Shown: positions 1 through 64,000 of the stretch, one piece after another
How the letters are laid out: each line of letters starts with the position of its first letter
How positions within the stretch are numbered: the stretch's first letter is position 1
Source: Octopus sinensis
Taxonomy: Eukaryota
Direction: 5' to 3'
DNA: 64,000 bases
NCBI RefSeq assembly: GCF_006345805.1
Contig: NC_042997.1
Span: forward strand, 148,242,001 to 148,306,000
The notes under the pieces: model-generated
Told to the model about the DNA's origin: nothing
The model's database searches: none
The model's input: the letters and a program-made list of their open reading frames with translations, nothing else
Program-made: the position numbers and the translations under genes

Positions 1-1292
1 TTCCATTAACTTCTAAACTACTGCACCCACAATAGCACGTTGCATTGGAAGGTAGTAACCTAATGTATTTGGCAGCTACTGATCACATAGTACTGTTTTC
101 AACAGAAATATGTCCTCGGAGCATCTTGCGGTTACAACCATCACAAAAAAAGCTATATGTGTATATGTATGTATATATGCATTATATATTAATGCTCATT
201 TTTATATGAATTTCAATATAAAGATAGTTGAAAATTCAACTAAAAATTCATTCAGTACTTTGTAATATTTTATGCAATTATTGATTTTAATATGCTGAAT
301 GTTTTCAGTTACGCTGAAGTTTCCACTTTCTAGCCGTCATCATATACTCTAATGATATCTACTAAACTGAATCTTCGAATTCACTATAAATCTTCGCCTC
401 ATTCTCTCTATCGGCATCTAACTATTTATGTATATTTATGTATATGTGCATGTATGCATGCTTGTGTGCATTTTTGTGTGGTGTGTGTTCGTATGCATAT
501 GTATATACAAATGAAGAAATATAGAGAGAGGATTGAAAGCACACATAGCCTCGGTAAATATAAAGTTTAAAACAAATACTGTAGAAAAAGAGAATGCAAT
601 TATTATTGCGTATTTATTTCCACGATGCAAAATATATACCATCAATCATAGCAGTGGTTTAACATTTGACAAATCAATAGGCTGAGTTTGAGACAAAAGT
701 GAGTTTGTCGTTAAGTATTTTCGAAACCATGACATATCAATAACTTCACAATTCATCTCAGTCATTTTGATTTCAAGTAGAATCATCACAGCGTGAAGAT
801 AAACACTTTTTACGTTTAGATATCATCGGTATATTTATTTACTTCTGTCGAGCTGCGGAAACGACCCCATTATCATTTTTTGTTTTTTTACTTTCCCGAT
901 AAACTCACTTTCAAGCAGTCGTTAATGCCCGGGAAGATAGCTTCTACAATTCTTCTAGAAAAGGAAGTTAAAGAGATCCTTTAATAACGATATTTTTTCC
1001 GACGTTGATTACCACTTATCCCTTTTTACGTATGTCCGTGCTATCTCTATACTACGTTGAAAAACTTGAAATATATTTGACCACTTACTCTTTTACTATC
1101 AATATATTTCATTCTCTTCATTTATATACGCACAAACACACGCGTGCACACATGCACACATACACACACACACAAACAAAAACACTCTCACACGCACAAA
1201 TACACAAACATATATGTACCTAAATATATATAAATATATACACTATATTATGTCTCTATATATACATGTGTATATAAAATTCAAAATACATA

Positions 1293-1361
<69 letters not shown>

Positions 1362-2804
1362 ATTCACATAGCCACGAACACGCACACACCTACACACACA
1401 AGTACACACAGACATACACATGTTTACTGAGCAATATATATTATAATGTATGCACCTCTGCTTGCATTTATATCTGCGTTTGCAACCGATATTTTTAGTC
1501 AATAGACACCTTACATTCTCAAACGTCTAAAATTTATATCTGCGCCTATGGATATGCGTCTCTCTGTCTCTATATATGTGTGTGTGTGAATGTGTATGTG
1601 TGTCTGTATGTGTATGTATACAAAAGTGCGTTGTTGTGATGGAGGTGTGTTTGCTTGTCTATTTGTGTGCATATTTCCAAACAGATTTGACAGAGTAGCT
1701 ATAGAAAACAACACTGAAGACAATAACAAAATATTTCCCCTTTCAAAATGGCTGACAACGTACGGTATAGTGTGCATTCGGATCAATATCAGATGTTTAT
1801 GGTGTGCCTGCAATTCTGTGCATGGATAAATACTTACAGAGTGAACTGTTATTATTATGATTAATGTTCTGAAACAAGCGAAGAACTTTGACATGAAATT
1901 ATCTGACCGGTAAAGAAAATGTGATAAGAATATATATAATTAAATCTTTCCTAATTTCAAGAATGAATGAACTAAGAGAGAGAATATTTTATAGACACAT
2001 TTCATATCTCTTTGTTAAAGAAGTATCTGTCTTATATTTGAAGATGGATAACAAGCTCTATAGCATATAAACACGTGAATAGTAAACTCAATTGATATTT
2101 GAATCTCTTTGGCTATAGGTATAGCTCACTGTGTCTATATTAGAAATGATCAATGATAGGATTTAGCAAAACAGAACAGCGGCTTCTTGAAGCTATAGTT
2201 TTCCTCGTACCAAAATTGCTTTTACTTACTGTATTTATTGTAAGAAAAATTGATTTTGATTTGTTACGTATGATGGACACATAATACAAACTGATGTAAT
2301 AACTAAAGAGTTATAATTTACATTTATCACTACTGATGTTATTTAGGTCAGTCTGAACAAATTTGATTATGCTCTGTCTAAAATATTCAAACTTTTGACA
2401 ACTATATAGAGAACTATTTTTTTTAATAGAATCAGTATCGTGTTTCTAGGAATTTTCTAATTTAAAATAACACATCAAAGACGGTCTTTTCGAGTTTAAA
2501 TCAACGTTGTAGTAGATGTTTTAATGTTTATCTTAACGCTTTTAACTTAACTGAAGTCCAGCAAATATTGATTTCGGCGACCAACTGAAGCCAACACTTT
2601 TATAAGAAGTGGGTGTATAATCTGTTCAAACAACTCTAGTTCTTGTCTGTCAGGAAGGATAAAAGTCAACATTAAAGAGTTCATTAAGTATTAGTGTCAA
2701 TACTAATTGTTCGCCGTCATATGTCAATCTTAGAATATTATAATCAAGAAGAAAATATAAATAGCAGATATAAAATTTACTGTTTGAAACTTAGTATAAA
2801 GTGC

Positions 2805-2852
<48 letters not shown>

Positions 2853-4200
2853 GCACGCAGGCACACACACACACACACATACACACACACTAATTACAAA
2901 TAAAAATATATGCAAACAAGAAAAATTTCAGGTTAGTGCATCATCTGGATGCCGAGAAATCTAATCTATATTAAAACCAATACGAACCTTATGATATAGG
3001 CCCTTGAAGATAGGAGGTAGCAGACAGACCTCTGTCAGAAAATAACATGCTTTTATAATGAAAATAAGACAATTTCAAGTTTCACAATAAAATTATTTGA
3101 ATCATGAAACATACAAAATTGTAGCATATAATATTCACGTTGATTTGCTACTAAGCTAGTATGGAGAATGCTTACCATAACTGAAATGAGAAATGATAGA
3201 GAGAAAACATTTATTCACAGGATACGAAAGGCATCGGAAAGTTCTTGTTAGTATTTAAGAAAGAAAAAGAGCTAAGTTGAAACACAGGCACGGGGAGAAT
3301 GCAGTAACTGATTTGCTACCACATCTGATGGTTCACGAAATGCTGTTACAGTTCCGGCTCGAAATGCCAAATCATCATTTGCTGACATCAATTTCTATTC
3401 GTCAAGGATACATTAACGATACACGAAAGGAGGAAAAATTTGATCTTTGAGACGTAATCATTTTATATCTGAAAATCCATATACGTAGGATGAGAGGGTT
3501 GCACTACATCCATACTGGATTACTAAATTAGCGAGTTCTGTTTCATTCTATCGTGCTCATTGCTTTGTCTGTTACATCTTATAAGCATTTTAAGTTGTGG
3601 AAATGATAAGTCAAACGGAAAACGAGAGGCCGTAACCAGTGGGTAAAGAAATGTACAACGATTACAAAGGCTATATTTTTGATAATAAACATCAACAATA
3701 AACGGTTCATTTTTTTTAACAATTTGATTATGTTTGAAATTTAAGCGGTTTTGTACAAAATGCTGAAGATATAGCGACCAAGTAAACAGATCAATAGTTA
3801 CAATTAAATATAAAATAACTTGTTCTTCTGAAATTCCAATGTTAACATTGCATCAAGTATCAATCAGACGAATATCATAAGTAAGAAATTGTAGATTTTG
3901 GAATATCATAAATTAATATTCTGAAAAACAGATACGTTTCTTTATCCTTAAGACACACAAGTGTCCATGTCAATACAGTCTCTGATATATATATAGCCGT
4001 ACACATGCCAATAACAACAGTCTAAGCCGTCGCTCAACAAATATCAGTGTTATTACATGAATCTATACAATGAAATACAACCTTATGTAAATGATACATT
4101 TTTTCTTGATAAAATGCGAAATTGCCATACTTCATCATAAATTTGTTCGCTGAGATCTGACTTTGACATTTGTCAGCGAAAGAAACGAAACATATGTTGT

Positions 4201-4238
<38 letters not shown>

Positions 4239-5794
4239 GCGGGCTACCTAATAACTTCTATTCACTAAATTCCCTCAAAAGTCATTGGTGATTATGTTTG
4301 TCCCCACTCTTCAATAATAGATTTACTTGAAGTTTGTTATTTAGCAAAAACTTTGATTACGAGTTACAAATAAGCGTTATAAAAATCGTTAATAAAGAAT
4401 TATATTTAATCCTACATCTCATCACTAGCATACATAGCTGCATGGGGAATAAATGAAGATTTGAGTATTAATAGTATCGAAATATTATAGGTTAATTCAA
4501 CCTGAAGTAGACAATATGAAGCAAAATTTCAATTTCTAAAATGTGTTCTCTTCTACGCGCAATACAGAGAGAAGACTCTTCATAAGTACATGCTCTTTGA
4601 AGCAAATATATCCTTCATTTCTTGTCTTGTGTTGCCTGTATATCTGTTTTGATCGTAACGCCAGAATGTGTATTTTACTTGAAATCGGTGAGACTAAATA
4701 TCAATATAGAATTTAATCTTTGTACAAAAGCTCAGTCGGTGTATCATAATAAGAAGTATAACACGATGCCTCATATCTATAAGAAAGAAATAGATGCAAT
4801 ATCCTAGGGGTGGCTCATACGTAAATAATATGGTTAGAATCAGGAAATGGAACATATTAGGTGTCTGTGATTTGGTTTGGCAAATCTATCAATGCTTATA
4901 ATTGAAAGGTAATAATTGTACTCAAATATAAATGTGATGAATGATTACCTAAACAAGATTGTCAAATAATGAGTCATAAATTATTAAAGTGATTTCTACT
5001 TGTTTGCAATGAGAACTGTTATCAACGTTATGCACTTCACACATTATAACTTTGGCGAAAGGGTAAACTAATTTTTAGAATAACACTTTAACGTATTTCC
5101 ATTTGAATGGTTACAGCAAAGTAGATAATTCTCTCTAGATAGTAAGTTGAAATGCAAAATGTTTTTACTGCAGAATGTATGGTAAATATTCAGCTTTCAT
5201 CCGTTCTCTGTAATGGCATTTATCTGAGGTGGAATGATGATTGAGGAGAAGGTAATATATGATTAAGTATAAACAGATTTATGCAGCTACAGTTAATAAC
5301 AAGAGTTTGCTGTGTAACATTTTGTGATATGTATCTATGCTATTATTTGGCAAGATTATCAGATTATCTGTGTATATTCCATAAACGAATTAAGGTTGTA
5401 TGACGATATGTGATTGAATCCTAGAGAGTAAACAATTTTCCTTCAATAAGCTTTCAGAACAAATCATTTCCATTCAGGCACTTTAATGAATGATGCAAAT
5501 AAATGATTTCTAACATATTTTTGAGCATGAGATGAAGTACTTATCTTTCTAGACATTTACGATGTCAACAACCTTCTCTTCGAAATACGTGTCTGAAACA
5601 CTAATATATACAACTCGTAAAATTTGTTCCGGTGATAACAGGAACAATCGCAGACTAATATATGTCGTCTTTGACGGTTGTGTGTGCGTGTGTATGTGTC
5701 TGCATGTATGCATACATACATACGTATATATATATACATTTATTTATATATTAATATATATAAGTAGGTATATATGCACACACACATGTATATA

Positions 5795-5866
<72 letters not shown>

Positions 5867-6441
5867 GTTATCTATATATATACGTATATATATATGTATG
5901 TATATGTGTGTGCATGCGAGTGTGTGAGTGTGTGTACATATTCACATACGCACAAATATATGTATGCATAATTGCATATATGTTAGTACTTGTTTATGCA
6001 TATATAAATATGCATTACCGCTTAGGCAGGTTGTTACATACTGGAATTAATTTGAAGTGCAACAAATCCCCTTATGTCCAGTATTTCGACAATGTATTTG
6101 TTATGGCCAACATACTGAAAACGTCACAAATGCAACATCTTTTTTTTTTCTAAAGAGCTAACGTCGATTTCAGAATTAAAAAAAATAACAGATCAAATAC
6201 AATTCAAATGGAACATCTACTCCAAGTTCACTTAAAAGAAGCTATGCATTATAAATAAAATACGTGTAAATGCGAATATCAAATAACTACTTATATATCA
6301 GTAAACAACATAGGAATTGTTATTCACAATGGACGCTTCGCTCTAATGAAGAAAATCTAAACAATTAAACAAACATTACTCGACAAGAAGTACATGATAA
6401 AATAAGTAGAACAAGCTCTAAAACAATACAAAACGAAATTC

Positions 6442-6986
6442 ATCCCCGGAATTTTAGCAGTTACAGCATGCAGTAAAAGAGAGAAAGCATGCTGAGAGTA
6501 TAAGACATAAACTAAAATTATTCTAGCTACAGTATGTATGAATGGGTTATCAAAATCTCATAAAACTGAACTTAATATGAATTAAATCTAACCACTAACA
6601 ATCAGTAAACATATATTACAGCAACGCCCGTATTAACAGAGAGCCATAAGGATGTAAACCATGAAGGCGTTTGTATGGGTAATGCCTTATAAGATTACAC
6701 TTCATGGCAAACACACTGCTATAATGGATATACAGGCAACAGTTCGTTGTAAAGGCTATAATGGATATATATAGGCAACAGTTCGTTGTAAAGGCTATAA
6801 TGGATATATAGGCAACAGTTTACTGATTGTTGGTGGTTAGATTTAATTCATATTAAGTTCAGTTTTATGAGATTTTGATAACCCATTCATACATACTGTA
6901 GCTAGAATAATTTTAGTTTATGTCTTATACTCTCATCATGCTTTCTCTCTTTTACTGCATGCTGTAACTGCTAAAATTCCGGGGAT
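6442..6986. repeat. 169-bp near-perfect inverted duplication (arms 6442-6610 and 6818-6986)
   Basis: 6818-6986 is the reverse complement of 6442-6610; I counted 2 mismatches. The right arm interrupts a ~37-bp tandem repeat. Confidence 0.95.
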
Positions 6987-7044
6987 ATAGGCAACAGTTC
7001 GTTGTAAAGGCTATAATGGATATAAGGCAACAGTTTGTTGTAAA
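6718..7044. repeat. ~37-bp minisatellite (ctataatggatatataggcaacagttcgttgtaaagg), interrupted by the inverted duplication
   Basis: About 3 copies at 6718-6820 and about 1.5 copies at 6983-7044, differing in the length of the internal (AT) run. Confidence 0.9.
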
Positions 7045-7319
7045 TTTTTCATACAAAAACAACACGGATCCGCTTGTACGAATGAAATAATATAACCTAA
7101 AAAGAACAATCAGAAGTTAAAAATATTAGATGATATCACACATATGGAATTCTATTTTTTAAACACAAATAGTTCCCAAAACTTTCTTCGAAGCCAATTG
7201 CAGACTTAAAGGGCATAGATGCACAAATGCACAGAAATACATATACATACATGCATGCATGCATGTTATTGCATACATGTACAATCATCAACCAATAGTT
7301 TCACGTGAGATTTTAGATG

Positions 7320-7813
7320 GATCACCAGGCCTGCACAACTCAAATACCTCCTCCCACAAATCACACACACGAAAAACTGTACTCTCTCACCTTCCACAGG
7401 TTCCCTCATAAGCCCCTCCTAGTTCTCTCATACTTCACTCTCTCCTTTTCAAGCTTTGAACAACCATCATGCACTATCTTTCTCCATCCATCACGGTCTT
7501 GTGCCTCCCTCTCCCAATCACCAGCTGCAATTCCTGTCTGTATTAGAGCATTTTTAAGGAAAAACTTAAACCTTAGTTTAGGCTTATGCGCTGGTCTCCT
7601 GCCATTTTCCAGCTCACCATACGATAGCTGCTTGGACAGTTGCTCATCACTCATCCTTATCAAATGTCCCCACCCCACTTCAAACTTCTACTCCACTCCT
7701 CTCAAGCACCTCCACATTACTATTGACCATTTTCCAGTTTATCCCCCCAATTTTTCTGAGGCAATATTGATGGTATCGTTCCAATTGCCTTACATGCCTT
7801 CGGTAAACAACTC
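7320..7813 (-). mobile_element. RTE/BovB-type LINE, 3' end of ORF2 (decayed)
   Basis: Minus-strand translation RHVRQLERYHQYCLRKIGGINWK...NVEVLERSG, then WGHLIRMSDEQLSKQLSYGEL..GRR...KPKLRFK...WEREAQDRDGWRKIV; this is the typical post-RT C-terminal block of RTE elements. Confidence 0.85.
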
Positions 7814-7894
7814 ATGTCTCACACACACACATATACATACACACACAAGTACATGCATATATGTGTGTGCCTGACTATATACACATACCGATTA

Positions 7895-7936
<42 letters not shown>

Positions 7937-9039
7937 GCATCTTTCAATTTCCGTCTACCAAATCCACTCAGAGGGCTTTATTCGATCCGGGGTTATAGAA
8001 GAATATGTTTGACTCAAATCTAAATGTCTATCTTATTAGAACAACATATGTTCCATACCCGTATCTTCTGATTTTCTAAAATGTACAAAATCAGAGTGAC
8101 AAGAATTAAAATAATTACGAATTTGCCGAAAATGAATAATACACGCAATCCTAAAACTAATATCGATATGTGCTACTTACCAAGGAAGAAGAAAGAAAAT
8201 GTTTGTTATTAAATACAGTAATCATTAGCATTGTGATAATGGGTCCCAAAATCTATGTCGTGCTTTTGCCTGTAGCCAGAAAATTTTAAAGTCATTGAAA
8301 AGTCAATAATAGTCAATAAAAGCCGGAAAAGTCAATAAAAGAAAGAAGCACGACAGGGCAATTTGAAGGCAGCTGATGCAAAAAAACAAAACCTGAGAAT
8401 TTTTGAAGTAACGAACACTAGTTGCGAATCACTCTTGGGATGCTGGAGCAAAAAAGTGAATCGCTAATTATAACTGCCCAGGAAACAGCCATTAAACTAC
8501 ATTGATATTGACAAAGACTGATAAAACTCAACCAGAGCACAAACGCAGAACGTGTGGAAAAACGACTCGGCAATGAAATATTTCTGAGGTGAATATTATA
8601 AGCCAGCACAAAAGTTTAAAGCAGCGCATATGATTATATCGGGAAAAATAAAACATTGGGATGTTAGCCGTGATTGTGGGATAAAAGTGAAATAGAAGGG
8701 GTATGAATGCGAGCCAAAGGCTCTGGTGAATGATAATTACAGAATTCTAGGGGATTATAACGACAGTTGGGAGAAATATACCATGTATGATGGTAAAGGA
8801 AAAAAAAAAGAAAGAAGAAAAATGTCATAAATCAAAAATTTTGCAGTGCCAAGGTCTCAAGCAATACACCTACTTATTGCCGCAGGCTTGTGTTCCTGAT
8901 TTGTTATTCATTTCGAGATGGGAAAGAAATAATAATTTTGAAATTAAAATAAATTTTGACGGCTTCAAAGGAAATTCGGTGAAGTACACCAAATAAATAT
9001 TTTATTAGCAATAGTTATGATTATATATATATATATATA

Positions 9040-9088
<49 letters not shown>

Positions 9089-9175
9089 AAGAGAGGGAGA
9101 GAGAGAGATGGTTGAAATAGATAAGGAGAACAAGGAAAGCAAGATACGGTATGAGAGATAAATGAGCTGGTTGAA

Positions 9176-9211
<36 letters not shown>

Positions 9212-9769
9212 GTATGGTACAGGATAGAAAAGCTATGCCTATAATCTTTGCAGATTTAGTGTTTTAAAATGATATTGTAATAAACTATTTCTTTTTTCAG
9301 TTTTTGGTTTTTATTTTGCTAGGAATTCCTCTTTTGAAAGAAAATGAGATATTATTTTAAGTACACCTAGAGGCGTTGTGATAAAGAAACAGATTTACTC
9401 TTACAAGTAATAGTAGATTAAGATGGCAAGATATAATTGGCTGATAGCTTCAAATCCCATTCAACTAAATTCAATCATATTCATGTAATATAATTGATAA
9501 GGGGCAATGGTTATCAAATACGAAATCCTACGTGTTTCGTGTTGCTCATTTACAAAATATAGAAAAAATCTCGATACGTTTTGGTGGATCCTCCTTCAGT
9601 TTCTATAATGAATATTCTCTTATTCGATCAAGTGAATTTACGAGCGATTGCTGAAAGTTCCAGACGTTAAGGGTATCGCAACAAGCCTGTTTGGAGCCCC
9701 AATCTTCCGAGTTTCTTTTTTTTTACAAGGCTTAAAAAAAACTGAAGTACAGTTGTTGTAATATGTGGT

Positions 9770-10205
9770 ATCAAATGGTTCATGGACCAGTTATATTTAA
9801 TTAAAAAATAATAACTTATTTACTTAGTTTTAAAATAGTTTCCTTTGAAATAGTCACTTTGCGCTGCAATTCACCGGAATCTTCTCCACATTTTCGGGAA
9901 TGGCCCTTGTGGCAACTCTTCCAGATTTCTTATCGTCTTTCACAGACGTTCTTCCCCTTTTGAAGTGCCGGTGCCACCGTAAGATTGCCAAAGCATGCTC
10001 AATGTTACTGTAGCAGACTTCCCGAACTTAACATACATGTAATCCCCAAAACACAAATTTCACAACTTGTGAAGTAAAAACAGAGATGTTTCTCGGGACA
10101 CTACATCATGAATGTTATTGCTAGCTCTCACTGTGCACGCAACCGTATGCAGCCATCTGTTGGCGCGCTATAGAACTAATTCGGGAAAGTTTTGATATCA
10201 CTTCG
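9770..10205 (-). mobile_element. Internally deleted mariner/Tc1 transposon remnant
   Basis: Minus strand gives VKFGKSATVTLSMLWQSYG...WHRHFKRGRTSVKDDKKSGR (mariner N-terminal HTH region) joined to a C-terminal IAAQSDYFKG-like tail. TIRs are degenerate and boundaries approximate. Confidence 0.75.
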
Positions 10206-12558
10206 TAAATGTGTGAATCTGAGAGTGGACTATATTAAACAGAATTGTAACTAACTGATTCTCCTGTATTTTCTTTTGCCCAAAGTGAGGAACTTTTCAG
10301 CACACCCTCGTATGTTTAAGTGGCTAGGTATTTCACAGACTCCAGTACGCTTTATATATTCCCCTGCAAGACCACGTGCACTATAAAACTTCAGCTTTGA
10401 ATTTTTGGTAAAAATAAAGCCAGAGAGGATATGCAGTTAGATAAAGAAGAATGATAAATCTTATTACTGAACTTGGACTTTATATCGAATCATAAATTAA
10501 TGAAGTCAAAATATGATTCCGTGGGATTTGAATTTTGTGTTTAGAAATCCAGAACAAATACTGTAATATGTTCTATCCAACGTTCTAATGAATATGACAA
10601 TTATCTACATATATTCACCTAATTATAGTTTTATTTACCCCCAAAATCCTAACACAGTGTTCTGTTAATTTTCGGGAACCATGGGTTTTTAAAAAGAATT
10701 CTGTCATTGACCAAGGAGTAGATTAGACTAATGTTCTCTTCCCTATATCTAGTAAATTCAGGAAATAGAAACAAATGTACAGTCATAACGTTGCTGAAGT
10801 CGAAGTCAGATTGGTTAAAGTTGTGAGATGGAATGATATTTATTTTGCTACATTAATGAGTTATATTTCAACAAACGAAGTAGCGACAAACATTTTCCGC
10901 TTCTTGTTCAAATTTTCTCACTAACTACCGATATACACTGATCACGTTTCAACAGCATTTGCATAATATAGTTCTTTGCATAATTTATTCTGTGTGGAAT
11001 ACACACATAAGCACTCTCTCTCTCTCTCTCGCACAACGACGACACACACACACACATACACACACACGCACACACAGACACACACGCACACACACACACG
11101 ATGGCTCTTTGCAGTGATACCGCATACTTATTGCATTTCAAAAAAGATTGAGTAAATTCGAATAGTGTAATAGGAAACAATTATTGCTTCGTTCAAGGAT
11201 CGAAAGTCAAACAGCACTTTTTAAGAAGGACCAGTCTTAACCAAATCCTAGAGCTACACCAATGCATTTTAGCTATCCTATTTTATTAAAACATTATTAA
11301 ACAGCATGCCAGCATTTTCTTTGTTTTTTAGAAATTCCATGGACAATAAAATTATTATCCTTCCCCTATTACAGCCACGATACGTCGCAATAGCTCCACT
11401 CAGTAGAAAGATGTTTTTCATAGTTTTTAAGGTGTCATCCTTTTTATTGATCTCACACCTCTTATCTACACTCTTCATGCTTTCGGAAGAGCCTGACAAC
11501 GATGTCCCAGAACTATTCAGCCTGGTGGCATTGTATTCCTGTTCAAGCTTCATAAATGGGTAGCTAATTAACATTTTCAACCGAATTCTAATTTGTTAAC
11601 GAGAAGATCACGCATACTGAAAAACTCATTCTCTACCACAGACTTCTAACTCAAATATTTAATGCTCATTCATTATCAAAAAATGACATGACGAAAACTG
11701 TAAAACGAAATTTTAAATCAATGAACTAATTTCTTTGAAAGTAATAAAAGAGTATGATACCTAAGCTGAACATAATACTTTATATAATGGGGAAGTTTAA
11801 GAAACACACGCACATTTTTTAAAACAAAGAAATAAAAGATATAAAAATTATTGTTAACAATTGAAAATATCGAAATGGTTTTGCAATTGCTGGACTAAAG
11901 GTATAGAAATAACAATACAAGAAACAGCTAATAACCATGGTAAAGAATATCTAAAAAGTGAGTAAGATAAAAAGAAAAGGAAGAAGGCAAAATATCATAA
12001 AATAAAATACAGAGTATTCTAATCATCTCAGAAGAATTTGAATTGTATTCAGAAAGCAAACGCAGCAAGGAAATTGTCAACAAGAGAATTGTATAAACAG
12101 AGCAGAGTGGTAGAAATCCGCAATTAAGTATTTTTCCAGTGGGAAATCGTTAGTCAAAAGGAATCCCGGATGTTCTATGTGTAATACACAAGCTGGAAAG
12201 TAACAAACAAATTGGATGCTTCTACTGTGGTATCATTAGATTGTTTTGGATAATTTCACGTTTCATTGGATAGGAGACAGAGACGGAGGTGTTCAAATAA
12301 AATCTGTCGTGTTTCATACTCTTTCATCTTTCAAGAACACGCATTAAAATGATGCATATTCTCTGCAGATAGCCTCTCTCTTCCAAAGCATTGCAATACT
12401 TGTTATTGGATATAACATTTGTTGTTGGTGCAATTAAACTAACGTGGAATTCAGTGAATATAGTCAGAGATCGAGTAATTCTACGAATATTTTTATCATG
12501 TACACCTTTCTGAGTCCCGGCATTCATATTATTAGTAATAATTATTATTAATATTGCC

Positions 12559-13160
12559 AAAGCGGTGAGCTGGCAGAATAATTAGCACGCCGGGCAGAAT
12601 ACTTAGCAGCATTTCGTCCGTCTTTACGTTCTGAGTTCAAATACTGCCGAAGCCGATTTCATCTTTCATTCATTCGGATATCGATAAAATATATACTAGT
12701 TAAGTTTTCGGGTCAACTGAACGTCCTTCCAAAATTGCTGCCTTGTGTCAAAACTTGAAACCAATATTACTATCGCCATTAAAGCGTCGCGCTGGCAGAA
12801 ACGTTAGAGCGACGGAGAAAATAAGCTGTACCTCCTTTGAGGTCGACTGCGTTTTCCAGCTTTTCGGACCCGATAAAATAAGCACCGGTTGACTATTGGA
12901 GTTGATATAACCGACTAGACCTATCCCACAAAATTTCAGTCCTTGTACTTATAGTAAAAAGGATTAATATAATCATGATCATTACAATAGTTCATATTAT
13001 TGTTGCGATCTGAGTTAAAATTCAGCCGAGTTCCACTTTACCATTCATCCTTTCAGAGTCGAGAAAATAAAATCCAATTGAGTACTGAGGTCGACTATCT
13101 AACCTACTTAGACGAAATTGCTGGTCTTGTGCCAAGATTTGAAATCTATACTACTGTTAT
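12559..13160 (+). mobile_element. Three tandem decayed copies of a tRNA-derived SINE family (~12559-12770, ~12781-12968, ~13005-13160)
   Basis: A-box-like gctggcagaa..ttag and B-box-like gagttcaaat; shared body (gaggtcgac..cctttc..gataaaataag..ccttgtg). Confidence 0.7.
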
Positions 13161-13706
13161 CATCTTAGTCTTTATCATACTTTGCACAAATGTACCACAA
13201 AATTCCTAATATGATTTTCAACTAGAAATTTGTAACGGATCAATATCACGCCTATAAAAAATATATTTATCTATACATGTGCGGGTGTGCATGAAAACAG
13301 GCTTATTATGCGGGGGATAAGAATCAAACCTTATTTCCAATAAGGTTTTCTTTGACATACCGATATTAGTCTATATTATAGAAATACCTGTCTTAGCTCA
13401 CTTCTTTTCAAATTATTCAAATTATCTCGGTGATAAAAGTCTTCCACAATTTTTTGTACATTCTAACTCCTCCTCCATTTCGTGATTTCGGAGGACAAAA
13501 ATTGCTTTTAAACTTCTCAGTACTTTAAAATGCAGTCTGAAAAAAGAATAGAATCTCTACATTTTGCATGATCAAACATTCTAATTTAATTAGTAAAAAT
13601 TGTCAATTTTCTCCGTGAAATATCGTCGCGTCTAACTTCAAAACAGTCTTCGATTTCCGCGTATGACCACCCATTTTTGTCTGTGCGCGTATATATATAT
13701 ATATAT

Positions 13707-13774
13707 AACTATGATTGTCACACGCTGACGAGAGGTCAATACCTCGAAACTCGAGTCCGTGTGTATCATAAGTT
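13707..13774 (+). ncRNA. Type I hammerhead ribozyme, copy 1 (predicted cleavage after GUC, C13757)
   Basis: Stem I CACACG(13719-24)/CGUGUG(13758-63), extended by AUGAU/AUCAU and AACU/AGUU across an internal loop. Core CUGACGA(13725-31). Stem II GAGG-UCAAUA-CCUC. GAAA(13746-49). Stem III AC-UCGA-GU. C17. Confidence 0.93.
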
Positions 13775-14059
13775 GAAGACGGGAAGGATGACTTCCCTTT
13801 GCAAATACTGACAGGACACAGAAAGTGTGTCTATGGCCAGCTGGAGGAGTGTGTCCTCCTGGGGCTAAAAACTACAGTAGCATCCACCCTTAGGGGTTAG
13901 CCATATTGAAATGGCAAAAATACGTTACGATGTGTTACCGCTACTGTATATAACTCACTTTGATATTTATCATTGTTTGATTTCACTTTTTCAATATCAG
14001 CGACAGTGGACGCTGGAAAAAGTATAAGTATTTGTGAAGGAAATCTAATTCTCGCCGAC

Positions 14060-14127
14060 AACTATGATTGTCACACGCTGACGAGAGGTCAATACCTCGA
14101 AACTCGAGTCCGTGTGTATCATAAGTT
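14060..14127 (+). ncRNA. Type I hammerhead ribozyme, copy 2 (cleavage after 14110)
   Basis: Identical to copy 1. Confidence 0.93.
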
Positions 14128-14412
14128 GAAGACGGGAAGGATGACTTCCCTTTGCAAATACTGACAGGACACAGAAAGTGTGTCTATGGCCAGCTGGAGG
14201 AGTGTGTCCTCCTGGGGCTAAAAACTACAGTAGCATCCACCCTTAGGGGTTAGCCATATTGAAATGGCAAAAATACGTTACGATGTGTTACCGCTACTGT
14301 ATATAACTCACTTTGATATTTATCATTGTTTGATTTCACTTTTTCAATATCAGCGACAGTGGACGCTGGAAAAAGTATAAGTATTTGTGAAGGAAATCTA
14401 ATTCTCGCCGAC

Positions 14413-14480
14413 AACTATGATTGTCACACGCTGACGAGAGGTCAATACCTCGAAACTCGAGTCCGTGTGTATCATAAGTT
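14413..14480 (+). ncRNA. Type I hammerhead ribozyme, copy 3 (cleavage after 14463)
   Basis: Identical to copy 1. Confidence 0.93.
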
Positions 14481-14765
14481 GAAGACGGGAAGGATGACTT
14501 CCCTTTGCAAATACTGACAGGACACAGAAAGTGTGTCTATGGCCAGCTGGAGGAGTGTGTCCCCCTGGGGCTAAAAACTACGGTAGCATCCACCCTTAGG
14601 GGTTAGCCATATTGAAATGGCAAAAATACGTTACGATGTGTTACCGCTACTGTATATAACTCACTTTGATATTTATCATTGTTTGATTTCACTTTTTCAA
14701 TATCAGCGACAGTGGACGCTGGAAAAAGTATAAGTATTTGTGAAGGAAATCTAATTCTCGCCGAC

Positions 14766-14833
14766 AACTATGATTGTCACACGCTGACGAGAGGTCAATA
14801 CCTCGAAACTCGAGTCCGTGTGTATCATAAGTT
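14766..14833 (+). ncRNA. Type I hammerhead ribozyme, copy 4 (cleavage after 14816)
   Basis: Identical to copy 1. Confidence 0.93.
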
Positions 14834-15118
14834 GAAGACGGGAAGGATGACTTCCCTTTGCAAATACTGACAGGACACAGAAAGTGTGTCTATGGCCAGC
14901 TGGAGGAGTGTGTCCTCCTGGGGCTAAAAACTACAGTAGCATTCACCCTTAGGGGTTAGCCATATTGAAATGGCAAAAATACGTTACGATGTGTTACCGC
15001 TACTGTATATAACTCACTTTGATATTTATCATTGTTTGATTTCACTTTTTCAATATCAGCGACAGTGGACGCTGGAAAAAGTATAAGTATTTGTGAAGGA
15101 AATCTAATTCTCGCCGAC

Positions 15119-15186
15119 AACTATGATTGTCACACGCTGACGAGAGGTCAATACCTCGAAACTCGAGTCTGTGTGTATCATAAGTT
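15119..15186 (+). ncRNA. Type I hammerhead ribozyme, copy 5 (cleavage after 15169)
   Basis: Same fold; C>T at 15170 turns the first stem I pair into a G.U wobble. Confidence 0.9.
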
Positions 15187-15383
15187 GAAGACGGGAAGGA
15201 TGACTTCCCTTTGCAAATACTGACAGGACACAGAAAGTGTGTCTATGGCCCGCTGGAGGAGTGTGTTCTCCTGGGGCTAAAAACTACAGTAGCATCCACC
15301 TTTAGGGGTTAGCCATATTGAAATGGCAAAAATACGTTACGATGTGTTACCGCTACTGTATATAACTCACTTTGATATTTATC

Positions 15384-15418
<35 letters not shown>

Positions 15419-15420
<2 letters not shown>

Positions 15421-15619
15421 TATAATTAAGGGCTAAAGAGGGTTATTCTAAAGCCAAATACACTGTTTTATCCACTTATAATCCGCTTGTTACAGGAAAA
15501 TTGAAACTGAAAACGGGCAACTAACCTTTAGAAAATTTAAATTTCGTTATCTCTATATTGAATCAATTTCGGACTTAATCTTATAAAAAAAAAGATATAT
15601 TCCTTCTTCAGTAGAACTT

Positions 15620-15622
<3 letters not shown>
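15419..15622 (-). mobile_element. Short TA-flanked element carrying a minimal hammerhead; probable Penelope-like terminal (pLTR) fragment
   Basis: Bounded by (TA)n on both sides and contains the hammerhead at 15552-15615. The Penelope assignment is inferred from the ribozyme type. Confidence 0.55.
15552..15615 (-). ncRNA. Minimal type I hammerhead-like motif (family 2)
   Basis: Minus strand: UCUA-CUGAAGA-A-GGA..AUCUU..AAGAU..UCC-GAAA-UUG-AUU-CAAU-A|UAGA. Stem I UCUA/UAGA, stem II GGA/UCC plus AUCUU/AAGAU, stem III AUUG/CAAU, AUA triplet. Confidence 0.65.
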
Positions 15623-15651
<29 letters not shown>

Positions 15652-15661
<10 letters not shown>

Positions 15662-15870
15662 TTAGAGACAAATCAAACAAATCAAACTTCAGTTTAAAAC
15701 TTGCAAAGAAGGTCTTGAAACCACCTGATGAATGTCAATAGAAGTGACAAGAAACGATCGTAGTGGATATCTTAATTATATTTAAATTATATAAATTTTT
15801 TTATGTATTGGATTAAGTCTTTCTTTGTTTGATTTGCATAATAGTGGTTTTTGTCTCTAATAATATTATA
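15652..15870 (+). mobile_element. 219-bp element with 21-bp terminal inverted repeats and an internal minimal hammerhead (Penelope-like terminus or MITE)
   Basis: tataatattattagagacaaa (15652-15672) and tttgtctctaataatattata (15850-15870) are exact reverse complements. The left end abuts (TA)n. Confidence 0.7.
15721..15766 (+). ncRNA. Minimal type I hammerhead-like motif (family 3)
   Basis: CCAC-CUGAUGA-A-UGUCA-AUAGAAG-UGACA-A-GAAA-C-GAUC-G-U-A|GUGG. Stem I CCAC/GUGG; palindromic ACGAUCGU stem III; GUA triplet; A.A mismatch at the base of stem II. Confidence 0.72.
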
Positions 15871-15872
15871 TT

Positions 15873-16258
15873 AAACAATGATAAATATCAAAGTGAGTTA
15901 TATACAGTAGCGGTAACACATCGTGACGTACTTTTGCCATTTCAATATGGCTCACCCCTAAGGGTGGATGCTACTGTAGTTTTTAGCCCCAGGAGGACAC
16001 ACTCCTCCAGCTGGCCATAGACACACTTTCTGTGTCCTGTCAGTATTTGCAAAGGGAAGTCATCCTTCCCGTCTTCAACTTATGATACACACGGACTCGA
16101 GTTTCGAGGTATTGACCTCTCGTCAGCGTGTGACAATCATAGTTGTCGCCGAAAGTGTGTCTACGGCCAGCTGGAGGAGTGTGTCCTCCTGGGGCTAAAA
16201 ACTACAGTAGCATCCACCCTTAGGGGTTAGCCATATTGAAATGGCAAAAGTACGTCAC
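15873..16258 (-). mobile_element. Inverted partial retrozyme monomer (15873-16148) with a 108-bp fold-back arm (16151-16258 mirrors 15923-16030)
   Basis: Reverse complement of the 353-bp unit. The arms match at 106/108 positions and share variants (aaaagtacgtcac) absent from the array (aaaaatacgttac). Confidence 0.92.
16077..16144 (-). ncRNA. Type I hammerhead ribozyme, copy 6 (minus strand; cleavage between 16094 and 16093)
   Basis: Exact reverse complement of the 68-nt motif at 13707-13774. Confidence 0.92.
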
Positions 16259-16352
16259 AATATTATATTATATTTTACTATAAAATTGGATTCAATCCTA
16301 AATCTGATTTTTCCCTGTAAATTTGGATTTATTCCCTAATATTCATTATTAT

Positions 16353-16389
<37 letters not shown>

Positions 16390-17004
16390 ATGTGTGTGTG
16401 TGTAATGCTTATAGTTGTATGTTTACACACGTACCTAAATCCATTTGTTGTTTCGTTTAGTTTTCTTAGCTACAATATCAATCTCTTTCAGCCAACTAGG
16501 GCATGTATCGGGGTGAGTGAGATCAACCTCCAAACACAAGTAATTAAAATACAAGCATATGAGAAACCAAGTTTGACATTTAAAAATCCCATTCCTAATT
16601 TTTCTTTAAAGTTCTTTTTTCTGGACTTCAGGAAAAATATATATCTTGCTCAAATGTACGTGGTTCCTGTAATGTCGATAATATTCGTACTCACCTGATT
16701 CAAACGGATATTCAACAAAGAACCAAAGTGTATTTCTAAGCATCGGCATGAAAATTATTTCATTCTAATAGACTACAAATCATCGGGCAAGGCTAATATG
16801 CTCAAAATATTGACTACGATTGCTTGCCTTATCCTTTGTCCACAGTACATAGGAATACGTGGTTTTCTCAGATGCTTAGAATAAAGAATATTTCCTTATA
16901 ACTCTTTCAAAGTATTGAGTACAATCATATATGAATCAGATATGGTGAATGATGTGCGATACACACACGCACACGCACACGCACACGCATACACACACAC
17001 ACGC

Positions 17005-17064
<60 letters not shown>

Positions 17065-17280
17065 ATATATATATATATATACTTCAGGGTAGGAAAACAT
17101 TTAGAAATGTTTGCTACCAGTGTCCTAGCATGTAGACAACTAGACAATAAACTATATATTATTTTGTTATGTTTTTCATTTCCTTCGAAAATACCCTTAA
17201 TAGTGGTTTGGATTTTGACTACTTTTTCTAGCGTGTAGAGATGTTCTACTATGGCCACTTCTTATGTGTTTAAATGTACA

Positions 17281-17340
<60 letters not shown>

Positions 17341-17527
17341 ATATATATATATGTGTGTGTGTGTGTATATATATGTATATGTATGTATGTATATATGTAT
17401 ATATATATATATATATATATGTAAGGAGAATTCACAAAACAACAAGACGAAAAGGTATTTTCAGTATAATTCCTGTTGAAAAAACCCTAAAAAACTTATT
17501 CAAATCTTGATCCTTGCCACTTGGCAT

Positions 17528-17592
<65 letters not shown>

Positions 17593-18924
17593 CATATATG
17601 TATAAAACCATACGCAACGATATATATATATATATATATATATACATGTGTAAATGTCGAACGACGAGAATGACTAGTGAACTCAATGCCACATTGGTAG
17701 ATAGAAATGGATTTATGTTAAAAAACATTATCTTAATATATTAACAATTTTCAAGCGGATTCACACTGGAGTCGAACAGCATTCTTCCATGTGATTGGCT
17801 TGTAAAATTGCTAAGATTTTAAACTGTTTTTGTTAACATGAAACCAATGGTAGACTTTATACAGATCTATCTATCTATCCATCTATCTATCTAACTATAT
17901 GTATATCTATCTATATATATATATATAACAGCATACGCGCGCGCACACAGACACACACGCGCAAACATACACGCATCCGTTTATTACTATTACCATCATT
18001 ATTACGATATATGTATATATGTATGCAGTTAGGTATTTATGTGAGTTTTTGTGTACAGGTGTGCGAGTGTTTTTTCTGTGTTTTTGATTAAAATGATAAA
18101 ATATCCATAATAACATATTCAGTGTTAATTAATGAAATCTTAAATTTTCATTGATTTAAGCGATAAAATTGCAAAATACATTACACAAATAAGTTTTGAA
18201 ATACCTTTTATTTCAATATAGTACGTATATCCATACGCACAATCTTCGACATAACGCATCATACAACTACCTGATGTATTGAATACATTGAAATTAATCT
18301 GATATTGTAATAGATAAAATTTCATTTAATATTGAAATTACTCGATACAATATTATATCATTGAAATTAATGTCTAAATGAACATATAATTGGCAATCAT
18401 TTTCAGATCCAATTGATAAATTATTGGATAAGCTGTAAGATAGTCGAAATGAAGAATATTTATAATCTTGACGTCTAATGATGTCTAACAGTACACTGTA
18501 TATATTTATGCTATGTTTACCAATAAATGTTCACTTGTGTTTCATTGTGATTTCAATTTTAGGACATAACGCAGTTTATAATATGCCATGTTCTCGTATC
18601 GTATGTTTTCATTTAGGAATATATTTATGTTGATGAAATATAAATGAACGAATTGAGGATGCATGTACACTTACAGGGGTGCACCATTTCTCGTAGACAG
18701 ATTGTATGAAATAGTACCTGTTAAATAAATCCAATATCGTCTCGTGGCTTGTCAAAAGGTGTTTGCTGTAAACAAGTATAATATTGGAAAAGAAGATGTA
18801 ATCGTCAATTATATTTTTAGTACTTACCTTGCGTGAGCGTAGAGTAGAAGATACAGGGGAGGTAATTAGTGGCATATATTACTCAGTAAAAAAGTGACTC
18901 ATAGTAAATTTATATAGATATTCT

Positions 18925-19298
18925 TTTATTCATGAATTTGTTTCAGTCATTTGACTGCGACCATGCTGGAACACAGCCTTTAGTCGAACAAATCGACCCC
19001 AGGACTTATTTTTTGTAAGCCTAATACTTATACTAACGTACTGATAAGTTACGGGGACGTAAACACACAAACATCAGTTGCCAAGCGATGATACGGGGGA
19101 CAAACATAAACACACAAACACACACACACACACATATGACGGACTTCCTTTAGTTTCCGTCTACCAAATCCACTCACAAGGCTTTGGTCAGCCCGAGGCT
19201 ATAGTAGAAGACACTTGCCAAAAGTGCCACGCAGTGGGACTGAACTCGGAACCATGTGATTGATAGGCAAGCTGCTTACCACACAGCCACTCCTGCGC
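18925..19298 (-). mobile_element. tRNA-derived SINE with internal (CA)n
   Basis: Minus-strand head gcgcaggagtggctgtgtggtaag (A box) ... gagttcagtccc (B box); body shared with 22942-23270 and 42805-43213. Confidence 0.85.
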
Positions 19299-19784
19299 TC
19301 ATATATATAATATCATATTATCATTTACTTGTTACAATCATTTGACTGCAGCCTTGCTGGGGGTCCACCTTGAAGGCGTTTAGTCGACAATGTTAATTTC
19401 TTTGCAGTTTGGGCAGTATTTAAGGTTTTTGCGCTTTGTAGTTCATATCTACATTTATTTTGACAAAGAATGAGCCCTTGAATTTTATTTGGGAACCACT
19501 TTCTAAGAATTTAAAGTTGTTGTTGTTGCATGTTCCCTGGAGATAGGAGATGTGGAACATATAACAACAACTTTAAATACTTAGAAAGTGGTTTCCGCAT
19601 AAAATTCAAGAGCGGATCTGTTTTATATAAATGGACAAGCTATTTGTACATTCACATAATTCTATTTGAAAAGTTCGGGAAACGAACGAAAGCGCTCATA
19701 ATGAAAAAATAAACAGGTTTTCTTCCAAAATTGTGGCGACCTTTTTCCTCAGTATTCAATATCTATACACCACACCTAACACTC

Positions 19785-19834
<50 letters not shown>

Positions 19835-20331
19835 ACACCTGACACTCTATAGAAACACACATACATACATATACATACACACAACACAACACACACACGC
19901 TCCCATACAATTGTATGAATTTAGTATTCTACTCCCAAATTGTCTAATCGAATGATTTCGTTCTTGTAAAATTTTTCCTCTATCAGGAGAATAATCAAAC
20001 ACTCGTTAGCCATGAGTGATCGGGTAAGTAGCTGAAGTTCTTTCGTACAGGCGATGATTTCTTCCAAGCCGGCTAACGAGCCACTGACATTATACAAAAG
20101 GATTGCAAAACATATTGGAATGGAATTTTGAAGTTTTACCACACCAGACCTATATTTATTCGATTGATCTTTCTGGTCATTGTCCAACCTTTCAGCAAGC
20201 TTCCTCAATTATATGTGACAATGGAAGATTTAGAGCCTAATTGTGAAATAACGAGATTGACGGAGCAAGAGTGGGTTAAGGAGTGTAAGCGGAAGTAAAA
20301 AGTAGAGAGTAATTGTTAACATGTAACTTGT

Positions 20332-20520
20332 TTAACCCTTTAGCAAATATCATTTCTGTGTTACATGTAATGCTTATATATCCACATTGTTTTAATTATT
20401 TATGCATCATCTGAAAACTTTTAGATTTCGATGACGTGATTGTATATTTTCAAAATGACACTGTAGGGTAGACGTAAAAATGCAAAAGATATTGGTCGGA
20501 TATGGCCGGGGTGAATGTGC
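20332..20520 (+). mobile_element. Possible piggyBac-like MITE remnant
   Basis: Begins TTAA-CCCTTTAGC (TTAA target plus CCC terminus); the matching right terminus is degraded. Confidence 0.4.
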
Positions 20521-20952
20521 ATACTCTCAATGGGAGATAAACATTTATGGGGAAAGTAACATGGTGGCCAAAAGTTGAGAAAATGTTTTTTGTCAGCTTG
20601 GTCGTCATTCCTGTCCTTCGTTCTGATGGTTTTATTTTTATTAGCAAACTCCCTGTGATTCATCGACAGAATGAAATGTTTAAGAACTCAAGTAAGTTTT
20701 CCTTTCAGAGTGACTATCTATGACTGGTAATATATATTTTTCCTCTCTAGAAAGAATTTGTTAGAACATGGGTATTTAAAACCACAAATTGTGTGTTTAT
20801 TTGAATCAATTTATAATACGCTTTCATCAATACGTTCATTTTATTACCTAAATTTGGAGTATAGTCTGCTAACGTTGTGAAAATTCCTCCTCCAGTACAT
20901 GCACACATAATACACACAGACACACAGACACATAAGTGTCATGTGTGTGAGC

Positions 20953-20990
<38 letters not shown>

Positions 20991-21619
20991 GCACATATAT
21001 CTATATATGCGTATGTCTATGTAAACTAAATATAACACGTGCATCTATCGACGTCTACTCCAAAATTAAATGCATAAACGTACAGAAAAAGGCATATATA
21101 ATCAATAATCACAGGATCGCATATGTGTGCTTATGTCTACACAGACGCATACACGCAATTGCATACACATACACATATACACTCACTCACACACATGCAT
21201 ACACAATTATACACGCCGAAACGCACGCACAACCATCACTGTTATGGACCAAAGCTTTTCGTCTAATTCAGTCTGCCTTCGAAGTAATATGTTACCTTTA
21301 ATTTCCCCCAATTTGCTGTATCCTATTCTCAGAATATTTCATAAATGCCAGTATATATAGAAGATATTTCTCGATATTATTACAGGTGCGACTAGCTACT
21401 GATTAAATATGGAATAATCCTGTACTTTTTGATATAACATACGCATTTTATTACTTTAATCGCATTGTAGAGTTGTATATTTAATAATATTCTCTCATGC
21501 TTAATAATTTCTGGCAAACATACACAGACGCGTTCACACACACACACACTTGCACAAACACACACATATGTAGCTTGAAAATTTTATCTTTAATATATAT
21601 ATAAAGAATAGTTACATAC

Positions 21620-21674
<55 letters not shown>

Positions 21675-22866
21675 GCCTATATATTTATATGTATATATGT
21701 ACTTATCTTTCTGTCTTCTGTCTCATTTGAATATAATATATCTCTGTACCACAATTACACATCTACAATAGAAGACAAAAATCTAGTCGTAAACGTGTCT
21801 AAACCACCTACCTGAAGGAATTGAGTACAAAATGAAGGATTAAATTTATCTCCACAACTAGCTTTTCCAATTCCAAAGCCATCACAGCCTCAATTTTGGT
21901 GCTCACCTACCATAATCTTGGTATATACGTTTACTCCAAGTTAAGGTTTGATAATAACTTCGACAAAGTCTTATTCAATAACTGGAATCGCGACTTTGAT
22001 GATGTATTTCTCTCAGGGGTCACGGAGCTTGGATCAACTCTATGATATTAAAAATATAATTAGTAAGGTAAGCCACAGTATCCAATTTACCAAAAGATAT
22101 AACCAAAATTTACAAGCTAACATTTTTGGACATTTTCATCATACAAAGAAACACGAACATTGAAACTTCAATTCAGCGGATGTTCAACAATATCTGTTAC
22201 TGTCTTCTAGTCATCCAAATGCTATGAAAACGGAGCAGCTACGTTTAAGTAGGGATAAATATTACCGCGCGGTATTATTAAGGCGTCTGTCAATAATATA
22301 TATTTGTTAAGAAGCTTACGAGATAATCGCGACACCAGTGTTTGTTCTGATTCTGTTATTCTATATATCGCTACGCAGATGAATCAATGTTATATGTAGT
22401 GGTGAAGCTTCCCTCATTGACAAAACCAAGGAAGTTCGAAATTATGTGATCTGGCTGTCTCAGCTCTGGAGGTGGCGGGGATTATCCCCCCACTAGCGAT
22501 ATAAAGAAAATTGCATTCTGCACGAAAAGCCGATATGTTAGTTTCTGTCATGGAAACAACCACAGTACAGTTTGTTCTAACAAAACATCACCGTTGAAGT
22601 TGAGATAAATATTACCTTGTGGCAATAATACGGCTTCTATCGCTTATATATATATATATAGCAGATGCAGCACGGATTTTTGTCAGTGAACAGGTCACGA
22701 ATTTTAGCGACGAAAATATTTTGACAAATTAAACTTAAATGTTGAAGTGAATCGAACGGCTTTTGTGTGTTTCTTAAATGGCTTACAAACACCTTCCATG
22801 CAGCAATTGTTTTCGTTTCAGCACACGATCTCAGATCAAATCACTTGCTATGCGAGTACATCTCCG

Positions 22867-22933
<67 letters not shown>

Positions 22934-22941
22934 TATAAGTA

Positions 22942-23036
22942 CGTGGCACCTTGGGTAAGTGTCTTCTACTATAGCCTCGGGCCGACCAAAGCCTTGTGAG
23001 TAGATTTGGTAGATGGAAACTGAAAGAAACCCGTCG

Positions 23037-23071
<35 letters not shown>

Positions 23072-23270
23072 GTATGTGTGTCTTTGTTTGTCCCCCATCA
23101 TCGCTTGACAACCGATGTTAGTATGTTTACGTCCCCGTAACTTAACGGTTCGGCAAAAGAGAAGAGTAAGTACTATGCTTACAAAGAATAAGTCCTGGGG
23201 GTGGATTTGCTCGACTAAAGGCGGTGCTCCAGCATGGCCACAGTCAAATGACTGAAACACGTAACAGAGT
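22942..23270 (+). mobile_element. 5'-truncated copy of the same tRNA-derived SINE family
   Basis: Body gtggcaccttgggtaagtgtcttctactatagcctcggg...gactgaaac is colinear with the reverse complement of 18925-19298. Confidence 0.85.
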
Positions 23271-24023
23271 AAATGTATATACGTATGTGTAGTTTTTAAC
23301 CTAGAAAGAAGAATCTGTACAAGTATATCCAGTCTTGAAATTTCAGAGAGATGTCTTCAAGAACTTAAAGAATATCACTCAAAAGATAATAACCATTATA
23401 TTTAATCTATAATGGTATAGAAAATGCAAAAAATTATAGATAACCAAGATGTACAAAAAAGCAATAACCGTCACTGATACTCTCAATAGAGTGTCTTATG
23501 TATTTATTCACAATCCAAGAAATACCGAAGCATATAAAATCAACCCTCTGAATATTCAAAGGAAGAAGGTGTTCAACACACAGATCTATTAGAAGATAAC
23601 CTTATACTTAAAAGTTGTTCACCAGTACCAACTTGCCCGTTGGAGATGCAGCTCCAATGACCAAATTTTGTATGATTCCAAATTGTTGAACCTGATGTAA
23701 CCTTAGTGTTAACTCAACATGAATATAAATCAGGACAATCATTTATCATAAAATGACATTTCACTTTTGTATCAAAAATTTTTAATTTATGATTTTAAAT
23801 GAAATAGATGTGGTGAATAACTCTATCATCACACAGAATGACACTCCGCACTCAATGAAAATGTACTCATTTTCCCTTTATATCAATGCATCTGCGACAT
23901 CTGACTCAAACCCCATAAAATTAAAAAAAAATGTTTATTAGGCAATATAGACCAAATACTTTATAAGGGCATGATAGAATGGGAAATTATATTCGACTCA
24001 TCTAAACAATCAGTGGCAATATT

Positions 24024-24069
<46 letters not shown>

Positions 24070-25348
24070 CCAACAACAACAATAATAATAATAATATCAA
24101 AGTTGAGATAACGAATTTCCTTCTGGAGCGAAACCCAATCTTGAAAGTGCTATATTTTTGAGCTATCTGCTGACGTCATACTAGATTTGAAAACTTAGTT
24201 TATGTTTACATCAGTTTGGAAAATTGGTTTTCATTGATTTAAACTTAGGGACCCTTTTGATTCCTATTTTACTCGGATGGACCCTCTTAATCATTTGATG
24301 TCTAAAACAGATCATATTTTAGAATTAATTATTATATTATTAGGAGCTGCTTAAAAAAGTGTTAGAATATTTACAAGATTGTAGTAATATATGAAATTTC
24401 TTGCAGATAAATTTTAACAAAAAAATGTTGTATAGAACCCAAGGGCCATAAATGGACTTTTCTATGAGGGAAAAATAAGCGAGTAAGTTTATTGAGCATT
24501 CACCCGAACGGGACATCAGAAAAACGAATTAAACGAATGACCGATTAAGGGAACCAGCGGACTTAAACGCTAGACTATTGTCAGAGGAAAACAAATGACC
24601 AAGACAGATGAAAGATGACGTCTACAGACAGTCATGCGACCAAGACACACCTATCTGGCACTGACAAGTAAGTACAAGTGGGAAATGTGAGTAAGTAACC
24701 AAGCAGGACGTGAACGTATATCTTAAAAGCTACAAATATAAGACAATATCATCTTGATAATTGCTCAAGTACCATTCTTGAAAGAGAAAATTTGAATAAT
24801 CGACAGAGCTCGTAAAAAGCCATTGTCATATCCTTTAAAATCTACATCATATCTCATTTTTGGTTTACCTTTTTGATCAGAACTTACAAAACTACTCATT
24901 GATCTGATACTTTTGAACACTTGAGTTATCATTATGTAGAATATTTTATTTTCGAGTATATTCTAACGTTATGAAGCCTTTTCTTGAAATATTTTTCATT
25001 TGACTGACAAACAGAAACAAAAATCTTGAAATAGGTATCATATTCATAAATTTTAAAATAGTATAACATATACAGTTCGTTTTAAGACCTGGGACATTTC
25101 CTGCCTGTAGGATACATGCATAAATACATATCTATAAACACACACACATATACACTCTAAGTCCCCACTACAACTTCTTTAATTTCCTCATACCCTGACT
25201 CCGAACAATTGTGTAGTTATCTATTTAATAGATCTTTTCACTTTAAGTCGTTTCCGACTAATGTCACTTTGTGGTTAAATACATTGACTTCCATCAGTTG
25301 AATCTTGATACCAATGACCTTGCCAGTACTGGTTGACACACCACCAGT

Positions 25349-25453
25349 TTCTTCTTCTTCTTCTTCTTCTTCTTCTTCTTCTTCTTCTTCTTCTTCTTCT
25401 TCTTCTTCTTCTTCTTCTTCTTCTTCTTCTTCTTCTTCTTCTTCTTCTTCTTC
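25349..25453. repeat. (TTC)n microsatellite, ~35 units
   Basis: Directly visible. Confidence 0.98.
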
Positions 25454-26990
25454 CGATTTCTATCCATCTTCCTCTTCCTCCTTCCTTTTCTCCCTCCTAT
25501 CATTATATATATTCGTCCTTTTGATCCCCTATCCACATAATTTCGTCACCAGAGACGCATACACACTTTTAGCTTTCTCCTTTTTATTTCCTCCCGATAC
25601 TTTCCTAACAAAGATGAAAGTATATCAGAAAATGACACAGAAAGTAGGTGGTGACGTAAAGTTGTCGCCTCCACAGAAAGTCATGGAGAATATGGAGAAA
25701 AAACCCATTGTTTATAAAGTTTATTCAGTGGAACAGAAAAAGGTAGATCACGGAGAAGCCGAACCAATCAAGACGGCGTTATGCGCGGTATAAAAAAATG
25801 GTGTTTTTAACAAGAGGAAATAAATATGAAATGGTGGTGGCTCAGTTCAAGATGGAGGAAGTAGCGAGGAAGCTGGCTGTAAATACGGTGAAATCGGATA
25901 AAGTTGTCCTTCAACCCATGTATCTTGGAAGGAGGACATCCAGGATCAGGGTAGAGGGAATCCCGCCAGATATAGATGTGGTTTATGATGCAGCAGCTGT
26001 CCTCCTTGGAAGTGAGGAGACGGTGGCCGTTCTGGAAGCCACGGAAAGGGAAGAAGGGATGTAGAAAGGAAAACATTTGAAGTGATTATTCAGGCTGAGG
26101 CAGAATCCCTTGAAAATTTGGCGGAGACAGTGACTGTTTCAAACATAAGCTTCAGAGTGTCGGTGTAGGGCAGAATCCCTCGCTGTTTTAAATGTGGTCT
26201 GAAGGGCCACATAAGAGCAAAATGTCCTCCACCGATCAAAGAAGCAGAAAGACCGAAAGAGGAAGAACTCCAAGCAGAGACACAGGAGGAACGCTAGGAA
26301 GGACTAAAAGAAGATAGAATGATACCAGTAAAGGCAGAAAATGAAACGGCAGCAGAAGAGTGGGAAACCACCGAAAAAGGAAAAGAAGAAAGAGTAAGAA
26401 GATAAGCCCAATGCTTGCAGATCTCCTCCCTACAACTAACCAATGCCCACCCATACCCTCTTCGTCCCACCCTGCAGACACTAAACCTTCCCATTCCCCT
26501 CCAACACCAAGACAAAAAGAGAGCTTACACACAGGAATTCGCAAACTTCCCCTCTTATTGGTATGTGATGTTTGAAGACGTGGAAAAGGAACTGGTTCAA
26601 AGGGTTACTGGATGGGAAAATACAGTTTATGTTGATGTAGAGAAGGAAGAGAGTATTGAAGGAGAAAGTACAGTTCTGCTTACAACAGAACAACAAATGT
26701 TGGATATAAAGGGGCACGAAGGAGATTACGAGCTGTGGCAGGTGGACTATGACATGGAAAAACTGCAACGGTCAATAGAATACAAAGAACCAAAAATACA
26801 ATATGGACTGGAATGGAACACAGAGATAGAGTGAGTGATGTTACTTTGTGGGGAAAGTAACACCATTTTCATTTCTCATTTTCATTTTTCAATATATCAT
26901 ACGTTTTATTTTTTCCTTGGTTTTATGTCCCCAAATGTGATGTATTTTCCCTCTTTGTTTGCCCGTTATGAATAATATAAGTTCTTTCTA
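25454..26990 (+). mobile_element. Decayed retroelement ORF1/gag-like sequence with a CCHC zinc knuckle; no ORF2 visible
   Basis: Frameshifted reading ...RRTSRIRVEGIPPDID... / ...RIPRCFKCGLKGHIRAKCPPP (CX2CX4HX4C at 26184-26225), followed by a charged C-terminal region (26415-26834). 3' boundary approximate. Confidence 0.65.
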
Positions 26991-27968
26991 GGAGACAAAG
27001 TTGTTCAATTGATTTCTGGAAGCTATGATTGCCTGTTCAGTTTATGCAATTTGTGCTTTGTGTTAAGCATTTATGGATTTGTTTTGTGTTCCAGGAATTC
27101 GCCAGAACTTTTGTCAGATTTAAAATAATTTCTGTATCACATCTGGGTGAGTACGAAAGAAAAAAATCTCTTGTGTTATGTTATAATATTTATGTGAATT
27201 GTGAACCCTGCATTTGTGGCAGGTTGTGTAGTAAATTTGCTAGCTATTTTCTGTTAAGATAAATGTTAAAATTTGTATGAATAGCTAAAGGGTGAATGAA
27301 ATTAAATTTTTTCATGTAACAAATTTTTTGCGTTAGACAACTGTAAATTTTGCCAAATGGTTATTCAGCAGGCTTGTATGAAAGAGTTTTGAGTGAATTT
27401 AAAGCAAACTAGCTTTTTGTTTGAATATTTAATTTTTTAACTATAATTATTGATGTAGTCTGGCAGCCGTTTTGTGTCATGAACTCTTAGTTTAAATGGT
27501 TGCTTTGACCTTAGATTCATTTATATTTTAGTTCCAAGGTTCGAAATCCAACGTTGAACACCGAATTGGTGAAGACAGATTGTATGACATTCCAAGGTTG
27601 GAAACCTACTGTACGAAATCCGTGTTTCCAAAACTGAATTTGTACTAAAATGGAAATCCAGATTTTATGAAATCCAAATTTTGGGAAGGCATATTTTTTA
27701 AAAACCAAATTTGTAAGACCAGGTTTTGTGTGAGGCTAATTTTGGTGAAACAAAAAACCGGGAATCGGAGTCCGAATTCTGAACTGTATATATGTTACAT
27801 TTGTAAATATTTTGACTGCACATCTGAGGCAGCATTTGCTTTTTGTCCGTGTGTATATTTGTTTTGTATGTAAACTGCTTTTTATGCTGACTATTGTTAA
27901 TAATATTTGTTTGTGGTTCATCATATCCCCGTTGAATCTGTAAATTCGGGTTATGGCCACAAGATCGT

Positions 27969-28270
<302 letters not shown>

Positions 28271-28271
28271 A

Positions 28272-28470
28272 GATATGAAGGCAGGCGGTTCCATGTTTAG
28301 AGCGTCAGGCTCAAAATCATGAGCTAATGAACTCGATTCCCGCACCGGGATGTGTTTTGCTCTTGAGCAAGGCACATTATTTGACGTTGATCCAGTTCAG
28401 TCAGCTGCATCAACTTTTGCCTTTCCTTTGAATGGCGTGGAGAGGGGAGGCTGGTATGCATAGATAACTA
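28272..28470 (+). mobile_element. tRNA-derived SINE with MIR/CORE-like ttgagcaaggcac block (decayed)
   Basis: tRNA-like head ...tttagagcgtcaggctcaaaatcatgag...ctcgattcccgcaccgg, then ctcttgagcaaggcacattat; related to 59876-60143. Confidence 0.7.
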
Positions 28471-28512
28471 CTGGTCTTCCTTATTTATGTATGCGTATAT
28501 ATATATATATAT

Positions 28513-28630
28513 AGGCATTGCAGCGTGTCAATAACCTTGCTTCCCAAACAAACGGTTCCGGGTTCATGCTTGATACCTTAGCAAGTAGCTTCTACTATAG
28601 CCTCGGGTGAACGAAAGCCTTGTCAGTGCT
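28513..28630 (+). mobile_element. Degenerate SINE head fragment (18925 family)
   Basis: ggttccgggttca...ccttagcaagtagcttctactatagcctcggg. Confidence 0.6.
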
Positions 28631-31600
28631 GTTATTTGCTGTAATATGCATTTTGCTCTCTTGCATAAATGTTTGAATTCCTCAATCTGATTATTGGTTC
28701 ACATAATATATTTAGTTATATTTCATTAAATAGCTCGTGTGATGCCTCACGATATTTTAATTTCAGATAACTTGGCACTGAAGTCAATCGCTGTAAATAA
28801 CTCTTTTGCATTTTTTTATTTACCAGTCATGTATAATTCACATATCTGGAAATAAAATCCTGTAATTAATATTTCTTTGGTTATTTACAAATAAGTATGA
28901 AAAAACACTTGATGCAACATAAAAATATTTTCGGTTCTATTCCATCATTTATCCAACAAGTGTGTTCGTTTTGCAGACTTGCTTTATTCAACTTTATTTA
29001 AGAATTATACACATCAATGGCCGGAATTTAAATTTTGATATCCGATTACACTGAACTCAATAACAAGACGATAAACATCTATAAACCGTAACTAAATTTT
29101 AATAGCGAATTATTTGTTAATCTCCTGCAAATTACACCATTTAAAATTTAAATCAGCATTTGCTCATGTTACTTCCGTAGATAGATAAGATGACGCAATA
29201 TGGATTTTAAATAACTTCATCTTGTTAAGTAATTTGTTATCCATTTTACCCTCTCTTATCTTTCTAAGCAGCAAAGATGAAGTAATATTATAAATAAATT
29301 ACATTCAAATAAATGAAATAAATTTAAGGGTTTTCAACGATAATATATCTTTTCTTAGTGCTTATATTTTTCGTTTTCAGCAATCGCAAGCGGATCACAT
29401 GTCACAGAATTCCATGTCATAAAATACTGCACTGTTACAAAATTAGTAACACACGAAAATGTCATTATATAATATATAATGTTAACAATTTTCCAAATAC
29501 GATCAAATTTGAAATTGAAAATAGGCTCCAGATTATTTAGTTGTAATTTAATTTGTTGCATATGACCTTATTACTTCAGCACCTAAGTTTAAAAGTTCTT
29601 GTAAAATATTAAATTAGTAACTCCTTTAATAATTATATTTAACAGTAACAGCGTCGTAGTGGCAGCTGGAAGCGTATTTTGTAGGAATTGCTATTGTAAC
29701 GGTTAGAATGAAATTCCAGAACAATCGGATCAGGAAGACTGCATCAAAAATATTGGAAAAAGGAAATAAAATAGTATATTTAGAACATTTCCGCTGTATG
29801 GCATGAATATAAAATGATCAGTTTTTAATAAATTGTTGAAAGAATTTGAGAATGCAAGTGATTCTATCCTTAGCGATTCTATTATTTGCAAGGATAGCCA
29901 GAAGCTATTTCATGGCATATACTAAAGTTGAATCACTAGAAATTATCAGATTTTAAGAGCGGAAAATATGTTTAAATGTACTGGATTTTAGTCAGGAAAA
30001 TATTAAATTGTTATAAGCCTGGTGCCTACACATTTTGGGCAAATCTAATACATTTATTTCTTGAACAAGTAATGAATAATCGTATACTAGAGAAGTTTGT
30101 ACAATGAAAAAATATAACCTTTAAAATAAATGGCATTAAGGTAATATTTCAGACATTGCTAACCTTTCAAGTATTGGGAAAGTCATTTGAATATATTAGA
30201 TTTAGCAATCGACTAAATTCGTGAGTGGTTCTCATACCGCTTAAGGTATGATGTGCAGTCTGATTTAAAAAAAAGAAGATAATATCAGGATTTCCTTTTG
30301 AGTTGAATAAACAGACTATATTTGTTTTTGCATTGTACATGTGCATAGTATTTTAAGCTGGTAATATTCTTGTCATACGATAATTTCAGTTTCGTTTGTT
30401 TTACAACGGTAATCCGTATCACCTTACAATAGGTTTGCTCTCATGAAATTTCATTTCATGGTCTTTCATATTAGGAAGAAACGTTTGCATGCTAACTTTT
30501 CTTAATTTGTCAGAGATCCAATATCGTATTGACTGAACAACTAGAAGAGAAAACACTCATATTCATATTAAACATAAAATAGAATGAAATACGAAAACGC
30601 TTTATATATCTTTATATATCATACGTATTATTTTTATATTTCATCTCTGGATTGCTAATATGAATTTCAAGCAAAATTATGTATTCATTTAAAAGAAGCG
30701 AAAGAGATAAAATGAACAAAGAACACGCAATATAAATATTCAAAGGCACCATGGCATTAATTTTTTTACTGTTTCAGGTAAACTTACATGGCCTTGCAAT
30801 GTAATTAATCCAATAAACAATTGTAATGCACTGTTTTGATGATATCTATTTCAGCTCTTGCCAAAAAAAAAAAACTGTAAGCTTAGAAAATATTTAAATT
30901 CATCATCATTTGATCACTTGCAAGTAAGTCCATAGAGTATTGCTTAAAATATCAGATGATTCTGGTACATGAGTATCAAATAAATAATATATATGCGTGT
31001 ATGTATACGTGTAAATAAATATATATATATACATAAACACACGCATATAACTACATTTAACTCTTTTAATATATACATACATACATACACACGTGTATAA
31101 TTATCTGTTTCTTTTTGCTACGTAATTCATGAAGAACGTATGAAGAAGCAGCTTATACAGTGAGATTGTAAGCACCAGTTCCGATCAGTTGGTTGGTTAA
31201 TTATCATAGCTTTATTACTCCCTTTGGAAACCAGAGGTACAAAAAGGGGAAAAAAGAAAGCATTGACATTTCTTCTTCTGTGGGTAACAATCATGATGCC
31301 CGTGCATTGTTATGCAAACTGAAACGAGAAGGTAACAGTATTGCAAGCCATTATAAGATAATATACTTTAGATAATATACTTTAAGACAAATGCAGATAT
31401 TTAAAGAATACGATGCTGACTCTGGGATCTGCAGATAATCATTAAATATCAGATGGTAAGCTTGTGGAAACCAAGGATGCGTGTGCGAAAACCAGGGCTG
31501 GATCTCATACTTTTGCTTTTTTTTTATGAACGTCTCACTTTGATCTATAAAGAAAAATGTAAACATTTTAATCTTTGCCAGTGAATTGGATGATCTTAAT

Positions 31601-32033
31601 TGAAAGCCTGCAAAATGTTTCTTCTGCTACTCTGAGCTGCAACAACAAAAGACATTTATGGAGGAATATTTAGCAGTAAATATGTTTAGTTTATAAATTA
31701 CGCGTATAAGACTCGTCGTAATAATGCAATGACTTTACATTATTAGTACTGTCACTATTAAACCAATGATCTGAGATTATTGGTACTTTATGTCACTAGG
31801 GTCTATTACAGTTCAATAAATTGATAAAACATAAATATGTGATACAATTGTGGAGTGATTCGACCGAAAGTGTGGGTTGTGGATACACACTATATTTCAA
31901 GAATACTTAATTGTTTTCATAAGAATCTTATCATTAGTATAGCTTTATGTCCAATTGAATAATGGCCCGTGACTAAAACTATTTGATTAATGTTAACCAA
32001 ACATGAATCTACCAGCTTGCACCATATATATAT

Positions 32034-32082
<49 letters not shown>

Positions 32083-33608
32083 CCAATGTATTTGCAGAAA
32101 CATATTCATAATGCATTACAATCAGTAAATAGACGAATCTTCCGAAAAATGTTGTAAAGGGAATTGAATTGCAATGCCATCCAAATAGATGTTGAGAGAT
32201 GTGTGAAACAGCAACTATTGCTGTTGGTAATGTAATCTAAGGGAATCTTCTGTGATAATTTTGTTTATTTAAGGCTGTAGTCTTGTTCAGTGCATTTTAT
32301 TTTCAGTCCTGGGATTTCACTATTTACATGTGACTTAAACTTTGCTTTTAATTCATACAATCGTTATAAATGAAATAACTGAGTGAGTATAACAAACGCG
32401 TGTGCTAGAAGCAAACAAATAATACCGGCATTGATTTTAGAATATAACAGGAAAAATGAAATCATGTTAGGTCCGTGATACCCATTTAATATACAGATGT
32501 ATTGTTACATTCCTTTTGTATTATTTATTGACAGAACAGGGGGAATGTGTTAGTGATCAAGTTGGAGAGGAACTGTGCAACGAGATGTTTAAATGCTTTA
32601 TATAATTTAATACTATGTAAACTGAATATAGTTGTATAAGTGTTTTCTTAAATGCCTATCACGAATCATTTATAGAATAATTGTTTCACTTTCAGCACTG
32701 GATCGCAAGTCAACTCGCTTACCAAACAGCTACCAGAAAATGTTAGAAAAAAATAAATCAACAAAATAATAAGCCTGTGATCTTATGAAAAGGACAGCAA
32801 TGTCTGTTTTAATTGATTTATTGCTTAAGAAATCTTTCAGAGATTCATAATTACATTTTAATTTTTTGAATAATAGATTGAATTTTAACTAAATCGCAGG
32901 TGCCTTTCAGAGCACAAATCAAACATCTTGCTACTTTGTCTACAATGGTTCCGACCAGTAAAATGTCCTTGGTAATAGAAAGTACGTAGGATAATCATCT
33001 ATGTTGCATGACAAATACGAAGAAAGAGTTAATATATCATCATACTGCAGTACTGTGTATACATAACTTATACAAAATGAACACAATTATATTCAAATTA
33101 TATTATATTTCATTCTAGAATAACTTCATTATTCCCTGAAGTTTATATTGAAGAGACAATAAATAAATCGATAATGATTTGTTTTTCCATTAATAAAGGG
33201 AACAATGGCAAATTAATGCCAGATTGAAATTACATATTGTTTTCTGAAATATGTTGAGATATGAGAACACTAAGGAAATACACCATTAAATAGCAATATT
33301 GTATTATAGAATATATTCAGAAAGACTTAAAGGGTAGAAAATATTGGAAGAAAGGTACAAAAGAATGACGATAACTAAACAAAGAAAGTAAATGAATAGT
33401 AGTACTGGTGATATCAAGTGCTAGATTAATCTTCGGAATTTTCAGGTTTCACAAACTGTGAAAATAAATTTATACAGAGCGAAATATATGAAATCTGAAC
33501 CGTATACATATGACGTGAATCACCACCATAATCTACATGTGATTAAAGAACGGTACCATTTCATGAAATGCTAGTATTTCCACACATTTATTAACAAACA
33601 AATGCCGT

Positions 33609-33651
<43 letters not shown>

Positions 33652-33655
<4 letters not shown>

Positions 33656-33726
33656 GAAGGCAGGCGGTTCAGTATTTAGAGCATCAGGCACACAATCATG
33701 AGCTAATGATCTCGATTCCCGCACCG
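33652..33726 (+). mobile_element. SINE head fragment, truncated by the Gypsy end
   Basis: Near-identical to 28275-28350. Confidence 0.7.
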
Positions 33727-33729
33727 AGA

Positions 33730-36316
33730 ATATTGGTTCACCCGCGAGGGGAGACCTACAACAATATATAATAACAGTGTGTAACAATTTAACTCCGTTT
33801 AAAGAAACCAAAACCCCAAAATAGCGAGCCAACTCTCCCCCACACTCTCTGCGCATGTCATTTATATTTTGGTACAGTCCATTAGGAGCCAACCAATAGG
33901 GCTGTTCTACGTCTACACAACACCGCCCCCTTTTGAGATTGGCTTTCTCCTTTACTTTATTCTTTTATTTCTATCATAATCCTATCTCTCTTGGCATTAA
34001 TTTCCGTCATTTCTGTATGTTTTCTTTTCTTGTTCGACCTACGTGTCGGTTCTGCTTTCACTTGTAGTTCTGGAACCTCGGACAGGTCATAACATATATC
34101 CATAGGCTCATTTCACCTTTCTTGATTTTTGGTATATCTTTTCTTTAATTGGTTAAGATGCCTTTTATGTTCATATTTTGATTCTTATACCATGTACATC
34201 GCATTACCCACACGTCCAGTTCCTGTCCTTTTACCTTGTTCCCAGTCCTTTTCTTCCCGTTTTTATACAATTTAAATTATACTTCGTTACCTGTGCTAAA
34301 AATTAATTCTACTTCCTGAATTTTGTATTTTCCGTTTCCTACTCAGCAGTAATTTGTCAAACACAGAACGAATATTTCTGGAGAACATCAAATCTGCGGG
34401 TGACCTACCCGGCTCTGCATTTGGATTCGGTGTTATTCTGTACATCTGTAAGAACTTGCCATATTTCTATCTTCAAAGGCTTCCCTTCTTGTCTTTCTTA
34501 AACCTCTCTTGAATGTATGGACGGATCTTTCTGCTAATCCATCTGACCATGGATGATATGGCAGAGTTAACACATGCTTCATCTGGACTGACTTACAGAA
34601 TTTTTCGAACTCCTTCGCCGTGAATTGTGTGCCACTATCTGACACGATCGTATCTGGCACTCCATAACGAGCGAACAATTCTTACAATATGTCAATAATC
34701 ATATTTGTGGTTGGCCTTGAACATTTACACACTTCAGGCCATTTGAAATAGCTGTCCACCTCGATAATATAATAAGAGCCATTTATTGGTTCTGCAAAAT
34801 TGACATGCAGTGTAGACCATGCTGAATACGTTTTTGACTGCGGCTGTATATGCACTGGGAGCGCCTTTGCTGCAATAGCGCATCCCTTGTATTGTTTTAC
34901 CAGTCTCTTAATTTGTCCATATACGGCCATTACACTAAATCCCTCATGGGCTCTTCATCCGGTCTATCCCCAGATGTCCCACATGGAAGCCTTTCAATAT
35001 TCTGTTTTGCAGTGCTTCAGGTATTACCACCTACTGTGCATATAATAATACATCATCACATACTGAATAATGCCTTGAACCTGCCTCCGTTCATTACATT
35101 ATTTTTCGTATTACTTCCGAACAGTATTTTTTAAAATCTTGTTTATGAATATATCTTTTTTTCCGATTTTAATTTAATTTCTTCTAGCGTTCCCGGCAAA
35201 TAACATACTACATTGTACAAAATGTTCTTCAATTCCATTTCTAGTTTTAACGATGCAATCACCATGTCTTCAAAAGGTTCCTTATATTTTGGAATTAGCC
35301 TAGACAACTCGTCTGCGTGTCCCATTTTCTTTAAAGGCAAAAACTCCATCTGAAAATCATAGTTCAAAAGGGTAGTCCCTCAGAGCTGTATGGAGGCGCA
35401 ATGGCCCAGTGGTTAGGGCAGCAGACTCGCGGTCATAGGATCGTGGTTTCGATTCCCAGACTGGGCGTTGTGAGTGTTTATTGAGCGAAAACACCTAAAG
35501 AAGCTCCACGAGGCTCCGGCAGGGGATGGTGGTGATCCCTGCTGTACTCTTTCATCACAACTTTCTCTCACTCTTACTTCCTGTTTCTGTTGTACCTGTA
35601 TTTCAAGGGGCCGGCCTTGTCACTCTCTGTGTCACGCTGAATATCCCCGAGAACTACGTTAAGGGTGCACGTGTCTGTGGAGTGCTCAGCCACTTACACG
35701 TTAATTTCACGAGCAGGCTGTTCCGTTGATTCGGATCAACCGGAACCCTCATCGTCGTAACCGACGGAGTGCTTCCAAGGTACTCCCTCAGAGCTGTAAG
35801 CGGTATGCTAACTGCGTGGGGATACCCTTTCTTGAACCAAAAATAGACAGTAACGGTTGGTGATCAGTTTGCAGCGTATACTGCCTACCATGTAGGAATT
35901 CATGGAATTTCTTTACTGCGAAGATTAATGATAAACTCTTCTTTTCGATCTGGCTGTAATTTTTTTCTGCTACTGATACATGTGCAATAGATTTGATATT
36001 ACCACCTTTAAATCTATGCAATATCATAGATCCTATACCATATTCACAGGCATCCGATACCACAATTATTTTCGAAATGAGTTAATGATAACTCTGATGT
36101 TAACCACTTTTTAAATTCCTCGAATGCCTTCTGACATTCATTTGTCCAGTCCCATTTGGTGTCTTTCTTTAACAAATTATTCAACGGAGCTTTTAGCTCA
36201 TATATTTTACGTATGTACAGCTGGTAATAACTTACCAAACCTAAAAATGCATGTAATGTTATTTTGTTAGTTGGAGCAGGCATGTTTATATTCTGTGACA
36301 GTTCATTAGTAGCCAA
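33730..36316 (-). mobile_element. pol: Decayed Ty3/Gypsy LTR retrotransposon: RT C-terminus, RNase H, integrase, PPT and probable 3' LTR
   Basis: Minus-strand fragments: AFLGLVSYY..LKAPLNNLLKKDTKWDW (RT/connection); VSDACEYGIG..KNYSQIEK..VKKFH..TDHQPL (RNase H); KWPEV..FARYGVPDTIVSDSGTQF..PYHPWSDGLAERSV (integrase downstream of RNase H, Gypsy order). PPT caaaagggggcgg immediately precedes TGTTG at 33922. Confidence 0.88.
35391..35778 (+). mobile_element. Young full-length tRNA-derived SINE inserted in Gypsy pol, with a 15-20-bp TSD
   Basis: A box tggcccagtggttag, B box gtttcgattcc. TSD tccctcagagctgta at 35376-35390 and 35784-35798 (20 bp with one mismatch). 3' stem-loops gttccgttgat-tcgg-atcaaccggaac and cgtcg-taac-cgacg. 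Confidence 0.93.
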
Positions 36317-37611
36317 CTTCTACACAACAGTTATAAAGTACCACATCGCACATCTACAAAAACTAAAGATAAGTAATATAAATCACATCTTTGTTCAACT
36401 TCACGGACTAAGTAAATTTCATTCCTGATGAATTTCAAAAATTAGCGACCAGATAATTGATTAAAAGAATTCGTAACGCACGCATAAGAATGAATAAACG
36501 CTTGAACATAATTGATATGTGTTGTTTTCGACGATAAATGTACACTTACACGATTAACTGATTTGCATGATTTCAAATTGGACGTACAAGGTTTTGATGA
36601 TACTTCGAATACAACACCACACAGTGTAACATGTTTGGATCTTTGAATTTGGTATACAATGCAACCATCGGTCACCGTGCAACCAAATTTACTCACAAGG
36701 ACTGAATTGTCCAAAGGCAGTAGTATAAAACGCAATCTCACTTGTTCGTTCCTTTCCGTTACCACTCCTGTTAGCGGATCCATAATACCTACCCTTGCAC
36801 ATCGATGTTAAGGTACTACTTCACCTACACTGATTATATATATTTGTCAGTCTAGACGAAGATTGTTGGATCAAATCACCACAAAACTGGGGCATTCGTC
36901 TCAGTAATGACATCTACGTTGCATGCTTTTACACTTTGCACTTCTCTCCACCGGACGACATACCGTTCTATCTACACGTACACAGTGATTAGAAGTCTCA
37001 GGACTGCAAGTGGAAGAATAACTTATTTAAAATATTCAAACATTCACTTATCACGCATCGAGCCACTAGTCACTTTTATCTAAAACGCCTATCATCACAC
37101 CACACACGCATGGCATAATCAAATGCATCTAGATCATTTTCCCCAAGCAATCAAATATATATTCAAGAGAATACATCATTTGGATGTTTATACCGTTTTC
37201 AGCCAGGCTTATATACGCAGCATCACCATGCACAGAATAAAATACTCGTACGTATATTATTACCGCATGCTCATATAGACTCACATAACATGACATTCAT
37301 CCATGATCTTACATTGCATCTACGTTCATATTAGATACATACATACAATCATACATACAATACACATCCATAACTACAAATCTCAGACAAAGTAAGCCGC
37401 AACAAAGTGAAAACAATTTAAACACGCACCGCAATAAAATGCACGTGCGTATATATACAACATTAAATCTCCCACATTCTAATCACAGCTAACTCACACA
37501 TTCGCAGAAGCAAGCTATCCTTGCACACATTCATACGCACATTTACATGCAATCGTACATACACCCACACTCACACTTCAGAGTAACGCATCAATACGTT
37601 GTAATACTAAT

Positions 37612-38042
37612 ACTGTCCCTACGAAGCACACATGAACATTGAACACCCATACCTACTAGTCCTTTTAAACAATGTTCAGCGTTCGAACATGATCACTAGC
37701 CCATTTATATTATGTTCACCGTTCTCACATGGACACTAGTCCCTTTACGGCATGTTCACCGTTTGCACATGAACGCTAGTCCCTTTATAGTACGTTCACC
37801 GCTCACATAAGAACCCTATTCCCTTTATAGTAAGTACACTGTTTGAACATGAACACTAGTCCATTTATAGTATGTTCACCGTTCCCACATGACCACTAGT
37901 CCATTCATAGAATGTTCCATGTTCGCACATGAACATTAGTCCCTTTATACTATGTTCACTATTCGCACATGAACACTAGTCCCGAAGCACACATGAATAG
38001 CAATACCTACTAATTCCTTTATAGTATGTTCACCGTTCATAC
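37612..38042. repeat. 40-bp minisatellite (~10 diverged units; consensus acatgaacactagtccctttatagtatgttcaccgttcgc)
   Basis: acat anchors at 37687, 37727 and 37767 show the 40-bp period. Confidence 0.92.
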
Positions 38043-39404
38043 GTTGACAGAAACACAGAGGTATACTATAAAAGTACACGAACACTACACCAACATTCAT
38101 AAGCACAAGCACACATACTTTCAGAAAGATACACATATTACACGGACATAAAAATATAAAGAGGCCTATGTATATATAATTCATATCAGTTTCAGCCACC
38201 ATTACCTTTGTACGTATGAAACCTAATTCCTTCTGTCACTTCTTGACATTCGAGTCGCTCAGCAAATCAATGCGCATTTCCTTCTCGTGGAAATGTTAAA
38301 AGTTCTTCCACATTTTAAATCATACTTTGAGTAGCAAACAAATAATTTACAGTTTGATTTCTCTCTCTTTCATTCTCACATTTCTCTCCTTACACACGCA
38401 CTCACAAACACACACAGAGGCATACACACACATACCCCGACACGTACACACACACACACACACGCACACTCGCTTACATAGAGAGGCTGAGGGAAGAGAT
38501 TTGTGTATTACTATACTGTATACATCAACACGTGGATCTCTATTAGTTCACATGTTCCCCATTTCTCGAATCATTATTTCTTAAATAACATCCTACATTA
38601 CGTAAAATAGGTAAAGACGATTATTGGCTAACGTAGTTTGGGCTGCATTTTCTACGAAAAGAGACCTTGTGATCTTGGGAGGTAAGATTTTAATCCTATA
38701 TTGAATATACTTAGTTGAGGATGTAATAATTTGATCCTGTAGTTAATCATAACATTCAAGGTGTGATAATTCTGGTCAGTGTATTATTCCAGATCATATC
38801 TTCCGTTGTAGTCACTTTTATGGTAACAACATAGAGCTTGAATGCGATTTGGTTATTTATTTTAGAATGGCGAAGAGTTAAGTAAACGCTTCTATATTGG
38901 ATGGACTGCAGGATTAAATATGTATTTCCGATATGTGTGAAAATGCTACAGTATTTGGGAAGTGGTATTCAGCAAATTATTACACCCGTGTATTTATTCG
39001 ATTATGCGTTCATGTTTTATATTTTATGTATGAAAATATCTGTATATCGAAAGGGTTAATTTATTTGTATGATTCGGTGAGGTACAGCATCATCTTTCAT
39101 GGTGCTTATGTAGATACAAATCAATATTAATAGCTACAGTTGTGAAAAATGCATCGTGAATGAAACAGAATTTGTCTATAAGCCGAAATGATTGGTCGCG
39201 GCTGATCTTTAGACCGAAGTTGGGCTTCATCAAACAAAGTCAAGACAATCGCGTCTTATTTATAAATTGTTTCGAATTATCTACCTCGATATACCGCAAT
39301 GTGGCTTTTCCTAATATGACAGTGTTTAGGAGGATTACTAGCATGAAGAATGGTTTCATTCAAGATCTATCAGCCTCCTTTTATTCTACTCTGTAACAAC
39401 TATG

Positions 39405-39445
<41 letters not shown>

Positions 39446-39844
39446 GGTCTGTAATTCCTTCTTAATGGTCAAAGGCCTTGTCTCTTATAAATAAATGCTT
39501 ATTGGTCATTATTTAAGTCTAAAGTCCAGATACCAGACATTCCCACATAGCAAATGTTAGACTTACATAAACACAAATTAATCTACCTTGTAAATTGTAG
39601 TAACCAAGACAACGATCTCCCAGTAATGTAATATAACTGCTCTATGTGGCATGGCTGAAACTATAGCTACATTAAAGCCTGACAACTAGATTTATGAGGA
39701 TTTCTAAATAAGTTCCGAATTAATTTAGTACAATAATATCGAGTGAAAATGACAGATTCCAACGATAAATGTCACTATTCTGAAATGAAGGAAAATTTCG
39801 GTATTGACAAATTACGTATTAGAAAGATGCGCAGGTGCGTGCAG

Positions 39845-39903
<59 letters not shown>

Positions 39904-41846
39904 TAAATATATATATACATATGTATATACACACAAATATATATATATGCATACACACTATATATATATATGTATATATACATATATTCGTGCGCGCGCA
40001 CTGGTAGTACTTATATACAGTGAGAGATATGAAGGAAGGAGCCACATATGAGAAAGGAGATAAACATAATAAGAGAGTAAGAGAGAGAGAGAGAAGGAGA
40101 GAGAGAGAGTAATCACGTAGATCATTTGAGCGATTGAGATTTGGTTCGTTAGCAGCAAGTTGGTTAGTGTTTGTAGCATGAATATTAATATTAGAACAGA
40201 AAACGAATGCAACAACGTGGAGTAGAAAACCGAAAGAATAGAGCCATTTTTTCTTGTTATTTATTTTATGGAATATATTGACGTAGTCGCATTTTAATCT
40301 GAAGTAGAAAAACAAACGTTATCTTGCTAATATTGGTATTGGTTCCAATTTATTCGTAATTCTACACGATGTTTACCGAGGCTCTTCATCTAATTTGCTT
40401 GCATATCTAGATCACAACATTTTACATCAGGTTCGATTTGCCGCTCTGACTCCCTTAATACTATTATACAACATGAATACAATATCAATTGCTTCACCAA
40501 ATATCTAACAGATTTTGCGTTAGATTGGATATCATGAATTATGTATCATGGTACTAAATTTAATTAAATGTAAGAGGCTTACTTCACGAATAACGCTTAA
40601 GCCAATATTTGCACGAGATAGAATTTAGACTCAAAACAAATATAAAATGCTATAGCAAGTATTAGGCTAGGAAATGTCACGGGTGATATATGATTATTTT
40701 GGTAGTTTCATCATGTTTGGAGCTAATGTTCAGAACTTCATGAATAGAGATATTCATTTTCAAGATCAATTGAAATATCTAGATTTTTTTCCGGCGTGAT
40801 CACTTAGATTTATAAGAGCATTAACCTTCTCACTTCTTATTTTATTGCGCAATATCCTCTACAGCTGCCATTGTTCAACAGCGTATCAAACATTACTGTT
40901 TGCTGTACGACTAGATATTTTCATTGGAAAATAATGGAGCAAATGTTCATATAGTATTAGCTAAAATGTCGGTTGTATCTCCTTTAGTAACTTGACAAAT
41001 AATGATACGTGTAAGATCGCTCTCTATAGCAATAGGCTTAAGAAACTTGAATGTAGGGTAGGCTCGGTAGCTTCCAAGCCAATGAGAAGTTCATCTAGAT
41101 ACAACGGGAATGAATTGACACAGGTGATATAATTTATAAAATGCCGAAATCCGACGGGAAATAAATGGACTACATACTTAAGCGTATGCATATACATACA
41201 CATTAGTGTGAGCATCAGAGAAAATGCCTCGATATTTTTTCAGTTCTTGATCCTCTGTGAAGCTAAAGTATAATGCAGTTGAACATTAATACTATATTGG
41301 TGAATTGTTGCACTGCTGCACTAATAGACATAAATCTTGGGCTGCAACCAAATGGTCATTCAACTAAATGCTGAATACTCACTGACTACAATGCAGTAAC
41401 CTTTCGCTCAAGGACATACAGCCTTTTCTTTTTCATCTACAGTCTCTCTCTGAAAACTGCTCTCGTAACTACATGCATTTGCAAGAGACTATACCATCTA
41501 TATATCCGTCCTTGTAAAAGAATAAATACAACATAATTTTATATAGTTAATTATTTCCTGATTCTACATTCCACCGAGGCATAGGTGTAAGACTTTAATT
41601 TCAAAACACTATCGTTTTGCATGAACATTGCAGTGCCAGAAATTTGGGGATAAATATTCCTGTGTAGTAGATGATGCAAACTCCACAATATGCATTAGAT
41701 ATACGCCATTCACTTCACTGGCTGGATTCAGTTCAATCGTTTGCATCTATTTCACTATTTTTCTAGGTACGTAAGTACGTACCTACTTAACAACACAACT
41801 ACCAACCTACTTACCTACCTGGCTGCCTACATGTTTGCCTGCCTGC

Positions 41847-41955
<109 letters not shown>

Positions 41956-42385
41956 TATCTGTATGTCTGTCTGTCTCTCTGTCTGCCTTTCTATTTATCT
42001 ACCTATCTATTCCTATTTACTCGCACTTATATATTCATATATATGTATACGCATACACTGACACACATACATATTACTTCACTAAACAGTTTTTAATTCA
42101 GTGTTTACTATATATATATATATATATGTACATATATATCTGTGAGTGTGTTTGTGCATGTACATGTGTATATGTGTGTGTGTATGAAATAATGCGAATA
42201 CATATGGTTGCATGCCCATCTATTTTTGTTTTGCTTGTGCATTGAAAGGTAATCGTTCCACAGATTTATCGCTGGAACGTCAGTGGTTTCCTGCTATTAC
42301 GATAGAGTAGATAGAAAATGTGATACCAAGCCACTATGTGTTCTTTTGCGCGGGTGCAGATTCAACAATGGCATATACTATCGTT

Positions 42386-42503
42386 GTTTACGGCCTTATC
42401 ACGTTGAAAGCACCTAGTCTCGTTCGATCACCGAAGTTAAGCAACGTCGAGACTAGTTAGTACGAAGATGTGTGACCGCTTGGGAAACCTAGGTGTTGTA
42501 AGC
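42386..42503 (+). rRNA. Full-length 5S rRNA copy, most likely a retroposed pseudogene or 5S-derived SINE
   Basis: gtttacggccttatcacgttgaaagcacc...cgatcaccgaagttaagcaacgtcg...gttagtac...gtgaccgcttgggaa...ggtgttgtaagc matches invertebrate 5S over ~118 nt with box A and box C. Flanked by the direct repeat ggcatatactatcg (42370-42383, 42545-42558). Confidence 0.88.
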
Positions 42504-42804
42504 GTTACACATTGTTTTAGCCCTTTGTGGGTAGTAAAGAAATAGGCATATACTATCGATGTGAATTGTAAGTTCTTTCTCCAAGACACGATAAATTACA
42601 ATCCTAATTCTTTGAAATGAAATGAAATTTACCATGCTGGCTTTTATGCTGCCTCTACATCCGAAGTACATTTACAATTTTAAAAGAACAAAAGAATTAC
42701 TCCAAATGCCATATAGTGGAATAGAACCTGAGTCATGATAATTGCGAAGAATTGTGCATACAAACAAGTATATATATAATTATGGGTGGAAATCGCAGGA
42801 TTAC

Positions 42805-43213
42805 TCTTTCCTTTTTACTCTTTTATTTGTTTCAGCCATTTGACTGCGGCCATGCTGGAGCACCGCTTTTAGTCAAGCAAATCGACCCCGGGACTTATTC
42901 TTTGTAATCCCAGTACTTATTCTATCGGTATCTTTTGCCGAACCGCTAAGTGACGGCGACGTAGACACACCAGCATCGGTTGTCAAGCAATGCTAGGGGT
43001 ACAAACACAGACACACAAACACATACATAATATACATATATACATATACACGACAGGCTTCTTTCAGTTTCCGTCTACCAAATCCACTCACAAGGCATTG
43101 ATCGGTCCGGGGCTATAGCAGAAGACACTTGCCCAAGATACCACGCAGTGGGATTGAACCCGGAACCATGTGGTTGGTTAGCAAGCTACTTACCCCGCAG
43201 CCACTCCTGCGCC
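42805..43213 (-). mobile_element. Full-length tRNA-derived SINE (same family as 18925-19298)
   Basis: Head aggcgcaggagtggctgcggggtaag...gggttcaatccc; colinear body. Confidence 0.88.
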
Positions 43214-44039
43214 TATATAGATTGCTATATCTATATTCAGTTTCAAATAGTTAATATATATGTAGATATAGTCATAGTCTGCAATTTTTATAATACTTCA
43301 GCTCAATACGTTAAATGGTTTTTGACACAGATAAATCGACGGATTAAATGGAATCTGAGGAACGCATGGAAAACAATGAGAATGGATAAATGTGACAGAA
43401 GGTATAACAATAAATGGATACACAGAAATATAGAATCTCGGAAAGAATGGGTCATAAAAGAGATGAGAAAATAAGAGGACAGATAAATGGCGAGGTAGAG
43501 GCAGCGAGAGTGTGAGAAAATTAGGGAGAGAGAACATAAATGACTGCAAATGGAAAGTAAATTGTTAATCAGAACTAGCTGCCAACGGACAAAACCAGAA
43601 TAATATTTACTAAGTATTTTCATAATATTCTCATTAAACAATGGAAAAGGAAGTAAAATAATAGTAAAAAAAATACTAATAATGAAAGGGAAAATACAGA
43701 CAAGATCCGTAAGCGATCAAATACATTAATGGGAGAAGAGTTTTCATATTCTCTACATATTTGTATTTATCCAGAATGTGTAGATAAGTAATATATCTTT
43801 AGACAGTAAATTGGAACAGATATTAAAGGCAAGATCGTATGAAAACCTTAAGCTGATATAGAATGATATATGATCGGAGTTTCCAGTGGCTTACAAATAA
43901 AAGATCAAGCGAGTTTGCGAATCGGTTCCCAAATATAATATCGACTATGCATGCATATTGATGTGCTCACATCTCTAGAACAAAGGCGGACACAAGAGTT
44001 GAAAAGATATATTTTGGTTTGTCATAATTTCATAAATGA

Positions 44040-44136
<97 letters not shown>

Positions 44137-44166
44137 GGCTGTCTGTCTGTCTGTCTGAGTACCTAA

Positions 44167-44242
<76 letters not shown>

Positions 44243-46129
44243 GCATCTATATTTCTGTGTGTGTGTGCATATCATTTCTACATATTTTATACAGGATACA
44301 CATGGCCTGAAATTTTGGGGGTGGAGTCGAGTTGATTACATTAATGTCAGTGCTCACTTTGTTACTTATTTTCAAAACAGAGTCATTTACATTTTCAGCT
44401 GATACGGAAATTGAATTCGGTGAAGAGAAACGCTCGTAGTTCATTGTTGAACATGGGAAATCAGTCTAATAAAACCCGCACCTTTTCCTCACTGTCACTT
44501 TATCTCTTCTGTTGGAAGATATAGATTGACCGTGCGACAAATACTTAAGCATTGATGAATACATATCATATGAAGCTCCTGTGAATAAAGATAGAGTGAT
44601 TTGACAATATTTTACTAAACTAAAAATATATAGAAAGAAGAACGCTCCACGGCAATGTCCCATAACGCATCTGCAGTTCCACTGTTGTAGATATCATTTG
44701 GGGCACTTGACTGATTGGAAAAGGGTATCCACTTAACAGACAATGAAAATCCACAAGGTTCTGACATCAACAATCGTATTCTACAAAAAACAGTAATATT
44801 GATAATCTCTTGTTAGGAAAAATGAAGGAACTTGACGTTCGAGACCACTGAAGGATGCCTTCGAATGTCATATAGAATATCTCAGGCAGCAGCTGCAAAA
44901 TAACTGCAACAAATTCATGAAAAATTAAATCAAGTGCGGCAAAGCGAAAAGAACAACATCCTTCGTGTCAGCAGCGAGCTCCTCAAGAAGTCCTCTCTTC
45001 CTGACGAGCTCCGACACAACCCTGAAACTCCTCCCGGCAGACGACGTTTTCCCTCTCCGCATAAATTGGGATAGTGGACAGAATATAGCTTTATAGCTAC
45101 CCTGTATTAAAGTTCGTATAATGATCTATGACTTCAATCATGATTATATGATCAAATCTGTCTTATTATTGCGTAACACTTATACGTCATTTGTTAATTC
45201 AAATCAAAGGAAATGAGTGTTGACAATTTGCTCTCAATACAAATGTAAAGCAATTTGCCACACTCGTATCATTCCACTCGATTAAGAAAACACCGCTTAA
45301 GACGGAATTCATCATGCTATCATAGGAAAATTGATAGTTCATTATACAAAATATGATGCGGAGTAAGCATATTAACATATTTCAGCCGCTGTCTCAATCT
45401 CTCATGGCCCCTATATAATGAATCTATATAATGAATCTATGGGAATAAGAATAAGCAATCTATCTGTCGTCGGGTGACAAAAGATCCGATATGTCATCAT
45501 GAATATAGCTTGGAAAGTTAGGTTTGCATCGTCTAGGGTCCCACGCTCTAACCCATAACTCCTTGGGAAGCTTTACTCGAAGCTTATGGTGCAGTGTTAA
45601 CACCATCTCCTCCCTTGGATTCACCCATCAGCTAACTAGAATGAGTGGGATTTGAGGCCAAGATCCAGCGAGATATTAGGGGTTGAATGAGGATCAGTGG
45701 TGCACTACTCAAAAACATAAATTATGAGCAGTCAGTGGCTATCTTCGCTCCGCGAGGGTGACTGCAGAAAAGGGTTAAGTTAACGATAACCATATCTAGA
45801 ACTCATTTCAGCCAACATAGGCGGCCCTAGCAGTTATCAAGAATCTTCTCAGACTCGGTTCACTTTTTCAGTGGTAAAGCAATGTTTAGTACTTCAGATA
45901 GTGGCAACTTTGATGATCTTTGGGTAACAAGTATTATGGTTAGAAAATTTACTCTTTGCATGCATCCGCCACCGTGAAGTTATATGTTTTGATGGATCTG
46001 ACAGGATGAACAAGTTCTGCTACAATTCTAACTCGGAGTGGAAAGTGTTGGAGCTAATACTGTGAAACCTTGTTTCAGGCACTAATGATTCTGAAAAATT
46101 CACCGTTTTGTATTTACCAACATTTGCAT

Positions 46130-46215
<86 letters not shown>

Positions 46216-46743
46216 GCACACCACACACACACAAGTATATAATTTTATACATAAACAAATTACTGTAGCGTTGAGACCACTTTGTTTCGATGCTATAGCT
46301 GTATTTTAGCAAGCATTTAAATAGGATCTTTCATTGATGATATAATGCTAACACACGATGGAAAGTGTTTCGACCGATCCCCAGATCCTGTTCAGGTATA
46401 TATTGTACCGAATAAAATGCTTGCATCTATATTTCAATAGAGTTGGTTAACATATACGATGTACATCCTTCTATAGCATAGAATATGTATACATTGTTAA
46501 AACAAATAGTGTACACAGATTCTGGAACGCACACACACTCACACACATTGATATATTCCCAGCACATGAGGCATACAAGGACACAATTTCACAAAAACTG
46601 GTGCGCGACGGTTACATGCATGTGTACGTGTGTGTTGTGTATGATGTGAGTGTATTGGTGCCTGTATCTTTATATAGAATGAGTATAATTAAAGCGTGCG
46701 TGTGTATGCGTGTGATTGTGTTTGTGAATATATATATATACAC

Positions 46744-46780
<37 letters not shown>

Positions 46781-47119
46781 TGTATGTATGTATCTATCTA
46801 TCTATCTATCTATATATATATACATTTTTTTATACATACATACGTACATACACACACTTTGTGTGAGTGTATACAGGATGAAAGTGAGACGGATGAATGT
46901 GAGACAAAGATAAAGAAAGAGAGTGATGAATAAATGAAGAAATATGAAACTATGTTATTTCAAAATGTTACATCTTTCTTTTATTGAAGTCTATAAGGAG
47001 GGAGTGAAGCCAAGCAGTCTGGCATCTTTTCAATTAAACCGTTATTCTTGGGTAAGAAATATTTTTGCACATTTCCAAAAACAGAAATATGTCCAGACAT
47101 AGAATAGCTGTTAATTCAT

Positions 47120-47185
<66 letters not shown>

Positions 47186-48523
47186 CTATCTCTTCTGATA
47201 ATTTACATATGGTACAAGGAAGAAATGTTATCCAAAATTATTCAAGCGTATTAGTTCTCATAATTATATTGATCATTCTTTGTGCATAATTCGCTCAGAT
47301 GATGAATTTAAATTAGTTTTAAGGTCAAAGATAAACACATAGCGACGTAAGAACAAAAAGAATAATAAAAAGTTGAATAAGTGTAATCAAGATACTTATT
47401 AACGATGTTCAAGCCGTTTTCTGACAACACACGTCATAATTAAGATGTTATTCATAATTAAGTCTGATAATAACCAAATTATAATAATCGATTTTGAGCT
47501 TTTAAAGACTTGCTGGTTCTATAACAATTGGTTTATATATTTTGGTATTTAAAACACAGTCATGCGTACTGTATGTGAAAGGAGGATATTCTTATACGCC
47601 AATGTCTATGTACATTGTACATACGCAGTTTGCTATTATTCCCCATGTGTTAATGATGTCTCTTGCTGTTCGAAAGGTTTTTAGTGTTGGTTCGGGGCAA
47701 TTTACTTTAACCTAATCAAATAGTTAATCGCGCTTGTTTAGAACTTATATAAGAATATCAGCTAATCGGGTTAAATGTTCATTAGATTTGATTATTATTC
47801 AACGAGCCTTAATAACAAATGGAATTCTTCATTATATCTAGAGCCAAGGGTGACGTCTTTTCGTGGTCACTCGCTCTGCTCAAGAAAGCTGTCATATTTA
47901 CTTTAAATGAAAAGTTTAAACCTTACAAGACAAAGAGACGTAATAATTCTAAGTACAACAAGAAAAAAGACTGGTTTATCATGTTTGTATGTAATATAGT
48001 TTAATTAATAGAAGCATTACACAGGCTGCTCACAGTGCAATTAGAAACATGCAGTCCGCTATATGATGCTTGATCAGGACATTGGGGACTGCTTCATCTA
48101 CTCGCCGAGACTTGCCTGGAGAAAACTGTTGCTAGAAACATAGCAGAACAAAATACTACCTGTCAAAGACACACATGAACATAAGGTAGGGTCAACATTG
48201 GTATCATAATCAGGCATGACCTTGTAAATTGCATGGTATTGTACACACTTTAACATTAATTAAAAAATGTTTTAGGACACGATACATCTTTGTCAAAGGT
48301 ATAAGTGAGTGAGAGATGTCAGAATGACTGCTTTCAAAGACAGTAAGACAAGGAAAAAGCAACTCTGAGCATAAAAAATCGGTGTATGTCAAGGCGTGCA
48401 AAGAATCGTATTTGATATAAATGCTCACACAAATTGTAAACTCACTTTGTAATACCACTCACCTGGTAAGCGAATATCCCCCTCCCCCTCCTCTTCCTCC
48501 TTCTCTTTCTCCTCCTCCTCTTC

Positions 48524-49608
48524 TCAGTCATTCTTGGGTTGTTGCTTGGTTTACATCAGCATTTTACAGTATATATTGTCCACGCAGAGGCTTCTTGTTC
48601 CACTGCTCCTCAATTTGTTTCTGCCCGTTCATTTTGTCCAGTCTGCTTGATCCATTTTGCTTGTTTTGTGACAGTGTTTTCAGGTTCCTCATCTAATTCA
48701 GGGTTAGTGCCAAGTTTCCTTGCGAATTTGCAAGCTTCCTTGACAATAGAATGTGATTCTTTGCTGCACACAAGCCGCAGCATCCAGTCCTCTGTACTAG
48801 ATACGTACTTATTCATTGCTATTGTGGAGGTCTTATAGCACGGTTCTACCTGCATTATTCTACTTGCCCCATTGCTCTCCTTAGGTACAAACGATCAATG
48901 TCTGCTTTTGGCTGGTGCATGTTCTTAGATACTAGTAGATTATTGTCTTCTTGTTCAGGCGTTGGAGCTCTGTAAGATTTTAGAAAATGATATTGAAACT
49001 ATATCGGACTACTGGAAGTGCCAGAGTGCTAATGGCTTCGATGCAATTTTTGGAGTCGAGTTCAGTTTTTAGTCTGAGTTTTATTCTCATGTAATACTCC
49101 TTTCTTGTTTTTTTTTTCCGCCATAGTAGCATGTTGTATACCATCTCCTTCGCTTATCCCCAGGTATTTATAACGTTCTTCTGGGCCAGACTCCTTCATG
49201 GTAGCGTCGGTCTCTAATTTAATGGAAGCTGTTTGCCTAAGCTTGCCTGATATAAAAGTTGCTTTAGCATAATTTTCAAGGCCAAAATCCATCCCGATGC
49301 CATTGCTGAAATCTTTAACAGTTGTTAGCAGCCCTACTAGCTTTTTGTTATTTTTAGAAAACAGCTTCAGATCGTTCATATAAAACATACCTAGGGCATG
49401 TTTTATAAACGTTGAAACCACACCTGGTGATATTCAGTTTGCTTGAATGTAGGATCAGTGCCATGCAAAAGAGTAATGAGGAGAGGGAAACACGGGCAAA
49501 GATGCCTCGTTTCATGTTGATGTTGTTAGATTGGCTCAATCCATTACGATGGTTTAGAAGATGTGAGTTCTACTTCACCATGATACCTTGCAAGAATTTG
49601 GAGACGAC
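48524..49608 (-). mobile_element. Decayed R4/Dong-like RLE non-LTR retrotransposon fragment (divergent subfamily, internally deleted)
   Basis: RGIF..SLSSLLFCMAL, FYMNDLKLFSKN, YKYLGISEGDGIQH, HQPKADIDRLYL, KPLRGQY; ends at (TAA)n at 49609. Confidence 0.8.
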
Positions 49609-49651
49609 ATTATTATTATTATCATTATTATTATTATTATGATTATTATTA

Positions 49652-49706
<55 letters not shown>

Positions 49707-49707
<1 letters not shown>

Positions 49708-49875
49708 TATGTTTGACTTTTCCTTTATGTCTGTACAAGTTGGCTCCAAGTCTCACCCAGAGACAACAGGTTGGAAGTTCACGTTGTTGTTATGCCTAGT
49801 GTGCCATATATTTGGGTTTTTTTGGGGGGGCGTTGTACTTGTGAATGTCTAATAAATAAATTTTAAAAAGAAGTT
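49707..49875 (-). mobile_element. Probable 3'-end stub of another non-LTR subfamily between two (TAA)n tracts
   Basis: Non-repetitive ~170-bp island in the array, with 3'UTR-like composition ending ...aaagtcaaacatag-aataataa. No coding match. Confidence 0.45.
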
Positions 49876-49892
49876 TGTTATTATTATTATTA

Positions 49893-49963
<71 letters not shown>

Positions 49964-49995
49964 TAATATTACTATTATTATTATTATTATTATTG

Positions 49996-52900
49996 TTCAG
50001 TAGTTTTATTTTTATAGCGTGCTTTCACTTCACTACCGAGCGCAGCTCTGTGTGCCTTGGGTATGTGCTGTGATGCTCTGATGGTTATTGTATGGAAAGT
50101 GTTCTGTGTAGGATGTGTGCAGTGCCTAGTAGTGCAATTTTCTGTATGTTATATGTGTTTGTAAGTCCTGGTGTTTTTGTTATGTATTTGTCTGAATATT
50201 TTTTTATCATGCCTAATGCACCTACTATGATAGGAATTGTTTCTGTTTTCAGGTTCCACATTCTAGTTACCTCTATTTCCAGGTCTTTGTATTTTGAGAG
50301 TTTCTCCATTTCTTTTAGAGACACGTTGTCATCTGCCGGTATTGATACATCAATTAGAAAGCATTTTTTTTCTTCATGATCTCTGACAACTATATCTGGT
50401 CTGTTGGCCTTAATTTCTCTATCTGTGTGTATCGGCATATCCCAGAGTATGGTTGCTTTCTCGTTTTCTGTGACCTTTTCTGGTGTGTGCCTATACCATC
50501 TTTTTTCTGTTGTTATTCCATAATGTTGGCATAGCTTCCAATGTATGTAGGTTCCAACGCTGTCATGTCTGTGAATATATTCCTTCTTAGCCAGGACTGG
50601 GCAGCTAGAGATAATATGATTTATTGTTTCTTGTCCATCTCCACATATTCTGCAGTTACTTGTAATATTTCTTTTCATTACATGTTTTTGGTAATTTCTG
50701 GTGGGGAGGCTTTGGTCTTGTGCTGCAATTAAAAATCCCTCTGTTTCTGCTTTGAGTCCTGAGCTTCTCAACCATTACTGGGATTTTTCTTTGTCTATTT
50801 CTTTTGCGTTTAGTTTAGTCCAGTATTTACCATGAAGGGGCTTTTCTTGCCATCGTTTTATCATGGCTCGTTGCTGTTGTATTTTTAGTTTGGATTTCAT
50901 TTGTTTTATAGCTTTTGTTGTTTCTTCATCATCTTCTTCTTCTTCTTTGTGTTTATTAGGTGGTATGATTTCTTGTTTGTATTTGTCAGCTTCCTTAAAT
51001 ACTGAGAACAGTTTTTTGTTTTGCTCGTGTTTTGCCGCTATCTGGATCAGTTTTCCTTCCCTCTGAAGTAGGTATTTTTGCAGTCCTATGGTGGTTATTT
51101 TATAGTAGTTTTCCAGCTGTATAAGGCCTCTACCACCTTCTATACGTTGTATATATAGTCTTTCTATGTCAGATTTTGGGTGATGCATCCTAGATCCTGT
51201 CATTATTTTTCTTGTTTTCCTGTCTATTTTGGTCAGTTCATTTCGTGTCCAGTTAAGGATATTGTAGCTGTAACTTATAACTGGGACAGCTAAAGTGTTG
51301 ATACCTATTATCTTGTTTTTAGCATTGAGCTCTGTGTTTAGTATTGATCTAACTCGTCTATAATATTCTTTTTTATTTTCTCTTTCATTTGTGTGTGTTG
51401 TGTCTTATCTAGTTCATGGATTCCTAAGTATTTGTAAGTTTGGCTTTGGTCTAATTCTTTTATTTCATTTGCTTCATCTAGTGTGATGTTGTTACTCTTA
51501 ACTAGTTTTCCTCTTTTCATGGTTACTTTGGCGCATTTTTCTAATCCAAATTTCATATCTATTTCTTTGGTAAATCCATGAACTGTCTTTAATAGTGTTT
51601 CCAGCTGTTTGTCATTTGCAGCGTATAGTTTTAGGTCATCCATATATAAAAGGTGGCTGATCGTTTTGCCGTAACATTTATATCCGCATCCAGTTCTATT
51701 TAGCATATCAGATAGAGGTGACAGTGCCAAGCAGAAAAGGAGTGGAGAGAGCGTATCTCCCTGGAATATTCCTCTTCTAATGGGGATGTCTTTGGTTTTC
51801 ATGAGTCCCTCTTTTGTTTGGAGGTGTAGGACTGTTTGCCATTTATTCATAGAGTGCTCTATGAATTTTATGATTGTTGGTGCTACTTTGTTAATGGCTA
51901 GTGTTTCGAGGATCCATGTGTGGGGGATGCTATCAAACGCCTTTTTGTAGTCAATCCAGGCCATACTGAGGCCTTTCTTCTTTCTGTGGCTGTCTTCAGT
52001 TACGGCTTTATTAATCATTAGTTGATCTTTACAGCCATATGAGCCTTTGCGGCATCCTTTCTGCTCTTCTGGGAACAGTTTGTTTTCGTCCAGGTGCTTG
52101 TTCAGCCTTTGCGATATCACTGCAGTAAATGCCTTGAACATTGTAGGGAGGCAGGTTATTGGTCTGTAGTTTTCTGGTTTTGTTGTTTCATTTGATTTGG
52201 GAATTAAGATGGTTTTCCCCTTCGTGAGCCATTCAGGCATTGTCTCTGGCTCTGCTAGTATGCTGTTAAAGTTTTCAGCCAGCTTTATGTGCATTCCTGT
52301 TAGATATTTCAACCAGAAGTTGGGGATCTTGTCATACCTAGGTGCCTTCCAGTTGCTTAGTTTTTGCAGTGCCTGGGTGACCTCTTCAGTTGTTATGGGG
52401 GTCCAAAGTTGTTCAGATGCCGATTTTGTTATTTTCATACTCCTTCTTTTTGGCTGTTCGTTCGCCAACCATATTTTTCTCCAGAATTCTTCCAATTCTT
52501 CTGCCGTTGGTGCTGCAGTGACTTCTATTTTATTTTTGCCCAGTTCTTGGTAGAACTTTTTGGGGTCGGAGTTGAACTTTTTGTTCTGTTCAAAGAAGCG
52601 TTGGCGTTTCTCGTACCGGTGGATCCTTTGAGCTTTGGCAAGGATATCTTGCTTCAGCTTTTCTTTTATCTCCGGCAAATCTTTTTCTGTGATGTTATAT
52701 TTGCGGAGCATTTTTGTTCTCTTTTTGTTGCTCAGTAGCGTTGCTTGTTTGCTGATTTCATTAAGAATCAACAGGTCTTTTCTAATTTTTTTTATTTTGT
52801 TTTGGATGTTATTTATCCACAGGGTTTGTTTGGGTGGTGGTACTCCTGTTTGGGCGGGTTTGGGTGAGTATCCAGCTTCTTTTGTGGCTGCAGTGGCTGC

Positions 52901-53975
52901 TGCGTATATCAAGTCATTTAGTTCAGTGATATCACTTTTTTTTGTTTCAGTGGCTAGTTCAGTGACGGCTAGGTTTATGTTGTTTATAATTGGTGTTGTT
53001 ATTGCGTTTATTTTTATTCTTGGGAGGTATGGTCGGTGGTCCATTTTGGGCTCTGTGGTTTTCAGTTCTTTGATTATTTTATTTTTTATATTATCATAAT
53101 CATTAGGCTCCCCTTCGTTGTTTACATCGTGTTTGTTGGGAATGTTGCGTTTGTCTTCGTGTTTTACAGTTTCAGTGTTTATATTATTGGGCATTGTTGT
53201 GTGGCTTCTATCTACATTTTCCTGGTGTATGTTTTCTTTTAGGTGTTCTATTTCTATTTCTGATATTTTTTTTGTGTTGAGAATGTATCTTCGTACGTTA
53301 GCTAATTTATTAGGGTTCATTGCTGTATCCAAGTCTATATCTCTATTATTTTTCTTCCATATTTTATATGTATGTGTTGTTGTATTTTCATTTTTTGGGT
53401 AGAGTACTGCTGTGAAGTATGCGTGTAAGATAGAAATGTATTCCTCACGTGTCCATTTACGTCTTTTGGGTTTTATTTGCGGGACATGAGGTACAACGTC
53501 CGGCCCATTATTTTGACGGTCGTCATTTTCGTAGGGTACCGGTCCGTTTATTTCTGTTGTCACATTATTTCGCACGTGTAGTTTTTCGTACATTTTTTGT
53601 TGTAGGTTTAATGTACGTACCGCTCGATTGTTATTCTTGAGTTGAATAGTATCGGTGGCCTTTAATTTCTTCGTAGTTCCTTTGTACATGGTGTTTGAGG
53701 TCGGGGATGATCGTGTTGTTCCACGCATGTTTACATGTGTTGTGTTAGAGGTGGAGATAATATCGAGTCAAAATACATCATTTCGTTTCGAAAATAGTAA
53801 TAAATTTCAATTAGTATTACTTACTCGGATATAGTCCAATTCTTTGTTAGTAAATCTTTGGCTCCATAGGGTGTCCTTATTTTCGATGTTTGTGGATAGA
53901 TTTCGGAGCTCTGTATTTTCCTTCTTACATCTTAAAATCCCCGGTGTTCTCTTTCTTAAAATCCCCGGTGTTCTC
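49996..53975 (-). mobile_element. Near full-length R4/Dong-clade non-LTR retrotransposon (element A), flanked by (TAA)n
   Basis: Single long RT-RLE reading frame plus a 3'UTR ending ...gctataaaaataaaactactgaa before (TAA)n. The 5' limit is uncertain between ~53760 and 53975. Confidence 0.93.
50085..53728 (-). pseudogene. RT plus restriction-like endonuclease ORF (~1214 aa reconstructed) with one frameshift (~51370) and one nonsense codon (50775-50777)
   Basis: Myb-like KRRKWTREE; ENYRPITCL; [13 protein letters not shown]; RGIFQGDTLSPLLF; YMDDL; CRICG..ETINHIISSC (CCHC); RHD; NRPDIVV...LIDVSIP..KYKDL (RLE). Restoring 1 T in the run at ~51369-51374 (7 T in sibling D) gives 3645 nt = 1215 codons. 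Confidence 0.93.
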
Positions 53976-54054
<79 letters not shown>

Positions 54055-54107
54055 CATTATTATTATTATTATTATTATTATTGTTGCTGTTTTTGTTGTT
54101 GTTATTA

Positions 54108-54345
54108 TTCAGTAGTCTTATTTTTACCACGTGCTTTAACTGCACTACCATGCGCTGCTCAATGAGCCTTGGGTATGTGCTGTGGTTTGTTGTGATGCTC
54201 TTCCTGTTACCGTATTGAATATAATTTACGTAGGATGTGCGCGGTGTCCAGTAGTATTATTTTCTGTATGTTATATGTATTTGTTATTCCTGGCATTTTT
54301 TTATGTATTTGTCTGAATATTTTTTATCATACCTAAACAATGCAC
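54108..54345 (-). mobile_element. Element B: diverged 3'-end fragment of the R4/Dong family
   Basis: Colinear with the A 3'UTR and C-terminus, with many substitutions; flanked by (TAA)n. Confidence 0.8.
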
Positions 54346-54426
54346 ATGATAAAAATTCCAATCAATTATGATTAGAAGCCAGGTGAGCCACTGTCTGGTA
54401 CTGCATCGGGGCATTTATTATTATTA

Positions 54427-54516
<90 letters not shown>

Positions 54517-54546
54517 CCACCATCATCATCATCATCATCATCATCA

Positions 54547-54593
<47 letters not shown>

Positions 54594-54598
<5 letters not shown>

Positions 54599-55977
54599 TA
54601 GTTTTATTTTTATAGCGTGCTTTCACTTCACTACCGAGCGCAGCTCTGTGTGCCTTGGGTATGTGTTGTGATTTGTTACGATGCTCTGATGGTTATTGTA
54701 TGGAAAGTGTTCTGTGTAGGATGTGTGCAGTGCATAGTAGTGCAATTTTCTGTATGTTATATGTGTTTGTAAGTCCTGGTGTTTTTGTTATGTATTTGTC
54801 TGAATATTTTTTTATCATGCCTAATGCACCCACTATGATAGGAATTGTTTCTGTTTTCAGATTCCACATTCTGGTTACCTCTATTTCCAGGTCTTTGTAT
54901 TTTGAGAGTTTCTCCATTTCTTTTAGAGACACATTGTCATCTGCCGGTATTGATACATCAATTAGAAATCATTTTTTTTCTTCATGATCTCTGACAACTA
55001 TATCTGGTCTGTTGGCCTTAATTTCTCTATCTGTGTGTATCGGCATATCCCAGAGTATGGTTGCTTTCTCGTTTTCTGTGACCTTTTCTGTTGTGTGCCT
55101 ATACCATCTTTTTTCTGTTGTTATTCCATAATGTTGGCACAGCTTCCAATGTATGTAGGTTCCAACTCTGTCATGTCTGTGAATATATTCCTTCTTAGCC
55201 AGGACTGGGCAGCTAGAGATAATATGATTTATTGTTTCTTGTCCGTCCCACATATTCTGCAGTTACTTGTAATATTTCTTTTCATTACATGTTTTTGGTA
55301 ATTTCTGGTGGGGAGGCTTTGGTCTTGTGCTGCAATTAAAAATCCCTCTGTTTCTGCTTTGAGTCCTGAGCTTCTCAACCATTGCTGGGATTTTTCTTTG
55401 TCTATTTCTTTTGCGTTTAGTTTAGTCCAGTATTTACCATGAAGGGGCTTTTCTTGCCATCGTTTTATCATGGTTCGTTGCTGTTCTATTTTTAGTTTGG
55501 ATTTCATTTGTTTTATAGCTTTTGTTGTTTCTTCTTCTTCTTCTTCTTCTTCTTCTTCTTCTTCTTCTTCTTCTTCTTCTTCTTCTTCTTCTTCTTCTTC
55601 TTCTTCTTCTTCTTCTTCTTCTTCTTCTTCTTCTTCTTCTTCTTCTTGTTCTTCTTGTTCTTCTTGTTCTTCTTGTTCTTCTTGTTCTTCTTGTTCTTCT
55701 TGTTCTTCTTCTTGTTCTTGTTCTTGTTCTTGTTCTTGTTCTTGTTCTTCTTCTTGTTCTTCTTCTTCTTTTTCTTCTTCTTCTTCTTCTTCTTCTTCTT
55801 CTTCTTCTTCTTCTTCTTCTTCTTCATATTTATTAGGTGGTATGATTTCTTGTTTGTCAGCTTCCTTAATTACTGAGAACAGTTTTTTTCGCTCGTGTTT
55901 TGCCGCTATTTGTATCAGTTTTCCTTCCTTCTGAAGTAGATATTTTTATAGTCCTATGGTGGTTATTTTATAGTAGT
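54594..55977 (-). mobile_element. Element C: 5'-truncated copy of the A subfamily with an in-frame (GAA/CAA)n expansion at 55529-55825
   Basis: Near-identical to A 49996-51108 apart from the expanded repeat and small indels. Confidence 0.92.
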
Positions 55978-56690
55978 TGGTCATTTTTTGCAAAGAGCTT
56001 TAAATCATCCATATAAATGATTTATCAAACATTTTATATCCGTACTGAGCGTCAATGAGCAATTTTGAGAGAGGTATTAAGGCTAAACAAAAGAGGAGTG
56101 GTGATAGTGAGTCACCCTGGAAAATGCCACATGAAATTGTTACATCACCAGCCTTTAGAGATTCATTGTCACTGTTCAAATTTAGTGTGGTTCTCCATGA
56201 TATCATACTTACAGACAAAAAGTTTCGCAGAGTAGGTGCTATTTTATACATTTCCAGGCATTTCTTAATCTAGCTATGTGGTAGGCTATCAAAAGCCTTT
56301 TTATAGTCTATCCAGGCTACTGATAAATTTTTGTGTCGTTTGTGACAATCTTCTAAGATCATCTTATTGATGAGTAGTTGATCTTTACAACCATAGGATC
56401 CACGTTTACATCCTTTCTGTTCATTAGGGAATATGCTGCTGTTTCTTCACTTTTTGGAAGCAGGAATGTTAACCCATTAACTAGCCAAGGAGGCATCCTA
56501 CTAGGGTGTTGCAAAACATCATTGTAAAGTTCTGTTAGCAGTTCATGGCTCTCTGGGAAGGCATTCAACCAGAAGTTGGGAATTTTATCCTTTCCTGGAA
56601 ACTTCCATTTGCTTGACCTCCTGAGAGCAGATCTTATATCTTCTACCTTGACACCATCCCACTTTTGCTCTTCTAAGAAATCCAGTTCTA
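55978..56690 (-). mobile_element. Element E: RT-domain fragment of a different R4/Dong subfamily, fused directly to C
   Basis: [42 protein letters not shown]; nucleotide sequence clearly diverged from A. Confidence 0.82.
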
Positions 56691-56695
56691 TATTA

Positions 56696-56766
<71 letters not shown>

Positions 56767-56771
<5 letters not shown>

Positions 56772-56953
56772 TAGTTTTATTTTTATAGCGTGCTTTCACT
56801 TCACTACCGAGCGCAGCTCTGTGTGCCTTGGGTATGTGCTGTGATTTGTTGTGATGCTCTGATGGTTATTGTATGGAAAGTTTTCTGCGTAGGATGTGTG
56901 CAGTGCCTAGTAGTGCAATTTTCTACTAGGCACTGCACACATCCTACGCAGAA
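56767..56953 (-). mobile_element. Element F: ~160-bp 3' stub ending in a 31-bp fold-back palindrome
   Basis: 56883-56913 and 56923-56953 are perfect reverse complements with a 9-nt loop. Confidence 0.9.
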
Positions 56954-56977
56954 TTATTTTTATTATTATTATTATTA

Positions 56978-59790
<2,813 letters not shown>

Positions 59791-59805
59791 TATTATTATT
59801 ATTCA

Positions 59806-59863
<58 letters not shown>

Positions 59864-59875
59864 TACTATTATTCA

Positions 59876-60143
59876 GGTGAAGGTGCATGGCTCAGTGTTT
59901 AGAGCGTCGAGCTTACGATCGCGAGGTTGTGAGTTCGAATTCCGGACCGGGCGGCGTGTTGTGTTCTTGAGCAAGACACTTTATTTCAAGTTGCTCCAGT
60001 TAACTCAGCTGTAGAAATGAGTTGTGACGTCACAGGTGCCAAGCTGTATCACGGTGGCGTTCAGAGGAGAGGCCGGACTTGTGCTTGGGAGAGTAACTTT
60101 CTAGGTGCAATCCCATGGTCGGTCATGACCGAAGGGGATCTCA
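59876..60143 (+). mobile_element. tRNA-derived SINE with MIR/CORE-like block
   Basis: A box tggctcagtgtttag, B box gagttcgaattcc, ttcttgagcaagacacttta. Confidence 0.85.
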
Positions 60144-60186
60144 GCATTATTCATGTTACTGTCTGGAATCGATCTTGGGATCTTGA

Positions 60187-60228
60187 CACCTGATGAAGGC
60201 TGGAGGGTATATCAGCCGAAACGTTGTG
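60187..60228 (+). ncRNA. Loopless minimal hammerhead-like motif (family 4) in a probable Penelope-like terminal fragment (~60170-60318)
   Basis: CAC-CUGAUGA-A-GGCUG-(10 nt)-CAGCC-GAAA-CG-U-U|GUG. Stem III is reduced to the palindrome AACGUU; stem I is only 3 bp. Confidence 0.55.
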
Positions 60229-61019
60229 ATAACAACAAACAAGATGAGGACAAAATCCGTCAAATGTAAATAATGTAACTAATGTACATAATTCCTCATC
60301 TCTTAAATATAGAACTGAAAATATTTATATTTTCTTTTACATATCAAAATAAATAAATATTTAAATTTAGTCATGTGAACCTAAAGCAAATTATTCTAAC
60401 AAACGTAAAATGCATTAAAATTGACCGATACATTTAAATCAGTTTTACATTTCCGATCTTATCAGAAAAATCGAACTCTGAATATTTCATTTCAAAATAG
60501 TATTTCAGAAAAAAAAAAAACGATTATACATATTGAGTTTGAATATATGACATATACTATAAAATAATTCATATATTATATGCAATATCTAATCAAAGTA
60601 ACAGCCTCGTAAAATTAGTCCAACTTCGATAATTGAACAACAATTGTAAAAATCAAACTCAGAATGACATACCAACACATGTACATCACCAACACTATAC
60701 TAGCTTCAGTCGCATTTTTTCTGCCCACAGTTCTTTTTACGACGGCAGATGTCATATATAATTTCTAGTGACTGAAATGATATGCGTTAACAAATAAAAC
60801 TAGAAAGAAATGAGAGGACACTACATTTACTATTCGATTGACTAGCATATCACATTAATATCAAAAAGTCTGCATATTATTTATCGTTACTGATTGAGTC
60901 GAACGAAACGAAAACGAAAGAGAACATATGAACATAATACAAAAGAAATACGTAAGAAAAATATAAAAAGAAAATCATTTCAATCATCCATATGTACATA
61001 AATACAAATATAGTGCATG

Positions 61020-61324
<305 letters not shown>

Positions 61325-63156
61325 GTGTGTGTGAAGAATGTTTGCGTGAGAGTGACGGGAGAGACAGCAGCGGCTTTCCATGCGTGAATGTGGAAGATTT
61401 TATATGTCATCGACGTAGCTTGTAAAAAGAGAATAGGAACAGCAGGCATAGATCGTTCGGCCTCCCAAGCATTCTTGCATGTTATGGCAAGCAGATATGC
61501 AGATATGACTGGTTAGAACCCTAGTGCTGTGTGGACGTTTGTTTGTAGTTGTGTTGTTTGAAAAATTCTGTGCGTTTTAATAGAAATGAAGGTAAATGGT
61601 TCGTAGATGTTTGAGGTGTGAAATGGTAGCAGTGGAGTTTAGAAGAGAAAGTGTAGTCTCTTATACTATCAACAGCTGCAAAGAGCCAGTTTAGAAGTGT
61701 ACAGAAAAACTATATGAGACAGACAGCATACCTAGACTCCTTCCATTTATCCGGGTGAAATATATAGAATCACTGAAGGATTTTATCCGAACTTTCAACA
61801 GTGGCAGGAAGTGGGATAGAAGTCTTTTAAGGATCCTAACGATGAACCAGGAAACGTTTAGCAATTTTCTTCATGCTACAAAAACTTGGGTGTTATTTTT
61901 AGTGTTATATCTAGGTTCACAAGTCTTGGTAGAAATGGTAGCATGATAAAAGAGTAAACACTTGCTAAGACGTGAGGTGGTGTTCTTTGAGTTTACAAAG
62001 GTATTTTCTGAAGTGGCATAATTTAATCCACCTACTTACCTATGTACCCCCGTTTTAAGTGAACCAGGATTTGAAAGATGGCACAGAGCGCTGCTCCAAA
62101 AACGGAGAGATCAGTGGCCGAAATCATGTTTCTCACAATACATTTGATAGCCATGGTTCACTGAATGCATTTCGTGTAACAATTTTCTTAATTTTCTTTC
62201 TTTTAGATTTGCATTGAAGAGTTAAAAAAACTAGGTTTGGAGACGTCTTACATTACATAGTGACTTTGAGAACAATAAGAAACGGTTCAAAGTTCAAGCC
62301 CGAAATGACATTTTCGTTTTAAAAAGATATGAGGTGATATCGTGGTGTCATTTTATCTTCCGCTGAGTCAACTGAAGCAAACATTTCAGTGGGTAAATAT
62401 TTCCGAAATATAACTAGATTCGAATTCTTCAAAGATATTTGGTGAATATTCAGTGATTTTTTTTCCCGTGTACGAGTAAGTTAAGAAATCTAAGAAATGT
62501 TTAGGGGTTGGAGATATGAGACACGGTCAAGTACGAGAATTTCTCTGATTTTAGACGCGATAAATTACTGTTATATTAACGTGGGATAGCATTAACAGAG
62601 AAAAAGCAAAACGGGATATTGCTGCAAAAAACACCCTCATCTAATTATATGTTTATATAGCTACTTGTCAATATGTACATGTTTCTATGTGTGCTTGTGT
62701 CTGTGTGCGCGCGCACGCATGAGATTGATGCTGCATGTGTATTCGGATGTTATAAATATTACGAAATAATTCATGATTATAGATTGAAAGAGAGAAATAC
62801 ATCATTCGCAAAACACAGCAATGGCGGTTGATACGTATTCGTAGGGAAACAATGATATCATTAGCTGGCGGCGTATGTTTTGTTTTCTCAAATGTTTCGT
62901 TGTTCAATATAAATCTATTGGCATTTACTTTTCACAGAAATATATTTCAACAAATATAATATTGACATTAGTAATATCCAGTTCCCCATATTGACAAAAT
63001 GATAAAATCATGAAAATAATAATGACTGATTCATAAATAAATGTGTTTCTGAAGATATTGTGTACAATTACAATTTCCTTAGGTTTTCATTTCGACGAAG
63101 CAGAAATACCACCATGCAGATTCATACATACATACATACATACATACATACATACA

Positions 63157-63227
<71 letters not shown>

Positions 63228-63256
63228 GTATATATATATACATATATATACACATG

Positions 63257-63323
<67 letters not shown>

Positions 63324-63561
63324 AAAAGAGAGAAGTTTTCTATGTATATACACATATTTACACATATACACACATAATACACATACACACCTATACACAC
63401 ATACGCACACCCACACACACATAGAATGTGTAGTAGATTTGAATGTATGTGTATGTGTGTGTGTATATATATAAAGTTTACATATGCATACATGTTTACT
63501 TGCACTCATTCATAGCTACATGCATACATACATGTATACAAATAAAGGAATATATATATAA

Positions 63562-63687
<126 letters not shown>

Positions 63688-64000
63688 TACATAAATATAG
63701 ATATATCGACTCTAACATATAGATATGATTGTTTGTGTAGTTAAGCACATGAACGCTAATGTTTTCAGAAGTTTAAGCGGATAAATATGTTAACAGATAT
63801 ATACGATTATCATAACCTATAGTCGCATTATATAAAATGAAAAGGAATCAAAATCTACAAATTATGTAAAGAAGTTAAGATAAGCATAACAGGATAAAGG
63901 ATAAACAATCAACTATGTAGAATTTGTTTTTCTTTTTTTATCTGTAACGTCAGTATTAATCCGAAAAGATGCTTATGTACATCAGTGATAAAATACGGAA

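What the first reader, a model, noticed from the sequence alone, without database searches (positions are those of the whole stretch)
13707..15386. Tandem 353-bp satellite is a hammerhead-ribozyme retrozyme: five self-cleaving units in one array
Seen: every 353-bp unit contains the complete hammerhead consensus. Stem I CACACG/CGUGUG is extended through an internal loop (AUGAU/AUCAU, AACU/AGUU); the core is CUGACGA; stem II is GAGG-UCAAUA-CCUC; then GAAA; stem III is AC-UCGA-GU; the triplet is GUC. Predicted cuts are after 13757, 14110, 14463, 14816 and 15169. The rest of the unit is studded with hairpins (gggaag/cttccc, gacac/gtgtc, ggagg/cctcc, tacagtagc/gctactgta, gccat/atggc, cagcg/cgctg). 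Several unit SNPs keep pairing as G.U wobbles (15170, 14582). The 63-aa repeated ORF is incidental. Established: tandem type I hammerhead satellites (newt satellite 2, Schistosoma Sm-alpha, cricket pDo500, metazoan non-LTR retrozymes) are transcribed, self-cleave to monomers, can circularise, and are thought to be mobilised by Penelope-like RTs. Inference: this is an active or recent ~353-nt circular-RNA-producing retrozyme family. I cannot tell whether it is already described for this lineage.
Basis: partly seen in the sequence, partly recalled or inferred. Interest (0 to 1): 0.95.

Follow-up and report, generated by a model that had tools for sequence, protein, structure and literature searches.

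The report
Hammerhead-ribozyme retrozyme tandem array
A 353-bp tandem repeat in this animal genome carries a complete self-cleaving hammerhead ribozyme in every unit, so it is a real and apparently young example of a "retrozyme", a class of small circular-RNA-producing mobile elements already well described in animals.

Summary
Window 13707-15386 holds 4.76 copies of a 353-bp unit, with 7 differences in 1,680 bp. Each of the five unit starts carries a complete canonical metazoan type I hammerhead: helix I 6 bp with an internal loop and distal extension, CUGACGA, helix II 4 bp with loop UCAAUA, GAAA, helix III AC-UCGA-GU, and GUC. Rfam Hammerhead_1 scores 32.2 bits, just under its cut-off of 34, with E about 1e-5 locally.

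It is joined head-to-head to a 5'-truncated fragment at 16151-16261. All insertions sit in (TA)n or AT-rich DNA.

The unit is non-coding, has 42% GC and lacks LTR, PBS and PPT. As a circle it folds far better than shuffles (z = -6.5). Only one polarity has a ribozyme. These features match the non-LTR retrozymes of Cervera and de la Peña (2020).

The partial tandem, the inverted truncated copy and the (TA)n target resemble Penelope-like-element insertions. I found no matching sequence in the papers or collections I could search, and the host is unidentified.

Verdict: a new member of a known kind, of moderate-low interest. Self-cleavage, circular RNA and mobility remain untested.

The parts
13690..13706 (.). 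(TA)n microsatellite directly abutting the 5' end of the array
   Evidence: Sequence read; it forms an inverted-repeat pair with the right-hand (TA)n.
13707..15386 (+). Tandem array of 4.76 units of 353 bp (a retrozyme multimer). It starts at unit position 1 and ends at unit position 268.
   Evidence: TRF; unit-by-unit comparison.
13707..13774 (+). Hammerhead 1 with its extended helix I (core 13719-13763). Predicted cut after C13757.
   Evidence: Rfam RF00163 at 32.2 bits; descriptor; helix check.
14060..14127 (+). Hammerhead 2 (core 14072-14116). Predicted cut after 14110.
14413..14480 (+). Hammerhead 3 (core 14425-14469). Predicted cut after 14463.
14766..14833 (+). Hammerhead 4 (core 14778-14822). 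Predicted cut after 14816.
15119..15186 (+). Hammerhead 5 (core 15131-15175). Predicted cut after 15169. A C-to-U change at position 1.1 (15170) turns the first helix I pair into G.U.
   Evidence: Rfam at 28.9 bits.
15386..15424 (.). (TA)19 microsatellite directly abutting the 3' end of the array
15651..15871 (+). A 221-nt imperfect hairpin element with a 22-bp perfect terminal inverted repeat. It holds a hammerhead-like motif at 15721-15766: helix I 4 bp, helix II 5 bp plus an A.A at its base, a palindromic helix III ACGAUCGU, and a GUA triplet. Whether it belongs to the system is uncertain.
   Evidence: No Rfam hit; the local fold is unremarkable.
15870..16152 (-). Inverted partial unit (unit positions 346-353 plus 1-275, about 98% identical) with an intact hammerhead at 16088-16132. 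The predicted cut is 3' of the C at 16094 on the minus strand.
16151..16261 (+). A 5'- and 3'-truncated fragment (unit positions 114-225) joined head-to-head to the inverted copy. It shares two variants with that copy (A214G, T220C) that the array lacks.

Best explanation
This is a young insertion of a non-autonomous non-LTR retrozyme.

Proposed mechanism, with each step inferred from the family unless marked otherwise:
1. The + strand of the array is transcribed as a multimer.
2. Each 353-nt repeat folds a canonical type I hammerhead and cuts itself after GUC. The fold is either a single motif or, because helix III is only 2 bp and ACUCGAGU is a palindrome, a double hammerhead formed by two neighbouring motifs.
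3. The products are 353-nt linear monomers with 5'-OH and 2',3'-cyclic phosphate ends.
4. A host RtcB-type tRNA ligase closes them into compact, highly base-paired circles.
5. A circle or multimer is copied by rolling-circle, target-primed reverse transcription, using the RT and endonuclease of an autonomous element. A Penelope-like element that prefers (TA)n is the most likely donor. This gives new partial tandem arrays that start and stop at arbitrary unit positions, and sometimes inverted 5'-truncated copies.

Shown here: the motif, the array, its non-coding nature, the predicted fold and the insertion anatomy. Not shown here: transcription, cleavage, ligation and reverse transcription.
For: - All core nucleotides and three helices match the canonical metazoan architecture: helix I 6 bp, helix II 4 bp, and helix III 1-2 bp with a small palindromic loop (definition in PMC4209133).
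- Loop 2 (UCAAUA) aligns with the AAUA of the Rfam consensus loop.
- All five array motifs and the inverted copy have an intact core.
- The unit is 353 bp with 42% GC, has no PBS or PPT, and has no ORF longer than 66 codons (stop to stop).
- No frame of the unit has a protein homologue.
- The circular monomer folds at -116.9 kcal/mol against -81.3 +/- 5.5 for shuffles, z = -6.45.
- Only the + polarity has a ribozyme of any Rfam family at E <= 10.
- Two hammerhead segments co-fold at -45.7 against 2 x -20.5 kcal/mol, with an 8-bp intermolecular helix III. A 1.2-mer forms the same pairing.
- The array is a non-integer tandem (4.76 units) bounded by (TA)n on both sides. A second insertion has a head-to-head inverted 5'-truncated copy and AT-rich ends.
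- Partial tandems, inverted 5'-truncated copies and (TA)n targets are the described signature of Penelope-like-element insertion (PMC8557442).
- The retrozyme class, its circular RNAs and RtcB ligation are documented in PMC7229834. The link to Penelope-like elements is argued in 10.64898/2026.07.22.740005.
Against: - The Rfam score is 1.8 bits under the curated gathering score.
- As an isolated 68-mer, the catalytic secondary structure (-13.7 kcal/mol) is not the minimum-free-energy fold (-20.5 kcal/mol).
- The copies are too similar to test conservation or covariation.
- No copy was found outside this 2.6-kb locus, in the rest of the window or in any collection I could search. Dispersal is therefore not shown.
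- ORFs of at least 45 codons between about 8 and 21 kb of the window, some 5-6 kb either side of the locus, show no RT or GIY-YIG domain. The only RTs in the window belong to a LINE and an LTR-element relic.
- No target-site duplication can be read inside a microsatellite.
- A T5 run at unit positions 281-285 would stop Pol III, and no promoter was identified.
Confidence: 0.85

Rival explanations
1. This is a silent satellite relic. The repeat once derived from a hammerhead-bearing element, but here it was amplified by unequal crossing-over or replication slippage. It is not transcribed or mobilised now.
For: Only one locus was seen. No promoter was found. Homogeneous units are also what concerted evolution of a satellite produces. 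Expression cannot be tested with these tools.
Against: The core is intact in all six copies. The nearby inverted copy and the head-to-head fragment carry their own shared variants. The array has a non-integer copy number and (TA)n boundaries. These points fit insertion events better than slippage. At 0.4% divergence the array has had little time to fall silent.
Confidence: 0.1
2. The array is the pseudo-LTR region of an autonomous or decayed Penelope-like element, not a free-standing non-autonomous element.
For: Penelope-like elements carry type I hammerheads in tandemly arranged terminal repeats. They insert as partial tandems with inverted copies, often into (TA)n (PMC8557442; PMC4209133).
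Against: No RVT or GIY-YIG domain was found in any ORF of at least 45 codons between about 8 and 21 kb of the window. Five consecutive 353-bp units leave no room for an ORF. The hammerhead is the canonical form (helix I 6 bp, helix II 4 bp, loop 2 AAUA), not the minimal Penelope-like-element form with a long helix II and short helix I.
Confidence: 0.04
3. This is a chance hammerhead-like match in an ordinary tandem repeat, or an integrated copy of a viroid-like or delta-like RNA replicon.
For: The Rfam score is below the gathering threshold.
Against: Scaling the window E-value in proportion to sequence length gives about 2e-6 for one 353-bp unit (my arithmetic). Shuffled windows give 0.07 descriptor hits. 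Replicons of that kind need a ribozyme in both polarities or an ORF, and neither is present.
Confidence: 0.01

Closest known systems
Mytilus galloprovincialis non-LTR retrozyme (construct Mg353; Cervera and de la Peña 2020, PMC7229834)
   Same: Both are tandem repeats of about 350-390 bp; the cloned mussel unit is also 353 nt. Both have a type I hammerhead in every unit and a helix III of the form AC-NNNN-GU that makes a palindromic 8-mer. Both are AT-rich, non-coding, and predicted to form a highly self-paired circle.
   Different: There is no sequence similarity outside the catalytic core (supplement read). The mussel hammerhead (CUGAUGA GUCU-UUUGU-AGAC) lacks most of the conserved loop nucleotides. 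The present one has a loop 2 ending AAUA like the canonical consensus, plus a 3-nt/1-nt internal loop after 6 bp of helix I.
Schistosoma Sm-alpha hammerhead (the basis of the Rfam Hammerhead_1 consensus)
   Same: Helix I is 6 bp followed by an asymmetric internal loop. Helix II is 4 bp capped by a 6-nt loop ending AAUA. Helix III is short and the cleavage triplet is GUC (alignment). The detail of the Sm-alpha helix I loop is from my own knowledge, not tested here.
   Different: Sm-alpha is described as a SINE-like dispersed and tandem repeat of another length and sequence. N7 here is C rather than U.
Newt satellite 2 and axolotl Rtz_331 / Rtz_353
   Same: These are tandem units of 330-350 bp transcribed into monomers, multimers and circles. 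A weak helix III with a palindromic tetraloop lets them act as double hammerheads (PMC7229834).
   Different: They are vertebrate families present at about 1e5 copies. HHR_Amex1 has a 1-bp helix III and HHR_Amex2 has a U.U at the base of helix II. The motif here has a 2-bp helix III and an intact G10.1-C11.1 pair, which the paper associates with better single-motif cleavage in invertebrates.
Minimal hammerheads in the pseudo-LTRs of Penelope-like elements (PMC4209133; PMC8557442)
   Same: They share type I topology, a palindromic helix III and tandem arrangement. Their insertions are partial tandems with inverted 5'-truncated copies, often in (TA)n.
   Different: Penelope-like-element motifs have a long helix II (6-8 bp), a short helix I (4-5 bp) and no loop-loop contacts, and they flank an RT-EN ORF. 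None of that holds for the 353-bp unit. The separate motif at 15721-15766 does have that architecture but lacks the G10.1-C11.1 pair.

Membership tests
Hammerhead ribozyme, type I (Rfam RF00163) | Catalytic core C3 U4 G5 A6 N7 G8 A9 ... G12 A13 A14 ... A15.1-U16.1, H17 | tested here: met
   CUGACGA / GAA / A..U / C is present in all six copies.
Hammerhead ribozyme, type I (Rfam RF00163) | Three helices around the core, with helix I open-ended and helices II and III closed by loops | tested here: met
   Helix I is 6 bp plus an extension. Helix II is 4 bp with a 6-nt loop. Helix III is 2 bp with a 4-nt loop.
Hammerhead ribozyme, type I (Rfam RF00163) | Score at or above Rfam's curated gathering score | tested here: inconclusive
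   The score is 32.2 bits against 34. E is 1.2e-5 in 1.9 kb and 4.2e-4 in 64 kb, with a full-length match to model positions 1-45. The cut-off is a curation device, not a property of the ribozyme.
Hammerhead ribozyme, type I (Rfam RF00163) | Loop 1 - loop 2 tertiary contacts | not testable with these tools
   Only a resemblance can be reported: loop 2 UCAAUA against the consensus CAAAUA, and an internal loop after 6 bp of helix I.
Hammerhead ribozyme, type I (Rfam RF00163) | Mg2+-dependent self-cleavage 3' of H17 | not testable with these tools
   This needs in vitro transcription.
Metazoan non-LTR retrozyme (PMC7229834; 10.64898/2026.07.22.740005) | Type I hammerhead in every unit of a tandem repeat of about 150-450 bp | tested here: met
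   The unit is 353 bp, and all five unit starts have the motif.
Metazoan non-LTR retrozyme (PMC7229834; 10.64898/2026.07.22.740005) | No LTRs, PBS or PPT; GC below 50% | tested here: met
   There is no tRNA-Met PBS, and no purine or pyrimidine run of 10 or more. GC is 42%.
Metazoan non-LTR retrozyme (PMC7229834; 10.64898/2026.07.22.740005) | Non-coding | tested here: met
   The longest open frame is 66 codons and the unit length is not a multiple of 3. The exact product is not on record, and no frame has a homologue.
Metazoan non-LTR retrozyme (PMC7229834; 10.64898/2026.07.22.740005) | Monomer predicted to form a highly self-paired circle | tested here: met
   63% of bases are paired. The energy is -116.9 kcal/mol, z = -6.45 against 200 dinucleotide shuffles.
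Metazoan non-LTR retrozyme (PMC7229834; 10.64898/2026.07.22.740005) | Many dispersed genomic loci (mobility) | tested here: inconclusive
   Two adjacent insertions with distinct variants lie in one 2.6-kb locus. There are no others in the window. The source genome is not available.
Metazoan non-LTR retrozyme (PMC7229834; 10.64898/2026.07.22.740005) | Expressed as linear and circular monomer RNA | not testable with these tools
   No transcriptome of the host is at hand.
Metazoan non-LTR retrozyme (PMC7229834; 10.64898/2026.07.22.740005) | Co-occurrence with autonomous Penelope-like elements in the same genome | not testable with these tools
   None lies between about 8 and 21 kb of the window. 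Nothing can be said about the rest of the genome.
Penelope-like element (pseudo-LTR) | Repeat flanks an RT plus GIY-YIG ORF | tested here: not met
   No RVT or GIY-YIG domain is present in ORFs of at least 45 codons between about 8 and 21 kb of the window.
Viroid-like / delta-like circular RNA replicon | Ribozymes in both polarities, or an encoded protein | tested here: not met
   Hits are on the + polarity only at E <= 10. No ORF has homologues.

The most novel reading that the evidence does not exclude
The locus may preserve the integration footprint of a retrozyme with unusual clarity. That footprint has three parts: a non-integer multimer dropped into a (TA)n microsatellite, a second insertion with a head-to-head inverted 5'-truncated copy, and between them a 221-nt hairpin element with a Penelope-type minimal hammerhead-like motif. 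If the same anatomy recurs genome-wide, it would be direct structural evidence that retrozyme circles are integrated by the GIY-YIG/RT machinery of (TA)n-targeting Penelope-like elements. It would also come from a lineage, possibly a cephalopod mollusc, where I found no description of retrozymes.
Probability: 0.2. Interest if true: 0.5.

Novelty: new member of a known kind. Interest (0 to 1): 0.3.

Why it matters
It adds one more family, apparently recently amplified, to the known non-LTR retrozymes. Its near-identical units and intact canonical hammerhead make it a convenient substrate for cleavage and circularisation assays. The insertion anatomy ((TA)n target, partial tandem, inverted truncated copy) bears on a question that is still only inferred: which autonomous element mobilises animal retrozymes. 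It does not open a new category, because tandem type I hammerhead repeats are already reported across most animal phyla.

Tried and rejected
1. Finding family members elsewhere.
   - The exact hammerhead was scanned in viral contigs and metagenome contigs, with 0 hits.
   - A looser pattern gave 12 metagenome loci and 0 in genome contigs. The 12 share only the ribozyme core with the unit.
   - Exact look-up of the 63-aa ORF found nothing on record.
   - Translations of all frames of the unit gave no hit.
   - A covariation or conservation test across copies was therefore impossible.
2. Identifying the host.
   - The LINE RT ORF has at best 46% identity to anonymous metagenome proteins.
   - SINE-like and unassigned ORFs gave no hit.
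   - Sequence strings of the hammerhead and the SINE appear in no relevant paper; the one paper that holds a 13-nt string is unrelated.
   - From memory only, the SINE next to the microsatellites and the 5S sequence look molluscan or octopod. This is a lead, not a result.
3. SNPs as structure evidence: rejected. The 5 of 7 that keep a pair are no better than the 53% expected for transitions.
4. Pol III promoter: there is no B box, the A-box matches are weak, and a T5 run lies inside the unit.
5. The second hammerhead-like motif at 15721-15766 is kept only as a side observation. It has no Rfam hit, an A.A where G10.1-C11.1 is expected, and a local fold no better than shuffles.
It was redone with ORF segments.

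Full report
**What is there**

Tandem Repeats Finder reports one array at 13707-15386 with period 353, 4.8 copies, 99% matches and no indels. Cutting it into units shows that units 1 and 2 are identical. Units 3, 4 and 5 differ from the consensus at 2, 1 and 4 positions, so there are 7 differences in 1,680 bp. The unit has 42% GC in a window of 34% GC.

**The ribozyme**

Each unit begins with AACUAUGAUUGUCACACG CUGACGA GAGG UCAAUA CCUC GAA AC UCGA GU C CGUGUG U AUCAU A AGUU.
- All invariant hammerhead nucleotides are present: CUGANGA, GAA, the A15.1-U16.1 pair, and H17 = C.
- Helix I has 6 bp next to the core, then a UGU/U internal loop and 9 more pairs.
- Helix II has 4 bp with a G10.1-C11.1 base pair and a 6-nt loop.
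- Helix III has 2 bp with a 4-nt loop.

This is the architecture that Cervera and de la Peña give for canonical metazoan hammerheads: helix I 6 bp, helix II 4 bp, and helix III 1-2 bp with a small palindromic loop (PMC4209133).

Rfam's Hammerhead_1 model matches all five copies end to end. Four score 32.2 bits and the fifth scores 28.9 bits. The fifth carries a C-to-U change at position 1.1, which turns a G-C pair into G.U. The scores lie just under the gathering score of 34, so the default scan is silent. E is 1.2e-5 in the local search and 4.2e-4 for the whole window. Scaled in proportion to sequence length, that is about 2e-6 for one 353-bp unit.

A descriptor I wrote (core plus three helices) finds exactly these copies, the inverted copy, and one further motif. 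It finds 0.07 hits per shuffled window. The predicted cleavage positions 13757, 14110, 14463, 14816 and 15169 are correct. They would release four full 353-nt monomers.

BLAST of the consensus against the window, and the inverted-repeat search, show two further pieces:
- a minus-strand copy at 15870-16152 (unit positions 346-353 plus 1-275) with an intact hammerhead at 16088-16132;
- a + strand fragment at 16151-16261 (unit positions 114-225), joined to it head-to-head.

These two pieces share two variants (A214G, T220C) that the array lacks. They therefore come from a separate event or template. No other copy lies in the 64 kb.

**The rest of the unit**

- No open frame exceeds 66 codons, and 353 is not a multiple of 3.
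- The exact 63-aa product is not on record.
- A query made of every frame of the unit finds no homologue among 5.8 billion proteins.
- There is no tRNA-primer binding site and no polypurine tract.
- Folded as a circle, the monomer reaches -116.9 kcal/mol against -81.3 +/- 5.5 for 200 dinucleotide shuffles (z = -6.45), with 63% of bases paired. Helix I of the ribozyme continues into the main stem.
- At E <= 10 no other ribozyme family matches, and nothing matches the minus polarity of the array.

**Variation and structure**

There are 12 variant sites among all copies, and 7 fall at paired positions. Five of these keep a pair, all as G.U, and two break one. Random transitions at paired positions would keep 53%, so this is not evidence. 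The copies are simply too young to test conservation or covariation.

**Single or double hammerhead**

For the isolated 68-mer, the catalytic secondary structure scores -13.7 kcal/mol, while the minimum-free-energy fold scores -20.5 kcal/mol. Two such segments co-fold at -45.7 kcal/mol. They form both helices I and II plus an 8-bp intermolecular helix III from the palindrome ACUCGAGU. A 1.2-mer of the repeat makes the same pairing.

The literature reports that invertebrate motifs with a 2-bp helix III cleave as monomers at 0.1-0.8 per minute. It also reports that amphibian motifs need dimers (PMC7229834). Both routes are therefore open here.

**Insertion anatomy**

- The array starts at unit position 1 directly after (TA)n and ends at unit position 268 directly before (TA)19.
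- The inverted copy ends at about unit position 275 against AT-rich sequence. The fragment also ends against AT-rich sequence.
- Arkhipova and colleagues describe Penelope-like-element insertions as partial tandems, often with an inverted 5'-truncated copy. They note a strong bias for microsatellites, (TA)n in Naiad elements, which hides target-site duplications (PMC8557442).
- The locus matches that description. That is circumstantial support for the proposed Penelope-like mobilisation of animal retrozymes (PMC7229834; 10.64898/2026.07.22.740005).
- The array itself is not part of such an element. ORFs of at least 45 codons between about 8 and 21 kb of the window have no RT or GIY-YIG domain. 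The RTs in the window belong to a LINE at 49-59 kb and an LTR-element relic at 34.4-36.3 kb.

**Most likely mechanism**

The steps below are inferred from the family, not shown here.
1. The multimer is transcribed. The polymerase is unknown, and a T5 run inside the unit argues against Pol III.
2. The hammerhead cuts after GUC.
3. The monomers carry 5'-OH and 2',3'-cyclic phosphate ends.
4. An RtcB-type ligase circularises them.
5. A borrowed RT-EN carries out rolling-circle, target-primed reverse transcription into (TA)n.

**Comparison with what is known**

The class is established. It includes newt satellite 2, Schistosoma Sm-alpha, cricket pDo500, and the non-LTR retrozymes of corals, mussels, axolotl and many other invertebrates (PMC7229834). 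The cloned mussel unit is also 353 nt, but it shares only the catalytic core with this one.

I found this sequence in no paper and in no collection open to me. The giant squid genome paper lists 235 Hammerhead_1 hits without further study (PMC6962438).

The host could not be identified with the tools. From memory only, the SINE-like repeat and the 5S sequence suggest a mollusc, perhaps an octopod. That is a lead, not a finding.

**Verdict**

It is a new member of a known kind. Interest is moderate-low, because a specialist would expect such arrays in an invertebrate genome. The parts worth a further look are the clean insertion anatomy and the neighbouring hammerhead-like hairpin element.

Noticed in passing
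window 15651-15871 (motif 15721-15766, + strand): A 221-nt imperfect hairpin with a 22-bp perfect terminal inverted repeat folds at z = -5.9. It lies between the two retrozyme insertions and holds a second, different hammerhead-like motif: CCAC CUGAUGA AUGUCA-AUAGAAG-UGACAA GAA AC-GAUC-GU A GUGG. The short helix I, long helix II and palindromic helix III resemble Penelope-type minimal hammerheads. However, it has A.A where G10.1-C11.1 is expected, and it has no Rfam hit. My descriptor expects 0.07 such motifs per shuffled window. It could be a small retrozyme-like or MITE-like element, or chance.
   Followed up: partly
window 42386-42504 (+): A full-length 5S rRNA match scores 75.9 bits (E 2.8e-14). 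It is a lone copy in AT-rich, microsatellite-rich surroundings. Whether it is a functional gene, a variant or a 5S-derived repeat was not examined.
   Followed up: no
window 43050-43216, 19138-19298, 22942-23037 (-), 7937-8003: A roughly 165-bp SINE-like repeat (85-88% identity between copies) sits next to TA/CA microsatellites each time. ARAGORN finds no tRNA in the window. From memory it resembles an abundant octopus SINE, but this could not be tested.
   Followed up: partly
window 49000-53800, 54547-55554, 56955-59022: These are three copies or fragments (97% identical) of one non-LTR retrotransposon (RVT_1 plus zf-RVT; the longest ORF is 796 aa at 51338-53728, minus strand). They are interleaved with long (TTA)n and (TTC)n runs. 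The best protein relatives are only 46% identical.
   Followed up: partly
window 34436-36319 (-): A decayed LTR-retrotransposon pol region. Integrase core and RT-RNase H domains are spread over several short frames.
   Followed up: partly
whole window: Microsatellite density is very high. Perfect runs of 12 bp or more cover 6.4% of the 64 kb, mostly (AT)n, (AAT)n, (AC)n, (AGAT)n and (AAG)n. CpG observed/expected is 0.76.
   Followed up: partly
window 37655-37983: A 40-bp tandem repeat with 8.2 copies and 77% matches. Its nature is unknown.
   Followed up: no
window 56881-56956 (+): A sub-threshold mir-92 match (32.5 bits, gathering score 47) lies inside the 217-bp repeat at 56736-57141. It is probably just a hairpin. 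Many other miRNA 'hits' in the window are microsatellite artefacts.
   Followed up: no
L006 593-628; L002 185-223; L005 1078-1116 (metagenome contigs): The loose pattern scan picked up unrelated environmental contigs with complete-looking hammerheads that share the helix II GAGG/CCUC, for example L006 ACACAG CUGAAGA GAGG-CAAUAA-CCUC GAAAC GC GUC CUGUGU. They have no similarity to the rest of the 353-bp unit.
   Followed up: partly
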